From positions 1-63,315 of the forward strand of contig CAZOTE010000002.1 of the NCBI GenBank assembly GCA_964582705.1: a DNA stretch of 63,315 nucleotides. Reading direction: 5' to 3'. The notes beneath the pieces were generated by a model, which saw nothing but the letters and a program-made list of their open reading frames with translations, was not told where the DNA came from and did no database searches. This stretch comes from an uncultured Eubacteriaceae bacterium. Its GTDB lineage: Bacteria; Bacillota; Clostridia; Eubacteriales; Alkalibacteraceae. This document shows positions 1-63,315 of this stretch, piece by piece (within the stretch, counting starts at the first letter, position 1; every line of letters begins with the position of its first letter). A program made the position numbers and the translations under genes.

Positions 1-50
1 ATTTAAAGGCTTATAGGTTGCCTTTATTAACCTAAATACATTATACAAGG

Positions 51-554
51 ATGATGTACATGGTCGATAATATTGTTCTATTTCGACATGGAAAGGCTCA
101 AGACAAAGGTTCATCAATCCCCGACGAATTTCGTCAATTGACCGAGGAGGGTATTGTCAGCCTGCAATCCGAAATGATAGGCCTGATGAATATGCTGCCA
201 GAAGATCTAAATATCCAAATTTGGGCCAGCCCCCTTAAGAGAAGTCTTGAAACTGCAGAGATTATCGACAGCTATTTAAAAAGCCAGAATATCATTATTT
301 ACGACTTTATAGGAAGCGGTGCATATAGTGCCTTAATAAACGAACTTAGGACATGTTCCAAAGATATGGTTTTAATTGCTGGACATGAGCCTTGGCTTGG
401 CGACTGGAGCAAACGGATGACTGGTTGTCAGCTGCCTTTTAAAAAAGGAGCAGCAGCTCTTTTGAAGCCGGATTCATCTTTTGATAAGTTTGATATCTCA
501 TGGTTTCTCCAGCCTTATGCTCTAGCAGAACTCAGCTGTAAGATAAAGAGGTGA
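51..554 (+). CDS. sixA: Histidine phosphatase superfamily protein, SixA-like
   Basis: N-terminal LFRHGKA motif, SPLKRS and IAGHEP motifs, KKGA; first gene of a polyP cluster. Confidence 0.8.
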   Translation: MMYMVDNIVLFRHGKAQDKGSSIPDEFRQLTEEGIVSLQSEMIGLMNMLPEDLNIQIWASPLKRSLETAEIIDSYLKSQNIIIYDFIGSGAYSALINELRTCSKDMVLIAGHEPWLGDWSKRMTGCQLPFKKGAAALLKPDSSFDKFDISWFLQPYALAELSCKIKR

Positions 555-560
555 TCGTGA

Positions 561-1370
561 TTGGGCTTGGATATGATACTAAACTCCGCATTAAAAGAAC
601 TTGAAGGTACTGTTAAAAATCTATTTTGCCAGAAAGATGATCCTGAATCAGTTCATACTTTTAGAATCAAGGCAAGACAGCTTCGCTCCCTGCTTTATTT
701 CTTTAAGCCTTTGATTGAACCTAGTAGCTACTCGGCTTATCAAGCCACCTTGAAAAATTTGGGTCTGGCTTTTTCAGAAATCCGGGAATATGACGTCATG
801 ATCAAATTTTGGATGGAAATAACCGCTTCCAACGAAGACCTACTTCCCTTTCCCGCCAAGCTATCTGACTATTTATCTGAAAGATTGATTCAGTTGAAGA
901 AAGATGCATACTGCAAAGTAGATGAGGATTATGTTTTAAAAAGCATAAAGTCGATCGATACATCTCTTCTTATATACAATAGCAAAATAACTTCCCAGAA
1001 GGATTTTGAAAAATACTGTAAAAAGAGAATTGCATCGATGAGAAAAAGGATATCGATTGATTTCGACAATTTAAACATCTATGACGATGAGGCTGTTCAC
1101 AGTTTGCGAAAACTAATTAAAAAACTACGATATTCTCTTAAATGCCTGCAACCCTATACAAAGTCTGACTATGAGAATTTGTTAAAAACCAGCAAAGATA
1201 TTTCTGATGTCCTGGGCATCATCTGTGATTGCAACAGATTTATATGGATTTTAAGTAAAATCGGAAAATCTTCATCTATTGAATTTACATTTGAAAAGGG
1301 CGTCTTTACAGGATGGCTTATCGAAAAAAGAGCAACATACCTCGTTATGCTTAACAATCTACATGTTTAA
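561..1370 (+). CDS. CHAD domain protein (polyphosphate-binding)
   Basis: Two HxxR-type repeats (VHTFRIKARQLRS, VHSLRKLIKKLRY), IREYDV and LGIICD motifs; TTG start with GAGGTG RBS; next to ppx/ppk. Confidence 0.85.
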   Translation: MGLDMILNSALKELEGTVKNLFCQKDDPESVHTFRIKARQLRSLLYFFKPLIEPSSYSAYQATLKNLGLAFSEIREYDVMIKFWMEITASNEDLLPFPAKLSDYLSERLIQLKKDAYCKVDEDYVLKSIKSIDTSLLIYNSKITSQKDFEKYCKKRIASMRKRISIDFDNLNIYDDEAVHSLRKLIKKLRYSLKCLQPYTKSDYENLLKTSKDISDVLGIICDCNRFIWILSKIGKSSSIEFTFEKGVFTGWLIEKRATYLVMLNNLHV

Positions 1371-1404
1371 TCAACATTAATACAGATTTAACAGAGAGTT
1401 AACA
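1367..1404 (+). promoter_or_regulatory. Candidate PhoP box (four TTAAYN repeats with ~11-bp period)
   Basis: TTAATC 1367, TTAATA 1377, TTAACA 1388, TTAACA 1399 upstream of ppx; resembles B. subtilis PhoP TT(A/T/C)ACA repeats. Confidence 0.55.
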
Positions 1405-1464
1405 TTGAACAGATATAAATAAAGTCAAATTGCATATAAAATAATTCTACAGGAGGGATATCAC

Positions 1465-2385
1465 ATGATTTATGCGCTGGTTGATGTGGGTTCAAATACA
1501 ATGAGGATGAATATTTACAAATGCGAAGAGCACAGTATCAAACTGCTTTTTGGAACCAAAAACCCTGCCGGACTTGCAGGTTACGTGGACAATGGATCAA
1601 TGTCACAAAAGGGCATCAAAAAAGCCATCAGCGTACTGATGGAATTTAAAAGCATAGTCGATAATTTTGATATTGATGAGCTTTACGTATTTGCTACAGC
1701 CTCTTTAAGGAACATAGACAACAGCCTAGACGCCGTAGATCAGATACAAAACAAAACCGGCCTAGACATAGACGTCATTTCTGGAGAAGATGAAGCGATA
1801 TTGGATTTCATAGGAGCAACAAAGATAATAGACGTTACCGATGGGCTCATAGTCGATATCGGCGGTGGCAGTACTGAGTTAGTGACATTTGAAAACAAGA
1901 AAATTATAAATGCCATAAGCATACCGATAGGATCATTAAATTTATACAAAAAATGCGTCAGCCATTTATTGCCCGATAAAAAAGAGAAGAAACTAATAAG
2001 AGATATTATAAAATCCGAGCTTGAAGGTATAGAAGAAATCATAAATAAGCCTTACAAAATAATTTGCGGAGTAGGCGGAACAGTCAGGGCAACCAGTAAA
2101 TTAAACAACTCTATATACGATCTCCCGGACAATAATAGTGAAATCGATATAAAAAACATCAAAAAAATCTTAAAAATACTCTCAAAAGACTGTCGTGACT
2201 CTCTTGATACCATTTTGCAGGTCGTACCAGATAGAATTCATACGATAATACCTGGCATGATGATTTTAAGCGAGGTCAGCAAGGTCTTTAAGAGTGACCA
2301 AATAGTGGTAAGCTCATACGGAGTCAGAGAGGGTTATCTATATGACAAAATATTAAAGGAGAAAGCTTTGTATGGAAAACCATAA
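1465..2385 (+). CDS. ppx: Exopolyphosphatase, Ppx/GppA family (short form)
   Basis: DVGSNTMR, ATASLR, DIGGGSTE, GVREG motifs. Confidence 0.9.
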   Translation: MIYALVDVGSNTMRMNIYKCEEHSIKLLFGTKNPAGLAGYVDNGSMSQKGIKKAISVLMEFKSIVDNFDIDELYVFATASLRNIDNSLDAVDQIQNKTGLDIDVISGEDEAILDFIGATKIIDVTDGLIVDIGGGSTELVTFENKKIINAISIPIGSLNLYKKCVSHLLPDKKEKKLIRDIIKSELEGIEEIINKPYKIICGVGGTVRATSKLNNSIYDLPDNNSEIDIKNIKKILKILSKDCRDSLDTILQVVPDRIHTIIPGMMILSEVSKVFKSDQIVVSSYGVREGYLYDKILKEKALYGKP

Positions 2386-4537
2386 CCAAAAATACGACAC
2401 TAGTTATACCCAAAACCGGGAACTTTCGTGGCTTAGATTCAACGAAAGAGTGCTGCAGGAAGCGTCCGACCACTCGGTACCCCTTATTGAAAGGTTAAAA
2501 TTCGTATCCATTTTCACAAGCAATCTCGACGAGTTTTTTATGATACGGGTAGGCAGTCTCTTTGATTTGTCACGCATAAAAAAAGAAACTCATGACAACA
2601 AAACCGGTGACACTCCAAAGGAACAGCTTGAGAAGGTTTTCAGTGCCGTAAGACCACTTTACTTGCAAAAGGATGAAGTTTTTTTTCAATTGGAAGATCA
2701 GCTGAGGGCGCATGAGATTTTTAACCTGAAAATGAGTGAGTTGACAAGCTCTGAACTTAAATTTGTGGACAGCTACTTTAAAAAAAACATCATGCCTCTT
2801 CTGTCTCCCCAGATAATTGACTCACACCACCCTTTCCCTCATCTTTGGAACAAGGGCTTATATATAATCGGCAATGTAAAGTATAAGGACAACTCTTCAA
2901 CTGTTGGCATTCTTGGCGTTCCCAACGCAGTACCTAGATTTATATTGATGCCTGGAAATAGCCTGCGGTTTGTTTTGATGGAAAAGATAATTCTTTATTA
3001 CTACGACAATGTATTTGACCTTTACAGCGTTGATAATAAATGCATTGTATCGGTTACTCGAAATGCAGATATCAGTCCTGAAGATGAAGCTTTTGATTTC
3101 GATGAAGATTTCAGGTCTCACATGAAGCAGATATTGAAAAAAAGATCTAAGCTCGCTCCTGTGAGGTTGGAGGTAGAAGGCGCCCTTGATAAAAAGCTTG
3201 GAAATTATCTCATTGGCAGACTTGAAATCAAAGATGAACAAATTTTTTTCAGCAAATCACCATTGATATTGGATTATGCTTTTAGAATAGGTGAAACACT
3301 ATCAGCATCGGCGAAACGCGGTCTTGAATACCCTCCTTTCGAACCCCAGTATCCGTCATCTATAAAGCGACGGGAAAGCATCATAGGCCAAGTCTTGCGA
3401 AAAGACCTTTTGCTGTTTTTCCCTTACGAAGACATCGAGCCTTTTATTCAGCTTCTAAAGGAAAGCGTCACATCAAAAATTGTGAAGTCTATAAAAATAA
3501 CCCTTTACCGTCTCGCTTCTCGGTCCAAAATAATAGAATATCTATGCGAAGCAGCTGAAAACGGAAAAGATGTCACGGTTCTTATAGAGCTTAGAGCACG
3601 CTTTGACGAAAAAAACAATATAGAATGGGCAGAGAGGCTTGAAGATTCAGGGTGCAAAGTCATTTACGGATTTGAAGAATATAAGGTTCATTCAAAGATT
3701 TGTCTTATCACCTGCATGGAGAGAGAGAAAATCAGCTATATCACTCAAATTGGAACGGGAAATTACAATGAAAAAACCGCCAAATTATATACAGATCTAT
3801 CGTTGATTACAACTGATTTAGAAATAGGAAAAGACGCCGTTAATTTTTTCAAGAACATGTCCATAGGGAATTTAGAAGGAATCTATTTTAAATTGATGGT
3901 AGCCCCTTCATCTTATAAATGCAGGATAATTGATCATATTGACGAAGAGATCGCCAAAGCTCGGCGGGGTGAAAATGCCCGTCTGATTTTTAAGGCAAAT
4001 TCACTCACCGAACGAAGCATTATTGATAAGCTCTCAGAGGCTTCTATCGCAGGGGTGAAAATTGATTTGATAATCAGAGGAATCTGCTGTATTTTGCCGG
4101 GAATCAAAGGGAAAACGGAAAATATAACCGTCACAAGCATAGTAGGCAGGTTTTTGGAGCATCCTAGGATTTATTGCTTCGGGAGCGGGAAAGACGCCAA
4201 AGTATATATATCCTCTGCCGACCTTATGACACGAAATATGAACCGCAGAGTGGAGCTTTCCTGTCCTATTCTGGACCAGGATAATAAAAAGAGGATACTT
4301 CATATATTGGATGTAATGCTAAGCGATAGTACTAAAGCACGTTTGATGTTAAGTGATGGAACATATACCAAAAAATCCAAGGCTGAGAAGGAGCCTCTAA
4401 ACAGCCAAAAACATTTTATCAGGGAGGCTATGCTTTTAAGTATGAAGAACAATCACAATAAATCAGCTCTTTCCTTGAATTCAACCCTTAAAAAGAAAGT
4501 AATGAAAGGAATCGCTAAAATTTTGAATAGATTTTAA
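2372..4537 (+). CDS. ppk1: Polyphosphate kinase 1
   Basis: NRELSWLRFNERV, LRARFDE, KVHSK, GTGNYN, GRFLEH, SSADLMTRN motifs; 721 aa. Confidence 0.97.
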   Translation: MENHNQKYDTSYTQNRELSWLRFNERVLQEASDHSVPLIERLKFVSIFTSNLDEFFMIRVGSLFDLSRIKKETHDNKTGDTPKEQLEKVFSAVRPLYLQKDEVFFQLEDQLRAHEIFNLKMSELTSSELKFVDSYFKKNIMPLLSPQIIDSHHPFPHLWNKGLYIIGNVKYKDNSSTVGILGVPNAVPRFILMPGNSLRFVLMEKIILYYYDNVFDLYSVDNKCIVSVTRNADISPEDEAFDFDEDFRSHMKQILKKRSKLAPVRLEVEGALDKKLGNYLIGRLEIKDEQIFFSKSPLILDYAFRIGETLSASAKRGLEYPPFEPQYPSSIKRRESIIGQVLRKDLLLFFPYEDIEPFIQLLKESVTSKIVKSIKITLYRLASRSKIIEYLCEAAENGKDVTVLIELRARFDEKNNIEWAERLEDSGCKVIYGFEEYKVHSKICLITCMEREKISYITQIGTGNYNEKTAKLYTDLSLITTDLEIGKDAVNFFKNMSIGNLEGIYFKLMVAPSSYKCRIIDHIDEEIAKARRGENARLIFKANSLTERSIIDKLSEASIAGVKIDLIIRGICCILPGIKGKTENITVTSIVGRFLEHPRIYCFGSGKDAKVYISSADLMTRNMNRRVELSCPILDQDNKKRILHILDVMLSDSTKARLMLSDGTYTKKSKAEKEPLNSQKHFIREAMLLSMKNNHNKSALSLNSTLKKKVMKGIAKILNRF

Positions 4538-4551
4538 TCATGAGATATTAA

Positions 4552-4582
4552 AACCGCTATTGATGGAATAACAATAGCGGTT
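4552..4582. terminator. Hairpin, likely bidirectional terminator between convergent ppk1 and PTS IIA
   Basis: AACCGCTATTG...CAATAGCGGTT inverted repeat. Confidence 0.7.
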
Positions 4583-4589
4583 AAGATTA

Positions 4590-5054
4590 TTACTTAATTT
4601 TAATTATATTTTTTTCCAGACACTTAACCGAACTTCCCACGGACGACACCTCGATCTTCTCTCCTGTCAAGAATACAATTGGAGATTTAAGTGATTTTCC
4701 TTTTTCAAGAATTTTTTCCTTGTCTATTTTCACCAGCAAATCTCCCTGCTTTATACTATCTCCTTGAGCGACGCACAGATTAAATCCTTCTCCTCCAAGC
4801 TCGACAGTATCCATACCTATGTGAATCAAATATTCCATGTCATCGTTTTTAATACCTATTGCATGTCCCGTAGGAAAAGCCATGATAACTTCTCCATCAG
4901 TTGGCGCCTTAACCTCAACACCTTTAAAATCTATGGCGAAACCATCCCCCATTGCCCTTTTTGAAAAAACTTCGTCTTCAACCTGATCAATACTCATCAA
5001 TATACCCTCCATAGGTGAAAGAAATTCTTTTTTATAAAATATTTTCTTAAACAT
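4590..5054 (-). CDS. PTS EIIA component, glucose family
   Basis: DEVFS..MGDGFAI, FPTGHAIG, LIHIGMDTVEL motifs. Confidence 0.92.
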   Translation of the reverse strand: MFKKIFYKKEFLSPMEGILMSIDQVEDEVFSKRAMGDGFAIDFKGVEVKAPTDGEVIMAFPTGHAIGIKNDDMEYLIHIGMDTVELGGEGFNLCVAQGDSIKQGDLLVKIDKEKILEKGKSLKSPIVFLTGEKIEVSSVGSSVKCLEKNIIKIK

Positions 5055-5095
5055 AATCTCGTTTGAGCCGCTAAGCCAAACTTCCCCCTTGATAT

Positions 5096-6697
5096 TTAAT
5101 TTTTTAGTAGGCCATTTGCGTCGTTATTGGAAATCAAGCTTTCAAAATCATCCCTTACTTGTGGTACAGAAAGACCTACTATAACCTGAATTGCATTCCC
5201 GTTTCTGACTACTCCATGGGCTCCGGCTTCTTTGAAGTGATTATCCGATAAAAGTCTAGATCCGTCATTAACTGAAACTCTCAATCTCGTAGCACAATTC
5301 GTAACGTCTACGATATTTTCCACTCCACCTAGCGCCTCTAAAAACGCCTGAGCTTGTGAAGGCTTTTTGTTTGTGACTTCTGAAAGCGAAGACTTTTTAG
5401 CCTTGTAATCTGCTTTGGAGTACAGCCTTGTCTCGTCTGCGTCCTTTTCTCTTCCCGGAGTAGCCAAGTCAAACTTCAGTATAGCAAACCTGAATGAAAA
5501 GAAGTAGATGACCGTAAATATCAACCCTATTATGATCTGAATAATATAAGTGGAAGAATGATAGTTAAACAACGGCATCCAGTTTTGTGCCAGCCATTCT
5601 ATTAGTCCTCCTCCAAAGTTACCCACAACTCCAAATGTATATGAGACTGCTGCCAGTGTCGCGGCCAGTACGGAGTGAAGGGCAAAAAGTGCCGGCGCAA
5701 TGAACAAGAATGTAAATTCAAGAGGCTCGGTTATCCCTGCAATAACGGCTGTCAAGGTTGCAGGAATGAGAAGACCTGCTACTATCTTTTTCTTCTCGGG
5801 CTTAGCTGTTGAGTAAATTGCCAGCGCGATTCCCGAACAACCGAATACTTTTGAAAGGCCGTGAAGAGCAAAACCACCTGCCGGAAACATTTCTTTTAAG
5901 CTCATCGAAGATGTGGCAAATGACGACAGATTTTGCGTCCATTCTGCATATATTCCGCTTTCAACAACTGCAGGGCCAAAAATAAACGGTCCGTAAACAA
6001 AGTGATGAAGCCCAGTTGGAATCAATATCCTCTCTAAAAAAGTGTACAACCAAACTCCGAATACCCCAGTTGATGTTAAAAATCCCTGCATGGAAGCTAT
6101 TCCTGCTTGTATTTGCGGCCAAACAAAGCTTATTAAAAGGGCTGTTGGTAGCATTAGGAAAAATCCGATTATGACTACAAAAGAAGATCCTTGAAATATA
6201 CCTAAAAAATCAGGCAGCTTAGTATCAAAAAACTTATTGTGCAAATATACTGCGATGGCTGCAATAAATATGGCCCCTATCATCCCTGTATCTAATGTCT
6301 TTATCCCGGCTATGAGCGCAAGTCCACTGACGCCCCCCACTTCCAAAGTATAGTCTACATTAAATGTCGGTCCCCATAATTGAAGCAAGGCGCTTATAAA
6401 GTAATTGAACGTCAAATATATTACCAGAGATTCAAGGCAGGCTCTTGCTTGTGCCTTTTTAGCCAACGCTATGGGAAGGCCCACCACGAATAATAGCGGA
6501 AGCTGTCTAAACACTGTCCAGCCGCCTTCCTCGACGACAAACCAAAATTTATACCACATCCCGTCAGGATGGGCTATTGGTCCCATTATATCCTGATTTT
6601 TAAACAATATAGTCAGCCCTACAGTTATTCCTGCAAACGCAAACAGGAGAACCGGTACAAACATCGCTGCACCAAACCTTTGAATTTTCTGTTTCAT
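5096..6697 (-). CDS. glvC: PTS alpha-glucoside-specific EIICB
   Basis: LERILIPTGLHH, GITEPLEF, IIB NCATRLRV; next to GH4; ATG at 6697 fits the RBS. Confidence 0.9.
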   Translation of the reverse strand: MKQKIQRFGAAMFVPVLLFAFAGITVGLTILFKNQDIMGPIAHPDGMWYKFWFVVEEGGWTVFRQLPLLFVVGLPIALAKKAQARACLESLVIYLTFNYFISALLQLWGPTFNVDYTLEVGGVSGLALIAGIKTLDTGMIGAIFIAAIAVYLHNKFFDTKLPDFLGIFQGSSFVVIIGFFLMLPTALLISFVWPQIQAGIASMQGFLTSTGVFGVWLYTFLERILIPTGLHHFVYGPFIFGPAVVESGIYAEWTQNLSSFATSSMSLKEMFPAGGFALHGLSKVFGCSGIALAIYSTAKPEKKKIVAGLLIPATLTAVIAGITEPLEFTFLFIAPALFALHSVLAATLAAVSYTFGVVGNFGGGLIEWLAQNWMPLFNYHSSTYIIQIIIGLIFTVIYFFSFRFAILKFDLATPGREKDADETRLYSKADYKAKKSSLSEVTNKKPSQAQAFLEALGGVENIVDVTNCATRLRVSVNDGSRLLSDNHFKEAGAHGVVRNGNAIQVIVGLSVPQVRDDFESLISNNDANGLLKN

Positions 6698-6736
6698 TTT
6701 AATCACTCCATCTATAATTAGTGTTTGTCCATGACT

Positions 6737-8158
<1,422 letters not shown>

Positions 8159-8235
8159 TACTTTCTACCCATCGTGTTCCTTTAATCCAACAAGGGACAT
8201 TATCACATTTTCCGTGATTTATCACAAAAAAAATC

Positions 8236-9030
8236 TCAAGTCTTAGACTCGAGATTTTTTTCCAATAGGATTTGTTTTCTTTTGAATTTTTCGTATTTCA
8301 CATACATTATCTCTATTACCAAATAGTATATGATTAGAGATTCGTAAGGTGGTATGCTGGAATCATCCAACAAGTTGAATTGATATGGCGTTATATATAT
8401 TTTTTCAGTGCTCAAGCTTGCTAGGGTATTGTCTTTAAGTCTTGTTATCGAAATAAATGGTATCTCCCTTAATTTCAGCTCTCTGGCCATCTTTATGACT
8501 TGCTGGGACTCTCCATCCAAGGAAACTATGATGAACAGGTCGTCCTTAGTCAGCCTTTTGGACAGCAGATTGAATTCGGCATTTCCCTCAAGGATGTAAA
8601 TTAGGTCTCCTCCGTTTACGAAAAGTCTTTTAATTTCATTTACGACATTTTTTTGTACAAAACCAGACCCATATCCGATTACCCTTTTGGCTTTATAAAT
8701 AAGCCTGCACACTGATGTAAAATCCTTATCTGCCATCTCCTCGGCGACTCTTTTATAAAGACCTAGCAAAGCCTTTACTTCATCAATTTTTTCTTCTTTT
8801 TGACTGCCTGATTCCATTTTTAAAATTGCTTTTAATTCACTGTAACCGTCTAAGGATATCTTTTTTGCAAAGCGAAGTATCGTTGTTCTCGATACACAGC
8901 AATGATCCGCCATTTCATAGATAGACATGGTCTTGCATTTTTCTTTATTGTTATATATGAACTGCCAGACCTGAAGATCTGTTTGGTTTAATTGCTCCCG
9001 GTATTCGTTAACAAGTTCTTCAAGCTTCAT
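8236..9030 (-). CDS. glvR: MurR/RpiR family transcriptional regulator
   Basis: HTH SRTTILRFAKKISLDGYSELK plus SIS domain (IIVSLDGE); beside glvAC; start placed at MKLEELV. Confidence 0.85.
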   Translation of the reverse strand: MKLEELVNEYREQLNQTDLQVWQFIYNNKEKCKTMSIYEMADHCCVSRTTILRFAKKISLDGYSELKAILKMESGSQKEEKIDEVKALLGLYKRVAEEMADKDFTSVCRLIYKAKRVIGYGSGFVQKNVVNEIKRLFVNGGDLIYILEGNAEFNLLSKRLTKDDLFIIVSLDGESQQVIKMARELKLREIPFISITRLKDNTLASLSTEKIYITPYQFNLLDDSSIPPYESLIIYYLVIEIMYVKYEKFKRKQILLEKNLESKT

Positions 9031-9098
9031 GTTGCACCACCGCTTCCAAATGAATTTGCTCATACCTCATTATACTACATTTTTGCAGCGTTAGCGTT

Positions 9099-9587
9099 TC
9101 ACATTTTGATAAGTTGAAATACCTTAGTTCTCTCCAAGGCTTTTATAATCAATACTGAAATTGTGCTTCCTGCAATCGAGCTTACTCCAAACGGAATCAC
9201 AAATGCAAACAAGGCTACCTCCCTGCCCATTAACAATGCGGCTACAGGGTAGGAGGCAAGCGCTCCTACTAAACCGGTCCCAACGACTTCTCCTAAAAAT
9301 GCGTGGGTCATCTTTCTGCTTTTCATGTATAAAACACCACACATCAGAGCTCCTAGCATGCTTCCCGGGAAGGCGAGCAGACTTCCGGTACCCATTGAAA
9401 CGCGAATCAGAGACGTTGCAAATGCAACTCCCACACCATACACGGGTCCCAAAATTACTCCAGATAAAACGTTGACCATATGCTGTATGGGAAAGCACTT
9501 GGCGGCTCCCACAGGAATAAAGAATCCGGACAATGATACAGCTAGTGCAATAAATAGACCTGCCAAAGATAATTTTTTGATGTTCAT
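9099..9587 (-). CDS. thiW: ECF transporter S component ThiW (thiazole)
   Basis: KCFPIQHMVNV, GTGSLLAFPGSMLGA, GEVVGTG motifs; TPP riboswitch upstream. Confidence 0.92.
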   Translation of the reverse strand: MNIKKLSLAGLFIALAVSLSGFFIPVGAAKCFPIQHMVNVLSGVILGPVYGVGVAFATSLIRVSMGTGSLLAFPGSMLGALMCGVLYMKSRKMTHAFLGEVVGTGLVGALASYPVAALLMGREVALFAFVIPFGVSSIAGSTISVLIIKALERTKVFQLIKM

Positions 9588-9617
9588 TTAAATCCTCCTT
9601 AAATTTAATCTATAAAA

Positions 9618-9646
9618 TAAAAAGAGACCTGCCCTAAGCAGATCTC
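9618..9646 (-). terminator. Riboswitch-controlled intrinsic terminator in thiW leader
   Basis: Minus strand GAGATCTGC-TTAGG-GCAGGTCTC-TTTTT. Confidence 0.75.
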
Positions 9647-9661
9647 AATAAATACAAGCTA

Positions 9662-9755
9662 TGAGTCCCTACGTTGGCATTATCCAAATCAGGTTTTTAG
9701 GGTCGAGACAGCATTTAGTCTCCTCTCAGCCTACATTGCGCAAGCTCCCCCATTA
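9662..9755 (-). ncRNA. TPP riboswitch
   Basis: Minus strand GGGGAGC...GGCTGAGAGG...GACCCT...AACCTGATTTGGATAATGCCAACGTAGGGA, canonical THI-box elements. Confidence 0.93.
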
Positions 9756-9784
9756 TGTATAACAAGGTTTTGTTACTTATCTAG

Positions 9785-10039
9785 TCAATATATGTCATCT
9801 GAATAGCCGGATCTGTTTTTGCATTCCTCAGTCAAAATCCCAAGATATTTTGCAAGCAGAGGCGCATACGACAGGGCAAAAACGGTACTTGCACAGGCCA
9901 TCACCTTTTTTCTCTGGGATTGAGGCACAGCCATTCCCATAAGGACTCCCATGGAGCATAACGAAAGCTTTAAAAGCCCTATATCTACAACAGTCATCTG
10001 ATCTTTGTACTTTTGAGCATATTTCAGCATACCTTTCAC
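9785..10039 (-). CDS. Small two-TM membrane protein of unknown function
   Basis: GGAGG RBS, two hydrophobic segments. Confidence 0.7.
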   Translation of the reverse strand: MKGMLKYAQKYKDQMTVVDIGLLKLSLCSMGVLMGMAVPQSQRKKVMACASTVFALSYAPLLAKYLGILTEECKNRSGYSDDIY

Positions 10040-10196
10040 TATAGACTACCTCCTCTGATTTTCTTTCAAGTCAGCAATACTAATTACAGGTTAAATTCAT
10101 TATAACAAATTAACCATTTACATACAATGGCAAAAATCAGTTTCTTTGATGCTGGCTGGGGTACTAATTATTAAAATGATAAAGATGGTGATAAAA

Positions 10197-10715
10197 ATGG
10201 AAAATTTAAAAAAGCACATCATATCATTCCTCTTGCCAATGGTCGTATGCATCGCAGTTCCCTTGGTGATTATTCTCTTTGAAATAAGTGTCGTGGGCGA
10301 CTCTCTTTTCAACCAAAATAAAGCAACTTTATTACTAGGCGTTATATTGCTTTTAGTAAGCTGCATTTGTTTTTTTATTATTATTAAGCTTTTTATTTCC
10401 GTTAGCAAGAGCACTATTATGCCTTGGAATCCTTCTCAAAGACTCATTATGTCAGGACCATATGCCTATGTTAGAAATCCTATGATATTGAGCGTGATCT
10501 CGTTATTGCTGGGATATTCTCTGATTTTTGCTTCAACGAGGATATTTGCCTTCTGTTTTGTATTTTTCATAGCCAACAACTTGTATTTCTCGTTATTTGA
10601 AGAGCCTGATCTCTTAAAACGTTTCGGCAAAGATTACGCGCTTTATAAAAAAAATGTTCCCAGGTGGATCCCAAGAATAAAGCCTTGGAATCCACCTGGG
10701 AACAATGATCAATAG
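10197..10715 (+). CDS. Isoprenylcysteine carboxyl methyltransferase / PEMT family membrane protein
   Basis: GPYAYVRNPM and EEPDLLKRFGKDYALYKKNVPRWIP motifs; start at MENLKK. Confidence 0.85.
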   Translation: MENLKKHIISFLLPMVVCIAVPLVIILFEISVVGDSLFNQNKATLLLGVILLLVSCICFFIIIKLFISVSKSTIMPWNPSQRLIMSGPYAYVRNPMILSVISLLLGYSLIFASTRIFAFCFVFFIANNLYFSLFEEPDLLKRFGKDYALYKKNVPRWIPRIKPWNPPGNNDQ

Positions 10716-10724
10716 CTATCAAGT

Positions 10725-12128
10725 TCAGTAGACTCTTCTTCCACTGATGTATTTTGCTCTCCAATACGCTGTATTGATTGAAGTTATTTCAACTCTTCTT
10801 CCTGGCCTAGGTGAGTGAATCATGTTGCCGTTTCCTACGTAAATACCCACATGACCTGAAAAAACAACTAGATCTCCAGGCATCAAATCGCTTTTCGCAA
10901 CGAATCCTCCGACGCTTCCCTGCCCTCCGCTGGTTCTAGGAAGACCTATGCCCAATTGTCTGAACACATACTGTGTGAAACCGGAACAATCGAAACCAGC
11001 TGGCGTCGACCCTCCACTTCTATATGGCGTTCCAAGGTACTGCCTTGCAGTAGCTACTATCGAAGAACCCAGATTAGACTTATATGATGAAGCCGAAGTT
11101 ACTCTCGATGCAGTTACCACCGGTCTTGATTTGGTGCCTTCAAGCACTATCTTGGCAATTGGTTCAGCTATTACCTTTTCGCTTATAACCTTTGATTTTT
11201 CCGCTACTCCATTTATGTATAGAACTTCTTTTGTTACTTCCTTTTCGCCGTTCTTGCCTTCCTGCTCTACCTTCGTTTGTCCGATATACAAAGAAGAATC
11301 CTTTTTCTTCTCGGTGGCATATGATACTTTTTCACTGACGGTCTCTTTTACCATCGCTGATACGTCAAGGAATGGTTTTTCAACGCTTAAATTTATAGTG
11401 TCTCCCGGCATCAACTCTTCAAGGTTTTTATCAGGATTTGCCTCTTCCAAGCTTCTCAAGCCAGTTCCGTACGACCTAGAAATTGTCCAAGCTGAGTCAC
11501 CTTGAGCCACCTTGTATGTCTGAATTTCTTCTGTATTTGCATTAACTCTTTCAAGTGCGTCAACTTCATCAAGTATCAAATCCGCTTGAACATTTTTTAA
11601 TATTACTTCTACATCTTGCTCAAATGCTATGTCTAGAACCTCGATATTATTCGCTGACCCGGCAAGTCTTTCAATATATGGTTTTTTCATTTGTTCCAAA
11701 ATTTCATTAGCTTCCTCGACAGTCGCTAGAATAAGCTTTTCTTCTCCGTCAACCATAATGACAGCCGCTTCCTGGAACACCTGAATATTTTCTTGCAATG
11801 CATTTGTTAAGCTGTCAATTTCCAAAGTCGAGCTTTTATCCACTCTCACTTTTTCGAAGGTTATTTCCTTTTCATAAAAAAAGTCTTCACCGTACTGATC
11901 TATAAGCTGTCTTTCGATTTCAGCCAATGCATCTTCAACCATCATTTGCTCTGATACATAACCCAGGTCCTGACCATTGAAGTACAGCTGATAAGAAAAG
12001 CTGTTTTGGTAGGTCAATACTCCTATAGCTATGGTCGCGGTAATGGCACCAGATACTGCCAACGCCTTTGCTCTGTCTTTTAATTGCCATGTCTGTACAT
12101 CTACTGTTTTCATCCAGTTTTTGTTCAT
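10725..12128 (-). CDS. Membrane-anchored peptidoglycan endopeptidase (LysM + G5 + NlpC/P60)
   Basis: N-terminal TM, YKVAQGDSAWTISR LysM, G5 (EQEGKNGEKEV), GFDCSGFT...HVGIY...MIHS catalytic motifs. Confidence 0.9.
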   Translation of the reverse strand: MNKNWMKTVDVQTWQLKDRAKALAVSGAITATIAIGVLTYQNSFSYQLYFNGQDLGYVSEQMMVEDALAEIERQLIDQYGEDFFYEKEITFEKVRVDKSSTLEIDSLTNALQENIQVFQEAAVIMVDGEEKLILATVEEANEILEQMKKPYIERLAGSANNIEVLDIAFEQDVEVILKNVQADLILDEVDALERVNANTEEIQTYKVAQGDSAWTISRSYGTGLRSLEEANPDKNLEELMPGDTINLSVEKPFLDVSAMVKETVSEKVSYATEKKKDSSLYIGQTKVEQEGKNGEKEVTKEVLYINGVAEKSKVISEKVIAEPIAKIVLEGTKSRPVVTASRVTSASSYKSNLGSSIVATARQYLGTPYRSGGSTPAGFDCSGFTQYVFRQLGIGLPRTSGGQGSVGGFVAKSDLMPGDLVVFSGHVGIYVGNGNMIHSPRPGRRVEITSINTAYWRAKYISGRRVY

Positions 12129-12175
12129 AACATTTCTCCCACACTCTTGATAGAGTTAAATTTTTCAACAAGAGT

Positions 12176-12227
12176 ATTGTAACATTAAATATACAAATGT
12201 GCAAACTTTATTTACAATTTAGATACA
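12176..12227 (-). promoter_or_regulatory. Sigma-A promoter with two WalR-like direct-repeat boxes
   Basis: Minus strand TTGCAC-N17-TACAAT with TGn; TGTATC-N5-TGTAAA (12227-12211) and TGTATA-N5-TGTTAC (12195-12179). Confidence 0.55.
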
Positions 12228-12501
12228 ACTTTTAAGGCTTTTTAGTTTCTTCATAATAATGAGGAATTTTCAGATCAAGTTCAATAACTGCTTTTTCTTA
12301 AGACTTGCAGAAGGGTGTTCGTTATTTTTTTGATATTAACTCAATCATCGTAACTCTAATCGTTATTTTGAACAACAAAGACCGGTTTTTTCATCATTTT
12401 CTATATATCTACTTAGTCATTTTAACTATATAATAATCTCTGTCGGAAATTGGTTAATTAAATAACTATCAGACAATTTGTTAATAAGAGAGGGGATACT
12501 C

Positions 12502-14037
12502 ATGAAGAAAAATGGAATCAGCCGTAGAGATTTTATTAAGGGCGCAGCCGCAGGGACAATCGGCGTGGCTGCAATGGGCGTATTAGGAGCCTGTTCCCAA
12601 GGAGCCACATCTGTTGACGACATCAATTGGGACAAGGAATCAGACGTCGTCATAGTAGGCGGAGGTGGTACAGGAGTAGCAGCAGCCGCACAGGCAGCCA
12701 TGGACGGGGCTCAAGTATTAATCCTTGAAAAAGCAGGCATCGCTGGAGGAACTACCAATTATTCCGGAGGAGTAATGCAAGCTTCTTCGACAAAGTATCA
12801 AAAAGAATTTACAGACTTTAAAGACGATACTCCTGAAAAACATTTTCAGCTTTGGCTTAAAGCAGGCGAAGGTCTGGTAGATGAAGATCTTGTAAAGGAT
12901 CTTGCATACGGAGCACCTGATCATATTGAATGGTTATCTGATATGGGACTTAAATTCACTAGCGTTTATGGTCACAGCGATATACCTTATATAGACAAGA
13001 ATTTGTTCGCAGACAGAATACACGTCTATGAAGGTGGCGGCGGCCATGGCGGCGGCGTTCCGATGGTTAACGCAATGTTGGATTCAGCAGTAGCAAATGG
13101 AGCTGTCATAGAATACAACACTGAAGTTACCGAACTTATAACAAACGACAATGGAGAAGTAATAGGCGTCGTGGCTAACCAAGATGGTAAATCCATAAAT
13201 GTAAAAGCAAAAAAAGGCGTAATACTCGCTTCTGCAGGAATCGACAACAACAAGCAAATGGCAAAAGAACTTGCACCACAACAATACTGGGCTATAACCA
13301 ACGGAGTACCTATGTGCGCAGAAACAGATACTGGCGATGGAATCAGGATAGCCATGGAAATTGGAGCTTCAGTATGCGGCTTTGGCGGAACTATCGACTT
13401 TTGCGGTAAAACCGGCGCTTCAACCGACAATAGGGTGCCACACTTCCCCGCTTTCATTGTTAACGGCAAGGGAAAAAGATTTGTTAATGAAGATGCTACG
13501 TACGCTTATCATTACAGAGCGATTTTTCAGCAGGAAAGCCAATTAGATGCTCCTACATACATGATATTTGGAGAAAGCAGCCTTTCAGATGAATTTGCAA
13601 GATGGAACAAAGAGAGTCTCGATAAGGATATAGCAGAAGGAACAGTGATACAAGGCAATACAATAGAGGAATTGGCTGCAAAGATAGAAGTTGATTCCGC
13701 CAACCTAGCTGATACTTTGGCAACATGGAATAACGAAGCTGCTAATGGAAAAGACAATCAATTCGACAGAACGACTGGATTAAAAGCAATAACAGGACCT
13801 TTTTATGCTTACAAAAATACTGCTTTCAACCTGGGAGCCATCGGAGGAGTAAAGATCAACACCGACGCTCAGGCTATTGATACAAAGGGCGAGATAATAC
13901 CAAGGCTGTATGCTGGCGGATTAAATGCCGGAGGCTGGATAGGACCATACTATCCAGGATCAGGCACTGCTATAATCGGTACAGTACATTGGGGCCGAAA
14001 AGCCGGAGCTCACGCCGCTAAGCTGACTTCCCTTTAA
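12502..14037 (+). CDS. Tat-exported lipoprotein FAD-dependent oxidoreductase (FAD_binding_2 / flavocytochrome c flavoprotein / KstD-like)
   Basis: SRRDFIK twin-arginine motif, LGAC lipobox, DVVIVGGGGTG, GGTTNYSGG, TGDGI, RFVNE, RLYAGG motifs; ATG after GAGGGG RBS. Confidence 0.9.
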   Translation: MKKNGISRRDFIKGAAAGTIGVAAMGVLGACSQGATSVDDINWDKESDVVIVGGGGTGVAAAAQAAMDGAQVLILEKAGIAGGTTNYSGGVMQASSTKYQKEFTDFKDDTPEKHFQLWLKAGEGLVDEDLVKDLAYGAPDHIEWLSDMGLKFTSVYGHSDIPYIDKNLFADRIHVYEGGGGHGGGVPMVNAMLDSAVANGAVIEYNTEVTELITNDNGEVIGVVANQDGKSINVKAKKGVILASAGIDNNKQMAKELAPQQYWAITNGVPMCAETDTGDGIRIAMEIGASVCGFGGTIDFCGKTGASTDNRVPHFPAFIVNGKGKRFVNEDATYAYHYRAIFQQESQLDAPTYMIFGESSLSDEFARWNKESLDKDIAEGTVIQGNTIEELAAKIEVDSANLADTLATWNNEAANGKDNQFDRTTGLKAITGPFYAYKNTAFNLGAIGGVKINTDAQAIDTKGEIIPRLYAGGLNAGGWIGPYYPGSGTAIIGTVHWGRKAGAHAAKLTSL

Positions 14038-14041
14038 TATG

Positions 14042-14082
14042 TTGTTGCTGAGAAGATTCTCTTTGGTCTTCTCAGCAATAAT
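14042..14082 (+). terminator. Long intergenic stem-loop after reductase gene (stabiliser or leaky terminator)
   Basis: TTGTTGCTGAGAAGA...TCTTCTCAGCAATAA; no U-tract on the plus strand. Confidence 0.55.
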
Positions 14083-14112
14083 AACAAGTATGAAACGAAG
14101 GAAGGTTTTATT

Positions 14113-14454
14113 ATGAGAATCGGTACATCGGAATTAATAGTGGTATTAATAGTAGCTTTATTGGTCCTTGGACCTGAAAAGCTCCCCTTTTATGCAAAGA
14201 AATTGGGTGGGGCTCTAAGCACGATAAAGAACTATACAAATGATTTTACACGCGAGATCAACGAAAACATACTAGAACCGATCTCAACAATCAAAGAACC
14301 ATTAGATAATGCTGCGAAGCCTTTAAGTAATCTAGCTGAAGAAATCAAGGCTCCGTTCAACGAAGCAAAAATGTCTGTTGAAAAAATTGGGCATACTGAC
14401 GAAGAGAGCTTTCAGATAAAAACAACGGAAAAGAATGCAGTGGATAACGTTTAG
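14113..14454 (+). CDS. tatB: Twin-arginine translocase TatB-like subunit
   Basis: IGTSELIVVLIVALLVLGPEKLP TM-hinge with LGP, long amphipathic helix, 113 aa. Confidence 0.75.
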   Translation: MRIGTSELIVVLIVALLVLGPEKLPFYAKKLGGALSTIKNYTNDFTREINENILEPISTIKEPLDNAAKPLSNLAEEIKAPFNEAKMSVEKIGHTDEESFQIKTTEKNAVDNV

Positions 14455-14483
14455 TAAAAATAAGGATAAAAAAGGAGAATCCC

Positions 14484-14651
14484 ATGTTAGGTAGAATCGG
14501 CACATCCGAACTATTGATAATTTTAGGAATCGCATTAATAATCTTTGGACCAAAACAGCTCCCAAAACTTGGCAAGACATTTGGTTCAACACTAAAGAGC
14601 TTTAAAGATGGAGTAGATGGCGATACAGAAGGTAATGAAGAAGAAAGCTAG
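14484..14651 (+). CDS. tatA: Twin-arginine translocase TatA (55 aa, absent from ORF track)
   Basis: AAGGAG RBS; translates MLGRIGTSELLIILGIALIIFGPKQLPKLGKTFGSTLKSFKDGVDGDTEGNEEES; FG hinge and FK motif. Confidence 0.92.
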   Translation: MLGRIGTSELLIILGIALIIFGPKQLPKLGKTFGSTLKSFKDGVDGDTEGNEEES

Positions 14652-14668
14652 ACTAGGAGTAGATTGAT

Positions 14669-15427
14669 TTGAAAAGGAAGAAGATCAGAAAAAAATCTAC
14701 CAAGGAAGTCATGGGCATAGTTGATCACCTTGGGGAAGTACGGAAAAGACTGTTTACAATTATCGTAGTCTTCTTTATTTTTGCAATTGCCAGCTTTAAT
14801 TACGCTGATGATCTGGTCAATATTTTGATTGAAAATTCAAAGAACCTGGGCTATTTTTTGGTATATCTAGCTCCTGGAGAATTATTCTCACAATATATTA
14901 AGGTTTCTTTGATATTAGGAATCACACTTTCTTCACCTGTGATATTGTTTCAAGTATGGGCTTTTATCAAGCCTGGGCTAAAAAAAGGTGAAAAAGCATC
15001 TGTTTTTCTCTCGCTTTTTTTCGGGTTGGCATGCTTTTTAATAGGAGCAGCATTTGCATATCTGATAGCAGTTCCCATGATGCTTAATTTTTTCATGACC
15101 GTTGACCAAAACCAGATTGTATCGCCGACAATATCCATACAAAATTATATAGGCTTCGTACTGTCGACACTGCTGACATTCGGCATTGTGTTTGAAATGC
15201 CTGTAGTGACAGTCTTGCTTACACAACTGGGTTTGATCAAGGCTGAATGGCTTGTTAAAAGCAGAAAAGTGGTAATAGTAATGCTATTTTTAATTGGAGC
15301 CCTTATCACTCCTCCTGAAGTAGTATCACAAATTCTTGTTGCAGTTCCCATGCTCTTGCTTTTTGAAATCAGCGTTATATTAAGCAAATTGATAGGCAGA
15401 AAAAAGAGAATAAAAGAAATGACATAA
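14669..15427 (+). CDS. tatC: Twin-arginine translocase TatC
   Basis: DHLGEVRKRL, WAFIKPGLKKGE, FEMPV, ITPP motifs; multiple TMs. Confidence 0.95.
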   Translation: MKRKKIRKKSTKEVMGIVDHLGEVRKRLFTIIVVFFIFAIASFNYADDLVNILIENSKNLGYFLVYLAPGELFSQYIKVSLILGITLSSPVILFQVWAFIKPGLKKGEKASVFLSLFFGLACFLIGAAFAYLIAVPMMLNFFMTVDQNQIVSPTISIQNYIGFVLSTLLTFGIVFEMPVVTVLLTQLGLIKAEWLVKSRKVVIVMLFLIGALITPPEVVSQILVAVPMLLLFEISVILSKLIGRKKRIKEMT

Positions 15428-15447
15428 TATAAATTAAGGAGATTAAA

Positions 15448-15801
15448 ATGAAAAGAACTAAATTTATGATATTATCAGTTATATTAATTGCGGTATCGGC
15501 CATCACCCTTGGTTGTGGGTCATCAACGGCTGTCTACACTGACGGAACATACGAGGGAACCAGCGATGCAGGAATGCATGAAGGCCTGAAGGTTTCAGTA
15601 TCAGTGAAAGATGGGAAAATTTCTGAGGTCAGCATAATTGAACATGATGAAACCGAAGGAATCGGTACATCAGCATTCGGTCCTGTCACGGAAGCAATTG
15701 TAGATGCACAATCAACAGATGTTGACTCTGTTTCAGGTGCAACAAAAACATCAAATGCCATCAAAGAGGCAGTTGATGGAGCCCTTGCTCAAGCAAAATA
15801 G
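15448..15801 (+). CDS. FMN-binding (flavinylation) domain lipoprotein
   Basis: Lipobox ITLGC; YTDGTYEG, HDETEGIG, DVDSVSGATKTS (ApbE-type SGAT site). Confidence 0.88.
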   Translation: MKRTKFMILSVILIAVSAITLGCGSSTAVYTDGTYEGTSDAGMHEGLKVSVSVKDGKISEVSIIEHDETEGIGTSAFGPVTEAIVDAQSTDVDSVSGATKTSNAIKEAVDGALAQAK

Positions 15802-15823
15802 TAATGAAGCGTTGGCAATTAAT

Positions 15824-17332
15824 TTAACCAACGCTTTTTCTTTTCAGTATCTGCATAGATATGTGCATATGCCTGCACATTTTATTGTCATCCAGTGAAA
15901 TTCCCAGGATTTCTTCAATTTTTTTTAGTCTGTAGTTCAAAGTATTTCTGTGAATGTGCATGATCTTTGAAACTTCATTTATATTTTTATAACATTCAAG
16001 ATAAGCCTCCAGTGTTTCTGAATAGCTGGTATGGTGCTCTCTGTCATATGCTACTAATTTATAAAGCCCAGGATATATAAAAATTTTTGAATTCAAGCTT
16101 TTATTGATTGTCTTAATAAAATGTTCTTCAAAAAAATCATTGTAATAATGCAGTTTCCCCTCTTCTCTTCTTACGCCAAATCTATATGCAGCTTTTGCCT
16201 GCTCGTAGTAAACTGTGGATTCTGAAAGCTCATAGAACTTATCGCTTATACCGCAATCTAGATCAAATTTCCTCAAAATAGAATTAATTCTTTCAATCGA
16301 TCCTTGAATCTGATTCCCATAGAATAGAAGCACGATATTTGACTCGTGGACAGTCGCCTGTGCATAGGGTAGCTCTAACATTATATCCTCCTGAAGATTC
16401 TTTAAAACCGAAAGGTTGAAATTGTTGATATCAAATGGAATGTTTACTATCTGATATGGAGCTTGCCAATTAAAATTACCGATTTTGAATGCATGATCAA
16501 TCTTTCCGCTATCATAAACATCTCCTTCGATTAGATTCGAAAGGAATGTCTGTTTGTATGAAATGCTTTCGTCGTTAGGTGGGTTGGTCTCCAATATCAG
16601 ATTGAGCACTATCATGCTCAGGGAATTTACGATTTCCAAATCGATCCTTATGAATTTTTCATAAGACTCAAGAACTCCTATCACTCCGAAAAAACGTTTT
16701 CCGTCAGATATCTTCCTGGCGATTCTTCTGAAATTTTGAGCAAATCCCCAGTCGAGATAAAACGGAAAGTTTCTTTTTAAAGTCTCTATCTTAGTATTGT
16801 CAGATTCGATCTGGTTCATAAGCTCTTGATCGGCATATCCTTTCTCCCTAATTGAATCCCATACAGGTTCATTTAATTTTTTGTCCGGGTACAATTCAAC
16901 TAGTCTATATCTGGAGTCGGTTACCGTAATAGGATTTTTTAAATATTTGAATGTAATCTCCAATATTCTCCTCATATCAGATTTGTTCAAAATCGCTTCA
17001 AAGACTTCGCTTCTATACAGTACAAGCTTATTCTCTTGTTCCAGTAGCTCCTTTATGATTTTAATGCTTGATTTTAAAAAATCTCTATCTACTATTATAA
17101 AATTGCATTCACAACCATACTGGCAGTGAACCGGCTGGTCCGATATGATTATCATACCACCCAACCTTTGTGTAAATTCTTCCGCTTTTCCATAATATAT
17201 AGTTCTTGAGTCCTTCTCTTTTGAAAATTCAGAAACATGACAAATTTCATTGATATCCCTATCCCTCACTTGGATATCAATGAAATCAGTTCTAAAGCTC
17301 TCAAGATGATTTAGTATATTCTCAATCTTCAC
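15824..17332 (-). CDS. PucR/CdaR family transcriptional regulator
   Basis: C-terminal HTH MHIHRNTLNYRLKKIEEILG, GISD GGDEF-like region, YDREHHTSYSETLEAYL; GTG start with GGAG RBS. Confidence 0.9.
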   Translation of the reverse strand: MKIENILNHLESFRTDFIDIQVRDRDINEICHVSEFSKEKDSRTIYYGKAEEFTQRLGGMIIISDQPVHCQYGCECNFIIVDRDFLKSSIKIIKELLEQENKLVLYRSEVFEAILNKSDMRRILEITFKYLKNPITVTDSRYRLVELYPDKKLNEPVWDSIREKGYADQELMNQIESDNTKIETLKRNFPFYLDWGFAQNFRRIARKISDGKRFFGVIGVLESYEKFIRIDLEIVNSLSMIVLNLILETNPPNDESISYKQTFLSNLIEGDVYDSGKIDHAFKIGNFNWQAPYQIVNIPFDINNFNLSVLKNLQEDIMLELPYAQATVHESNIVLLFYGNQIQGSIERINSILRKFDLDCGISDKFYELSESTVYYEQAKAAYRFGVRREEGKLHYYNDFFEEHFIKTINKSLNSKIFIYPGLYKLVAYDREHHTSYSETLEAYLECYKNINEVSKIMHIHRNTLNYRLKKIEEILGISLDDNKMCRHMHISMQILKRKSVG

Positions 17333-17400
17333 TAATTACTCCATTCATAATGATTATTTTAAAGGCTACTTTCCGTTAAATATTTATTTAATATCAATAT

Positions 17401-18399
17401 TCACCTCTGTGATCTTCCTTTTTCAAAGTTCCAGGCATCTCTGACCATATCTTCGACGCCAAGTTCAGCTGTCCATCCCAGCTCCTCTTCTGCTTTTTTA
17501 ACATCTGCGTAGCATTTAGCAATATCCCCTTGACGCCTTTTTGTTATTGAATACGGTATTTTTATTCCATTGATTTTTTCAAAGGCTTTTATAAGCTCCA
17601 AAACAGAGGTTCCTCGACCTGTTCCCAAATTATAAACAGAAGTACCCTTTTGTGATTTTTCGATAGCAGCTACATGCCCCTTAGCTAAATCAATAACGTG
17701 TATGTAATCTCTTACCCCTGTTCCATCGACAGTGTCATAATCATCTCCGAATACTTTTAGCTCTTGGAGCTTGCCTTTTGCTACTTGAGTTATAAACGGC
17801 ATCAAATTATTCGGAATCCCGTTTGGGTTCTCTCCAATCAAGCCGCTCTTATGAGCTCCCACCGGATTGAAATATCTTAACAATATCACTGATAATTGTG
17901 GATATGCATTAGAGACGTCACTAAGTATTTTTTCGCTGATAGCCTTGGTTTCACCATATGGGTTAGTTGTCGGCAAAAGTTCCATCGTCTCTTCAAAGGG
18001 CACCTTGTTCTCACCGTATACAGTGGCAGAGGATGAAAATACGATTTTATTCACTCCATACAATGTACACATCTTGCTAAGCAATATGGTGCTTACCAGA
18101 TTGTTATAATAGTATTCGATAGGCTTTTCAACAGACTCTCCCACCGCTTTGAATCCTGCGAAATGAATAACGCCATCAATATCATTTTGAGAAAATATCT
18201 TTTCCAATTCATTTATATCAGTAACATCGCTTTCATAAAACTTAACCTTAATCCCTGTAATCTTTTCTATATTATACAATATTTCAATTTTACTGTTAGA
18301 AAGATTGTCAGCAATTATCACATCATGCCCGGATTCTATAAGAGAGATGCATGTGTGGGATCCTATGTACCCAGCTCCGCCGGTAACCAGTATGTTCAT
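17401..18399 (-). CDS. galE: UDP-glucose 4-epimerase
   Basis: TGGAGYIGSH, KAVGES, YGETK, LRYFNPVGAH, GVRDYIHV. Confidence 0.97.
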   Translation of the reverse strand: MNILVTGGAGYIGSHTCISLIESGHDVIIADNLSNSKIEILYNIEKITGIKVKFYESDVTDINELEKIFSQNDIDGVIHFAGFKAVGESVEKPIEYYYNNLVSTILLSKMCTLYGVNKIVFSSSATVYGENKVPFEETMELLPTTNPYGETKAISEKILSDVSNAYPQLSVILLRYFNPVGAHKSGLIGENPNGIPNNLMPFITQVAKGKLQELKVFGDDYDTVDGTGVRDYIHVIDLAKGHVAAIEKSQKGTSVYNLGTGRGTSVLELIKAFEKINGIKIPYSITKRRQGDIAKCYADVKKAEEELGWTAELGVEDMVRDAWNFEKGRSQR

Positions 18400-18438
18400 A
18401 TCTACGCCTCCATGCAGTTATTATTGCCAGTCGCTCGA

Positions 18439-18960
18439 TTAGTCATCGTAAGTGCCCTTCTTATTGGCCTTTACCAGCTCTATTTGGCTTTCAAATAGCT
18501 GGTTTTGCAGATCCAAAATAGTCTTCCTGCTTTCCTCGATGTCATACTTGTATTGCTTTATCTTCTTGGAGTGCTGTTCAAGGCTGTCTCTTGAAGTTTC
18601 AAGTTCTTCCTTTAATCTGTCATTTTCCAGAGAGAGCTCTTGATAGATCTCGTTATTTCTACTGGCATACTCTTTGTATATACGAATCTGCTCTTTCAGC
18701 TCCTTGATATTCTCTAGGTTTCCTATCTGTTCATTGAGCTCATCGTTTAGCATCTTTTGGTTTTTTAGACATTCTGACAGGTTTAGAGCACAGAGCAACA
18801 AAGCCATGTTCTTATTCATCAGAGGATTTGACTTTTTTACATCCAAAAGCATATCATTAACTGTCTCGCAGATTTCATCCATATGCTCTTGTGATATGTC
18901 CCCAACCAATGTATATTCCGCACCTTGTATTTTAGCTATGACTTTGTTTTTATTATCCAT
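18439..18960 (-). CDS. zapA: Cell division protein ZapA with long coiled coil
   Basis: KVIAKIQGAEYTLVG, LLCALNL, coiled-coil C-terminus. Confidence 0.8.
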   Translation of the reverse strand: MDNKNKVIAKIQGAEYTLVGDISQEHMDEICETVNDMLLDVKKSNPLMNKNMALLLCALNLSECLKNQKMLNDELNEQIGNLENIKELKEQIRIYKEYASRNNEIYQELSLENDRLKEELETSRDSLEQHSKKIKQYKYDIEESRKTILDLQNQLFESQIELVKANKKGTYDD

Positions 18961-18995
18961 GACAAAAACCCTTCCTCCAGTTCATTTTTTGTTGC

Positions 18996-19268
18996 TTAGG
19001 CTTTTTTACTTTCTAAATCTTCAATTCTTTCTTTCAAATCATCTATTTTATTACAATGTTCAACTAGCCTTTCATCAACAGCTGTCTCACCTTCCTTGTA
19101 AAGAATGTAAAGCTTACTGCCAAGTTCTTTATAAATTCTTCCAAGCTCTAGCTCAGTCTTTTCTATCTCTATTCTAATTTTTCCGGACTCAATCAATTTT
19201 TCGGACTTTTCACCTGCTTTTTTTGCCGCTTCATTTGCTTTCTTGCTAAAATCATCAATAAATCCCAT
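18996..19268 (-). CDS. Hypothetical coiled-coil protein
   Basis: AGGAGG RBS; helical charged sequence. Confidence 0.7.
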   Translation of the reverse strand: MGFIDDFSKKANEAAKKAGEKSEKLIESGKIRIEIEKTELELGRIYKELGSKLYILYKEGETAVDERLVEHCNKIDDLKERIEDLESKKA

Positions 19269-19295
19269 AATAACCCCTCCTTGTTTAAACTTTAA

Positions 19296-21248
19296 TCAGA
19301 AGCCGCGTCCGCCGGTTCCGCCTCCACCGCCTCCGCCGCCTCCGACGCTAAACCCACCGCCTCCTCCGGATCCGGAAGAATGCTGTGTCATTGCAGATTG
19401 GACTGCGTTTCTGGTAACTGTGTCAAGAGATGTGTTAAGTGCGCTAAAGGCGTAAAATCCTGCGTAACCGTATCCTCCTCTTAAGTAAGTCAAATTCGGA
19501 TCGCTAAAGTCTGAATCTTTCAATACTACCTTCATTGTCTCTATAACCTTATCTGCAACTCCCAATGACACGGCGTAAACCAGATAATGCTCCCATAATA
19601 TGATGGACGGAACTACTGCGTCCTCAATTTTACTAAAATCAGTCAAAAAATCCTTGAATGCTTTCCATTTTACGAAGTCTTCATTGCCGCTTTTGCTCCT
19701 TCTTTTAATCCTGATGGAAAATATAACGATTAGGATTCCTAAAGGAACATTTATCAATGTCAATAAGACTCCCCATACGGCACCTGCAACGCCTAGGATA
19801 ATGCCACTGATTCCTAAAAGAACTCCCATGATGGCTCCATAAACTGCTTTATCGTCAAAGAAATCGCAACCCTGGGCTTTGCCTTCAATTATGGTCTTCC
19901 ATATATCATAGTCATCATAAAATGCCAAAGCGTTTTTTTTGTTCTTGGAATACTCTTCGATATCGTCAAAAGTAACAGATTTTCCGTTTCCAATTTTGCC
20001 GATCAACCAATCCTTAAGGTGTGCTTCCTCTCTGGTAAGGTCTCTGCGCAAATTATCGGAATTATCTGTTATGGTATAAACATCTTCCATTTTGCTTCCA
20101 AAAATCAGTCTTTTTTTCTCCACCTTTTCATAAGTCAAAGTGAAAGCCTTATTTCTAATCATATTTAGAATAGTCGCAGTCAAATCCCTAGGAGATATTT
20201 TTTTGAAGTTGTAATTATAGCTCATGACAGCAGGCCCGTAATCTGCAGGCAGCTCCCTGTAATATTTACCATAAAAATCCGCCTTGAATTCTTTATCGTA
20301 TTTAAAATATATAAAGATTGTCCCTGCTGCCATGAAGATAAACCAACCTATGCCTAAAACGCTCAACGCTGTTTTTATTGCTCTGGCCCTGTCACGCTGG
20401 GCATTTGCTTCATCTGCTCGCGCCTGCTCGACTCTCAGTATTTCATCCAGTGCATCTATATTTGTTTCTTTAACGACACCTGATAAAACTTCAGTTGAAA
20501 AAACAAATCTTGCATCTACCGCTTCGCCAGGATGCACTCTGTCTATCTGAAGCTTTGCCTGGTTATTGTCAACCAGCTCACTGACGCCTGTCAAAGGGCC
20601 ATGAGCAAATATCCTTAATTCATCACTCCCGGTAGGCAAGTACAAATCTATCTCTAGATTGTTAATTGTGTCTTCCCAGCCTGTGCCGATAAAATTCCAG
20701 TATACCTCACCAACGTCATTGTGCAACACGGCGACATTTGAGAGGGTGTACTCAATTACCAGTGTCTTTATACTGCCATATGTGGGAGAAAATATTTTAA
20801 GTTCGGCTCTTTGATCGTCTACACTAAGCTCGTATACTCGCTCATCCCCAGGAATGCCGCTGCCTATGCCTATTTGTGTATACTCCTCTAAATTGCTTGG
20901 AGTCAATGGACTTCCCGGATCAATCAGCCTTGACACCCTGATATCAGATATCTCATGGGCATTATACAGCCCCGAGCTTCCCTCCAAGTCACCCAGGCTT
21001 CCCGTTATCGGCTTTTCTCCTCCTGAGGAGTATTCCAAATCCCAAATTTGGCCATTAAAGCTGCCATCGTATGTAATCGCCTCTGTTACCTTCATCGATC
21101 CATCCTGCTGGATATAAGCATCGATCTTATATCCGGCGATGTCAAAATCCACATTTGATACGGCTGCTTTTACCGGAGATGTCATAACTAATGCCAGTAA
21201 TAATAAGGCCGTAAAAAACTTTAATCTACTGCGATTAAAAAGTAACAT
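19296..21248 (-). CDS. DUF2207 family membrane protein
   Basis: Signal peptide, [29 protein letters not shown], Gly-rich C-terminus; follows lemA; exact start uncertain. Confidence 0.88.
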
Positions 21249-21783
21249 TGGGGTTTTCCCTTGAACTTTCTTCGATTTCAAAAAATTTCTCAGATTTAAA
21301 GTTAAACATGTTAGCCACTATATTGCTTGGGAACATCTGAACCTTGTTGTTGAACATCAATACAGTATCGTTGTAAAACTGTCTTGCAAAACCTATCTTG
21401 TCCTCTGTTTTGGAAAGCTCATCCTGTAAACTCAAGAAGTTTTGATTTGCCTTAAGATCAGGATAACTCTCAGCCAACGCAAACAACCTGGACAAAGCAG
21501 ATGTAAGCTGGTTGTTGCTTTCCATCTCTTCAGTAGGAGTTGTAGCTTGAGTGAATTTATTCCTTGCACTGATTACAGCATCCAATGTTTCCTTTTCGTG
21601 GGAAGCATATCCTTTAACCGTGTTCACGAGATTCGGTATGAGGTCGAACCTCCTCTTTAATTGCACATCTATTTGCGCCCATGAATCCTTAACCCTATTT
21701 CTCAGGGATATTAAAGAGTTGTATATTCCCGCTACAGCCAGCGCCAAAACAATGATTAATCCTCCAATAACATACCAATGCAT
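21235..21783 (-). CDS. lemA: LemA family protein
   Basis: [36 protein letters not shown]. Confidence 0.95.
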
Positions 21784-21798
21784 TTTTCTTCTCTCCTT

Positions 21799-22419
21799 TT
21801 AATCGAAATATGGTTCCATGCCTTCATTTTCGTAAAACTTCTGCATCATCTCAAGCTGTTCCCTTGTTATTCTTGGACTTGACAGCTCCGGCAAGTCGTC
21901 CAGGCCGTAATATCCAACATCTAGAGTTTCCATCCCCGGTTCTTCAATTCCACCGGTTTTTTTGCATAGCATAAAAATAGTGTACAAATAATAAATCGAT
22001 TTTGGATGTCCATGCTTGCTTTTGTCCAATACACCCAGAAGTTTTACAGCCTCTACGTCTATTCCCGCTTCTTCCTTGGTCTCCTTGACTGCTATTTGGG
22101 AAGGAGTATACCCAACATCGCAAAAGCCTCCTGGCAACGTCCACAGCCCATCTACTTTTTCTTTAACCATCAAAAATTTTCCTTCATCATTGAATATCAC
22201 GCTTCTAAGGTCGACTTTTGGCGTAACATACAGGGTTTCGCTGTGCAAAGCTAAGCTTATCTTTTGAGGATCTTCAGTGCTTAATCTTGATATTATGCTA
22301 ACAGTCGCATCCATGATTTGATTATATCTGTCAATCTCATATTCATTATTGACATAATGCAGCCCTGTTTTCGCATAGGCTTGAATTTGCATCGCTAGTT
22401 CAAATATGTCGTTTTTCAT
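21799..22419 (-). CDS. NUDIX hydrolase with N-terminal helical domain
   Basis: YVTPKVDLR, LPGGFCDVGYTPSQIAVKETKEEAG Nudix box. Confidence 0.9.
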   Translation of the reverse strand: MKNDIFELAMQIQAYAKTGLHYVNNEYEIDRYNQIMDATVSIISRLSTEDPQKISLALHSETLYVTPKVDLRSVIFNDEGKFLMVKEKVDGLWTLPGGFCDVGYTPSQIAVKETKEEAGIDVEAVKLLGVLDKSKHGHPKSIYYLYTIFMLCKKTGGIEEPGMETLDVGYYGLDDLPELSSPRITREQLEMMQKFYENEGMEPYFD

Positions 22420-22431
22420 TATACGCTCCTT

Positions 22432-22800
22432 TTACTTGTTTAAAATGTTTGAGAATCTAAAATAATAATCGTCTATAATATTGTGTATCAAGGCTATTAT
22501 GTATGAAGAATTGTAAATCTTTCTCTTCTGCATTTTATACCTTATACCGGGAACTCCAGAAGTATATTGCTTATATAAAGGAAAAGCCAATGAAAATTCC
22601 TTTATGTTGATCTTTCTGGGAGTTGGTATGCTGCAGGAGTTTTCATGGAACCTTGCATTGCTGATTTCCACCTCGTCTCCTTTTACCTTGGCATTAAACC
22701 AATAGTTGCTGTCGTAATTTATTGAAAACAGCTTGTAATCCTGATCGTTATTTTCAATGTGTTCCAGTATTTTCATCCATTCTTCCGTATAAAGCTTCAC
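22432..22800 (-). CDS. Hypothetical protein
   Basis: 122-aa ORF, GTG start with GGGGG RBS, tightly packed between neighbours. Confidence 0.65.
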   Translation of the reverse strand: MKLYTEEWMKILEHIENNDQDYKLFSINYDSNYWFNAKVKGDEVEISNARFHENSCSIPTPRKINIKEFSLAFPLYKQYTSGVPGIRYKMQKRKIYNSSYIIALIHNIIDDYYFRFSNILNK

Positions 22801-22814
22801 GTGATGACCCCCCT

Positions 22815-23624
22815 TTATTTCTCGATAATCGTTTTTGATAAAAAATTAGAATCAGTTCGATACACAGTATGAATATCTGCAGATATTACAAAAATTAGAA
22901 CGTACAGTTCTTTCTCGGTGAAATACCTCCCATACATCCTCCCGTATGATTCGACTATTGGAAAATCTTTGCCCGAATAATTCTTCGGACTGCCATATTG
23001 CAAATACGCTCTTTTAAATTCCTTTTTGTGATGCTCTGGACTGTTCGAGATTATCTCGGCATCGAATACGGTCCAATCATCATAACCTGCAACTTCCATA
23101 CCCGAAGTTTCTTTCTTCACTATAAATTCGGCTACCGGATTTTTGGCTCCCAAGCTTCTTAACACCAATACCTCCAGGTCATATACTGGTATCATTTTGA
23201 TCCTCTCGATATCCCATTCACCCTTTTGATCGTGTAGAATCATTGGGGTATCCTTCCCCTTTATTATATAACATCCATAAAAAGAATTGAAATACTTACT
23301 TTGAGAATCGTACAACAACGAGCTTCCCTTTTTAAATGCCCCAAAGTTGTATCTAATGCTCATCTCTGCATCTGTTTTGAGAATTTTAGAAATATCTGAA
23401 TCATTGTATGTAATGACAAATGGATACCAGTCCTTCTCCCAGGTAGAGAGACCACCGGGAATTATTACGTCTATATTTTCTTTGACAAATAGAGACTCTC
23501 GATTCTGTTGAAAACTGTAAACGCTCATAATAAATAAACTTCTGATAAACGCGAACTGAAAAAACAAGCTCCCAGCGGCAACTGCAATGGAAATGATAGC
23601 GATAATCCTTTTAAGCTTTTTCAT
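22815..23624 (-). CDS. Hypothetical membrane-anchored extracytoplasmic protein
   Basis: MKKLKRII start with AAGGTG RBS overlapping the dprA stop, single N-terminal TM, aromatic-rich. Confidence 0.7.
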   Translation of the reverse strand: MKKLKRIIAIISIAVAAGSLFFQFAFIRSLFIMSVYSFQQNRESLFVKENIDVIIPGGLSTWEKDWYPFVITYNDSDISKILKTDAEMSIRYNFGAFKKGSSLLYDSQSKYFNSFYGCYIIKGKDTPMILHDQKGEWDIERIKMIPVYDLEVLVLRSLGAKNPVAEFIVKKETSGMEVAGYDDWTVFDAEIISNSPEHHKKEFKRAYLQYGSPKNYSGKDFPIVESYGRMYGRYFTEKELYVLIFVISADIHTVYRTDSNFLSKTIIEK

Positions 23625-24495
23625 GTATAAACACCTTAAAATCATCCTCGCTGCTAATCGGTATGATTTTGTGTTTGCAACTGCCAAGCAGCATCAAATT
23701 ACCCTTTCGCTGCGGTATTTTCATTAGCCCATACACGGCAACTCCTACCGGTTTTGATTGTTGCAATGTGAAATTTACTGTATGCATGGTGCCCCCCGTT
23801 ACGCCTGATTCTACGACAAATACCTTTTCACTCAAACAAGCTTGAAGCTTGTCTCTAGAAATAAATTTATAATTTTCAACGCCTTCATCCGGATGATACT
23901 CGCTTAGTAGGAGCCCTCCCTTATCGAGTATGGCTTCAGCAAGTCCTTTGTTATCCTTCGGATATATCCTGTTTATCCCACCGGGAAGTACCGCAACCGT
24001 CATCCCATTAGTCTCAACAGCACCTATGTGCGCACAAGTATCGCAACCGGCAGCAAGGCCGCTTACTACTCCGATACCCTCACCAGCAGATACCCTGCCG
24101 TAGTCACAGGCTGTGCTTCTTCCCTGACGGGTGGGATTTCTAGTTCCTATAATTCCCACAAGCTTGTCTTTTAGAATTTCTCGATTCCCTTTTAAATACA
24201 AAACCGAAGGGGATGCTTCGATTATTGAGAACTTATCCGGATATTCATCATCGACAAAGCTGCAAATCTCTACATCATTTTTCAGACATGAGTCGATAAT
24301 GTCGTCTTTCATTCTTATAGCCCTAGTGATAGCTTCAGAATCAATATTAAAATTTCTGATCATCTGGATAAATTTAATTAAATCCTTAAAAGCAGCACTA
24401 TCAAAATCGCTAAAAAAATTATAGGCATGCCTTATCGTCGCGCTTCCTATTCTATCAATTTGGCTCAATGTTAATATCTTTTCAGTTACATCCAT
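23611..24495 (-). CDS. dprA: DNA-processing protein DprA/Smf family (short form)
   Basis: YPDK..PSVLYLKG, GIIGTR, VSGLAAGCDTCAH, LLSEY, RDKLQA, GGTMHT. Confidence 0.88.
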   Translation of the reverse strand: MDVTEKILTLSQIDRIGSATIRHAYNFFSDFDSAAFKDLIKFIQMIRNFNIDSEAITRAIRMKDDIIDSCLKNDVEICSFVDDEYPDKFSIIEASPSVLYLKGNREILKDKLVGIIGTRNPTRQGRSTACDYGRVSAGEGIGVVSGLAAGCDTCAHIGAVETNGMTVAVLPGGINRIYPKDNKGLAEAILDKGGLLLSEYHPDEGVENYKFISRDKLQACLSEKVFVVESGVTGGTMHTVNFTLQQSKPVGVAVYGLMKIPQRKGNLMLLGSCKHKIIPISSEDDFKVFIHEKA

Positions 24496-24581
24496 TTTCA
24501 TCCTCCATTTTCAGCAGGATTATGTATCTCTTATCATTATACCAAAAAAGAACCTTTTAGGTTCCCTTTTGTGGATATAGT

Positions 24582-25457
24582 TTATTCCTTGCTAAAATAC
24601 CCGGCTACATAATAATCTTCAGGTATGCCATAGTTTTTGGCGCTTTCGTTTGCTATGGTCCACTTACCGTTGTAGCTGTAATTATTCATTATAAGATCAG
24701 TATACAGCATGGCGATCCCTGCATCCAGCATGTCGTGCTCGTGGTTTATGCTCTCCTGTGTTTTTATGGTCAGATAAATTTTTTTATCCTTGATAAAATA
24801 CCTCCATGGCTGCCTGTTTAAAGTGGATGGTGCTAGCCTCACATAGAAGAACACACTGTCCAAGCCCAAGTTCTTAAGCTCATCGGCAGTTGGATTGTAT
24901 CCCCACTTATCAAGATATACTATTTCCTCTGGCTTTAACCTGGCAGAAGTATTGTCATCCACTACTTTCAGATTCGCCTGGGAATAATTATCTCCTGTAT
25001 GAAGGGGATTTATGACCTTCTTATCTCTTTTTTTGTAACCCACTGCTATCAGTGCTGAAGCTTCCCTTGAATCCTCTATGCCTAGTGCCTGTTTAACCAA
25101 CGCGCCATCTTCTGGAATATTAAGCCAGCAAGTGTCTATTGATTTTGACTCAAGATCCAGCATTATATTCTCAGCATAATAGCCCGTCTGTATCTGGTGG
25201 TTTTTCACTTCGTTACTTAAAAACAATATGTATTGGGGTGCTTCTATCATCAAACCGTTATAGCCTGCTATTCCGTTTAGAAGCTTCGATATTTTTTTGC
25301 CATCTTCAAGTATTACAGCCTTCATATTTGTGCTGCAAACCAATTCGTATTTTGGCTTGCAGGAATCTATAGACCCCTGTAAGGTTTCAACAGGCACTTT
25401 TTTGTCTTTAAAGTCCCTTACCGATTTTCTTTCTAGCATGACTTTGCGGATATCCAT
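24582..25457 (-). CDS. Nitroreductase family protein (two domains)
   Basis: RKSVRDF, LAPSTLNRQPW, DAGIAM motifs. Confidence 0.85.
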   Translation of the reverse strand: MDIRKVMLERKSVRDFKDKKVPVETLQGSIDSCKPKYELVCSTNMKAVILEDGKKISKLLNGIAGYNGLMIEAPQYILFLSNEVKNHQIQTGYYAENIMLDLESKSIDTCWLNIPEDGALVKQALGIEDSREASALIAVGYKKRDKKVINPLHTGDNYSQANLKVVDDNTSARLKPEEIVYLDKWGYNPTADELKNLGLDSVFFYVRLAPSTLNRQPWRYFIKDKKIYLTIKTQESINHEHDMLDAGIAMLYTDLIMNNYSYNGKWTIANESAKNYGIPEDYYVAGYFSKE

Positions 25458-25505
25458 AAATACCACCCTCTCAATTGTTTGATCTTTAAATTATGTTTAT
25501 AACTT

Positions 25506-25533
25506 TATACCCTTATTCGCTTTTGATAAATCA
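25506..25533 (-). promoter_or_regulatory. Candidate sigma-B promoter (nitroreductase)
   Basis: Minus strand TGATT-N16-GGGTATA. Confidence 0.5.
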
Positions 25534-25541
25534 ATAAACCT

Positions 25542-26756
25542 TTATTGATTGAACATTACATTCTCATTTTCAAATAGCACCTTGATCAAATACACCAAGG
25601 CAACGCCCACCATGAGCGAAACCCCAATATTCAAAGCCAAACCCAGGACAGTCATCTCAAAGCTCAAGACGCTTTTTAATGCTACGATGCTTCCGTAAAC
25701 AGGTATTGCGTACTCAAAGAGCTCTGGGGATTGCATTGAATACATATTACTGAACGCTGCTATCATTACCATGAAATATATAGGCATCAGGTAAGTGCCC
25801 GCTTCCTTGACATTTTTTGCAATAACAGAAGCAGCGCTGATCATTCCGACAAAAATTACCTCCATGGATATCAGTATTCCCAATATCATAAGATAATCCA
25901 CTGCTCCGTAGTTCACATAATCCGTTATATTCATGCCCATTTCCCCTGAAAATGATCCAGCCAGCAGAGGCAGTGCTATGATAATTCCCACAAGGGAAGA
26001 TAGCGCGCTTAAAAATGCCAGTATCCCCAAACTTATTACCTTTCCGAATGCTATTACTTCTCTCTTTACTGGAGTCATCAGCAATGTAGCCATAGTGCCT
26101 CTTTCCTTTTCTCCTGCGATAGAGTCCGGTCCTAATGACATTGCTCCGGCAAACAAGAAAATGGTAATCAGCATGGGGAGCAGCATCGACAGAAGTCTTC
26201 CTGAAGCCCTCTTGTCATCTACTATCACCTGTTCTGGGTTGTTCATGTTAAGCTCAAATATACTAGCGTAAGCTTCATCTCCCATTCTGATTCCCAGCAT
26301 TTGGTTTTCGTATTGAGTGAGTATGTCTCTGACCATGTAGAAAGCTGAAGACGAGTAATCCTCACTTGAATTGTGATACGTGTTTACATAAGGAGCAGCC
26401 ATCGAGGTGTAGCTCGTGACTTTTTCTTCAAAATCAGGATCAAACTCAATCATTACCTCGATGTCTCCCGACCTAATATTTTCCTTAATATCTTCCATTT
26501 CGTCCCTTTGGACAATGGTGACTTGCGAACCGGTTGCTCTGATCGCATCCACCACATCTTCAGGTGCCTCTACAGCAACTATTCTGGAAGTATGTGCTTC
26601 AATATCCTCCATCATCCCGCTGGCACCCATGCCTATGATGCCGTAAAGAACCACTAGCATGATAGGAGGAAGAATCAACGTTGTAAATATCAGCCTTTTA
26701 TCCGTGAAAACTCTCTTTAGCTCTTTTTTTATTATTACTCCAACCATCTCAAGCAT
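25542..26756 (-). CDS. natB: ABC exporter permease, NatB-like
   Basis: KKELKRVFTDKR, SIAGEKERGTMATLLMTPV. Confidence 0.8.
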   Translation of the reverse strand: MLEMVGVIIKKELKRVFTDKRLIFTTLILPPIMLVVLYGIIGMGASGMMEDIEAHTSRIVAVEAPEDVVDAIRATGSQVTIVQRDEMEDIKENIRSGDIEVMIEFDPDFEEKVTSYTSMAAPYVNTYHNSSEDYSSSAFYMVRDILTQYENQMLGIRMGDEAYASIFELNMNNPEQVIVDDKRASGRLLSMLLPMLITIFLFAGAMSLGPDSIAGEKERGTMATLLMTPVKREVIAFGKVISLGILAFLSALSSLVGIIIALPLLAGSFSGEMGMNITDYVNYGAVDYLMILGILISMEVIFVGMISAASVIAKNVKEAGTYLMPIYFMVMIAAFSNMYSMQSPELFEYAIPVYGSIVALKSVLSFEMTVLGLALNIGVSLMVGVALVYLIKVLFENENVMFNQ

Positions 26757-27534
26757 TTGTTATACCTCCTGAAGCTTGGTCGAAATAGAGCTTGAAGAAT
26801 GCATCTTCAAGATTTTTCCGTCCCGTGTTCCTGCAAATTTCTTCAGCAGTTCCTTCAATACTTAGTTTTCCGTTGAGCATTATTGCAATCTTGTCGCAAA
26901 GCTTTTCTGCCACGTTCATTATGTGCGTCGATATTATAACGGTTTTACCCGCTTCTTTCATCTCCAGAAGATAATCGGTAACGCTCTTGGCAGTAATAAT
27001 ATCCAGTCCATTTGTAGGCTCGTCGAATATTATCACCTTGGGATCATGAACAAGGCTGACAGCGATGGACAGCTTCTGCTTCATCCCTGTGGATAATTCT
27101 CCTATTGCCATGTTTTCAAAATCCGAAACATCAAACCTCTTGAAAAGTTCTTCTTTCCTTCTATAAATCGCTCCAGTATCCATTCCATGCAGCTTTCCGA
27201 AATACTCGATGGTATAAGCAGGCGTAAAATGAGTATCCAGTTTTAATTCATTTGTCAAAAAGCAAATCTCTTTTCTGACTTTTTCAGGATTCGATGCAAC
27301 AGTTATCCCTTCAACGTTTATTTCTCCTTCTGTAGGCTTGATTAGCGTTGATATACATCTTAACGTAGTTGTTTTGCCTGCTCCGTTGGGGCCTAGAAGC
27401 CCGAAGATTTGACCTTTTTCGGCTTTAAAGGATAGACCATCTACAGCAATTTTTTCTCTTTGCTTGGTTTTTTCTTTCTTCATATCTTTTTTGCTGAGTC
27501 TGAAAATTTTTTTTAGATTTTTCACTTCGACCAT
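26749..27534 (-). CDS. natA: ABC ATP-binding protein, NatA-like
   Basis: GPNGAGKTT, LSTGMKQK, FDEPTNGLD, STH. Confidence 0.82.
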   Translation of the reverse strand: MVEVKNLKKIFRLSKKDMKKEKTKQREKIAVDGLSFKAEKGQIFGLLGPNGAGKTTTLRCISTLIKPTEGEINVEGITVASNPEKVRKEICFLTNELKLDTHFTPAYTIEYFGKLHGMDTGAIYRRKEELFKRFDVSDFENMAIGELSTGMKQKLSIAVSLVHDPKVIIFDEPTNGLDIITAKSVTDYLLEMKEAGKTVIISTHIMNVAEKLCDKIAIMLNGKLSIEGTAEEICRNTGRKNLEDAFFKLYFDQASGGITNA

Positions 27535-27625
27535 ATTACCGCCTCCTAGCTTCCATATACAATGATAACAGCATTTTAAAAATCCTTAAACCTGAACAGC
27601 ATATTTTAATGGATTTTTAATATAT

Positions 27626-27650
27626 AAAAAACCTCCAATTGAATCGGAGG
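27626..27650 (-). terminator. Intrinsic terminator after cbiB
   Basis: Minus strand CCTCCGATTCAATTGGAGG-TTTTTT. Confidence 0.7.
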
Positions 27651-27652
27651 CA

Positions 27653-28606
27653 TCATAACCAAAATATAAATAATGATAATATCGATACAAATAAAAAAGA
27701 AGCGACATACATCATTTTTATTGTTTTATGGATATCACCAGTTTCGGCGTTTTTTCTTTCATCGCCTATTGTAGGCTTGTATACAGGTACGCCCCAATAG
27801 TCGTGAGTCCCGCCTAACTTTATGTTCAAAGCCCCTGCAACCGCGCTTTCAGACCAAGCTGAATTTGGACTCTTGTGATTGCCGTGATCTCGAGTGAGTA
27901 TATGCCAAGCATTTTTACAGTCGTATCTTAAAATATAAGCAGCTATGACCATCAATGCTCCACAGATTCTTGCAGGGAGGTAATTTAACAAGTCATCAGC
28001 CTTAGCTGAAGCTTTTCCAATATATTCGTATTTTTCATTTCTATAACCCACCATGGAATCAAGAGTGCTGACGGCCTTAAAGACCATAGCTCCAATCGGG
28101 CCTAAAAGCAAGATATAAAACATGGGTGATATTACCCCATCAGTAGTGTTTTCAGCAATGGTTTCTATTGTCGCCTTTACTACCTCTTCCTCAGACAGAT
28201 TCTCCGTATCCCTGCCAACAATATTAGACACTCTTTTTCTTCCTCGCTCCAGAGACTTTGCCAATTCATCTTTAACCTGAATTCCTTCAAAATGAAGCGA
28301 TCTGATAGATAAGGTTGTATATGTTAAGAACACCTTTGCTCCAAATCCTAAAGAGGGATTTATCGACTTTGAAATGCTAAGAATAAACCAAGTTATCCCG
28401 GCAGTAAATAATGCTGTATCTAAAAGCAAGGCGACACCCGCTAAAGTCTCCATTTTTTTACCTTTAAAATGCTTTCGTATAAGTTTTTCCTCAAAACTTA
28501 TGAACTTGCCCATTATCCTGACTGGATGGTAAAACCAATAAGGATCGCCTATCATAAAATCCAGCATTAGAGCGAGTATCAAGATAATAATGTTCTCTTT
28601 TATCAT
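27653..28606 (-). CDS. cbiB: Adenosylcobinamide-phosphate synthase
   Basis: GDP..HPV, IVGRDT, AENTTDG, TLDSMVGY, SPNSAW. Confidence 0.95.
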   Translation of the reverse strand: MIKENIIILILALMLDFMIGDPYWFYHPVRIMGKFISFEEKLIRKHFKGKKMETLAGVALLLDTALFTAGITWFILSISKSINPSLGFGAKVFLTYTTLSIRSLHFEGIQVKDELAKSLERGRKRVSNIVGRDTENLSEEEVVKATIETIAENTTDGVISPMFYILLLGPIGAMVFKAVSTLDSMVGYRNEKYEYIGKASAKADDLLNYLPARICGALMVIAAYILRYDCKNAWHILTRDHGNHKSPNSAWSESAVAGALNIKLGGTHDYWGVPVYKPTIGDERKNAETGDIHKTIKMMYVASFLFVSILSLFIFWL

Positions 28607-29694
28607 GTCGTCCTCCGAATAGGATTTGACAATATTGTTTCTAAATACTCCACCAGCATGGAATTTTCTTTTTCACTTTTGACCCCAACCCTAAAGTACC
28701 TATCCCCTAGACACTGGTAGTTGAAACAGTTTCTTATAAGGATATTTTTTTCTTTCAGCATCATTTCGATATAATCGAGGCTCACTTCTTCATCATTTAT
28801 TTTTACCAAAAGATAGTTGGCCTTAGAATCAAGCGCTGTAAAACCAAGTCGAGAAATATCACTTGATAATTTCCTTCTTAGCAGTCTGTTCATTACCGCT
28901 GACTCATTTGCAAAAGCCTTCAAAGAAGGCAAAGCTCTGCTCGCACCTACAGCTTGAGCAGACAGAGACCATGGCATCATGTAGCTTTCATATTTTTTTA
29001 TCATATTTTCACAAGCCAATACATAGCCGAGCCTAACTCCCGGTATGGCAAACATTTTTGTGAATGATCCCGTTATGACCAATGAAGAGTACTTATCAAT
29101 CAAATCTCTCGCTGAACTCTCCTCGCAATAGTCTATAAATGCTTCGTCCAGCACCACTACTGCTCCGGACTTTTCGCTGCAATCCAATATTTCCAAAAGA
29201 ATTCTTCTTTCGACTATGTTTCCAAGAGGATTAGACGGAGAGCATATGAAAATCATCCCTTTTTTCGTTATTTCTTTTTTTATCCCATCGACATCCCATA
29301 TGATTTCGTCCTTTTGAAACATGGGTATATGAACTGTATCAGCTCCTGATTTCAAAGCAAGTCTTTTATATTCTGCAAATGAGGGTTCAATTATAATTGC
29401 CTTAGTCGGTCTCTCATGTTCTACTACCAGCTGAAGTGCCCCTATCCCTCCATTTGTGGGCAAGACTTTGCTAATATCACATCCCAGAAAATCTGCTATA
29501 TTCTCTTTTGCCTCCCTCATCTTTTGGTCTGGATAAAAACCTATTTCGCTTATAGATTTTTCAATTTCCTGCAACATCCTATCCGGAGCGCCTAGAGGAT
29601 TGAGATTGGCTGAAAAATCAATCCAATTGGAAGGATTTTTCCCTTGCCATACATCTCCTCCATGGCAAAAGCTTTTCGTCGTCACTGTCGTCAC
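28603..29694 (-). CDS. cobD: L-threonine-O-3-phosphate decarboxylase (PLP class I/II)
   Basis: HGG, DFSANLNPLG, DEAFID, SFTKMFAIPGVRLGY; next to cbiB. Confidence 0.85.
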   Translation of the reverse strand: MTTVTTKSFCHGGDVWQGKNPSNWIDFSANLNPLGAPDRMLQEIEKSISEIGFYPDQKMREAKENIADFLGCDISKVLPTNGGIGALQLVVEHERPTKAIIIEPSFAEYKRLALKSGADTVHIPMFQKDEIIWDVDGIKKEITKKGMIFICSPSNPLGNIVERRILLEILDCSEKSGAVVVLDEAFIDYCEESSARDLIDKYSSLVITGSFTKMFAIPGVRLGYVLACENMIKKYESYMMPWSLSAQAVGASRALPSLKAFANESAVMNRLLRRKLSSDISRLGFTALDSKANYLLVKINDEEVSLDYIEMMLKEKNILIRNCFNYQCLGDRYFRVGVKSEKENSMLVEYLETILSNPIRRTT

Positions 29695-29746
29695 CTCTCA
29701 AAATGTTTTTGTCAAATCAATCTTATCTTCAGCTTACTGTTTCTAT

Positions 29747-30544
29747 CTAATCCATGGCTTCTTTAACATGTCTCATAAAAATTTTTATGATGCCATCGAT
29801 TTCTCCCAAACCTTTAACTGATCCCTCTACAGAGAAGCCGTTGCTTTCCAGAACTGACTTCAATGACTCATCACTTGAACCATAAATATCTTCAAGGATG
29901 TGTTTCCCTGCTGAAATCATAAGGGGCAACAGTCTAATATCTTCAATCTTTTTTTCTTTGAGATTCATTAACAGACTGTCAAAGCCGGATTTTCTCTTTA
30001 AAGTCTCGACATAAACATTCTCAAAACCTTCATTTTTAAAGCTTACCTTTAAATCCCGATATGATTGATTCCCCCTATGGGCAGACCCATGTCCTATAAA
30101 AATCGTATGTTTTTCGCCTTTTAAGCCATATTCTTTATCTAGTGCTTCCGTCAGTTCTATAAAGTCTAACCTTGAACTTAGCAGCGGCTTTCCGATTGAA
30201 ATCTTCTTAAATCTCTCCTTAAAATCCATGGCGCTACAAATAATCTTATCAAACTCCATACCTTCTATCACTTGAATAGGCTGTATGATTATCTCTTTAT
30301 AACCCTCAGCCAAGAGCTTTGACAATGCTTCAGCCGTGGTGTGAGCAGCGAACTTATTTTCAGACTTGGACATTGATGCTTTTGAAGTAAATGCCCTTCG
30401 CACAGCCACATCAGACCAATTATCAGTTATTGCTTTTTCAATGGGATCTAAATTCCTTTCATTTATTGTTTTGAAGCTGGTTCCTACTCTTACAATCAAC
30501 AAGGCTTTCTTATTGCTGATATTGGATAAATTATCATTATTCAT
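29747..30544 (-). CDS. cbiK: Sirohydrochlorin cobaltochelatase CbiK
   Basis: GTS, RRAFTS, GHG and AGKH His motifs, GLGE. Confidence 0.85.
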   Translation of the reverse strand: MNNDNLSNISNKKALLIVRVGTSFKTINERNLDPIEKAITDNWSDVAVRRAFTSKASMSKSENKFAAHTTAEALSKLLAEGYKEIIIQPIQVIEGMEFDKIICSAMDFKERFKKISIGKPLLSSRLDFIELTEALDKEYGLKGEKHTIFIGHGSAHRGNQSYRDLKVSFKNEGFENVYVETLKRKSGFDSLLMNLKEKKIEDIRLLPLMISAGKHILEDIYGSSDESLKSVLESNGFSVEGSVKGLGEIDGIIKIFMRHVKEAMD

Positions 30545-30560
30545 AAGTCACCTGCTCTAA

Positions 30561-31853
30561 TTATTCACCTGCTAGCTTTAACGCATTAATATTTGATTTG
30601 ATAGTCAAATCCAGATCCTCATCAGTATGAGCTGCAGAAAGAAACAACCCTTCATATTGAGATGGCGGAAACAATATCCCTTGACTGAGCATCTTTCTAA
30701 AATACCTGGCATAGATTTTGGTATCTGATTTCATTACTTGAGCAAATGTGGTTACCGGGCTATCCGTCATGAACATGCTCAACATACCCTTTACCCTGTT
30801 GACCGTCACAGGTATCTTCCCGGATTTTGCCCCTTCCACGAGGCCCTCTTCCAGTTTAATGGCTTTTTTTTCTAGCTCAGAATAGATTTGAGGATTTCTA
30901 TTTAAGTGGCTTAAAAGGTTGAGCCCCAAATGGACAGCAAGAGGATTGCCTGACAAGGTTCCTGCCTGATAAACGCTTCCTAAAGGAGCGACTTCGCTCA
31001 TTATATCTCTTTTCCCCCCGTATGCGCCTACTGGGAGCCCTCCACCTATAACTTTGCCAAAGCAGGCTAGATCAGGCTCAATACCATAATATCCAGCTGC
31101 TCCATCTATCCCCAGACGAAATCCGGTTATCACCTCGTCAAAAATTAATAAGGTTCCGTTTTCTCTAGTGATTTTTCTTAAAGCAGAGATAAATTCCCTC
31201 TCCCCTTCCACAACTCCCATATTTCCGGCCACCGGCTCAATTATGACACCTGCTATTTCAGGACCGAATTCTTCAAAGCATTTTTCAACGCTTTTAAAGT
31301 CGTTGTACGCTGCCACCAAAGTGTCTTTGGCAATGTCCTCCGTCACCCCTTTGCTAGTGGGAATATTAAAGGTTAAAGCCCCGGATCCGCCTTTGACCAA
31401 TAAACCGTCAAAATGGCCATGGTAACAGCCTTCGAATTTAAGTATTTTATTTCTCCCGGTATAGCCTCTGGCAAGACGGATAGCGCTCATGGTCGCTTCC
31501 GTTCCGGAATTTACCATCCTGACCATCTGTGCAGCGGGATACATGGATGATATAAGTTCGGCCAGTTCAATCTCCTTCTCTGTTGAAAGCCCAAAGCTGA
31601 TGCCTTTCTCAAATACATCCATAACTCCTTTGTGGACTTCAGGGTTTGCATGTCCGAGTATCAACGGTCCCCAGCTCGATATGTAGTCTACATATACATT
31701 TCCGTCTTCATCAGTTATTTTACTTCCAGAAGCGCTTTTGACAAACAATGGTGTCATCTCTACGCTGTTAAACGCCCGTACGGGACTGTTGACCCCTCCC
31801 GGCATGACTTTTTCAGCTCTTACAAAGAGCTCTTCCGATCTATTGAATTTCAT
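30561..31853 (-). CDS. hemL: Glutamate-1-semialdehyde 2,1-aminomutase
   Basis: PGGVNSPVRAF, NSGTEAT, FDEVITGFR, GKVIGGG, YQAGTLSGNP. Confidence 0.97.
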   Translation of the reverse strand: MKFNRSEELFVRAEKVMPGGVNSPVRAFNSVEMTPLFVKSASGSKITDEDGNVYVDYISSWGPLILGHANPEVHKGVMDVFEKGISFGLSTEKEIELAELISSMYPAAQMVRMVNSGTEATMSAIRLARGYTGRNKILKFEGCYHGHFDGLLVKGGSGALTFNIPTSKGVTEDIAKDTLVAAYNDFKSVEKCFEEFGPEIAGVIIEPVAGNMGVVEGEREFISALRKITRENGTLLIFDEVITGFRLGIDGAAGYYGIEPDLACFGKVIGGGLPVGAYGGKRDIMSEVAPLGSVYQAGTLSGNPLAVHLGLNLLSHLNRNPQIYSELEKKAIKLEEGLVEGAKSGKIPVTVNRVKGMLSMFMTDSPVTTFAQVMKSDTKIYARYFRKMLSQGILFPPSQYEGLFLSAAHTDEDLDLTIKSNINALKLAGE

Positions 31854-31866
31854 ATGAAAAACCCTC

Positions 31867-32838
31867 TCATCTCGATTTTAATGCAAATTCCTTCGCAAAA
31901 TAAGTTATGATAATGTCGGCTCCCGCTCGTTTAATAGACAACAACGCCTCATTTATCACCTCTGAATTCATTATTCCGTTTTCAACCGCCATCTTAAGCA
32001 TCGCATACTCACCACTTACATTGTATGCAGCTACAGGAACATTTGTCTCATGTTTGATTTTAGAAATAACATCCAAATAGGATAGTGCCGGCTTGACCAT
32101 CACTATATCCGCTCCTTCGTGTATATCAAGCTCTACTTCCTTGACAGCTTCTCTGATATTTCCCGGATCCATCTGATAAGCTTTTCTGTCTCCAAAGGAT
32201 GGCGCAGAATCCGCAGCGTCTCTGAAGGGTCCATAGAAGCTAGATGCATACTTTGCGCTATAGGCCATTATAGGTATGTCTTGATATCCCGCTAAATCCA
32301 GATTGGTTCTTATCTTGCCTATTCTGCCATCCATCATATCTGATGGTGCAATCATGTCTGAACCTGCTTTGGCATGTGTCAATGCGATTTCTGAAAGAAC
32401 GTTCACTGTGTCATCGTTTCTCACCCGGCCCTTGTCGTCTATGATTCCGCAATGACCATGAGAAGTGTATTCACATAAGCACACATCTGTGATTATATAT
32501 ATTTCATCTCGATAAACTCTCTTGAGAATTCTCACAGCTCTTTGAATGATTCCATCCATGCTTGATGCCTGGGAACCTTTATCGTCCTTATCAGACGGTA
32601 TTCCAAACAGCATAATCTTGTCTATCCCAATCTCAATAAGCTCGCCACATTCTTCAACCAGCCTGTCAATAGAATATCTAAACTGCCCTGGCATTGACTT
32701 TATCTCCGTTTTTATTCCGTCTCCCTCCTGAACAAAAATCGGGTAAACGAAATCTTCTTTCTTAAGATGTGTCTCCCTTGTCATTTTTCTCAAAATTTCA
32801 TTTCCTCTAAGTCTTCGAGGCCTTATTGAGATATTCAT
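31867..32838 (-). CDS. hemB: Porphobilinogen synthase
   Basis: DVCLCEYTSHGHCG, APSDMMDGR, MVKPAL. Confidence 0.97.
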   Translation of the reverse strand: MNISIRPRRLRGNEILRKMTRETHLKKEDFVYPIFVQEGDGIKTEIKSMPGQFRYSIDRLVEECGELIEIGIDKIMLFGIPSDKDDKGSQASSMDGIIQRAVRILKRVYRDEIYIITDVCLCEYTSHGHCGIIDDKGRVRNDDTVNVLSEIALTHAKAGSDMIAPSDMMDGRIGKIRTNLDLAGYQDIPIMAYSAKYASSFYGPFRDAADSAPSFGDRKAYQMDPGNIREAVKEVELDIHEGADIVMVKPALSYLDVISKIKHETNVPVAAYNVSGEYAMLKMAVENGIMNSEVINEALLSIKRAGADIIITYFAKEFALKSR

Positions 32839-34352
32839 TGCTTACCTCCTTGTTTTGCCGCTATAGCTTCGATTACCCCATCTGTATCGAATGTTTTTGC
32901 TTCTCTCCAAACCGCAAGACCATTTTCAGCAATTGTGCGACTTGTTATAGGACCAATAGATATAATCTTTGTTTTTTCAAGCAAATATTTTTCATCCCCC
33001 AATATCTCAATCAAGTTCTTAACTGTGGATGAGCTTGTAAATGTCACATAGTCGATTTCACCAGCTGCAAGTTTTTTGATTATTTCTTCTCTTTTATCCT
33101 TTGCCTCTTCTTTTACCGCTTCATATATCCTTAGATCCACTACAGTACAAAGCTTAGAAAGCTCTTTAGCTAAAAAATCCCTGGCATACTCAGCTCTGGC
33201 AATAAGAATTTTTTCTTCTGGCTTTACTCTTTCGTACAAAGCATGGGCTAGAGACTCTGCTACAAAGCTCTCGGGAATCAAGTCAGGCTTTATACTGTAT
33301 TTTTCTAGCTCCTGTCCCGTTGCCTTGCCAATCACTGCAATCTTTACCCCTCCTAACTTTCTTGAGTCGTATCCTGCTTCAAATAGATACTTGAAAAATA
33401 TTTTCACCCCATTTTGACTTGTAAATACTAACCATCCATAATCCTCAATATTAGAGATTCTGTCCTTCAGCTCGGCTATCGCTTTAGTCTCACGAATTTT
33501 AATAACCGGAAACTCCAAGCTTTGTCCACCTAGACTCATGATCTTTTGAGATAACAGACTGCTTTGCTCTCGTGCCCTTGTCACTAGAATTCTCTTGCCG
33601 AAAAGGGGCTTGCTCTCAAAAAAATCTAATTTATCCTTTAACTTCACCACATCGCCAACGACGATTATACTCGGTGAACCTATGTTTTTTTCTTTTGCTT
33701 TAAGGTATATGTTATCAAGCTCGCCTTTCGTGCTCTTTTGCATGGGCGTGCTTGCCCAGTTTACAATTGCAACAGGAGTTTTTTTGTCCATTCCCTTTTC
33801 AATCAATTTTAATGTAATTTGTTCAAGCTGTCCCATACCCATCAAAAAGACCAATGTCCCCTTTAATCTTGCTAGAACATCCCAGTCTAGTTCCTTATCT
33901 TCGTCTTTAAGATGTCCGGTGATGACATGAAAGCTAGAGGCATGATCTCTGTGAGTTATTGGTATCCCTCCGTAAGCCAAGCCCCCTATTGCTGAAGTTA
34001 TTCCAGGCACTACTTCAAATTCTATGCCTCTGTCTGAGAGATATTCTCCTTCTTCACCGCCTCTTCCAAAAACATACGGGTCTCCTCCCTTTAATCTTGT
34101 GACGATCTTACCCTGACATGCTTTTTCGCAAATCATCTGATTAATCTCATCCTGGGTTTTTGTATGATCTCTCGAAACTTTCCCAACGTAGATAAGCTCA
34201 CAGTCTTTTGAAGCATGTCTCAGGAGCCCTTCACCGGCCAACCTGTCGTAGACCAGCACATCAGCTTGGATAATCGTCTCCAGACCTCTCACAGTAATCA
34301 GCTTCTCATCCCCTAGCCCCGCACCGGTAAGGTAAACCTTTCCTTTTTTCAT
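32835..34352 (-). CDS. cobA: Uroporphyrinogen-III C-methyltransferase / uroporphyrinogen-III synthase fusion
   Basis: RLKGGDPYVFGRGGEE N-domain; HemD C-domain (VFTSQNGV, FTSSSTV, SIGPITS). Confidence 0.93.
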   Translation of the reverse strand: MKKGKVYLTGAGLGDEKLITVRGLETIIQADVLVYDRLAGEGLLRHASKDCELIYVGKVSRDHTKTQDEINQMICEKACQGKIVTRLKGGDPYVFGRGGEEGEYLSDRGIEFEVVPGITSAIGGLAYGGIPITHRDHASSFHVITGHLKDEDKELDWDVLARLKGTLVFLMGMGQLEQITLKLIEKGMDKKTPVAIVNWASTPMQKSTKGELDNIYLKAKEKNIGSPSIIVVGDVVKLKDKLDFFESKPLFGKRILVTRAREQSSLLSQKIMSLGGQSLEFPVIKIRETKAIAELKDRISNIEDYGWLVFTSQNGVKIFFKYLFEAGYDSRKLGGVKIAVIGKATGQELEKYSIKPDLIPESFVAESLAHALYERVKPEEKILIARAEYARDFLAKELSKLCTVVDLRIYEAVKEEAKDKREEIIKKLAAGEIDYVTFTSSSTVKNLIEILGDEKYLLEKTKIISIGPITSRTIAENGLAVWREAKTFDTDGVIEAIAAKQGGKQ

Positions 34353-35254
34353 TTGGACATCTCTCCTTTGATAATCCTCGCAAGCTTTATTCCCAGAATT
34401 TCTGCATCTTCAGCTTTTCCTTCAATTTTTCTTTTTACAAGGATTTTGCCATCTGCATTCCCAAGCAAGCCAACCAACAAAATGTTTTCACCCTCTACTT
34501 TGCATAAAGCGCCTATTGGCAGATGACAGCTCCCACCGATCTCCTTTAAAAATCCTCGCTCCGCACGTATCTGAACAGCTGATTCATAGTCCTCTACAAG
34601 CCTTAGAATATCATCGAGCTCTTTGTCTTTTTTTCTTATCTCGAGGCCAAGCGCCCCCTGAGCAGGTGCAGGAAGCATAAGTTCTTCGTCCAGTAGAACG
34701 ATATTTTGCTTTATATCAGATTTTATTTTCAGTCGATTCAACCCTGCCGCCGCTATTACCAATCCATCGAGATTTTGTTCATACATTTTTTTGATTCTGG
34801 TGTCGATATTTCCTCTAATGGGTACTATTTTAATATCCGGCCTGTAGCGTAAAAGCTGGTACTCTCTTCTTTTGCTTCCCGTGGCTATAACAGCACCCAT
34901 AGGAAGTTCATCCAGGCTTTTACGTCCGTAATTCAATATAATGGCGTCTCTAGGATCTTCTCTTTTGGGAATGGCGGAAAACATAAGTTCCTCAGGAATG
35001 GCAGAAGGCATGTCCTTCATGCTGTGCACTGCTAAATCTATAGTCCCTTCTATAAGGCTTTCCTCAATTTCTTTTACAAAAACGCCTTTATCTCCTATCT
35101 TGTCCAGGCTTACATCTTGGATCTTGTCACCTGTAGTTTTTATGATCTTGATTTCATATTCAAATTCCTTGTGCTTTTCCTTCACGCTTTCGAGCAATAT
35201 CTGGGCTTGAGCAATCGCCAGCTTGCTGCCCCTGCTTCCAACTCTAATTTTCAT
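34349..35254 (-). CDS. hemC: Hydroxymethylbilane synthase
   Basis: GSRGSKLA, AVHSMKD, RGNIDTR, GGSCHLPIG. Confidence 0.96.
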   Translation of the reverse strand: MKIRVGSRGSKLAIAQAQILLESVKEKHKEFEYEIKIIKTTGDKIQDVSLDKIGDKGVFVKEIEESLIEGTIDLAVHSMKDMPSAIPEELMFSAIPKREDPRDAIILNYGRKSLDELPMGAVIATGSKRREYQLLRYRPDIKIVPIRGNIDTRIKKMYEQNLDGLVIAAAGLNRLKIKSDIKQNIVLLDEELMLPAPAQGALGLEIRKKDKELDDILRLVEDYESAVQIRAERGFLKEIGGSCHLPIGALCKVEGENILLVGLLGNADGKILVKRKIEGKAEDAEILGIKLARIIKGEMSK

Positions 35255-35876
35255 CTATGTGAACCTCCTGTCGGATTGCTTCAAAAAAGAAATCCCAATA
35301 TTCAGGTTTAAGGTCCAACAAGGTCTTCAGCTTTTTTCTTTTTTGATTATCTTCCAATTTGCAGTTCGATATGAAATCTCTGATTCTGCCATATTTTATG
35401 ACATCCGTCTCCCATTTTGGATTAAAATTCTCTTCTAAAGAATCTTTTATATCTCTAGCGAGTTTAGGGGATGCTCCATTTGTAGAAACACTGATTTGAA
35501 CCTTTCCTCTTTCAAAGTATGCAGTGTTTGAAAAGTCGGATAAATGCTTGTCCGAAACCACGTTGCATAAAATGTTTCTTCTGCTGCAGTCACGCTTTAT
35601 TTCCTCATTTAAAGCTGCATCAGACGTTGCCGCAAAAACCAGCATGCACCCGTCTAATATTTCTGCTGTATAACTTCCCCGTATCAAAGATATATTTTCA
35701 TTATATATTTCTTCCAGCTTGGAAAATCCCTGGTGTATGTCCTGAGCCTTGACTATTAAGACGGCACCACATCCCAATAGCTTTTCAGCTTTTTTCAATG
35801 CGACCTTGCCTCCCCCAATAATCCCTACCTTTTTACCTTCAAGATCTAAAACTACAGGATATCCCATATCATTCAC
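35244..35876 (-). CDS. Precorrin-2 dehydrogenase (SirC / CysG N-terminal)
   Basis: GGGKVALKK, VFAATSD, ISVSTNGASPKLA. Confidence 0.88.
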   Translation of the reverse strand: MNDMGYPVVLDLEGKKVGIIGGGKVALKKAEKLLGCGAVLIVKAQDIHQGFSKLEEIYNENISLIRGSYTAEILDGCMLVFAATSDAALNEEIKRDCSRRNILCNVVSDKHLSDFSNTAYFERGKVQISVSTNGASPKLARDIKDSLEENFNPKWETDVIKYGRIRDFISNCKLEDNQKRKKLKTLLDLKPEYWDFFFEAIRQEVHIDEN

Positions 35877-37116
35877 CGTACCCCTCTGCCATGAAGCTCA
35901 AATAATCCTTTGGGTCCATTAATTGTGCCTTGCTCTGAGATTTTTTAACGTTTATTATAGGTTTTTTAAACTTCTCTTTTAATTGAGAAGTTAGAAATCT
36001 ATCTATTGATACTTTGTCTTCCTCGCTTATGCGTGTATTGCTTTCTATATAGCTCATAGTCTCTTTTCTGATTTTTTTGCATTTGTCATCAATGTATCCA
36101 ATTAAAGGATCTACCTTGGCTCCAGCCTTCCAGCAGAAAAACTCCTCTATCTCGCTCTTAATTTCAACCATTGCTGCCTTGAGGATCTTTTGTCTGTAGT
36201 CCTTGCTTTCTTCCTCTACTTTTTTCAGATCATCTATATTGAATATCTTGACACCCAGGATATCCCCAACTTCATTTTCTACATCTCTGGGAAGGGCCAA
36301 ATCCAATATGCAAAGCTTTTTTTTGATATCAGGCATATTTTCTTTAGTAAAAATCTTATGTGGTGATGCAGTCGCGCTGATTACTACGTCTGTCTCAGCT
36401 AGATATTGGTATCTTTTTTCATAAGGTATCGGCACTATGTGGTCAGTTTCCTGCACAATGGCTTTAATTCTGTTATGAGTTCTGTTTGTCATCAAAATTT
36501 TCTTAGGTCCTTCATCCAGCATGTATTTAAGAGCCAATGTCCCGATATTGCCGGCACCTACAATCAGAACTGTCTTGTTTTCAAAGGAACCCACTTCATT
36601 TTTCAACTTTTTTAGACCTATATAGCTTACCGATAATGGATTTTCTGAAATCTTGAATTTAGTTTTTACCGCTTTTGAATAAGTTATCGCTGATCTAAAA
36701 AGCTTATTTAATATTTTTTTGCTGTATTTTTTCTTTATGGAATGCTCCATAGCTTCTTTTACCTGCCCAAGAATCTGATCTTCTCCCAAAACCAAAGATT
36801 CAAAGCCAACAGCCACGCGGTAAAGATGCCTTGCAGCAGCATCCTCCCTCATCACGGTAAGAAACTTTTCAATATCCACCATCCCTGTTGCTTTGCGATA
36901 AATATCCACCACATGGGGGATGAATCTGTCAATATCTTCGGAAGATATGTATATCTCGCTTCTATTGCATGTTGATAGAATCACTATTTCCTCCACCCCC
37001 TTGGCAGAAAGCTCGTTCATCACCTTCTCTCTGCTTGAATAAGTAGGAAAGGATGCTTTTTCCCTTATATTTATGTGTGCTTTATTATGGTCTATTCCAA
37101 TCACGGCTATTTCCAT
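35869..37116 (-). CDS. hemA: Glutamyl-tRNA reductase
   Basis: LSTCNRSE, GEDQILGQ, GAGNIG, DLALPRD; ATG at 37116 fits the GGAG RBS. Confidence 0.95.
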   Translation of the reverse strand: MEIAVIGIDHNKAHINIREKASFPTYSSREKVMNELSAKGVEEIVILSTCNRSEIYISSEDIDRFIPHVVDIYRKATGMVDIEKFLTVMREDAAARHLYRVAVGFESLVLGEDQILGQVKEAMEHSIKKKYSKKILNKLFRSAITYSKAVKTKFKISENPLSVSYIGLKKLKNEVGSFENKTVLIVGAGNIGTLALKYMLDEGPKKILMTNRTHNRIKAIVQETDHIVPIPYEKRYQYLAETDVVISATASPHKIFTKENMPDIKKKLCILDLALPRDVENEVGDILGVKIFNIDDLKKVEEESKDYRQKILKAAMVEIKSEIEEFFCWKAGAKVDPLIGYIDDKCKKIRKETMSYIESNTRISEEDKVSIDRFLTSQLKEKFKKPIINVKKSQSKAQLMDPKDYLSFMAEGYGE

Positions 37117-37382
37117 GCGCTTCACTCCATTATTCGATTATTTCCTATTATGCTACAGTCTAAGTATAACAAATATATTGGTATTGTAATAATCTTGATG
37201 AGGTTTTAATATAAACATTTGCCATCACCAACTATTATGATAGACATTATAATATATATCTCATCATTTATCCACACTTTTCCCAAACTTTAAAGGTAAG
37301 TACAGAAAAAACCCGACTCTAAGGCCGGGTATATACTGTTTTCACATTTTAGCATTTTATTCGATTCAAATAACAGAAAAGA

Positions 37383-37871
37383 TCAATACTTGTCAGAATG
37401 TGCTATTCTGCTGGCTGCCGCTGCAGCAATGGCGCAGACAAGATCATCCATGAAAGTATTTATCTTCTCGCCTTCCTTTGTATCCAGCTTTTTGACTATC
37501 CCAACCTTCTCCTTGTCTAAATAACCGTAGTTAGTTAGCCCTATTGTGCCATATAAATTCACGATAGACAATGGTATAATCTCATCGATTCCATACAATG
37601 CCTCATCTGACTCAATTATCGATTGAAGTGGCTCCGGCAGCATTTTTTTCTCAGCAAGCTCGTCCAGTGCTATCCCTGTGATTATGGCGTGTATTGTTTC
37701 ACGTTTTGTAATTACCGCCTTAACGTTTTCAATACTTTCCTCCATAGTAAGCTCAGGATGGTATTTTTCTTGTAAAAACAAGACTATTTTTGCGATGTCA
37801 TCAATTACTACTCCACGCCGTTCCATACACTCGATAGTCATTTCGTATAACTTACCCATATCGTATCCCAT
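37383..37871 (-). CDS. Phosphatidylglycerophosphatase A family (YutG-like)
   Basis: YGIDE, YGTIGLTNYGYLDKEK, FMDDLVCAIAAAAASRIAH. Confidence 0.88.
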   Translation of the reverse strand: MGYDMGKLYEMTIECMERRGVVIDDIAKIVLFLQEKYHPELTMEESIENVKAVITKRETIHAIITGIALDELAEKKMLPEPLQSIIESDEALYGIDEIIPLSIVNLYGTIGLTNYGYLDKEKVGIVKKLDTKEGEKINTFMDDLVCAIAAAAASRIAHSDKY

Positions 37872-37908
37872 ATTAAACCCTTCTTTCATACAGTAATATA
37901 GTGCTACT

Positions 37909-37935
37909 TATACCCGTGCTCGGCTTAGTCAATCA
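37909..37935 (-). promoter_or_regulatory. Candidate sigma-B promoter (YutG-like gene)
   Basis: Minus strand TGATT-N15-GGGTATA. Confidence 0.5.
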
Positions 37936-38495
37936 AGTATCTCATCACCCATGGACCTCATGGCTTCAATTGTGACTTCAATAAGGTCTCTTAATTCCAT
38001 ATCAAGCATCTGTGCGCCTTTTGCAATGACTTCCCGAGAGCAGCCTTTGGCAAAGCTCGGCGTCTTGAATTTTTTCATGACAGACTTCACCTCAAGATCC
38101 CTTAAGCTTCTAGATGGCCGCATTATAGCGGTAGCTCCTATCAGCCCCGATAACTCGTCTGTGGCAAAAAGTATTTTTTCCATCATATGTTCAGGCTCTA
38201 CGTCTGTTACGATTCCAAACCCATGGCTTTCAACTGCCCTAATGAGTTTGTCGTCAAACCCCATATCCTTCATAATTTCTTTTGTTTTTATGCAATGCTC
38301 TTTAGGATATCTCTCAAAATCCAGATCGTGCAAAAGCCCTGCAACTCTCCAAAACTCCTCATTGTCAGGATCCTGCTTTTTTGCAAAATACCCCATTATG
38401 CCGGAAACTATCTTGCCATGCTTTAAAAGAAATTTATCTTGATTGTATTCTTCCAAGAGATTTTGCGCTTCATTTATATCAGGTATATATCCCAT
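37929..38495 (-). CDS. HD-domain metal-dependent hydrolase
   Basis: LLKH, GLLHDLD, SH, DELSG, KKFK..FA motifs. Confidence 0.85.
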   Translation of the reverse strand: MGYIPDINEAQNLLEEYNQDKFLLKHGKIVSGIMGYFAKKQDPDNEEFWRVAGLLHDLDFERYPKEHCIKTKEIMKDMGFDDKLIRAVESHGFGIVTDVEPEHMMEKILFATDELSGLIGATAIMRPSRSLRDLEVKSVMKKFKTPSFAKGCSREVIAKGAQMLDMELRDLIEVTIEAMRSMGDEILD

Positions 38496-38579
38496 TATTA
38501 CACCTCGTTTTCTATTAATATTATACGTTGTTGAAACTAGCTAATCAAATAAATTTAAACCGGCTTAAAAGCCGGCTTA

Positions 38580-39335
38580 TTACAAATATCTAAGTATCTC
38601 CTGTTTTAGTTCAAGGGTCTTTGAAGACAACAGCCGCTTATTCTTGTCGTCCTTGTGAAAATCTACATCGATTTCCTTTTTGATTTCAGCAGGAATCTTA
38701 GATATCACGTATATCCTGTCGGATAAAAATATCGCCTCATCAATATCATGAGTGATAAATACCACAGTATTATCCAGCTCGCTTTTCATCTCAAGCAGCC
38801 ATTTTTGCATCTGGCCCCGGGTTATTGAATCCAAGGACCCAAAAGCTTCATCCAATAGAAAAATTTCCTCGGAAGTCATTAGCGTCCTTAAAAAGCTCGC
38901 TCTTTGCCTCATACCACCTGATAGCTGAAAAGGAAATTTATCTTCATAGCCTTCCAGCCCTACAAGAGGCAGATACTCCTCTATTCTTTTTTTTATGTCT
39001 TCTTTTTCCACTCCTTTGAGCTTCAAAGGAAGTCCCACATTGGCAGACACGGTTTTCCACGGCAGCAAAAGATCCTTTTGCTGCATGTACCCAACAGTTC
39101 CTTTGACGATGACATCTCCGTGATCTACGGGAATCAAACCTGCTATTATATTGAACAGAGTGCTCTTTCCGCTGCCGCTTGACCCGAGTATGGATACGAT
39201 CTCTCCTCTGTTGACATGCAGCGAGATATCCTTAAAAACCACCATTTCGCCAAAACTCTTACCTACATTTTTTAGACTAATTACTGTATCACTGTCTCGT
39301 TGGGAGGAATTCATTTGTAAAGGCATTATCGACAT
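38580..39335 (-). CDS. ABC ATP-binding protein, ThiZ-like
   Basis: GSSGSGKST, LLLPW, LSGGMRQR, LLDEAFGSLD, ITHDIDEA. Confidence 0.88.
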   Translation of the reverse strand: MSIMPLQMNSSQRDSDTVISLKNVGKSFGEMVVFKDISLHVNRGEIVSILGSSGSGKSTLFNIIAGLIPVDHGDVIVKGTVGYMQQKDLLLPWKTVSANVGLPLKLKGVEKEDIKKRIEEYLPLVGLEGYEDKFPFQLSGGMRQRASFLRTLMTSEEIFLLDEAFGSLDSITRGQMQKWLLEMKSELDNTVVFITHDIDEAIFLSDRIYVISKIPAEIKKEIDVDFHKDDKNKRLLSSKTLELKQEILRYL

Positions 39336-40266
39336 CCAACTCCTTCTCCAAAAGACCATTGTCCATCAAGAAATCAGCATAGTTTTTCCAAACCTCCGCT
39401 TTCATGACTCCCCACTGATCTGCTCCCATCATATACTGATCAGCAAGAAATTTTTGGCTTTCTACCACTAATTCTTCTTCGAGTTCCGGAGCATATTTAA
39501 GCAAGACTGCAGCAGCTTCTTCAGGGTTTTCTATAGAATACAGATATCCCTTTTCCACAGCTCTTAAAAAAGCTTCCACTTTTTCCGGGTTGTTTTTGAT
39601 AGTATCATTGTTTGCAACCAAAATCGGCGTGTAGTAATTTAATGCATCATCTAAATCTTTTATAGGCATATAGTTTAATTCTATGCCTCTAAGCCTAGCC
39701 TCTATGGCAGTCCAACCTTCAAATATCCACACTAGATCTATTTCTTTTTCTGTAGCTGCAAAAAAATCGTCCGTTCCTATATTTGTGTTTGTTAATGTTT
39801 CGTAGTCAGCTCCGGCGTTTGTCATTATGGCATTTAAAATAGCTTCTTCAGACGGCGATCCCCATCCTCCGTAAACTTTTCCTTCAAAGTCCATTACTGT
39901 TTCAATATTAGCTGTTTTTCTTGATGCAAAACCTGACGTGTTGTTTTGGATTATCGTAGCGATCGCAGTAACCGGCAATGGATCTTCACTTGTGAGTGCA
40001 TAGGTGACATCCTCTTGATATGTCACTCCAAAATCTCCCTGTCCTGTAGCTATAAGGGTGGTGGTGGAACCTTCCATTGGTTGAATGATTTCTACATCCA
40101 AGCCTTCATCCTCAAAATATCCGTTCTCCAAAGCTACATAAAGTCCTGTGTGGTTCGTATTTGGAGTCCAATCCAGTATGACCGTAGTCTTATCTTCAGT
40201 TTCTCCCCCGCAACCTGCCAACGCCAATGCTAATGCTAATGTTAAACCCATCAATATTTTTTTCAT
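39289..40266 (-). CDS. NMT1/THI5-like substrate-binding lipoprotein (ThiY-like, pyrimidine precursor)
   Basis: LAGC lipobox, LDWTPNTNHTG, YYTP; in TPP-riboswitch operon. Confidence 0.88.
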   Translation of the reverse strand: MKKILMGLTLALALALAGCGGETEDKTTVILDWTPNTNHTGLYVALENGYFEDEGLDVEIIQPMEGSTTTLIATGQGDFGVTYQEDVTYALTSEDPLPVTAIATIIQNNTSGFASRKTANIETVMDFEGKVYGGWGSPSEEAILNAIMTNAGADYETLTNTNIGTDDFFAATEKEIDLVWIFEGWTAIEARLRGIELNYMPIKDLDDALNYYTPILVANNDTIKNNPEKVEAFLRAVEKGYLYSIENPEEAAAVLLKYAPELEEELVVESQKFLADQYMMGADQWGVMKAEVWKNYADFLMDNGLLEKELDVDNAFTNEFLPTRQ

Positions 40267-41034
40267 TTAATCCTCATCCCTTTCTGTTTGCCAATGCAAA
40301 ACTCTATTCCCTAATATTTCTATAGCATATATTATTAAGATACTCATAATGACTATTATTAATATCGATGCAAACACCCTGTCCAGGGCGTAAGCATTTT
40401 TTGCCCTTAGCATGTACACTCCTATGCCCCGATCTCCCCCTAGCCATTCTCCAATGACTGCAGACATTATCATATATGTAGCGGCAATTTTGAGTCCGGA
40501 AAAAAAGTGTACCAACGCAAAAGGAAGCTTCAAGTGATAGAATGCCTGCAGCTTTGTAGCCTTCATTGTCTTGAACAACCTTAGGTAATCCTCATCTATG
40601 CTTTCCATTCCATGAACCAGGCTGATTACAATTGGAAAGAAGCATACGATAACCACTATAATTATTTTAGGAAGCGTGCCGAACCCGAACCATATGATAA
40701 GCAAAGGTGCAATTGCTATTATCGGAATCGTTTGAGAAATTACCAATAAAGGATATAAAGCCTTTTTTATTATTTCAAAGCTATCCATTATTATCGCTAA
40801 TATAAAAGCCAAAACTATGGAAAATCCAAAACCTACAAAAGATGCGTAAAGAGTTCTTGCCGAGTGATATCTGATAAGTTCAAAATCTCTGACAAGGGCG
40901 GAAGCTATTCTCGTAGGGGAGGGAAGAATATAACCTGGGACATTCCTGACCTGTACAATAATCTGCCATAACACAAGTGCCAACGCTATCCCGGCTATAG
41001 GGTAGAGCTTATCTGTATTTATATATTTTTTCAT
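40267..41034 (-). CDS. ABC permease, ThiX-like
   Basis: ILPSP, SQTIPIIAIAPL, FSGLKIA, AVIGEWLG. Confidence 0.87.
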   Translation of the reverse strand: MKKYINTDKLYPIAGIALALVLWQIIVQVRNVPGYILPSPTRIASALVRDFELIRYHSARTLYASFVGFGFSIVLAFILAIIMDSFEIIKKALYPLLVISQTIPIIAIAPLLIIWFGFGTLPKIIIVVIVCFFPIVISLVHGMESIDEDYLRLFKTMKATKLQAFYHLKLPFALVHFFSGLKIAATYMIMSAVIGEWLGGDRGIGVYMLRAKNAYALDRVFASILIIVIMSILIIYAIEILGNRVLHWQTERDED

Positions 41035-41296
41035 CCATTGTGACCCCGTCTTTTTTAGCATCTATTTTAATTACGGACACTACCCGCTCAGCTCCATTTT
41101 CAAAAACAATTTCTTGACATCTTTTTACTATGTCCATGAGCTGATCGTATTCTCCCTCCATGGTCGTTTCCATGGGACCAACTATATGTTTTACGCCTGT
41201 TGATTGTATGTACTCTATAGCCTTGTCCACCACATCGTATATTTCACATTCAGGTACGCCAGGCAATACTTGAAGACTAACATTTACTGTTTTCAT
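41009..41296 (-). CDS. Thiamine-binding protein (YqgV/MTH1187 family)
   Basis: SLQVLP, VGPMETTMEGE, IKID; in TPP operon. Confidence 0.87.
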   Translation of the reverse strand: MKTVNVSLQVLPGVPECEIYDVVDKAIEYIQSTGVKHIVGPMETTMEGEYDQLMDIVKRCQEIVFENGAERVVSVIKIDAKKDGVTMDEKIYKYR

Positions 41297-42058
41297 TTAG
41301 ACCTCTTCCCTTTCTTTGAAATCAATGTTTAACTTTTCATAAAAGTTTTCCTCAATGATTTCTGTCATTTCAGCCACATCTTTTTTTTTGATTTCCGCTA
41401 CTTCTTTTACTATGTTTTTTACTTCATCTGGGTATCCGTACTTCCCATTTACACATAGCAATGACCCAGGACCATCTGTTTCCGTCAAGATCTGCTTTAA
41501 AGGCACATAATCAATAAGCTCTCCGGCAGCTGGCGAAATGCCGGCATCCACGCTAATCGTAAATGAACATCCAAAATCGATCAGCTTTGTCAAAATATCT
41601 TTAGGTCCGCTGTACCAATGAATGATAGGCGGTTTGATATCAAAGGATTTAATCGATGATAGAACCTCTTTTTCAGCTCCCTTGGTATGAATGTTCGATA
41701 CTTTGCCATATTTTTTGCACCTGTCGAGCATATATTCGAAAACCTTATACTGAGCAAGATAATTCTCTTTATTTTTATCCCAGTAAAAATCTAGTCCTAT
41801 TTCTCCTATGCAGGCTGCCTCACGAATCAGCGAATCATAGTCTTCTAAAACATTCAAGTTCTCTGATGCTTTCCATGGATGTATTCCGAAAGCAGGTATC
41901 ACAAGCTCCCAATCTTTAGAAACAGCCTTTGAAAACTCATATGACTCAGCGTCCATAGAACATGCCAAAGTCAGTATTTTTTCCTTTTTTATTATATCAA
42001 GGGCGACATGAAGGTTGTCTTCAAATTGCTCCAAATGAGTGTGGGCATCGATATACAT
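41297..42058 (-). CDS. TatD family metallo-hydrolase (amidohydrolase fold)
   Basis: IDAHTH, GIHPW, IGEIGLD, IHT, IHWYSG, LTETDGP; ATG at 42058 with GGAGG RBS. Confidence 0.9.
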   Translation of the reverse strand: MYIDAHTHLEQFEDNLHVALDIIKKEKILTLACSMDAESYEFSKAVSKDWELVIPAFGIHPWKASENLNVLEDYDSLIREAACIGEIGLDFYWDKNKENYLAQYKVFEYMLDRCKKYGKVSNIHTKGAEKEVLSSIKSFDIKPPIIHWYSGPKDILTKLIDFGCSFTISVDAGISPAAGELIDYVPLKQILTETDGPGSLLCVNGKYGYPDEVKNIVKEVAEIKKKDVAEMTEIIEENFYEKLNIDFKEREEV

Positions 42059-42088
42059 TGTTCCTCCAATATGCGGCTGCTCCAATAT

Positions 42089-42116
42089 AAAAAAGCACTG
42101 TAAAACTACAGTGCTT
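42089..42116 (-). terminator. Riboswitch-controlled terminator in the TatD operon leader
   Basis: Minus strand AAGCACTGTAG-TTT-TACAGTGCTT-TTTT. Confidence 0.8.
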
Positions 42117-42134
42117 GGGCGAACGTCCATTAAA

Positions 42135-42218
42135 GCTTTCCTCCGGCAGTTTTAACCGCATCAGGTTCAAAGGGTTAAAGTTCAACTTTTCTCAGCCTTT
42201 CAGGCACCCCCAGCACAT
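42135..42218 (-). ncRNA. TPP riboswitch
   Basis: Minus strand GGGGGTGCC-TGAAA-GGCTGAGA...AACCCTTTGAACCTGATGCGGTTAAAACTGCCGGAGGAAAG. Confidence 0.9.
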
Positions 42219-42330
42219 TTCATTATTGTGTTAGAGCCAGTATATCACATGATAATCCTTTATTCAACCACCCTCGCTTATTAACTAATCTCTTAAACCT
42301 GTGTTTATTTTTGTATATTTACACATCATA

Positions 42331-42359
42331 TTGACATATCTGCGATTAAAGTCTAGAAT
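42331..42359 (+). promoter_or_regulatory. Sigma-A promoter of sulP
   Basis: TTGACA-N17-TAGAAT. Confidence 0.7.
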
Positions 42360-42426
42360 GATATTGCGTGCTAATCATAGTTTTTAAGCACGAGCTTTTA
42401 AATTAATTCCACAAGGAGATGTTTTA

Positions 42427-44115
42427 ATGTTCCGTCCAAAGCTTTTCACTTTAGTAAGCACCAAAAACCCCTCCCTAAATAAAAATCAAATAACAAAGGA
42501 TATCGTTTCAGGCATAATAGTGGCAATTATTGCTCTGCCTTTATCCATAGCGTTAGGGATCGCTTCAGGCGTAGAACCTGAAAAAGGTTTGATAACTGCT
42601 GTTATTGCAGGATTTTTGATATCTTTTTTAGGCGGCAGCCGTGTACAGATCGGCGGTCCTACAGGGGCATTTGTCATTATAGTTTACGGCATAATTTCTC
42701 AGTTTGGCATCGAGGGGCTTACTATTGCTACAATTATGGCAGGTGTTTTCATGATTCTTTTCGGACTTATGCAGTTTGGAAGCATAATCAAATATATACC
42801 CTACCCCATCACTACAGGTTTTACATCGGGAATAGCTGTAGTTTTATTTTCTACCCAAGTAAAGGATTTTTTAGGTCTTGAAATTGTCAGCGTCCCTTCT
42901 GAGTTCTTTGAAAAGTGGCACTCCTATATATCCAATATGCATACCTTAAGCCTACCTACAGTATCAGTCGGACTCTTGTCCCTGTTGATAATAGTATTAT
43001 GGCCAAAAATAAACAGGACTATCCCCGGATCCTTGATAGCTCTTCTAATTTCCACAGGTATCGTTGCCGCATTCAATCTTCCCGTCTTAACAATCGGAGA
43101 TCATTTCGGAGAAATTTCAAGCAAGATAACACTTATTGATCTTGCAGCCATAGAAATCTCTATACCAATCATTAGAAACTTGATACCGCCTGCCCTGACC
43201 ATTGCATTTCTTGCCAGCATCGAGTCACTGCTCTCAGCTGTGGTGGCAGATGGAATGATCGGCAAGAAACACAGATCAAATACGGAGTTGATAGCCCAGG
43301 GAGTCGCAAATATCGGTTCGGCCGTTTTTGGAGGCATACCGGCAACGGGAGCTATAGCCCGAACTGCAGCAAATGTGAAAAATGGCGGCAGGACGCCTAT
43401 CGCCGGAATAGTCCACGCTCTTTTTTTGCTTCTTATAATGCAGATTTTCATGCCTTTAGCAAAACTTATACCTATGACTTCATTAGGGGCTATACTTTTA
43501 GTAGTTGCTTACAACATGAGCGAGTGGCGCTCATTCAAAGGGCTTTTGCGTTCTACTAAAAGCGACGTGGCCGTTTTGCTTCTAACTTTTATCTTGACTG
43601 TGGTTTTCGACCTTATAATAGCTATCCAAATTGGCATGCTCGCTGCCATGTTTCTGTTTATCAGAAGAATGGCCGACAGTACCCAAGTTGCAAATACGGC
43701 ATCAATGTATAAAAATATACTTGACGATGAAGATGACGAAGATATGGAAACGGACAGTATTTCCCACGATTATCTAGGATCTAAAATATTGGTCTACGAC
43801 ATCAACGGTCCGTTATTTTTTGGCGCAGCAAACACCTTCTTGGATATCTTAAACGAATTGAAGACCCATACTGAATTTTTAATACTTAAAATGGACAACG
43901 TCCCTAACATGGATGCCACTGCTTTGGATGCACTTAAAAGAATACACAAAAGATGCGTTAAGCAAAAGACCGCCTTATATTATTGCGGAGTCAATGAACA
44001 GCCCCTTAAGATTTTAAGGGTTTCAGGCTATATCGATGATGTAGGTGAATACAATTTCTTCGATGACGTCAAAGATGCTGTTAAATCCGCTGCAGTGAAA
44101 GTTTCAAAATTATAA
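42427..44115 (+). CDS. SulP/SLC26 anion transporter with STAS domain
   Basis: GGSRVQIGGPTGAF, IESLLSAVVAD, ATGAIARTA, GPLFFGAA, MDATAL. Confidence 0.93.
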   Translation: MFRPKLFTLVSTKNPSLNKNQITKDIVSGIIVAIIALPLSIALGIASGVEPEKGLITAVIAGFLISFLGGSRVQIGGPTGAFVIIVYGIISQFGIEGLTIATIMAGVFMILFGLMQFGSIIKYIPYPITTGFTSGIAVVLFSTQVKDFLGLEIVSVPSEFFEKWHSYISNMHTLSLPTVSVGLLSLLIIVLWPKINRTIPGSLIALLISTGIVAAFNLPVLTIGDHFGEISSKITLIDLAAIEISIPIIRNLIPPALTIAFLASIESLLSAVVADGMIGKKHRSNTELIAQGVANIGSAVFGGIPATGAIARTAANVKNGGRTPIAGIVHALFLLLIMQIFMPLAKLIPMTSLGAILLVVAYNMSEWRSFKGLLRSTKSDVAVLLLTFILTVVFDLIIAIQIGMLAAMFLFIRRMADSTQVANTASMYKNILDDEDDEDMETDSISHDYLGSKILVYDINGPLFFGAANTFLDILNELKTHTEFLILKMDNVPNMDATALDALKRIHKRCVKQKTALYYCGVNEQPLKILRVSGYIDDVGEYNFFDDVKDAVKSAAVKVSKL

Positions 44116-44126
44116 ACCAACTCCTT

Positions 44127-44159
44127 AAATCACCTTGGAATGAATTCAAGGTGATTTTT
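44127..44159 (+). terminator. Intrinsic terminator after sulP
   Basis: AAATCACCTTG...CAAGGTGATTTTT. Confidence 0.8.
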
Positions 44160-44204
44160 GATTTCATTTAATCTAGTAGAAATACACATATAGATCATAT
44201 GCTA

Positions 44205-44268
44205 TTGACAATAAATAGCGTGAGTAATATAATGTGACTAACAAGTCACATGACCAGTTGGACACATT
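44205..44268 (+). promoter_or_regulatory. Consensus sigma-A promoter overlapped by palindromic operator
   Basis: TTGACA(44205)-N17-TATAAT(44228); ATGTGACT-AACA-AGTCACAT at 44232-44251 plus a degenerate second dyad. Confidence 0.75.
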
Positions 44269-44289
44269 AGATTCTGAGGAGGAATTTCT

Positions 44290-45144
44290 ATGATAAGAGT
44301 TAAAAATCTATACCATTCCTATGAAAAAAACGACGTCTATGCTGTAAAGGATGTTAGTTTCGAAGTTGAAAAAGGCGAAGTGTTTGGTTTTTTAGGCCCA
44401 TCCGGGGCAGGCAAGTCTACTACCCAGGGCATCTTGACCGGTCTTCTCCCTTTGCAAAAGGGTGAAGCGACGGTAGCGGGCTGCGACATGCACAAACCCC
44501 AGAGAGGCATGTTCAATAAAATAGGCGTCTCTTTTGAGCAGTCCAATGTTTACGGCAAGCTGACAGCTTTGGAAAACTTAAGATTCTATCAAAAACTCTT
44601 CGATGTAAAAACTGAAGACCCAATGAAGCTATTAGAGATAGCTGGTTTGGATCATGTGGCAAACAAAAAAGCAGGTGAATTTTCAAAAGGAATGAAGCAC
44701 CGACTTACCTTCGTAAGAAGCATGCTCAACAATCCGGAATTGTGGTTCTTGGATGAGCCTACAACAGGATTGGATCCCGCAATTGCAAGTAAGATAAAAG
44801 ATATAATAAAAGAGCAGAATTCAAAGGGAACAACCGTTTTTTTGACAACCCATAACATGTTCGTGGCAGATGAACTTTGTCATAGAGTTGCTTTCATAAT
44901 CGACGGGGTCATAAAACTCATCGATTCCCCCAGAAATCTTAAGCTCAAATACGGTGAAAAAATGGTGGCTGTAGACCATGTTGAAGAAGGTAAAACCGTA
45001 AAGGAGCAATTATCCCTCTTGCTGCCAGATGACAAGGAAAGACTAAGTCATATAATCAAAAATGGCAAGATTGAGATGATGCATACAAAGGAGGCTACTC
45101 TAGAGGAAATTTTCATAAAAGTAACCGGGAGGGGGCTGCAATAA
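44290..45144 (+). CDS. ABC exporter ATP-binding protein (Rv2688c-like)
   Basis: GPSGAGKSTTQ, FSKGMK, LDEPTTGLDP, TTHNM. Confidence 0.88.
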   Translation: MIRVKNLYHSYEKNDVYAVKDVSFEVEKGEVFGFLGPSGAGKSTTQGILTGLLPLQKGEATVAGCDMHKPQRGMFNKIGVSFEQSNVYGKLTALENLRFYQKLFDVKTEDPMKLLEIAGLDHVANKKAGEFSKGMKHRLTFVRSMLNNPELWFLDEPTTGLDPAIASKIKDIIKEQNSKGTTVFLTTHNMFVADELCHRVAFIIDGVIKLIDSPRNLKLKYGEKMVAVDHVEEGKTVKEQLSLLLPDDKERLSHIIKNGKIEMMHTKEATLEEIFIKVTGRGLQ

Positions 45145-45145
45145 T

Positions 45146-46177
45146 ATGAAAAAGCTCTTCACCACTTTTCTAAAGGACGCAAAACTTTCATTCAATGGCC
45201 TTTACTTTTATATCGAGATTGGAATGGCCGTCATTTTCATAGCCGTGATGCTGTTTGTGGTACCCGAAAACTTCGATCAGTCTCAAAAGCTTTTCGCATA
45301 CATCAACTTGGATGAGCCAGCTAAATCTCAGATCATGGAGCTTGTTGAATCTGAATCTATCGAGATTTTATCCGAAAGATCCCAGGTGGAAGAAGCGCTG
45401 TCTAAAGACCGGTCAGCTGTAGGGGTAGAAATAAAAACAGACGGCTACGTACTAACATACGACCTTATCCTTCAAGGCTATGAAAGCGAAAACATGAAGT
45501 CAATGCTAAAAGCTTCGATAGAAGGAGAATTTTTGTCTCAAATACCTGGATTTACTTCTGCAGTCAGCACCAGTACATTGGAAGAAAACCCTCAAAGGCT
45601 TTCAGATAGGGTCAATGTCCTTCCAATATATCTTACTATCAATGTGGGAATGATGGGACTCTTCATAATAGCAGCATATATATTTTTAGACAAGGACGAA
45701 GGCGTCATCAAAGCCTACGCCGTAGCACCTGTGAAACTGTGGCAATATCTGGCAAGTAAAATGTTAATCATGTTGATGATGGGACTTGCAACATCAATAA
45801 TGACAGTTTTAGCTATTGCGGGAACAGGTGTCAATTTTCTCCATTTGTTTTTGCTGGTGGTCTCATTCAATCTATTTGGCTCTGCCCTGGGACTCTTAAT
45901 TTCAAGTTTCTTTGACACCATGGTAAAAGCCATGGGGGGACTATATGCAGGCATGATGTTGCTGGTTTTGCCGGTTGTTTCGTACTTCATGCCATCATTC
46001 AACCCATTGTGGATAAGGGTTTTTCCCTCTTATCCCATGATGTTTTCTTTCAGAGAATTGCTCCTTGAGGGCGGAAACACTAGATATATTTACACTCAAG
46101 CTGGATTATTTTTGGTATTGGGGTTAATCGTATTCGTTGCTGCAAACATAAGATTCAAAAAAACATTGACGGTTTAG
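45146..46177 (+). CDS. ABC-2 type exporter permease
   Basis: DKDEGVIKAYAVAP, YLASK; multi-TM. Confidence 0.82.
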   Translation: MKKLFTTFLKDAKLSFNGLYFYIEIGMAVIFIAVMLFVVPENFDQSQKLFAYINLDEPAKSQIMELVESESIEILSERSQVEEALSKDRSAVGVEIKTDGYVLTYDLILQGYESENMKSMLKASIEGEFLSQIPGFTSAVSTSTLEENPQRLSDRVNVLPIYLTINVGMMGLFIIAAYIFLDKDEGVIKAYAVAPVKLWQYLASKMLIMLMMGLATSIMTVLAIAGTGVNFLHLFLLVVSFNLFGSALGLLISSFFDTMVKAMGGLYAGMMLLVLPVVSYFMPSFNPLWIRVFPSYPMMFSFRELLLEGGNTRYIYTQAGLFLVLGLIVFVAANIRFKKTLTV

Positions 46178-46188
46178 GGGGTGCACTT

Positions 46189-47190
46189 ATGAAAAAAATA
46201 CTAGCAATAGTTGGAAGAGATATAAAAAACGGCACCAGGGATTGGCTGATTATATATCTCACCATAGCTCCTATACTTTTCGCCTTTATCATCAGGGCTT
46301 TGATACCGAGCGTAAGCTCATCAGGGCTCAATGTAGTCTTAATGGAAGGCGCAGACAATGCGTTGACAGAACATCTGTCAACCTTCGCCACTGTTGAGTA
46401 CGCATCAGACATGGAAAAAATGGAAGAGAGAATCCTTAGGATGGACGATGTGTTCGGTGTAATCCCAGACAGCAACGGAATAGAAATACTAAAGCAAGGC
46501 AATGAAACTGGTAACATGGATATCGTCTTAGCTAGCATTTTGGATAAATACGCTCAGACTGACCTTCCCGATGCTCCAGTTATCGTTGAGTTTTCTGATG
46601 TAGGATGGGAAATGTCTCCATTGAAGCAGCAAGGTGGCAACATAATAATAATATTTACCGCCATTCTTGGCGGGATGCTTATTTTATTAAATCTTGTTGA
46701 AGAAAAAATGAGCAACACTATAAGCGCAATCAACGTCACCTCTGCAACGAGGCTCGAATTTGTCGTTGGCAAAGGATTGCTTGGCTTTATTCTACCGATA
46801 GTGGGTTCTATTTGCGTAGTTCTGATTTTGGGATTTGAGTCAATCAACTATCCCATGCTCATTGTGAGCCTTGTTGGAATAGCTTTGATAAGCATAATCA
46901 TAGGCTTTAGCATCGGGGTGGTCAACGACGAACCCATTGCAGCAATTGCCAGCATGAAAGTAACTTTTATTCCTGTATTGGCTTCTGTATTCGGTTATAT
47001 GTATCTTCCGGACAGGTGGCAATTCGTGCTGTACTGGTCGCCTTTTTACTGGGCTTATGACAGCATAAACGATATCTTGATGCAGGATGCAATTTGGACT
47101 CAAATAGCGAGAAACAGCACAATCATACTTGTCATAACGGCGGCAGTATTTGCTCTTCTGAAAAAACGCATCGAACAGGGATTAAATTAA
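46189..47190 (+). CDS. ABC-2 type exporter permease
   Basis: VEEKMSNTISAINVT, WSPFYW; multi-TM. Confidence 0.82.
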   Translation: MKKILAIVGRDIKNGTRDWLIIYLTIAPILFAFIIRALIPSVSSSGLNVVLMEGADNALTEHLSTFATVEYASDMEKMEERILRMDDVFGVIPDSNGIEILKQGNETGNMDIVLASILDKYAQTDLPDAPVIVEFSDVGWEMSPLKQQGGNIIIIFTAILGGMLILLNLVEEKMSNTISAINVTSATRLEFVVGKGLLGFILPIVGSICVVLILGFESINYPMLIVSLVGIALISIIIGFSIGVVNDEPIAAIASMKVTFIPVLASVFGYMYLPDRWQFVLYWSPFYWAYDSINDILMQDAIWTQIARNSTIILVITAAVFALLKKRIEQGLN

Positions 47191-47205
47191 AGGGAGGTAT
47201 ACCTT

Positions 47206-47412
47206 ATGAACGGACTAGCTCTGCTTGGCATTATACTAGTTGTTTACTCATTTGCTGTAGTTGGAATCACTGTTAAAAAACCGCCGGCAATATGGAATAT
47301 GGCGAAAATCAAGTTTTTCATCAAACTCTTCGGAGAAAAAGGTACGGTGATCTTCTTTTATGTATTCGCAGCTATTGCCCTGGTCATCGGCATCTGGTTG
47401 CTTACCATCTAA
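47206..47412 (+). CDS. Small two-TM membrane protein
   Basis: GGAGG RBS, last gene before terminator. Confidence 0.75.
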   Translation: MNGLALLGIILVVYSFAVVGITVKKPPAIWNMAKIKFFIKLFGEKGTVIFFYVFAAIALVIGIWLLTI

Positions 47413-47423
47413 AGCTGCAAACG

Positions 47424-47461
47424 GTTAAAGAAGCGGAATACTCTCCGCTTCTTTAACTTTG
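47424..47461 (+). terminator. Intrinsic terminator of ABC exporter operon
   Basis: GTTAAAGAAGCGGA...TCCGCTTCTTTAAC-TTT. Confidence 0.8.
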
Positions 47462-47511
47462 TATCAAATGTGTTATAATTGATAGTAATTTATAAATAAA
47501 GGAACATACCA

Positions 47512-48471
47512 ATGAATATAAAAGGATTCTTTACGAAAAAACAAAACATAATTCTTATTGCTGTGCTATGCACTTTTCTTTGGGGAAGTGCCTACCCTGG
47601 TATAAAAATCGGATACGAGATGTTTTCTATCCCCACGGAAGATTTGTACGGAAAAATGGCCTTCGCCGGTTACAGGTTCACGCTTTCAGGAATTTTGGTC
47701 TTGACTCTCAACTTTATGCTGTTTAGATCAATCAAGCTACCATCAAAGTCCGATGTACCCAAAGTTTTTCTACTAGGTGTTTTGCTTACCGGCATTCACT
47801 ATACTCTTTTTTATATCGGTCTAAGTAATACTACTGGAGTAAACGGCGCGATACTCAATTCTACCGGTGCTTTTTTCTCGGTAATCTTAGCCCATTATAT
47901 TTACTCCCAAGACAAGCTGACCCTATCAAAAACCTTGGGCTGCATAATTGGTTTTACAGGGGTCGCCGTAGTCAGCCTCAGCGGCGGCACCATCAATATC
48001 GATATAAATTTTTTTGGGGATGGTTTTATAGTTCTTGCTGCTTTTGTGAGTTCAGTTGGCTTTATTTACAGCAAGAGTTTAAGCAAAAGAATAAATACCA
48101 TAGCCTTAACAGGTTTTCAGCTTTTATTTGGCGGTGGAATGTTGATTTTGATTTCAATCCTTAACGGGGCACGATTATCAGGCTTTACTCTGGAGTCGAC
48201 ATTACTTTTGATTTACATGGCTTTTTTAACTGCCGCCGCCTTTACCCTGTGGACTACGCTTTTTAAATACAACAAGGTTGGGCAGATCAGCGTATATAAA
48301 TTCCTTATTCCCGTTTTTGGCACGGTATTATCAGGACTTTTTTTGGGAGAGCAGTTTTTAAGTTTCAAAAATCTAATTGCCCTAGCCCTAGTCAGCATGG
48401 GAATCTACTTAGTAAATAGTCCCGCAGCTGTCGTATTCCTTAAAGATTTGCAAAAACAACATCAAAACTAG
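47512..48471 (+). CDS. DMT/EamA family transporter
   Basis: LWGSAYPGIK, FAGYRF, duplicated 5-TM repeat, LFLGE. Confidence 0.9.
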   Translation: MNIKGFFTKKQNIILIAVLCTFLWGSAYPGIKIGYEMFSIPTEDLYGKMAFAGYRFTLSGILVLTLNFMLFRSIKLPSKSDVPKVFLLGVLLTGIHYTLFYIGLSNTTGVNGAILNSTGAFFSVILAHYIYSQDKLTLSKTLGCIIGFTGVAVVSLSGGTINIDINFFGDGFIVLAAFVSSVGFIYSKSLSKRINTIALTGFQLLFGGGMLILISILNGARLSGFTLESTLLLIYMAFLTAAAFTLWTTLFKYNKVGQISVYKFLIPVFGTVLSGLFLGEQFLSFKNLIALALVSMGIYLVNSPAAVVFLKDLQKQHQN

Positions 48472-48499
48472 GATACCGAAACCTTATGGTATCCTAGTT
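48466..48499. terminator. Hairpin between convergent DMT gene and scrB
   Basis: AACTAGGATACC...GGTATCCTAGTT. Confidence 0.7.
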
Positions 48500-48520
48500 C
48501 TTCACTTCATGATCTTTATC

Positions 48521-49933
48521 CTAAAAATTTATGGATTTTTTCATGTCACTTTTTTCACCTTTTGCCATTTCAACAGCTCCCCCATTTGCAAATAATCCAA
48601 AACATATTCCTTCTTTACTTGGGAAAATCCTGGCAGTAAAAACTTCTTCTCCTCCGTTTACGAATACTTCAACTGAAGACGTGTCCAGATATATATCCAG
48701 TTCAACAGAGTCTGCTGACTTTAACTGAGCTCTTCTTATTCCACTGCCCCAAAGACCGCTCTTTTCTCTGTTTAGCTCTATTTTATTCGTGTCAGAATTG
48801 ACCTTGATCATGGTGTTTTCCTGCAAATCATCAGAAGCCTTCAAATAAACCCCAAATTCTTTTGCTCCTTTATTTTTTAGCAGCATTTTAATGTTGACGC
48901 TTTCTCCGGCGAATTCAGGGATCTTTATATGACCCTCTCTAATTTCCATAGGGTCTGATTCAACCTTGTTTTCCTTAAGACGCTCTATCTCTCCCACCGG
49001 CTTTTGAATCAGCATTCCTCGGGATATGTCCAGCTCTCTGGGCATAGTCATACAATGAACCCAGTTGTCTTCTACGCTGGGATGATCTTCTTCTTCCGGC
49101 ATCCCCATCCAAGCATAAAGGATTATTCTGCCATCAGGCAGAGATACTGTCTGGGGCGCGTAGAATTCAAATCCTCTATCCAATTCCACAAAATCACCGG
49201 AGTCGAATTTGCCATTTTCCAAATTCATGTTCCCAATCATATAACCGCATTGGTACCTATTGTTATAAAGATCTCCCTCAGGCTCAAGACCCTGGGGACA
49301 AAATATCAGCACATCATATCCATCAAGTTTAAACAGATCCGGACATTCCCACATGTACCCCAATTTTTTATCCGATATTTCCCCCTTGAATTCCCAGTCA
49401 AGCATGTTGGTCGAGGTATATAGAACAACTGTACCAGTATGATTTTCTCTCTGAGCTCCAATGACCATAAACCCATTTCCGTTCTCATCCAACCACACTT
49501 TAGGATCCCTGTAATGGGGAGTATATCCCTTAGGGGTACCGTCAATCAATGGATTTTGATCATATTTTTCAAACTCAAATCCATCAGATGATATCGCCAG
49601 ACACTGGTATGCACTTCTAATGTTGTTTTCATCCTTTACGTTTCCAGTATAAAAAGCATAAAGCTTATCATTATATTTAATAGCCGAACCGGAATAGCAT
49701 CCGTTTTTGTCATACCAGTCCACCGGGGCAAGCACTGCCTTGCCATGATTCCAATTAATCATGTCATCACTTGAAAAATGGCCCCAGTGGATTTGTTTTT
49801 CCCCTGGAAAATTCGTGTTCCACTGATAAAATACATGGTAGACGCCCTTATAAAAGGAAACCCCGTTCGGATCGTTCATAAAGCCATATGGAGGGCTTAA
49901 ATGATATCTTTGCCTATATCTGTCTCTACGCAT
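48521..49933 (-). CDS. scrB: Sucrose-6-phosphate hydrolase, GH32
   Basis: MNDPNG, YSGSA, RDP, WECPD, FYAPQ. Confidence 0.93.
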   Translation of the reverse strand: MRRDRYRQRYHLSPPYGFMNDPNGVSFYKGVYHVFYQWNTNFPGEKQIHWGHFSSDDMINWNHGKAVLAPVDWYDKNGCYSGSAIKYNDKLYAFYTGNVKDENNIRSAYQCLAISSDGFEFEKYDQNPLIDGTPKGYTPHYRDPKVWLDENGNGFMVIGAQRENHTGTVVLYTSTNMLDWEFKGEISDKKLGYMWECPDLFKLDGYDVLIFCPQGLEPEGDLYNNRYQCGYMIGNMNLENGKFDSGDFVELDRGFEFYAPQTVSLPDGRIILYAWMGMPEEEDHPSVEDNWVHCMTMPRELDISRGMLIQKPVGEIERLKENKVESDPMEIREGHIKIPEFAGESVNIKMLLKNKGAKEFGVYLKASDDLQENTMIKVNSDTNKIELNREKSGLWGSGIRRAQLKSADSVELDIYLDTSSVEVFVNGGEEVFTARIFPSKEGICFGLFANGGAVEMAKGEKSDMKKSINF

Positions 49934-51836
49934 TTTTAGCCTCCCTTGCTGTTAGTTTGATTATTTCCTCACCTGCCTTTATCATGCCACCTTCTTTAAT
50001 GAGTGTAATATCAAAATCTTTGCTGTTGGTTATTACTACAGGAGTGATGGAAGATGGTGCATTTTTATTTACAGCCTCCAAATCCACTTCGAGGATTGGA
50101 TCTCCTTTTTTAACTACATCTCCTTTTTTGACCAGTAGCTTGAACCCTTCGCCGTTTAATTTTACAGTGTCTATTCCAAAATGCACCAGTATCTCGCCAC
50201 CGTTTTCACTTCCTACAGCAAGTGCGTGACCTGTTTCAAATGCCATTAAGATCTTACCGTCTACCGGAGAGAAAACCTTTCCGTTTGATGGTTCTATAGC
50301 AAAGCCGTCTCCTAGGATCTTGTCGGCAAAAGTTTTGTCCGGAACTTCTTCAATCTTAACTAGTCTGCCGTCAACAGGTGCGCTGATAACAACTTCTGAT
50401 TCGGTTAAGACGATCTCTTCCTTTTCATCTGAATCAACAAAGTCCTCAATCTCATCCTGCCCCTCTTCCGGCTCATCTTCAAATCCAAGCACGTTTACAA
50501 ACGCAAAGGCTCCACCAAATGCCAACAGGATTCCGATTATGTAGTGAATCATAGACTGCTGCTGCACTATTGCAATTCCTGGTATTCCCGTAACCCCCAC
50601 AGCAGTCATGGCAACGTTCATAAATACTACGTATGCCCCGCCCAATGCTCCGCCAAGAGCTGCCGCTATAAATGGCTTTCTGAGTCTAAGGTTCACACCA
50701 AAAATCGCAGCCTCTGTAATCCCCAGAAGGCAGCTTGTCGCCGCCGGCAAAGCGACCTGCTTAATCTTTTGATTCTTTGTTTTAAAGTAAACTGCTGTAG
50801 CTGCTCCACCCTGAGCCACATTTGCCATTGCCCAAATCGGAAGGAGGAAGTTCACTCCGATTGATGGATTTGCCAATAGCCCTGCCTCTATAGCATGAAA
50901 GCTGTGATGAATCCCAGTAATTACAATTGTTGAATATAATCCTCCGAATACGAGCCCTGCTAAAAATCCTGCTGTCGAATAGACACCTTGTAATCCGTAG
51001 GAAATGATATCTCCTAAGAATCTGCCTGCAGGCCCTATTACTATCAATGACAAGAACGCAGTAGTCATAAGCGTTAAAAATGGAGTCAGTATTATATCTA
51101 AAATATTGGGTACTATTTTTCTAAAGAACTTCTCGATGTAGCTCATTATCCATACAGCTATCATTACAGGCAAAACTGTTCCCTGATACCCTACCATGCC
51201 AACTTCAAAACCGAAAAGGCTTATGGTGTTTTCCACGCCTCCACCCAGGGTCCATGCATTCTGGAGAGCAGGGTGTATCATAATGCCGCCCAAGGCTGCC
51301 GCTAAAAAAGGGTTCGCTCCAAATTCCCTGGCTGCACTGAAGGCTATGAGAACAGGCAAGAAAACAAATGCCGCATTTGAAAACATGTCCAGTAGAATAA
51401 ATAATCCGCTATCTCCTTCTAGCCACCCAAATGTGGCGCTCATGCCCAGCAAACCCATTAAAAGTCCGCTGGCCACTATCGCAGGTATAATCGGCACGAA
51501 TATGTTGGATAGTATCCTTGCAAATCTTTGCAAGGGGTTTAGGTTCTTCATTGCCGCCTTTTTCACATCGGAAGTGCTCGATTCCTTGATACCGGCTATC
51601 TCGCTTAATTCCTTGTATACCTTATTTACCTTTCCTTGTCCCAGGATAATCTGAAACTGACCCGCATTGCTAAATGATCCCTCTACCAAATCAAGCTTTT
51701 CAATTGCCTTGGCATCTGCCTTTCCTTCGTCTTTTAAAACCATCCTTAGCCTTGTTGCGCAATGTGTGACACTTTCAATATTGTCTTTTCCACCTATGTT
51801 TTTTAATATTTCTTCAGCTGCTTTCCTATAGTCCAT
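49926..51836 (-). CDS. scrA: PTS sucrose-specific EIIBCA
   Basis: HCATRLR, GYQGTVLP, VITGIHHSF, LGITEAAIFG, C-terminal IIA (HFGIDTV). Confidence 0.9.
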   Translation of the reverse strand: MDYRKAAEEILKNIGGKDNIESVTHCATRLRMVLKDEGKADAKAIEKLDLVEGSFSNAGQFQIILGQGKVNKVYKELSEIAGIKESSTSDVKKAAMKNLNPLQRFARILSNIFVPIIPAIVASGLLMGLLGMSATFGWLEGDSGLFILLDMFSNAAFVFLPVLIAFSAAREFGANPFLAAALGGIMIHPALQNAWTLGGGVENTISLFGFEVGMVGYQGTVLPVMIAVWIMSYIEKFFRKIVPNILDIILTPFLTLMTTAFLSLIVIGPAGRFLGDIISYGLQGVYSTAGFLAGLVFGGLYSTIVITGIHHSFHAIEAGLLANPSIGVNFLLPIWAMANVAQGGAATAVYFKTKNQKIKQVALPAATSCLLGITEAAIFGVNLRLRKPFIAAALGGALGGAYVVFMNVAMTAVGVTGIPGIAIVQQQSMIHYIIGILLAFGGAFAFVNVLGFEDEPEEGQDEIEDFVDSDEKEEIVLTESEVVISAPVDGRLVKIEEVPDKTFADKILGDGFAIEPSNGKVFSPVDGKILMAFETGHALAVGSENGGEILVHFGIDTVKLNGEGFKLLVKKGDVVKKGDPILEVDLEAVNKNAPSSITPVVITNSKDFDITLIKEGGMIKAGEEIIKLTAREAKNA

Positions 51837-51861
51837 TTTTAAAACCCCTTTCGTTTTTTAA

Positions 51862-51960
51862 ATAAAAAAACCCGGATTCGAAAACATCTAAACATAGTCT
51901 TGTTATTTAGCTTCCCATTTTTTAATGATGCTAAACAACTTTAGATATCTTCTAACCGAG
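51862..51960 (-). terminator. RAT-overlapping terminator in scrA leader
   Basis: Minus strand ACTCGGTT... pairs with ...AATCCGGGT followed by a U-tract; long imperfect stem. Confidence 0.6.
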
Positions 51961-51987
51961 TTTTGCCTGCTTAACCAGTAACAATCT
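51959..51987 (-). promoter_or_regulatory. RAT (ribonucleic antiterminator) upstream of scrA
   Basis: Minus strand AGATTGTTACTGGTTAAGCAGGCAAAACT matches BglG/LicT RAT consensus. Confidence 0.88.
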
Positions 51988-51989
51988 CA

Positions 51990-52841
51990 TTATTTGGTTT
52001 TATTTTCATCTATCAACCTCTGCAAGTGTATGCACAGGTAGACAATTTCGTCTCTTCCTACCGTATAATCGTGATTCTTTTGGATGTAGTCCTTAATCCT
52101 TTCTGCTGCGTGAAATGCCTGTTGATAATTGTCTCTCATGTGCCCGTAGAACGGTGTCTCCATATTAGTGCTATTCTTTTTGCCTACGATGCGCTGAGCA
52201 AAGAACCTGATATGAGTGACGAGCCTCTCATAAGATAGACTTGAATCATCGTAGTCTATTCTTAAGATGTATTTTATAAGATTCAATATGTCTTGAACCA
52301 TCTCTGTAATATCCACGGTGTTAGGCATTTCCTCTCCCATGGTGGCATTGATCAAGTGAAGAGCGATAAATCCAGCCTCGTCCTCAGGCATTTCCATGCC
52401 AAGTTTCTTTCCTATAAGCTCCAATCCCCACAAACCGGTTTTAAACTCCTTTTTGTAAAGCTTTTTTATTTCCCATAGAAGATGATTTTTTATGACCAGG
52501 CCATTTTTGTGCCTGTGCACCGCAAAAGATATATGGTCGGCCAGGGCGATGTGAATGTTATTTTCAAGCTTTTTTTCCAGTATTTTTTCTCCGTAGATTA
52601 TTATTTCTTCAGAGATGTCCAAAAGGGCAGGAGATATTTCCTTGATCATCTGTTCATAAATATCTGCTTCTCTTTCGTCCTTCAATGTGAAGACTTTTTC
52701 GATTTTATCCTTTTCTATGATATCTCCACCAGCCTTTTGAAAAGCTATGCCTTTTCCCATGACAACGATTTCTTCACCTGTATCTTCTTGATGGGAAATT
52801 ACCACGTTGTTGTTAAGTATCTTTCTAATCCGCATCCTCAT
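51990..52841 (-). CDS. BglG/LicT/SacT family antiterminator
   Basis: CAT domain KILNNNVV..VMGKGIAF, PRD motifs ADHISFA, EAGFIALH, THIRFF, YLCIH. Confidence 0.95.
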   Translation of the reverse strand: MRMRIRKILNNNVVISHQEDTGEEIVVMGKGIAFQKAGGDIIEKDKIEKVFTLKDEREADIYEQMIKEISPALLDISEEIIIYGEKILEKKLENNIHIALADHISFAVHRHKNGLVIKNHLLWEIKKLYKKEFKTGLWGLELIGKKLGMEMPEDEAGFIALHLINATMGEEMPNTVDITEMVQDILNLIKYILRIDYDDSSLSYERLVTHIRFFAQRIVGKKNSTNMETPFYGHMRDNYQQAFHAAERIKDYIQKNHDYTVGRDEIVYLCIHLQRLIDENKTK

Positions 52842-52887
52842 CTCCCCGTCTCCGATTATAAATTATCAAGCACGGTATCCTATGCAA

Positions 52888-52954
52888 CAAAAAAACCCGA
52901 ACCAAAACCCCCAGGGGCTGACTCAGGTTTTGCCTGCTTTACCAGTAACAATCC
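52888..52954 (-). promoter_or_regulatory. RAT plus overlapping terminator upstream of the antiterminator gene
   Basis: Minus strand GGATTGTTACTGGTAAAGCAGGCAAAACC (52954-52926) then CCTGAGTCAG..CCCC/GGGG..TTGGTTCGGG-TTTTTTT. Confidence 0.88.
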
Positions 52955-52990
52955 AGATATAAAACTTCACATTCGTTTATTTCTGATTTA

Positions 52991-53019
52991 ATCTTACAAA
53001 ATTTCTGACTATATGTCAA
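52991..53019 (-). promoter_or_regulatory. Sigma-A promoter of sucrose operon
   Basis: Minus strand TTGACA-N17-TAAGAT. Confidence 0.7.
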
Positions 53020-53033
53020 TAAAGTTTAGGAAT

Positions 53034-53886
53034 TTATTTTCTTTTATCAATTACTTCTAATGAAGACATGGCACCCATTTTTGTGCATACCATTGCTGCC
53101 ACCTTGTTTGCTCTAGCTGTTATCCCCTCTAGCACCGCAAAATCATTTAGGGCTACTCTGCTGTTTTCTTCAATCATCAAACCGCTTAAAAAAGCTCCTA
53201 CGAATGCGTCGCCCGCTCCCGTAGTATCAACAGGATTAATTTTTATGCTGGGAATCAACACCCGTTTGTCTGAACTTGCCAACAACGTACCTCTGCTCCC
53301 AAGGGTGACAGCCGCGATCCCTTTAAAGCTTTCAAACAGCGTATCCAATGCATCTTCCGAATTTTCCTTTTCAAATATCATCAACAGCTCCTCGTCAGAA
53401 AGCTTAACAAAATCAGATTTATTGATATATTCAATCGACAATAGTACAAACTCTTCTTTTCTTTCTTTCCAAAGGTCTTCCCTGTAATTTGGATCAAAGG
53501 ATATTATTCCACCATTTATTTTAGCCAGATTTATAGCCTCTTCATATGAATTTTTCATCTTGCCACCTAATAGTGCTGTAGCAGATCCCAAGTGTAATAT
53601 TTCACATTTTTCGTATCTTTCTTGAAAACCGGTTAATTCATATTCTGCATCTGCTCCCCTGTCAAATACAAAGTCCCTTTCTCCATCATCCATTATAGAT
53701 ACAAATGCCTTGGTAGTCTTTCCTTTTCTTTGAATCATCGAAGTATCCACTCCAAAATGCTCTATGGACGCAATCAGAAAATCGCCGAATGGATCCTCTC
53801 CAACACAACCTGCAAAGCTGGCATTCACTCCTATTTTTGCTGCAGCTGCCGCTTAACTGTAAAAATCAACTCTTCATATTTTCCAT
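53034..53886 (-). pseudogene. scrK: Fructokinase (PfkB family), N-terminally disrupted
   Basis: FDPNYR, VKLSDEE, DTTGAGDAF intact, but homology starts at AAAAAKIGVNASFAG after an in-frame TAA; the RBS-linked ATG at 53886 reads MENMKS then stop. Confidence 0.7.
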
Positions 53887-54089
53887 TTTCAGCTCCTGAT
53901 TTATAGTTACGCAATATATTAAAGTTATACCCGCTAAATAAGAGCACCAATGCTACGTTATATTATCGTTAAAAAAATGTTATGTGCCTTCATTGACCGT
54001 TAAGGAATATTACGTATTGCGGTTGAGCTTCAAGCGTGATAATATCATAATGTATGCAATAAGATATTGTTAATGGAAGGATAGTTGCA

Positions 54090-56009
54090 ATGAATAAAAC
54101 TGAACTTTTAGGCCGCTGGACAAAAGAAAAATCAGAAGAGCTTTACGGCATCAAAAACTGGGGAGCAGGATACTTTTCAATATCTGACAAGGGCGAAGTC
54201 ATGGTTAACCCTTATATGAAAAACAAGGAATCAGACACCAGCTTAATGGATATAATTTCAGGCATTAGAGAAAGAGGGCTGGATATGCCCGTTTTGTTGA
54301 GATTTGAAAACCTTTTGGACGCACAGATCTCGTATCTGAACGAATCATTTAACAATGCTATCAAAACCCTTAATTACCAAGGTTTTTACAGAGGCGTTTA
54401 TCCGATTAAAGTAAACCAACAGCAGCAAGTAATAGAAGAAGTTACAAAATTCGGCCAAAGGTATCACCATGGTTTGGAAGTAGGCAGCAAGCCAGAACTT
54501 ATTGCGGCTCTTTCTCTTTTAAAAGACAAGGAAGCCTGCCTTATATGCAACGGATACAAAGACGAAGAGTTCATCGATCTCTGTCTATATGCAGTAAAGA
54601 TGGGCTTTAATTGCTTTTTCGTTATCGAGATACCCGGCGAACTCGACTTGCTCCTTGCAAGGTCCGAAGCGCTTGGAATAAAGCCGAATATCGGAATAAG
54701 AATCAAGCTTTCAGCCAAAGCAGGAGGCCATTGGACGGACTCCGGTGGCGATAGAAGCATTTTTGGGCTAAACGTATCTCAAGTCATAACCATGGTAGAC
54801 AAACTCAAAGAATGCAACATGCTGGATTCTTTAAAGCTGATGCACTACCACCTGGGTTCACAGATTCCCAACATAAGAGATATTCGTTCTGCTGTCTTGG
54901 AAGCGACCAGGGTGTATGCGGAGCTGGTCAAAGAAGGAGCTCCCATGGGTTACCTTGATCTTGGAGGCGGGCTTGCAGTTGATTATGATGGATCGAATAC
55001 AAACTACACAAACAGCAGAAACTACTCAGTAGAAGAATATTGCACGGACATCGTAGAAGCAGTTATGTCCATACTCGATCCTAGTGAGATACCACACCCG
55101 GTAATTGTGACTGAATCCGGCAGAACGACTGTAGCCTACTACTCGGTACTTTTATTCAATGTACTTGATGTAGAAAAACTCGAGGAATACGAAATTCCTG
55201 AATCTCTGAAAGACGAGTCCCCTGAGCAGATAAAAAATCTATTTGAAGTATATAAGAGCCTGACTCTTAAAAATATCCAAGAGTGCTACAACGACGCTCT
55301 ATACTACAGGGATCAAATCAGAGAGATGTTCAAGCATGGAAGCATCACCCTTAGAGAGAGGTCTTTTTCTGAAAAGATATTTTGGAGCCTTATCAGCAAA
55401 ATATCCAAGGAAAAGCAAAAGCTTAAAAATCCCCCGCCTGATCTGGAAGATCTGGAAAGCGCCATTGCAGATATCTACTACTGCAACTTCTCGGTATTTC
55501 AGTCTATACCCGACAGTTGGGCTATTGATCAGCTCTTTCCCATTATGCCTCTACACAGGTTGACGGAACTTCCAAAAAGAAATGCTATAATAGCGGATAT
55601 TACCTGTGACTGTGACGGTAAGATTGACAGGTTCATCGACCTTCACGATGTAAGAAACACTTTGCCGCTGCATGATGTAAAAAACGGCGATGATTATTAT
55701 TTAGGCGTTTTTCTTGTAGGGGCATACCAGGAAACCTTGGGTGATCTCCACAATCTCTTTGGTGATACAAATGTGGTCAGCGTAAGAATCTATCCTGACG
55801 GTGACTATGATTTTGTCAAGGAAATTCATGGTGACAGTGTCGCAGATGTGCTCTCATATGTTGAGTTTGATCCTAAAGATATGATAGAAAGGTTCCGGGA
55901 AACTGCAGAAGCAGCTATACGTGAAGGCCTTATAGACCCAACCGACCGGCGTGAGATCATGAAAGCTTATGATACAGGTTTGAGAGGATATACATACTAC
56001 GAGAGATAA
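54090..56009 (+). CDS. speA: Biosynthetic arginine decarboxylase (alanine-racemase fold, long form)
   Basis: YPIKVNQQ, GLEVGSKPEL, HYHLGSQI, DLGGGLAVDYDG, DITCDCDG, GAYQETLGDLHNLFG. Confidence 0.96.
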   Translation: MNKTELLGRWTKEKSEELYGIKNWGAGYFSISDKGEVMVNPYMKNKESDTSLMDIISGIRERGLDMPVLLRFENLLDAQISYLNESFNNAIKTLNYQGFYRGVYPIKVNQQQQVIEEVTKFGQRYHHGLEVGSKPELIAALSLLKDKEACLICNGYKDEEFIDLCLYAVKMGFNCFFVIEIPGELDLLLARSEALGIKPNIGIRIKLSAKAGGHWTDSGGDRSIFGLNVSQVITMVDKLKECNMLDSLKLMHYHLGSQIPNIRDIRSAVLEATRVYAELVKEGAPMGYLDLGGGLAVDYDGSNTNYTNSRNYSVEEYCTDIVEAVMSILDPSEIPHPVIVTESGRTTVAYYSVLLFNVLDVEKLEEYEIPESLKDESPEQIKNLFEVYKSLTLKNIQECYNDALYYRDQIREMFKHGSITLRERSFSEKIFWSLISKISKEKQKLKNPPPDLEDLESAIADIYYCNFSVFQSIPDSWAIDQLFPIMPLHRLTELPKRNAIIADITCDCDGKIDRFIDLHDVRNTLPLHDVKNGDDYYLGVFLVGAYQETLGDLHNLFGDTNVVSVRIYPDGDYDFVKEIHGDSVADVLSYVEFDPKDMIERFRETAEAAIREGLIDPTDRREIMKAYDTGLRGYTYYER

Positions 56010-56016
56010 CAAACTC

Positions 56017-56054
56017 AATTGCGATTAAATAAACTTTAATCGCAATTATTTTTG
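56017..56054 (+). terminator. Terminator after speA
   Basis: AATTGCGATTAAA...TTTAATCGCAATT-ATTTTT. Confidence 0.7.
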
Positions 56055-56079
56055 TTTATAATTATTTTTTTGTGGTATA
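56053..56079 (+). promoter_or_regulatory. Candidate sigma-B promoter (rubrerythrin)
   Basis: TGTTT-N15-TGGTATA. Confidence 0.5.
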
Positions 56080-56159
56080 TTATGTTATATAAATTCGTTG
56101 TAAATTTAAATTTTTATTTACGATGGATTAATTTTTTTCAAAAATGAATGGAGGCAATT

Positions 56160-56654
56160 ATGGAAAATCAAAAGACACTACAAAATTTAATGGAAGCATT
56201 CGCTGGTGAATCTCAAGCGAACAGAAAATACCTGGCTTATGCGCAAAAAGCTGAAGCTGACGGAAAGAAGAATGCTGCTAAATTATTTAAGGCGGCTTCT
56301 GATGCCGAAACCTTGCACGCTCTTAAGCATTTTGAAGTAGCAGGAAAAATCAAAACTACAGAAGAAAATCTTAATGACGCTGTTGAAGGAGAAAACCACG
56401 AATACCAAAGCATGTATCCTGAGTTTTTAGAAGCAGCCAAGGCAGAAGGCAACAAAGAAGCAATAAGAACATTTACTTTCGCCTTGAAAGCAGAAGAAGT
56501 TCACGCCAATCTGTACAAGGAAGCATTGGAAAACCTGGATATCGAAGAAGAAGTATACTATTACTTATGTCCTGTCTGTGGAAACATAGAAAAATCAATA
56601 CCTGATAAATGCTTCATCTGTGGAGTGCCGGGAGACAAGTTCATTAAATACTAA
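56160..56654 (+). CDS. rbr: Rubrerythrin family protein
   Basis: AFAGESQANRKY, ETLH, GENHE, EEVH diiron ligands; CPVC..CFIC rubredoxin-like site. Confidence 0.92.
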   Translation: MENQKTLQNLMEAFAGESQANRKYLAYAQKAEADGKKNAAKLFKAASDAETLHALKHFEVAGKIKTTEENLNDAVEGENHEYQSMYPEFLEAAKAEGNKEAIRTFTFALKAEEVHANLYKEALENLDIEEEVYYYLCPVCGNIEKSIPDKCFICGVPGDKFIKY

Positions 56655-56660
56655 AGAAAT

Positions 56661-56700
56661 AAAGGGTAGAGAAATCTTAAAAAGATTTTTCTACCCTTTT
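56661..56700. terminator. Bidirectional hairpin between rbr and sfsA
   Basis: AAAGGGTAGAGAAATCTT...AAGATTTTTCTACCCTTTT. Confidence 0.7.
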
Positions 56701-57378
56701 GTCTATTCTAATATAGTCCCCGCCGACAAATGAATCATAACAAAGTATTTTAACTCCCTCATCTCTTGCTTTTATAAGGGTATTGGAAAATTCCAGGTCC
56801 CTTTCATAGTTTGGCGAAAATATATGAGGATGATTCATCTGCACCAAAAAAAACACGTAATTTTCATACCCTTCATTCTGGAGCCTTATTAGTTCCTTAA
56901 GATGCTTTGATCCTCTAAGTGTGGGAGCATCTGGAAACCTGGCATGGCCAACCTCTTCCAACGTCACCCCCTTAACTTCGATAAAGCCCTTTGTTCCATC
57001 CTTTTCATAATAAAAATCAAACCTTGATTTTCCACAGGACGCTTCTCTTTTCAATTTATGGGTTTTTCCTATCTCGATGATTTTCCCTTGAAGAATTGCC
57101 TCTTCAACCACATTATTTGGAATTTGTGAATCTATATTTATGATTATCTTTTTTCCCTCAGATACTCTCTTTTCAACTGCAATAAGATCGTATGCAGTCT
57201 TTCTATTTGGATTAAGACTTCTTTGAAGGTATACCTTCGCACCTTCCATAAGTATTTCTCTGCATCTACCTGTATTTTTCACATGGACGACTTCTCTTTT
57301 ACCGTCGATTATCACATTTGCTATGAACCTGTTAGGTCTATCTAAAAAAACGCCTTCTTTGACCCTTTCATAAATCAT
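56677..57378 (-). CDS. sfsA: DNA/RNA nuclease SfsA
   Basis: RPNRF, HVKNTGR, SRFDF, IEVKGVTL, FPDAPTLRG.KHL. Confidence 0.95.
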   Translation of the reverse strand: MIYERVKEGVFLDRPNRFIANVIIDGKREVVHVKNTGRCREILMEGAKVYLQRSLNPNRKTAYDLIAVEKRVSEGKKIIINIDSQIPNNVVEEAILQGKIIEIGKTHKLKREASCGKSRFDFYYEKDGTKGFIEVKGVTLEEVGHARFPDAPTLRGSKHLKELIRLQNEGYENYVFFLVQMNHPHIFSPNYERDLEFSNTLIKARDEGVKILCYDSFVGGDYIRIDKRVEKSF

Positions 57379-57405
57379 TCATACATCCTGCTTTCTAAAT
57401 TATAA

Positions 57406-58833
57406 TTAATTTGTTTTTATTTTTTTTTGTATTTCATTTACCGACATCTTGTTTAGTCCGTAAGCCTTGAGGCTTAAAAATGAAGCTACAAAGCTCACAG
57501 CCGAACCGATGCCTATTACCAGACCTATTACGATAACGGTGCTCTCCATCTGAAAATCCAGGTCCGGATTAAAGCTTGCCAGGTCTAGTATCCACCCTAT
57601 CAGAAACAAAGTTATTGATTGGGACAGTTTGTAAAACATGGTCAAAAAACCATAATAGCTTCCTTCTGATCGCTTACCGGTTTTAAGCTCGTCCAAATCG
57701 ATGACATCAGCCATCATGGATAAGGGTATAGTGTACAAACCTGAAGTTCCAAAACCCGCCAAAACTGCGAATGGGATAAAATAAAGCACGCTGCCCCTGA
57801 CTTCTTCTCTGATGGCAACTAAAAATGCAAATAGAAGGCAGCTCGCGATGCTTATGAAGACCCCCATCATCACAGCTGGTTTTTTGTCGAACCTTTCGGA
57901 TATCTTATACCATACGGGCTGGGAAACAATAGATACCGCAAATTGTACACCGACCACTATTGCTATCTGCTGACTCGTTAAAAAAAATGTATAAGTAAAT
58001 ACATGTAGACCCATGTTCGCTATTAGTGCTGAAGCGATATTGTTGAACATGTATGAAAAGGACAATGCCCTGAAATTAAGATTCCCAAATATCCGCCTAA
58101 ATTCCCCAAAAAGCTCTCTTATCGTTAATCTTGGGTTATCTTTTTGGATGTTCTCCCTAAGTGTCGGAATGTACTTTCTTGTTGTAAAGTGACAATACAT
58201 GGCGAATGTTATAATTATCAAAGAGGAAAAAACTCCCATGGTCCTATATGACAAAGGGTTCAACTGTCCCGAAGGAAACTGCAGGGAAGGCCTGAAAAAC
58301 ACGTACATTCCAAAAACTGAAACAAAGGCCAGCCCCAAAAGAAAAAACACAGTCTTAACGCTCTGGATTTCTGTCCTTTCGTCGTAATCCTTTGATAGCT
58401 CTGCACCTAGGGCCGTATAGGGGGTAACATATATAGTGCTAAAGGTTTTAATAATAAGAATGAGCATCACAATAGCTGAAAACTTAAAAGCCAAGGACAA
58501 ATCGGGATCAATGTTCCACAACAAAAAGTTGGCCACCGCCATTCCGATGCTTCCAAAAATTATGTATTGATGCCTTCTGCCAAATCTCTCGGATTTTGTT
58601 ATATCTGAAAAATATCCCATGAACGGGTCTGTCAAAGCATCCCAAATAATGCTCAAGCTCAATGCCGTACCAATCAAGCTACCGGGGATTCCTAAAATTG
58701 CGGTGCAATAAAAAACCAGATATGTCCCTACAACCTGGTTGATGACTCCCGTGCTAAAATTTCCAGAGCCGTATCCTATTTTGTCTTTCATCGGTATCAG
58801 CTTATTATCAGTTATTGAATTTTTATATCTCAA
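57406..58833 (-). CDS. MFS transporter, GPH (MelB-like) family
   Basis: WDALTDPFMGYFSD..FGRR, PYTALGAELSKDYDER, MMADVID..G.RSEG. Confidence 0.88.
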   Translation of the reverse strand: MRYKNSITDNKLIPMKDKIGYGSGNFSTGVINQVVGTYLVFYCTAILGIPGSLIGTALSLSIIWDALTDPFMGYFSDITKSERFGRRHQYIIFGSIGMAVANFLLWNIDPDLSLAFKFSAIVMLILIIKTFSTIYVTPYTALGAELSKDYDERTEIQSVKTVFFLLGLAFVSVFGMYVFFRPSLQFPSGQLNPLSYRTMGVFSSLIIITFAMYCHFTTRKYIPTLRENIQKDNPRLTIRELFGEFRRIFGNLNFRALSFSYMFNNIASALIANMGLHVFTYTFFLTSQQIAIVVGVQFAVSIVSQPVWYKISERFDKKPAVMMGVFISIASCLLFAFLVAIREEVRGSVLYFIPFAVLAGFGTSGLYTIPLSMMADVIDLDELKTGKRSEGSYYGFLTMFYKLSQSITLFLIGWILDLASFNPDLDFQMESTVIVIGLVIGIGSAVSFVASFLSLKAYGLNKMSVNEIQKKIKTN

Positions 58834-58921
58834 ACCTGTTCTCCTTAAGGTTATTGCATCCCATTAGATGATTTTAGCATATTTCAGTCCTTTTATCACC
58901 AGATTTTTGAAGCATAAGACA

Positions 58922-58950
58922 TTGATATAATCTTTTTTATCGGATATAAT
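58922..58950 (+). promoter_or_regulatory. Sigma-A promoter of citrate synthase
   Basis: TTGATA-N17-TATAAT. Confidence 0.65.
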
Positions 58951-59043
58951 AATTATGTCGGAACATTAGATATTACAAGCCTCGATTTACTCGAGGCTTG
59001 TCTTCTAGAATACACAAATCTAACTAACTGGAGGTAATGGTTT

Positions 59044-60378
59044 ATGTTAAAAGAACTGAGCCAAATGGCAGAAAAAAGCAGCTATATAAATCCTGAATTA
59101 TATACCAAATACGAGGTTAAAAGAGGCTTGCGGGATATCACCGGCAAGGGAGTGCTTACAGGACTTACTGAAATTGGGGAAGTCCATTCTTACATAATAT
59201 GCGACAATGAAATGGTGCCGGAACCCGGCCAACTGTTCTATAGAGGAATCGATGTAGCGGATTTGACAAAGGGGTTCATGACAGAGGAACGAGCGGGTTT
59301 TGAAGAGACGATATACCTTTTGCTCTTCGGTTCACTACCGACCAGTGAAAGGCTTACAGACTTCAACAAGCTTCTCGCTGATTACAGAAGTCTTCCCAAA
59401 AGCTTCGTAAGAGACATAATTATGAAAGCGCCCAGCAAAGACGTAATGAACATGCTCGCAAGGGGTGTACTGGCACTGTACAGCTACGACGAGAATGCAG
59501 ATGACACATCTGTTGAAAACGTGCTTCGGCAAAGCTTGATGTTGATAGCTCAATTCCCACTTTTAGCTGTTTACAGCTACCAGGCTATTTCACATTATCA
59601 TAGAAATCAGAGCTTGATAATTCATAGCCCAAAGGCTGAGTATTCCACCGCTGAGAATATACTTCATCTTCTAAGACCTGACAGCACATTTACTCCCCTT
59701 GAGGCTCAAATACTTGATTTGGCTCTTGTCCTTCACGCCGAGCACGGCGGAGGAAACAACTCCACATTTACTACCCATGTAGTAAGCTCAGCGGGAACAG
59801 ATACCTACTCTGCAATTGCCGCCGCTTTAGGCTCGCTGAAAGGACCAAAGCATGGCGGAGCAAACATCAAAGTTGTTCAGATGTTTGATGATATCAAAGA
59901 AAACGTACAGAATTGGGAAAGCGACGATGAGATTAAAGACTATTTGACCAAGCTTTTAAGAAAAGAGGCATTCGACAAGTCAGGGCTGATATACGGCATG
60001 GGCCACGCAGTCTATTCTGTATCCGACCCAAGAGCAGAAATCTTAAGAGCACACTGCCAAAGCCTTGCTCACGACAAAGGCCTTGAGCATGAGTTTAATC
60101 TTTATCACAAGGTTGAAAAACTTGCGCAGGAAGTCATACAGGAAGAGCGAAAAATCTATAAAGGCGTCAGCGCCAATGTAGATTTCTATTCTGGTTTTGT
60201 TTATCATATGCTTAATCTGCCAAAGGAGCTGCTAACACCAATTTTTGCAATATCGAGAATTGCTGGCTGGAGCGCCCATAGAATCGAAGAAATAGTCAAT
60301 AGAGGCAAGATAATCAGACCTGCATACAAGAGCATATCAAAGCGCAAGGATTATATCAGCCTGGAAAGCAGAAAATAA
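59044..60378 (+). CDS. Si-type citrate / 2-methylcitrate synthase
   Basis: LHAEHGGGNNST, GPKHGGAN, GMGHAVY..SDPRA, NVDFYSG. Confidence 0.92.
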   Translation: MLKELSQMAEKSSYINPELYTKYEVKRGLRDITGKGVLTGLTEIGEVHSYIICDNEMVPEPGQLFYRGIDVADLTKGFMTEERAGFEETIYLLLFGSLPTSERLTDFNKLLADYRSLPKSFVRDIIMKAPSKDVMNMLARGVLALYSYDENADDTSVENVLRQSLMLIAQFPLLAVYSYQAISHYHRNQSLIIHSPKAEYSTAENILHLLRPDSTFTPLEAQILDLALVLHAEHGGGNNSTFTTHVVSSAGTDTYSAIAAALGSLKGPKHGGANIKVVQMFDDIKENVQNWESDDEIKDYLTKLLRKEAFDKSGLIYGMGHAVYSVSDPRAEILRAHCQSLAHDKGLEHEFNLYHKVEKLAQEVIQEERKIYKGVSANVDFYSGFVYHMLNLPKELLTPIFAISRIAGWSAHRIEEIVNRGKIIRPAYKSISKRKDYISLESRK

Positions 60379-60484
60379 AGCTTGTGATATATTTTATCTA
60401 GATAAAATATATCTTGAATATTAAAATATTTTTTTGTATAATCACGCATGTTAATAATTTTTATCATACAAGGGAGGATTATAA

Positions 60485-61684
60485 ATGGGAAAAGCACTGA
60501 TCATTGGAGCCGGTGGCGTTTCAAATGTCGTAGTACATAAATGCTGCCAAAATTCCGATATATTCGAAGAAATATGCTTGGCCAGCAGAACTATAGAAAA
60601 ATGCGACGCCATCGTGGCTAAGCTACCCGAAACGAAAACAAAGGTAAGCACAGCAAAAGTGGATGCAGACAATACGGATGAGGTAATATCCTTGATTGAA
60701 AAGTTCAATCCGGATATAGTAATAAACGTTGCACTCCCTTATCAGGATCTTACGATAATGGATGCATGCCTTGCAACAGGTGTTCATTATATGGATACAG
60801 CCAACTATGAGCCTCCGGATATTCCTAAATTCGAGTATAAGTGGCAATGGGCATATAGGGAAAGGTTCGAAAAGGCAGGTCTTACTGCATTGTTAGGCAG
60901 CGGCTTCGATCCCGGTGTAACAGGCGTTTTTTGTGCTTATGCGCAAAAGCACTATTTCGATGAAATTCATTATATCGACATAGTGGATGCAAATGCGGGA
61001 GATCATGGATATCCCTTTGCAACAAATTTTAATCCCGAGATTAACATTAGGGAGATTACTGCTAACGGCAGGTACTTTGAGAATGACGATTGGGTGGAAA
61101 TTCCTCCCATGTCTATGAAGAAAACCTATGACCTGCCCCAGATTGGAGAAAAAGATATTTATCTTCTCTACCACGAAGAGCTGGAATCTTTATCAAAAAA
61201 CATAAAAGGCATCAAGCGAATCCGTTTTTGGATGACATTCTCCGAAAAATATCTGACACATCTAAAGGTATTGGAAAATGTAGGAATGACTTCTATCGAA
61301 CCCATCGATTTTGAGGGTCAAAAGATTGCTCCTCTTCACTTTTTAAAGGCCGTGCTGCCTGATCCTGCTTCACTGGGACCTAGAACGAAAGGCAAAACGA
61401 ATATAGGTTGCGTAATTCAAGGAACCAAAGACGGCAAACCAAAGACTTACTATGTTTACAATGTCTGCGACCACCAGGAGGCTTATCGCGAAGTGGGCTC
61501 ACAAGCAATTTCCTATACAACAGGCGTACCTGCTATGATCGGAGCGATGATGATTCTTAAGGGCTTATGGAAAAAACCTGGAGTATACAATGTAGAGGAA
61601 TTTGATCCGGATCCTTTTATGGAAGCTCTAAACGAAAACGGCCTTCCTTGGCTGGAATCCTTCGATCCTGTTTTATTGGACTAG
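60485..61684 (+). CDS. Carboxyspermidine dehydrogenase (saccharopine dehydrogenase family)
   Basis: GAGGV, NVALPYQD, DTANYE, GFDPG, ATNFNPEINIRE; directly upstream of nspC. Confidence 0.9.
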   Translation: MGKALIIGAGGVSNVVVHKCCQNSDIFEEICLASRTIEKCDAIVAKLPETKTKVSTAKVDADNTDEVISLIEKFNPDIVINVALPYQDLTIMDACLATGVHYMDTANYEPPDIPKFEYKWQWAYRERFEKAGLTALLGSGFDPGVTGVFCAYAQKHYFDEIHYIDIVDANAGDHGYPFATNFNPEINIREITANGRYFENDDWVEIPPMSMKKTYDLPQIGEKDIYLLYHEELESLSKNIKGIKRIRFWMTFSEKYLTHLKVLENVGMTSIEPIDFEGQKIAPLHFLKAVLPDPASLGPRTKGKTNIGCVIQGTKDGKPKTYYVYNVCDHQEAYREVGSQAISYTTGVPAMIGAMMILKGLWKKPGVYNVEEFDPDPFMEALNENGLPWLESFDPVLLD

Positions 61685-61693
61685 GAGCAGATT

Positions 61694-62833
61694 ATGACTA
61701 TAGATTTTAATAAGGTCCCTACTCCCTGCTACGTGGTAGATGAGAGTTTGATCATAAAGAACCTTGAGCTCCTAAAATCAGTTCAAGACAGAACCGGATG
61801 CAAGATACTTCTAGCCCTAAAAGGTTTTTCAATGCATGCTCTTTTCCCCCTTATAGGTCAGTATTTAAAGGGCATAACCTCCAGCTCTCTCTTTGAAGCT
61901 CGTTTAGGATATGAAGAGATGGGCAAAGAAGTCCACGCCTATGCTCCAGCTTATGTGGAAGAGGATTTCGATGAACTTTTAAGTTATGTAGACCACTTGG
62001 TATTTAACAGTTTCGATCAATGGCTTAAGTACAAGACCAAGGTGAAGTCAGTGAAGTCAAAAGATATCGAGTGCGGCATACGAATAAACCCTCAGTATTC
62101 TGAGATATCTACTCCCATCTACAATCCTTGTTACACCAATTCAAGGTTGGGAGTGACCTTAGATAATTTTAAACCGGATTTGTTGGATGGTATAGACGGA
62201 CTTCATTTTCATACCATGTGCGAGCAGAATTCTGACACGCTGGAACGAACAATCAAGGTAGTGGACGAGAAATTTGGCAAGTACCTCAAAAATATGAAAT
62301 GGCTTAACTTTGGCGGGGGTCATCACATAACGAGACCAGATTACGACATAGAAAAACTTATAAACTCCATTATTTTCATGAAGGATAAATACGATCTCGA
62401 AATTTACTTAGAGCCCGGAGAGGCAATAGCTTTGAATACCGGCTACTTGGTAGGTTCAGTCCTTGATATAGTTGAAAACGGCATGGAAATAGCCATTTTG
62501 GATGCATCTGCAGCATGCCACATGCCTGATGTGCTGGAAATGCCATACCGCCCTCATATCATAAATTCTGATGAACCAGGTGTGCTTGCCCATACCTATA
62601 GACTTGGAGGCAACACCTGCTTGGCAGGTGATATAATCGGAGATTATTCCTTTAGCAAGCCTCTCAAGCCTGGAGATAAATTAGTTTTTTGCGACATGGC
62701 TCACTATACCATGGTAAAGAATAACATGTTTAATGGCGTCAATCTTCCTTCAATCGCAATATATAGTGAAAAAGAGGGGTTGAAAGTGATCAGAAAGTTC
62801 ACTTTCGAGGATTATAAAAACAGGCTATCATAA
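61694..62833 (+). CDS. nspC: Carboxy(nor)spermidine decarboxylase
   Basis: LLALKGFS, HFHTMCEQ, NFGGGHH, EPGEA, CHMPDVLEMPYRP, CLAGD, YTMVK. Confidence 0.95.
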   Translation: MTIDFNKVPTPCYVVDESLIIKNLELLKSVQDRTGCKILLALKGFSMHALFPLIGQYLKGITSSSLFEARLGYEEMGKEVHAYAPAYVEEDFDELLSYVDHLVFNSFDQWLKYKTKVKSVKSKDIECGIRINPQYSEISTPIYNPCYTNSRLGVTLDNFKPDLLDGIDGLHFHTMCEQNSDTLERTIKVVDEKFGKYLKNMKWLNFGGGHHITRPDYDIEKLINSIIFMKDKYDLEIYLEPGEAIALNTGYLVGSVLDIVENGMEIAILDASAACHMPDVLEMPYRPHIINSDEPGVLAHTYRLGGNTCLAGDIIGDYSFSKPLKPGDKLVFCDMAHYTMVKNNMFNGVNLPSIAIYSEKEGLKVIRKFTFEDYKNRLS

Positions 62834-62855
62834 AGAGCAGGCTTTCTGCTCTTTT
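62833..62855 (+). terminator. Terminator after nspC
   Basis: AAAGAGCAG-GCTTT-CTGCTCTTTT. Confidence 0.7.
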
Positions 62856-62895
62856 CTATTGCCTCAATTTTAAAGTGGAGAAAGGCAGATTTATT

Positions 62896-63315
62896 ATGAG
62901 ATTGAGAAAAAAACCCTGGGCTGAACCAGAAATGAGGAAAGATTCAAAAGTCATATTCAATCCATCAGAGCACAAAGGTCATTGGAAAGAAGTCTTTGGA
63001 AATTCAAGCCAAATACATCTGGAGCTCGGATGTGGCAAGGGGCGCTTCATAACACAAAAGGCACAGGAAAACCCTGAAACGAATTATATTGCATTGGATT
63101 ATCAAAATGAAGTTCTCATATATCTTTTAAGAAAAATAAACAATCTGAATATAGAGAATGTAAGAATTTTGCCCATGAGAGCAGATTTTCTGGAAGCTGT
63201 CTTTTCAAAGGATGAAATCAGTAAAATTTATATAAACTTTTGCAATCCTTGGCCAAAGGACAGACATCAAAAGCGTCGACTCACCCACACTCGCTTTTTG
63301 GAAAAGTACGATGCT
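62896..63315 (+). CDS. trmB: tRNA (guanine-N7)-methyltransferase, partial (runs off window; absent from ORF track)
   Basis: Translates MRLRKKPWA...HLELGCGKGRF...INFCNPWPKDRHQKRRLTH. Confidence 0.95.
   Translation, partial: MRLRKKPWAEPEMRKDSKVIFNPSEHKGHWKEVFGNSSQIHLELGCGKGRFITQKAQENPETNYIALDYQNEVLIYLLRKINNLNIENVRILPMRADFLEAVFSKDEISKIYINFCNPWPKDRHQKRRLTHTRFLEKYDA

Follow-up and report, generated by a model that had tools for sequence, protein, structure and literature searches.

A 5-kb block that is present or absent as a unit encodes a Tat-signal flavoenzyme, TatBAC, and a stand-alone FMN-binding lipoprotein

Results

Gene content and layout of the locus

We analyzed a 63,315-nucleotide stretch of DNA, referred to here as the window. 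ORF calling at the locus found six ORFs, five on the + strand followed by one on the − strand. The initial annotation had listed a Tat flavo-lipoprotein, tatBAC, a lipoprotein with a DSVSGAT motif, and a convergent PucR gene; all six genes and the motifs were present in the window sequence, and ORFs, Pfam/NCBIfam models, and motifs confirmed them. The features are as follows.

12338 to 17323, no strand: gain/loss unit (promoter, five + strand genes, and nearly all of pucR), absent in G004
12362 to 12375, + strand: conserved upstream box, candidate PucR-type activator site, kept in five promoters
12427 to 12434, + strand: predicted −10 element TATATAAT, in the same five promoters
12451 to 12468, no strand: palindrome downstream of the −10 element, candidate operator for Rex (NADH/NAD+ sensor)
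12502 to 14037, + strand: FAD_binding_2 flavoenzyme, 511 aa (Pfam E 9e-54); active site Tyr334 and Tyr484-Pro-Gly-Ser-Gly488 by alignment to known enzymes
12520 to 12540, + strand: Tat signal SRRDFIK (S7-R8-R9-D-F-I-K13), read from the sequence
12592 to 12594, + strand: Cys31 codon of the enzyme lipobox L28-G-A-C31, read from the sequence
14040 to 14083, + strand: hairpin between the enzyme gene and tatB (−25.4 kcal/mol, z −8.8)
14113 to 14454, + strand: tatB (TIGR01410, 59.1 bits; cutoff, 56.5)
14484 to 14651, + strand: tatA (TIGR01411, 58 bits; cutoff, 53.9)
14669 to 15427, + strand: tatC (TatC profile E 9e-63)
15448 to 15801, + strand: stand-alone FMN_bind lipoprotein (the predicted carrier), 117 aa (FMN_bind E 7e-17); lipobox LGC with Cys23, read from the sequence
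15742 to 15744, + strand: Thr99, predicted ApbE site in the carrier motif DSVSGAT, read from the sequence
15806 to 15846, + strand: terminator-like hairpin with a T-run, shared with the pucR end (−13 kcal/mol; z −3.7 on +, −4.4 on −)
15824 to 17332, − strand: PucR/CdaR-family regulator, 502 aa (PucR HTH_30 E 8e-19)

The flavoenzyme length is counted from the ATG behind the ribosome-binding site. The five + strand genes (enzyme-tatB-tatA-tatC-carrier) are predicted to form one operon with its own promoter and end hairpin. GC content of the window did not reveal an island. The host genome is 89.75% complete, with about 10% missing, and encodes one PF00890 enzyme of the flavoenzyme's type.

The block is present or absent as a unit in close relatives

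We found that the near-sister genome G004 is missing exactly window positions 12338 to 17323; its flanks are 93 to 95% identical and join 2 nt apart. In close relatives, the block is present or absent as a unit. Of 30 non-fused ortholog loci, 10 had the enzyme, tatBAC, and the FMN gene together, one of them in a spirochaete. The order enzyme-tatB-tatA-tatC-FMN recurred in nine other GTDB genomes, and a tenth had the FMN gene upstream. This recurrence suggests that the arrangement is more than chance. The clean absence in G004 and the spirochaete copy agree with the earlier proposal that the module is portable. The full linkage was seen at those 10 loci; 19 of 29 informative ortholog loci had no adjacent tat genes, with tatC elsewhere, and 17 of 30 had no adjacent FMN gene (it adjoined the enzyme in the other 13). 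Thus, the tatBAC-FMN kit is not obligatory.

The flavoenzyme has a Tat-lipoprotein signal and a predicted Tyr-type active site

The enzyme N terminus has the S/T-R-R-x-F-L/I-K motif, an h-region, and a lipobox. The TIGR01409 Tat-signal model scored above its cutoff and Pfam TAT_signal slightly below (20.6 versus 22.7). The RR pair was kept in 25 of 26 full-length orthologs and was RK in one.

As judged from alignments, the active site is of a Tyr type, neither fumarate nor urocanate type. Tyr334 aligned with Fcc3 Arg402 (1jrz) and with a Tyr of 4AT0, and Tyr484 with the GxNRxG-motif Arg. Both Tyr residues were invariant across 30 sequences, among which no Cys was invariant. We rejected fumarate reductase/Fcc3: Arg402 is replaced by Tyr334, His504/His505 by Leu444/Gly445, and the GxNR Arg by Tyr484, and the flavocytochrome c model TIGR01813 gave 233 bits versus a cutoff of 285. 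The Fcc3 dicarboxylate site consists of His365, Arg402, His504, and Arg544. Urocanate reductase UrdA was also rejected, with Tyr at both active-site Arg positions in the 6T85 alignment. A search for a heme c partner found no CxxCH protein of the flavocytochrome kind among 2188 ORFs, and no PF01578 cytochrome c assembly protein was found in G000 (89.75% complete), G002, or G003.

The catalytic Tyr and C-terminal Tyr-x-(x)-Ser/Gly of 3-ketosteroid dehydrogenases/5α-reductases were present. Tyr334 and Tyr484/Ser487 aligned with Tyr339, Tyr486, and Ser488 of the 4AT0 chain, presumably its catalytic residues Tyr319, Tyr466, and Ser468 (a 20-residue offset to chain numbering). 4AT0, a 3-ketosteroid Δ4-(5α)-dehydrogenase, was also the top structural match (TM 0.79, 28% identity), and the closest solved Tyr-site structures are dehydrogenases (4AT0, KstD, and cyclohexanone dehydrogenase). 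Sequence scores for the 3-ketosteroid dehydrogenase/5α-reductase family were well under the cutoffs (NF009478, 204 bits versus a cutoff of 789; NF005882, 157 versus 788), and no NCBIfam KstD model reached its cutoff. Structure and profile comparison gave no match to a solved or named family, an ESM Atlas search with the homolog P0002 returned only generic FAD-oxidoreductase clusters, and none of six ortholog accessions appeared in the literature searched. At E ≤ 1e-100, the clade comprises 482 proteins and occurs in 3 of 401 genomes of the phylum. Gut Clostridia, Holdemania, and lactobacilli likewise commonly carry Tyr-type enzymes of this clade.

The Tat exporter likely serves the flavoenzyme alone

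We found one tatC and one TIGR01409 Tat signal in the host genome (90% complete), both inside the block. A twin-arginine regex gave 8 matches among 3267 ORFs, and only that of the flavoenzyme was credible. With the scan for other copies negative, the dedicated Tat system claimed earlier stood, and TatBAC of the block likely serves the flavoenzyme alone. All 30 genomes encoding the non-fused enzyme had tatC, as did 0 of 8 with the signal-less FMN-fused form; all eight are Lactobacillales, so the latter count amounts to about one event. The same query found tatC in 12 of 399 Clostridia genomes, as expected if Tat is patchy there, and a published survey counted 7 tatB versus 29 tatC in Clostridia (PMC3827258, Table 1).

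Tat-signal counts equaled tatC locus counts in G001, G002, G003, G008, G051, G058, G059, G060, and G062. G005 had one tatC for two Tat signals and G066 one for sixteen, so more than one substrate can use a Tat system of this kind. In genomes with another tatC (G006, G008, G051, and G058 to G062), a second one adjoined the enzyme. We also found the same tatBAC-FMN kit behind an unrelated flavoenzyme.

Genomic evidence links the predicted FMN carrier to the enzyme

The carrier combines its lipobox with a putatively secreted FMN_bind domain (PF04205) bearing the [S/T]GA[S/T] motif as SGAT, and a twin-arginine motif is absent from it. At L056 and L062 (Lactobacillales), enzymes of the same clade carry a fused FMN_bind domain, and the fused forms nested within that clade. 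At L032, where the FMN gene comes first, the cassette promoter stands before the FMN gene. In G004, the carrier is gone together with the enzyme. The fusions and the L032 promoter support the link that the initial annotation drew between carrier and enzyme. One part of the arrangement that it considered possibly undescribed has been described: besides 3070 fused proteins, Meheust et al. (2021, PMC8238504) counted 189 clusters in which the FMN-binding gene is separate and adjoins a gene resembling fumarate reductase; the words "twin" and "secretion" do not occur in the main text of that paper.

The apbE gene that the initial annotation had called for was found once in the host genome, encoding a lipoprotein ApbE on contig C71. 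ApbE was present in 21 of 21 genomes checked, including the cassette-less G004, so it does not discriminate. Candidate electron donors elsewhere in the genome were an Ndh2-like ORF (at a contig end, divergent from apbE), MenA-type and UbiA prenyltransferases, a polyprenyl synthase, and Rnf; none of the membrane candidates was linked to the cassette. The PplA model matched in the host genome only below its cutoff, and a profile search for a NapH-type donor gave a single marginal match. A complex model of enzyme residues 38 to 511 with FAD, FMN, and carrier residues 28 to 117 scored 0.07, which is uninformative either way.

A conserved predicted promoter and a lineage-specific PucR regulator

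In the window, L027, L030, L031, and the held-out L032, the distance from the end of the upstream box to TATATAAT is exactly 51 nt, and the box with this spacing occurs once in the host genome. Among 40 relatives, PucR orthologs (41 to 70%) were found in G002, G003, G005, and G006 only, and PucR co-occurred with the box in 5 of 5 genomes. pucR adjoined the cassette only in the window's genus (L027 and L030). In G005 and G006, the ortholog lay 12 to 19 kb from the cassette, and the G005 copy immediately precedes a different FAD enzyme. A TetR gene lay upstream of the enzyme at 14 of 24 scored loci, with a different operator found at 11 of the 14 TetR loci and 0 of 11 others. We rejected PucR as a clade-wide regulator; it is lineage specific, and TetR precedes the enzyme at most scored loci.

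The palindrome at 12451 to 12468 has 3 mismatches to a clostridial Rex consensus (2 to 3 in L027, L030, and L031), and a rex gene is present in the host genome. Ninety intergenic sites in the genome score as well, so the palindrome is weak alone.

The hairpin after the enzyme gene lacks a U-tail and is likely a transcript stabilizer or partial stop. Hairpins stood at the same place in 9 of 10 other cassettes with differing sequences (mononucleotide shuffles). A generic promoter scan performed at chance level (24 found versus 18.2 expected) and picked up neither the conserved promoter nor the end hairpin.

Discussion

A model for the block and its alternatives

We favor, and consider fairly probable, a model in which the 5-kb unit is a surface respiration add-on whose Tat-exported, lipid-anchored FAD enzyme is fed by the FMN lipoprotein and reduces an organic C=C bond. 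According to this model, the enzyme would fold and load FAD in the cytoplasm, cross via TatBAC, and be tethered at Cys31. The carrier would leave by Sec, be tethered at Cys23, and be flavinylated at Thr99 by the single ApbE. Electrons may travel from NADH through a Listeria-like chain (Ndh2-like, MenA-type/UbiA prenyltransferases, and polyprenyl synthase) or come from Rnf and then pass from carrier FMN to enzyme FAD. FADH− would reduce an alpha,beta-unsaturated carbonyl compound (an enone, a lactone, an ester, or a cinnamate-like molecule) by hydride transfer to its beta carbon, with Tyr334 as the putative proton donor and Tyr484/Gly488 holding the substrate carbonyl. PucR with inducer would activate the promoter at the 12362 box, and Rex possibly releases it at high NADH.

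Electrons could also run in the opposite direction, with a surface dehydrogenase of the 3-ketosteroid/cyclohexanone type desaturating a ketone and passing electrons via the FMN carrier to the quinone pool. We consider this unlikely. The best profile and fold matches are indeed such dehydrogenases, and Tyr334 and Tyr484/Ser487/Gly488 fit their catalytic positions; however, the hosts are anaerobic with an Ndh2-like NADH-to-quinone route, the Tyr-site relatives in anaerobes (BaiP/BaiJ, the Cir enzymes, and Cgr2) work as reductases, and both the candidate Rex site and the KstD model scores argue against it.

A detoxifying or scavenging reductase, acting for example on plant enones or lactones with no energy gain and with the carrier as only an electron supplier, seems quite improbable. 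It would suit the patchy gain and loss, including the 3-in-401 occurrence, and the retention of a signal-less, probably cytoplasmic form in lactobacilli; in Holdemania and Eggerthella, however, related exported reductases increase both growth and ATP, and candidate Rex control also points away from it. Its first three steps are those of the respiratory model. Very improbably, the tat and FMN genes are housekeeping genes adjacent by chance and PucR is part of another system: Holdemania has related tatBAC operons that are free-standing, the majority of orthologs lack these neighbors, and in G005 and G006 PucR lies far from the cassette, but the joint loss in G004, the second tatC beside the enzyme, the promoter that travels with the FMN gene at L032, and the fusion proteins all contradict this.

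Beyond the respiratory model, it is an even call whether tatBAC and the stand-alone FMN lipoprotein form a swappable export-and-wiring kit into which various flavoenzymes and regulators (PucR, TetR, and LysR) plug, which crosses phyla and is dropped where the host has Tat. If so, a fermenter lacking both Tat and cytochromes would gain a new respiration through a single 5-kb transfer. Substrate-dedicated Tat and ApbE-flavinylated electron transfer are both known devices; the block joins them in a small and movable form, and suggests a route by which fermenters without Tat or cytochromes acquire organic respirations. With a single PF00890 enzyme of this type, a single Tat system, and a defined promoter, the host is a clean model for finding the substrate of this orphan clade and is useful for asking why Tat is needed by some flavin reductases when the FMN-fused ones are mostly exported through Sec. 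The block-less G004 is a natural control.

Comparison with known systems

PMC8238504 describes Listeria FrdA-type ApbE-flavinylated reductases that share with our system the PF00890 enzyme, lipid anchor, and FMN_bind domain with SGAT, and that likewise have ApbE and Ndh2/quinone genes elsewhere in the genome. In contrast to that type, the FMN domain here is a separate lipoprotein, and the enzyme has a Tat signal and its own tatBAC and lacks the fumarate residues. Eggerthella lenta Cgr1/Cgr2 (Koppel et al. 2018, PMC5953540) also pairs a Tat-signal PF00890 enzyme with a separate carrier gene, and, compared by motif only, Tyr-x3-Gly near the C terminus is Y532/G536 in Cgr2 and Y484/G488 here. Unlike in Cgr1/Cgr2, the carrier is an FMN lipoprotein rather than a cytochrome c, and tatBAC is the block's own; Cgr2 requires a [4Fe-4S] cluster, whereas the enzyme here has no invariant Cys.

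In Little et al. (bioRxiv 10.1101/2022.12.26.521950), cinnamate reductases of the non-Arg type are recognized by a Tyr at the Arg position. As in clades 2 to 4 of the Holdemania/Eggerthella respiratory reductases, Tyr replaces the conserved Arg here and regulators are adjacent. The Holdemania filiformis ortholog (WP_006059876.1, 62% identical) has 511 aa, too short for the numbering of CirA, CirC, and CirD (Y634, Y511 as catalytic Tyr, and R716), and a search by residue number found none of these in 21 H. filiformis ORFs (21 regions, part of 34 matches); CirB is a possible match for the ortholog. Holdemania BaiJ type 2 was rejected as the ortholog because it is a different protein, WP_006060009.1. 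In Holdemania, 16 Tat signals depend on a single free-standing tatBAC, unlike the probably private Tat here.

4AT0, KstD1, and the bile-acid 5α-reductases BaiP/BaiJ share the best fold and the aligned Tyr and Tyr/Ser positions with our enzyme, which differs in scoring far under their family cutoffs and in its Tat-lipoprotein signal. Like Bacillus subtilis TatAdCd/PhoD, the block has a Tat operon for particular substrates that can coexist with another Tat (PMC13673990); unlike TatAdCd/PhoD, it has three components, is packaged with a redox carrier, and is found behind different flavoenzymes.

The cassette is a bounded gene block

The cassette is a real, well-bounded module. All six open reading frames, with the motifs that the initial annotation had assigned to them, were recovered in place, and they matched the FAD_binding_2, TatB (scoring above the TIGR01410 cutoff), TatA, TatC, FMN_bind, and PucR C-terminal helix-turn-helix families.

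10725 to 12128, minus strand: LysM-G5-NlpC/P60 cell wall peptidase, divergent from the cassette
12338 to 17323: cassette, comprising the promoter, five plus-strand genes (enzyme, tatB, tatA, tatC, carrier), and nearly all of minus-strand pucR
12502 to 14037, plus strand: enzyme, a 511-amino-acid Tat-signal FAD_binding_2 lipoprotein
15448 to 15801, plus strand: carrier, an FMN_bind lipoprotein

The five plus-strand genes are separated by 17 to 75 nt, and the run closes with a hairpin and T-run common to the end of pucR. The window's own genome (G000; 2.47 Mb, 89.75% complete) has no paralog of the enzyme. It probably belongs to the genus Alkalibacter, since the match in G003, a member of its genus, is identical to that of the named A. 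mobilis locus L030.

In the near-sister genome G004 (100% complete), we found that both flanks match the window at 93 to 95% and that positions 12338 to 17323 are missing; searches of this genome for an enzyme ortholog, tatC, PucR, and a Tat signal found none. Because 9 nt from the start of pucR persist in G004, and G002, a more distant relative, carries the block at the same site as the window, loss in G004 is the simpler reading. In G003, the block is present at another genomic site. The peptidase gene is retained in G004 and thus lies outside the unit. Elsewhere, 170 nt around the end of an RpiR-like gene (8195 to 8364) do not align with G004, and their flanks do.

Linkage across orthologs

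A GTDB scan returned 38 ortholog loci (46 to 90% identity), comprising 30 nonfused loci and 8 longer Lactobacillales forms. The initial annotation had suggested a search for co-occurrence of the reductase with tatABC, FMN_bind, and PucR. Linkage held in part: tatBAC follows the enzyme in 10 of the 30 nonfused loci (one of the 30, L036, stops too soon for a call), and an FMN_bind gene adjoins it in 13. Orthologs of PucR are restricted to a few genomes. The FMN gene lies 3' of tatC in 9 of the 10 tatBAC loci and upstream in L032. In the enzyme tree, every kit-bearing enzyme (seven locus rows plus the window, with three near-identical Youngiibacter rows left out) falls inside one 12-row subclade (SH-aLRT, 99). 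The kit-less members, L036, L038, L041, and L049, each come from a genome with tatC elsewhere. In the L041 ortholog (7001 to 8509), encoded by a spirochaete MAG, the twin-arginine motif reads R-K, and the locus retains the FMN gene without tat genes. At L040 (3220 to 4332), a 370-amino-acid protein that has a C-terminal FMN_bind domain and, by eye, a nitroreductase-like N-terminal part is encoded directly 5' of the enzyme.

We found tatC in 30/30 genomes with a nonfused enzyme versus 0/8 with the long form; since the eight are kin, the latter amounts to about one event. The long form lacks a signal peptide, has an N-terminal FMN_bind domain (Pfam-tested in two of eight), and is nested within the enzyme clade; its L063 version has a degenerate motif. 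It joins in one polypeptide the two proteins kept separate in the cassette. These loci (L056 to L063) are from Lactobacillus delbrueckii and relatives, in a cluster of 269 members; the L059 gene is fragmented.

A Tat system with one predicted substrate

The initial annotation had called for a search for other tatC copies and Tat substrates. We found one tatC in G000 (89.75% complete) and one TIGR01409 match, the enzyme. A twin-arginine regular expression matched 8 of 3,267 ORFs, and the enzyme alone has a credible Tat signal. Among 41 relatives, 8 were found to encode tatC, and a search of 399 Clostridia with the window's TatC recovered it in at least 12.

Tat-signal matches and tatC loci were compared in 18 genomes. 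They were equal at one each in G001, G002, and G003, at two each in G008, G051, G058, G059, G060, and G062, and at zero in G004, G070, and G076. Tat signals outnumbered tatC loci in G005 (2:1), G006 (3:2), G052 (5:1), G056 (11:1), and G066 (16:1). In G057, the ratio was 1:1 and tatC was unlinked. In G002, tatC (L027, 9160 to 9923) is broken into ORFs of 183 and 71 amino acids by a frameshift or assembly error, and the enzyme's RR signal is intact.

An apparently modular kit

As read from gene order, the kit (tatBAC plus a stand-alone FMN lipoprotein gene) appears modular. L131 (G006:C4:610-5584) contains a divergent PucR-type gene, a 560-amino-acid Tat-signal PF00890 enzyme 28% identical to the window's, tatB, tatA, tatC, and an FMN lipoprotein gene. 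In L107 and L132, tatBAC accompanies other PF00890 enzymes together with LysR-like genes, and L133 pairs a Tat-signal enzyme with an FMN lipoprotein. These four loci's enzymes fall outside the window's enzyme clade in a tree that left out L134 (G006:C80:55172-58638), where a Tat-signal succinate-dehydrogenase-like flavoprotein and Fe-S subunit precede tatB and tatA, and tatC is absent. Among 22 Holdemania filiformis paralogs, 14/18 without RR have an FMN domain versus 1/4 with RR.

The Oceanispirochaeta cassette tatC clusters with Bacillota cassette tatCs (98/88, 12 rows), apart from two spirochaete stand-alone tatCs. Forcing the three spirochaete rows together gave a marginal p-AU of 0.039 for a group defined after the first tree was viewed. 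A second Oceanispirochaeta genome (L038) carries TetR and the enzyme in the same genomic setting but lacks the kit.

Different tatAC genes lie beside an aldehyde:ferredoxin-oxidoreductase-like cluster (names by eye) at L124 (G001), L065 (G033), L111, and L112; the Tat signal is on the Fe-S subunit, making this another cassette of the one-Tat-per-cargo kind within this group. At L108/L109 (3262 to 9699), tatAC adjoins HepS-like, NusG II-like, and ApbE-like genes (by eye) and one for a 498-amino-acid Tat-signal protein.

Regulation

Of 24 loci scored (two others were omitted), 14 have a codirectional TetR gene 5' of the enzyme, Pfam-confirmed in 3/3 tested. The palindrome GARACA-N12-TGTYTC, derived from 4 of its 11 matching promoters, occurs at 11/14 TetR loci versus 0/11 other promoters. 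The window, L027, L030 (Alkalibacter mobilis), and L031 have in common, instead, a GT-N5-7-GMMCAA box that lies 51 nt upstream of TATATAAT. In L032, outside the pattern-building set, this box recurs at an identical 51-nt distance, 5' of the FMN gene. PucR orthologs (at least 41% identity) are confined to these same five genomes of 41, and for this reason PucR is a plausible candidate activator of the cassette promoter in the window's lineage. The ortholog is remote from the cassette in G005 and G006. At the ortholog locus L051, a divergent PucR-type gene and a box ending in GCACAA, roughly 55 nt from a downstream TATAAT, lie 5' of position 6986; this box resembles the window's by eye, and the pattern itself gives no match.

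The palindrome at 12451 to 12468 resembles Rex sites, with three mismatches to the consensus; 90 intergenic sites reach this score, and better sites precede AdhE-like and hydrogenase-like genes (named by eye). A rex gene is present in the genome. The consensus was later compared with Rex site data in Table 5 of PMC5886521.

Active site and candidate electron donors

The enzyme model (pLDDT, 88) best matched 4AT0 (TM, 0.79). Fumarate or urocanate reductase identity was rejected, as the His/Arg set of those enzymes is replaced, and the cassette enzyme is of neither type. No NCBIfam enzyme model reached its cutoff. Tyr334, Tyr484, Gly488, Asp299, Trp479, and Asn443 do not vary across 30 sequences. 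Such a site would suit alpha,beta-unsaturated carbonyl substrates, and its type occurs among reductases and dehydrogenases alike. Reduction is the favored predicted direction because of the anaerobic hosts, the predicted flavinylated carrier, Ndh2-like and quinone genes, and the candidate Rex site.

By analogy, the cassette is predicted to work like flavinylated extracytosolic reductase systems, to which it adds a private three-part Tat system, a split carrier, and swappable regulators. PMC8238504 already counts 189 clusters in which the FMN gene is separate. Related work includes PMC10979944, PMC5953540, PMC13673990, PMC3827258, PMC8837199, PMC9645264, and the bioRxiv preprints 2024.12.12.628284, 2025.08.20.671209, and Little et al. 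(10.1101/2022.12.26.521950), whose supplements may already name the H. filiformis ortholog. Searches of the literature outside subscription journals listed no report of a flavin reductase that comes with both a tat operon and an FMN carrier of its own.

A cytochrome c assembly gene was not found in G000 (89.75% complete), G002, G003, or G066 and was detected in G058. G000 also contains Listeria-like extracellular electron transfer parts (C71:6602-10775, C30:44-4813, C41:8177-9136, and C106:2215-3048): apbE, a 291-amino-acid repeat lipoprotein bearing an AGVT site, an Ndh2-like gene in divergent orientation, a NusG II/HepS/polyprenyl synthase/UbiD/UbiA/UbiX-like cluster, a MenA-type gene, and a PplA-like lipoprotein.
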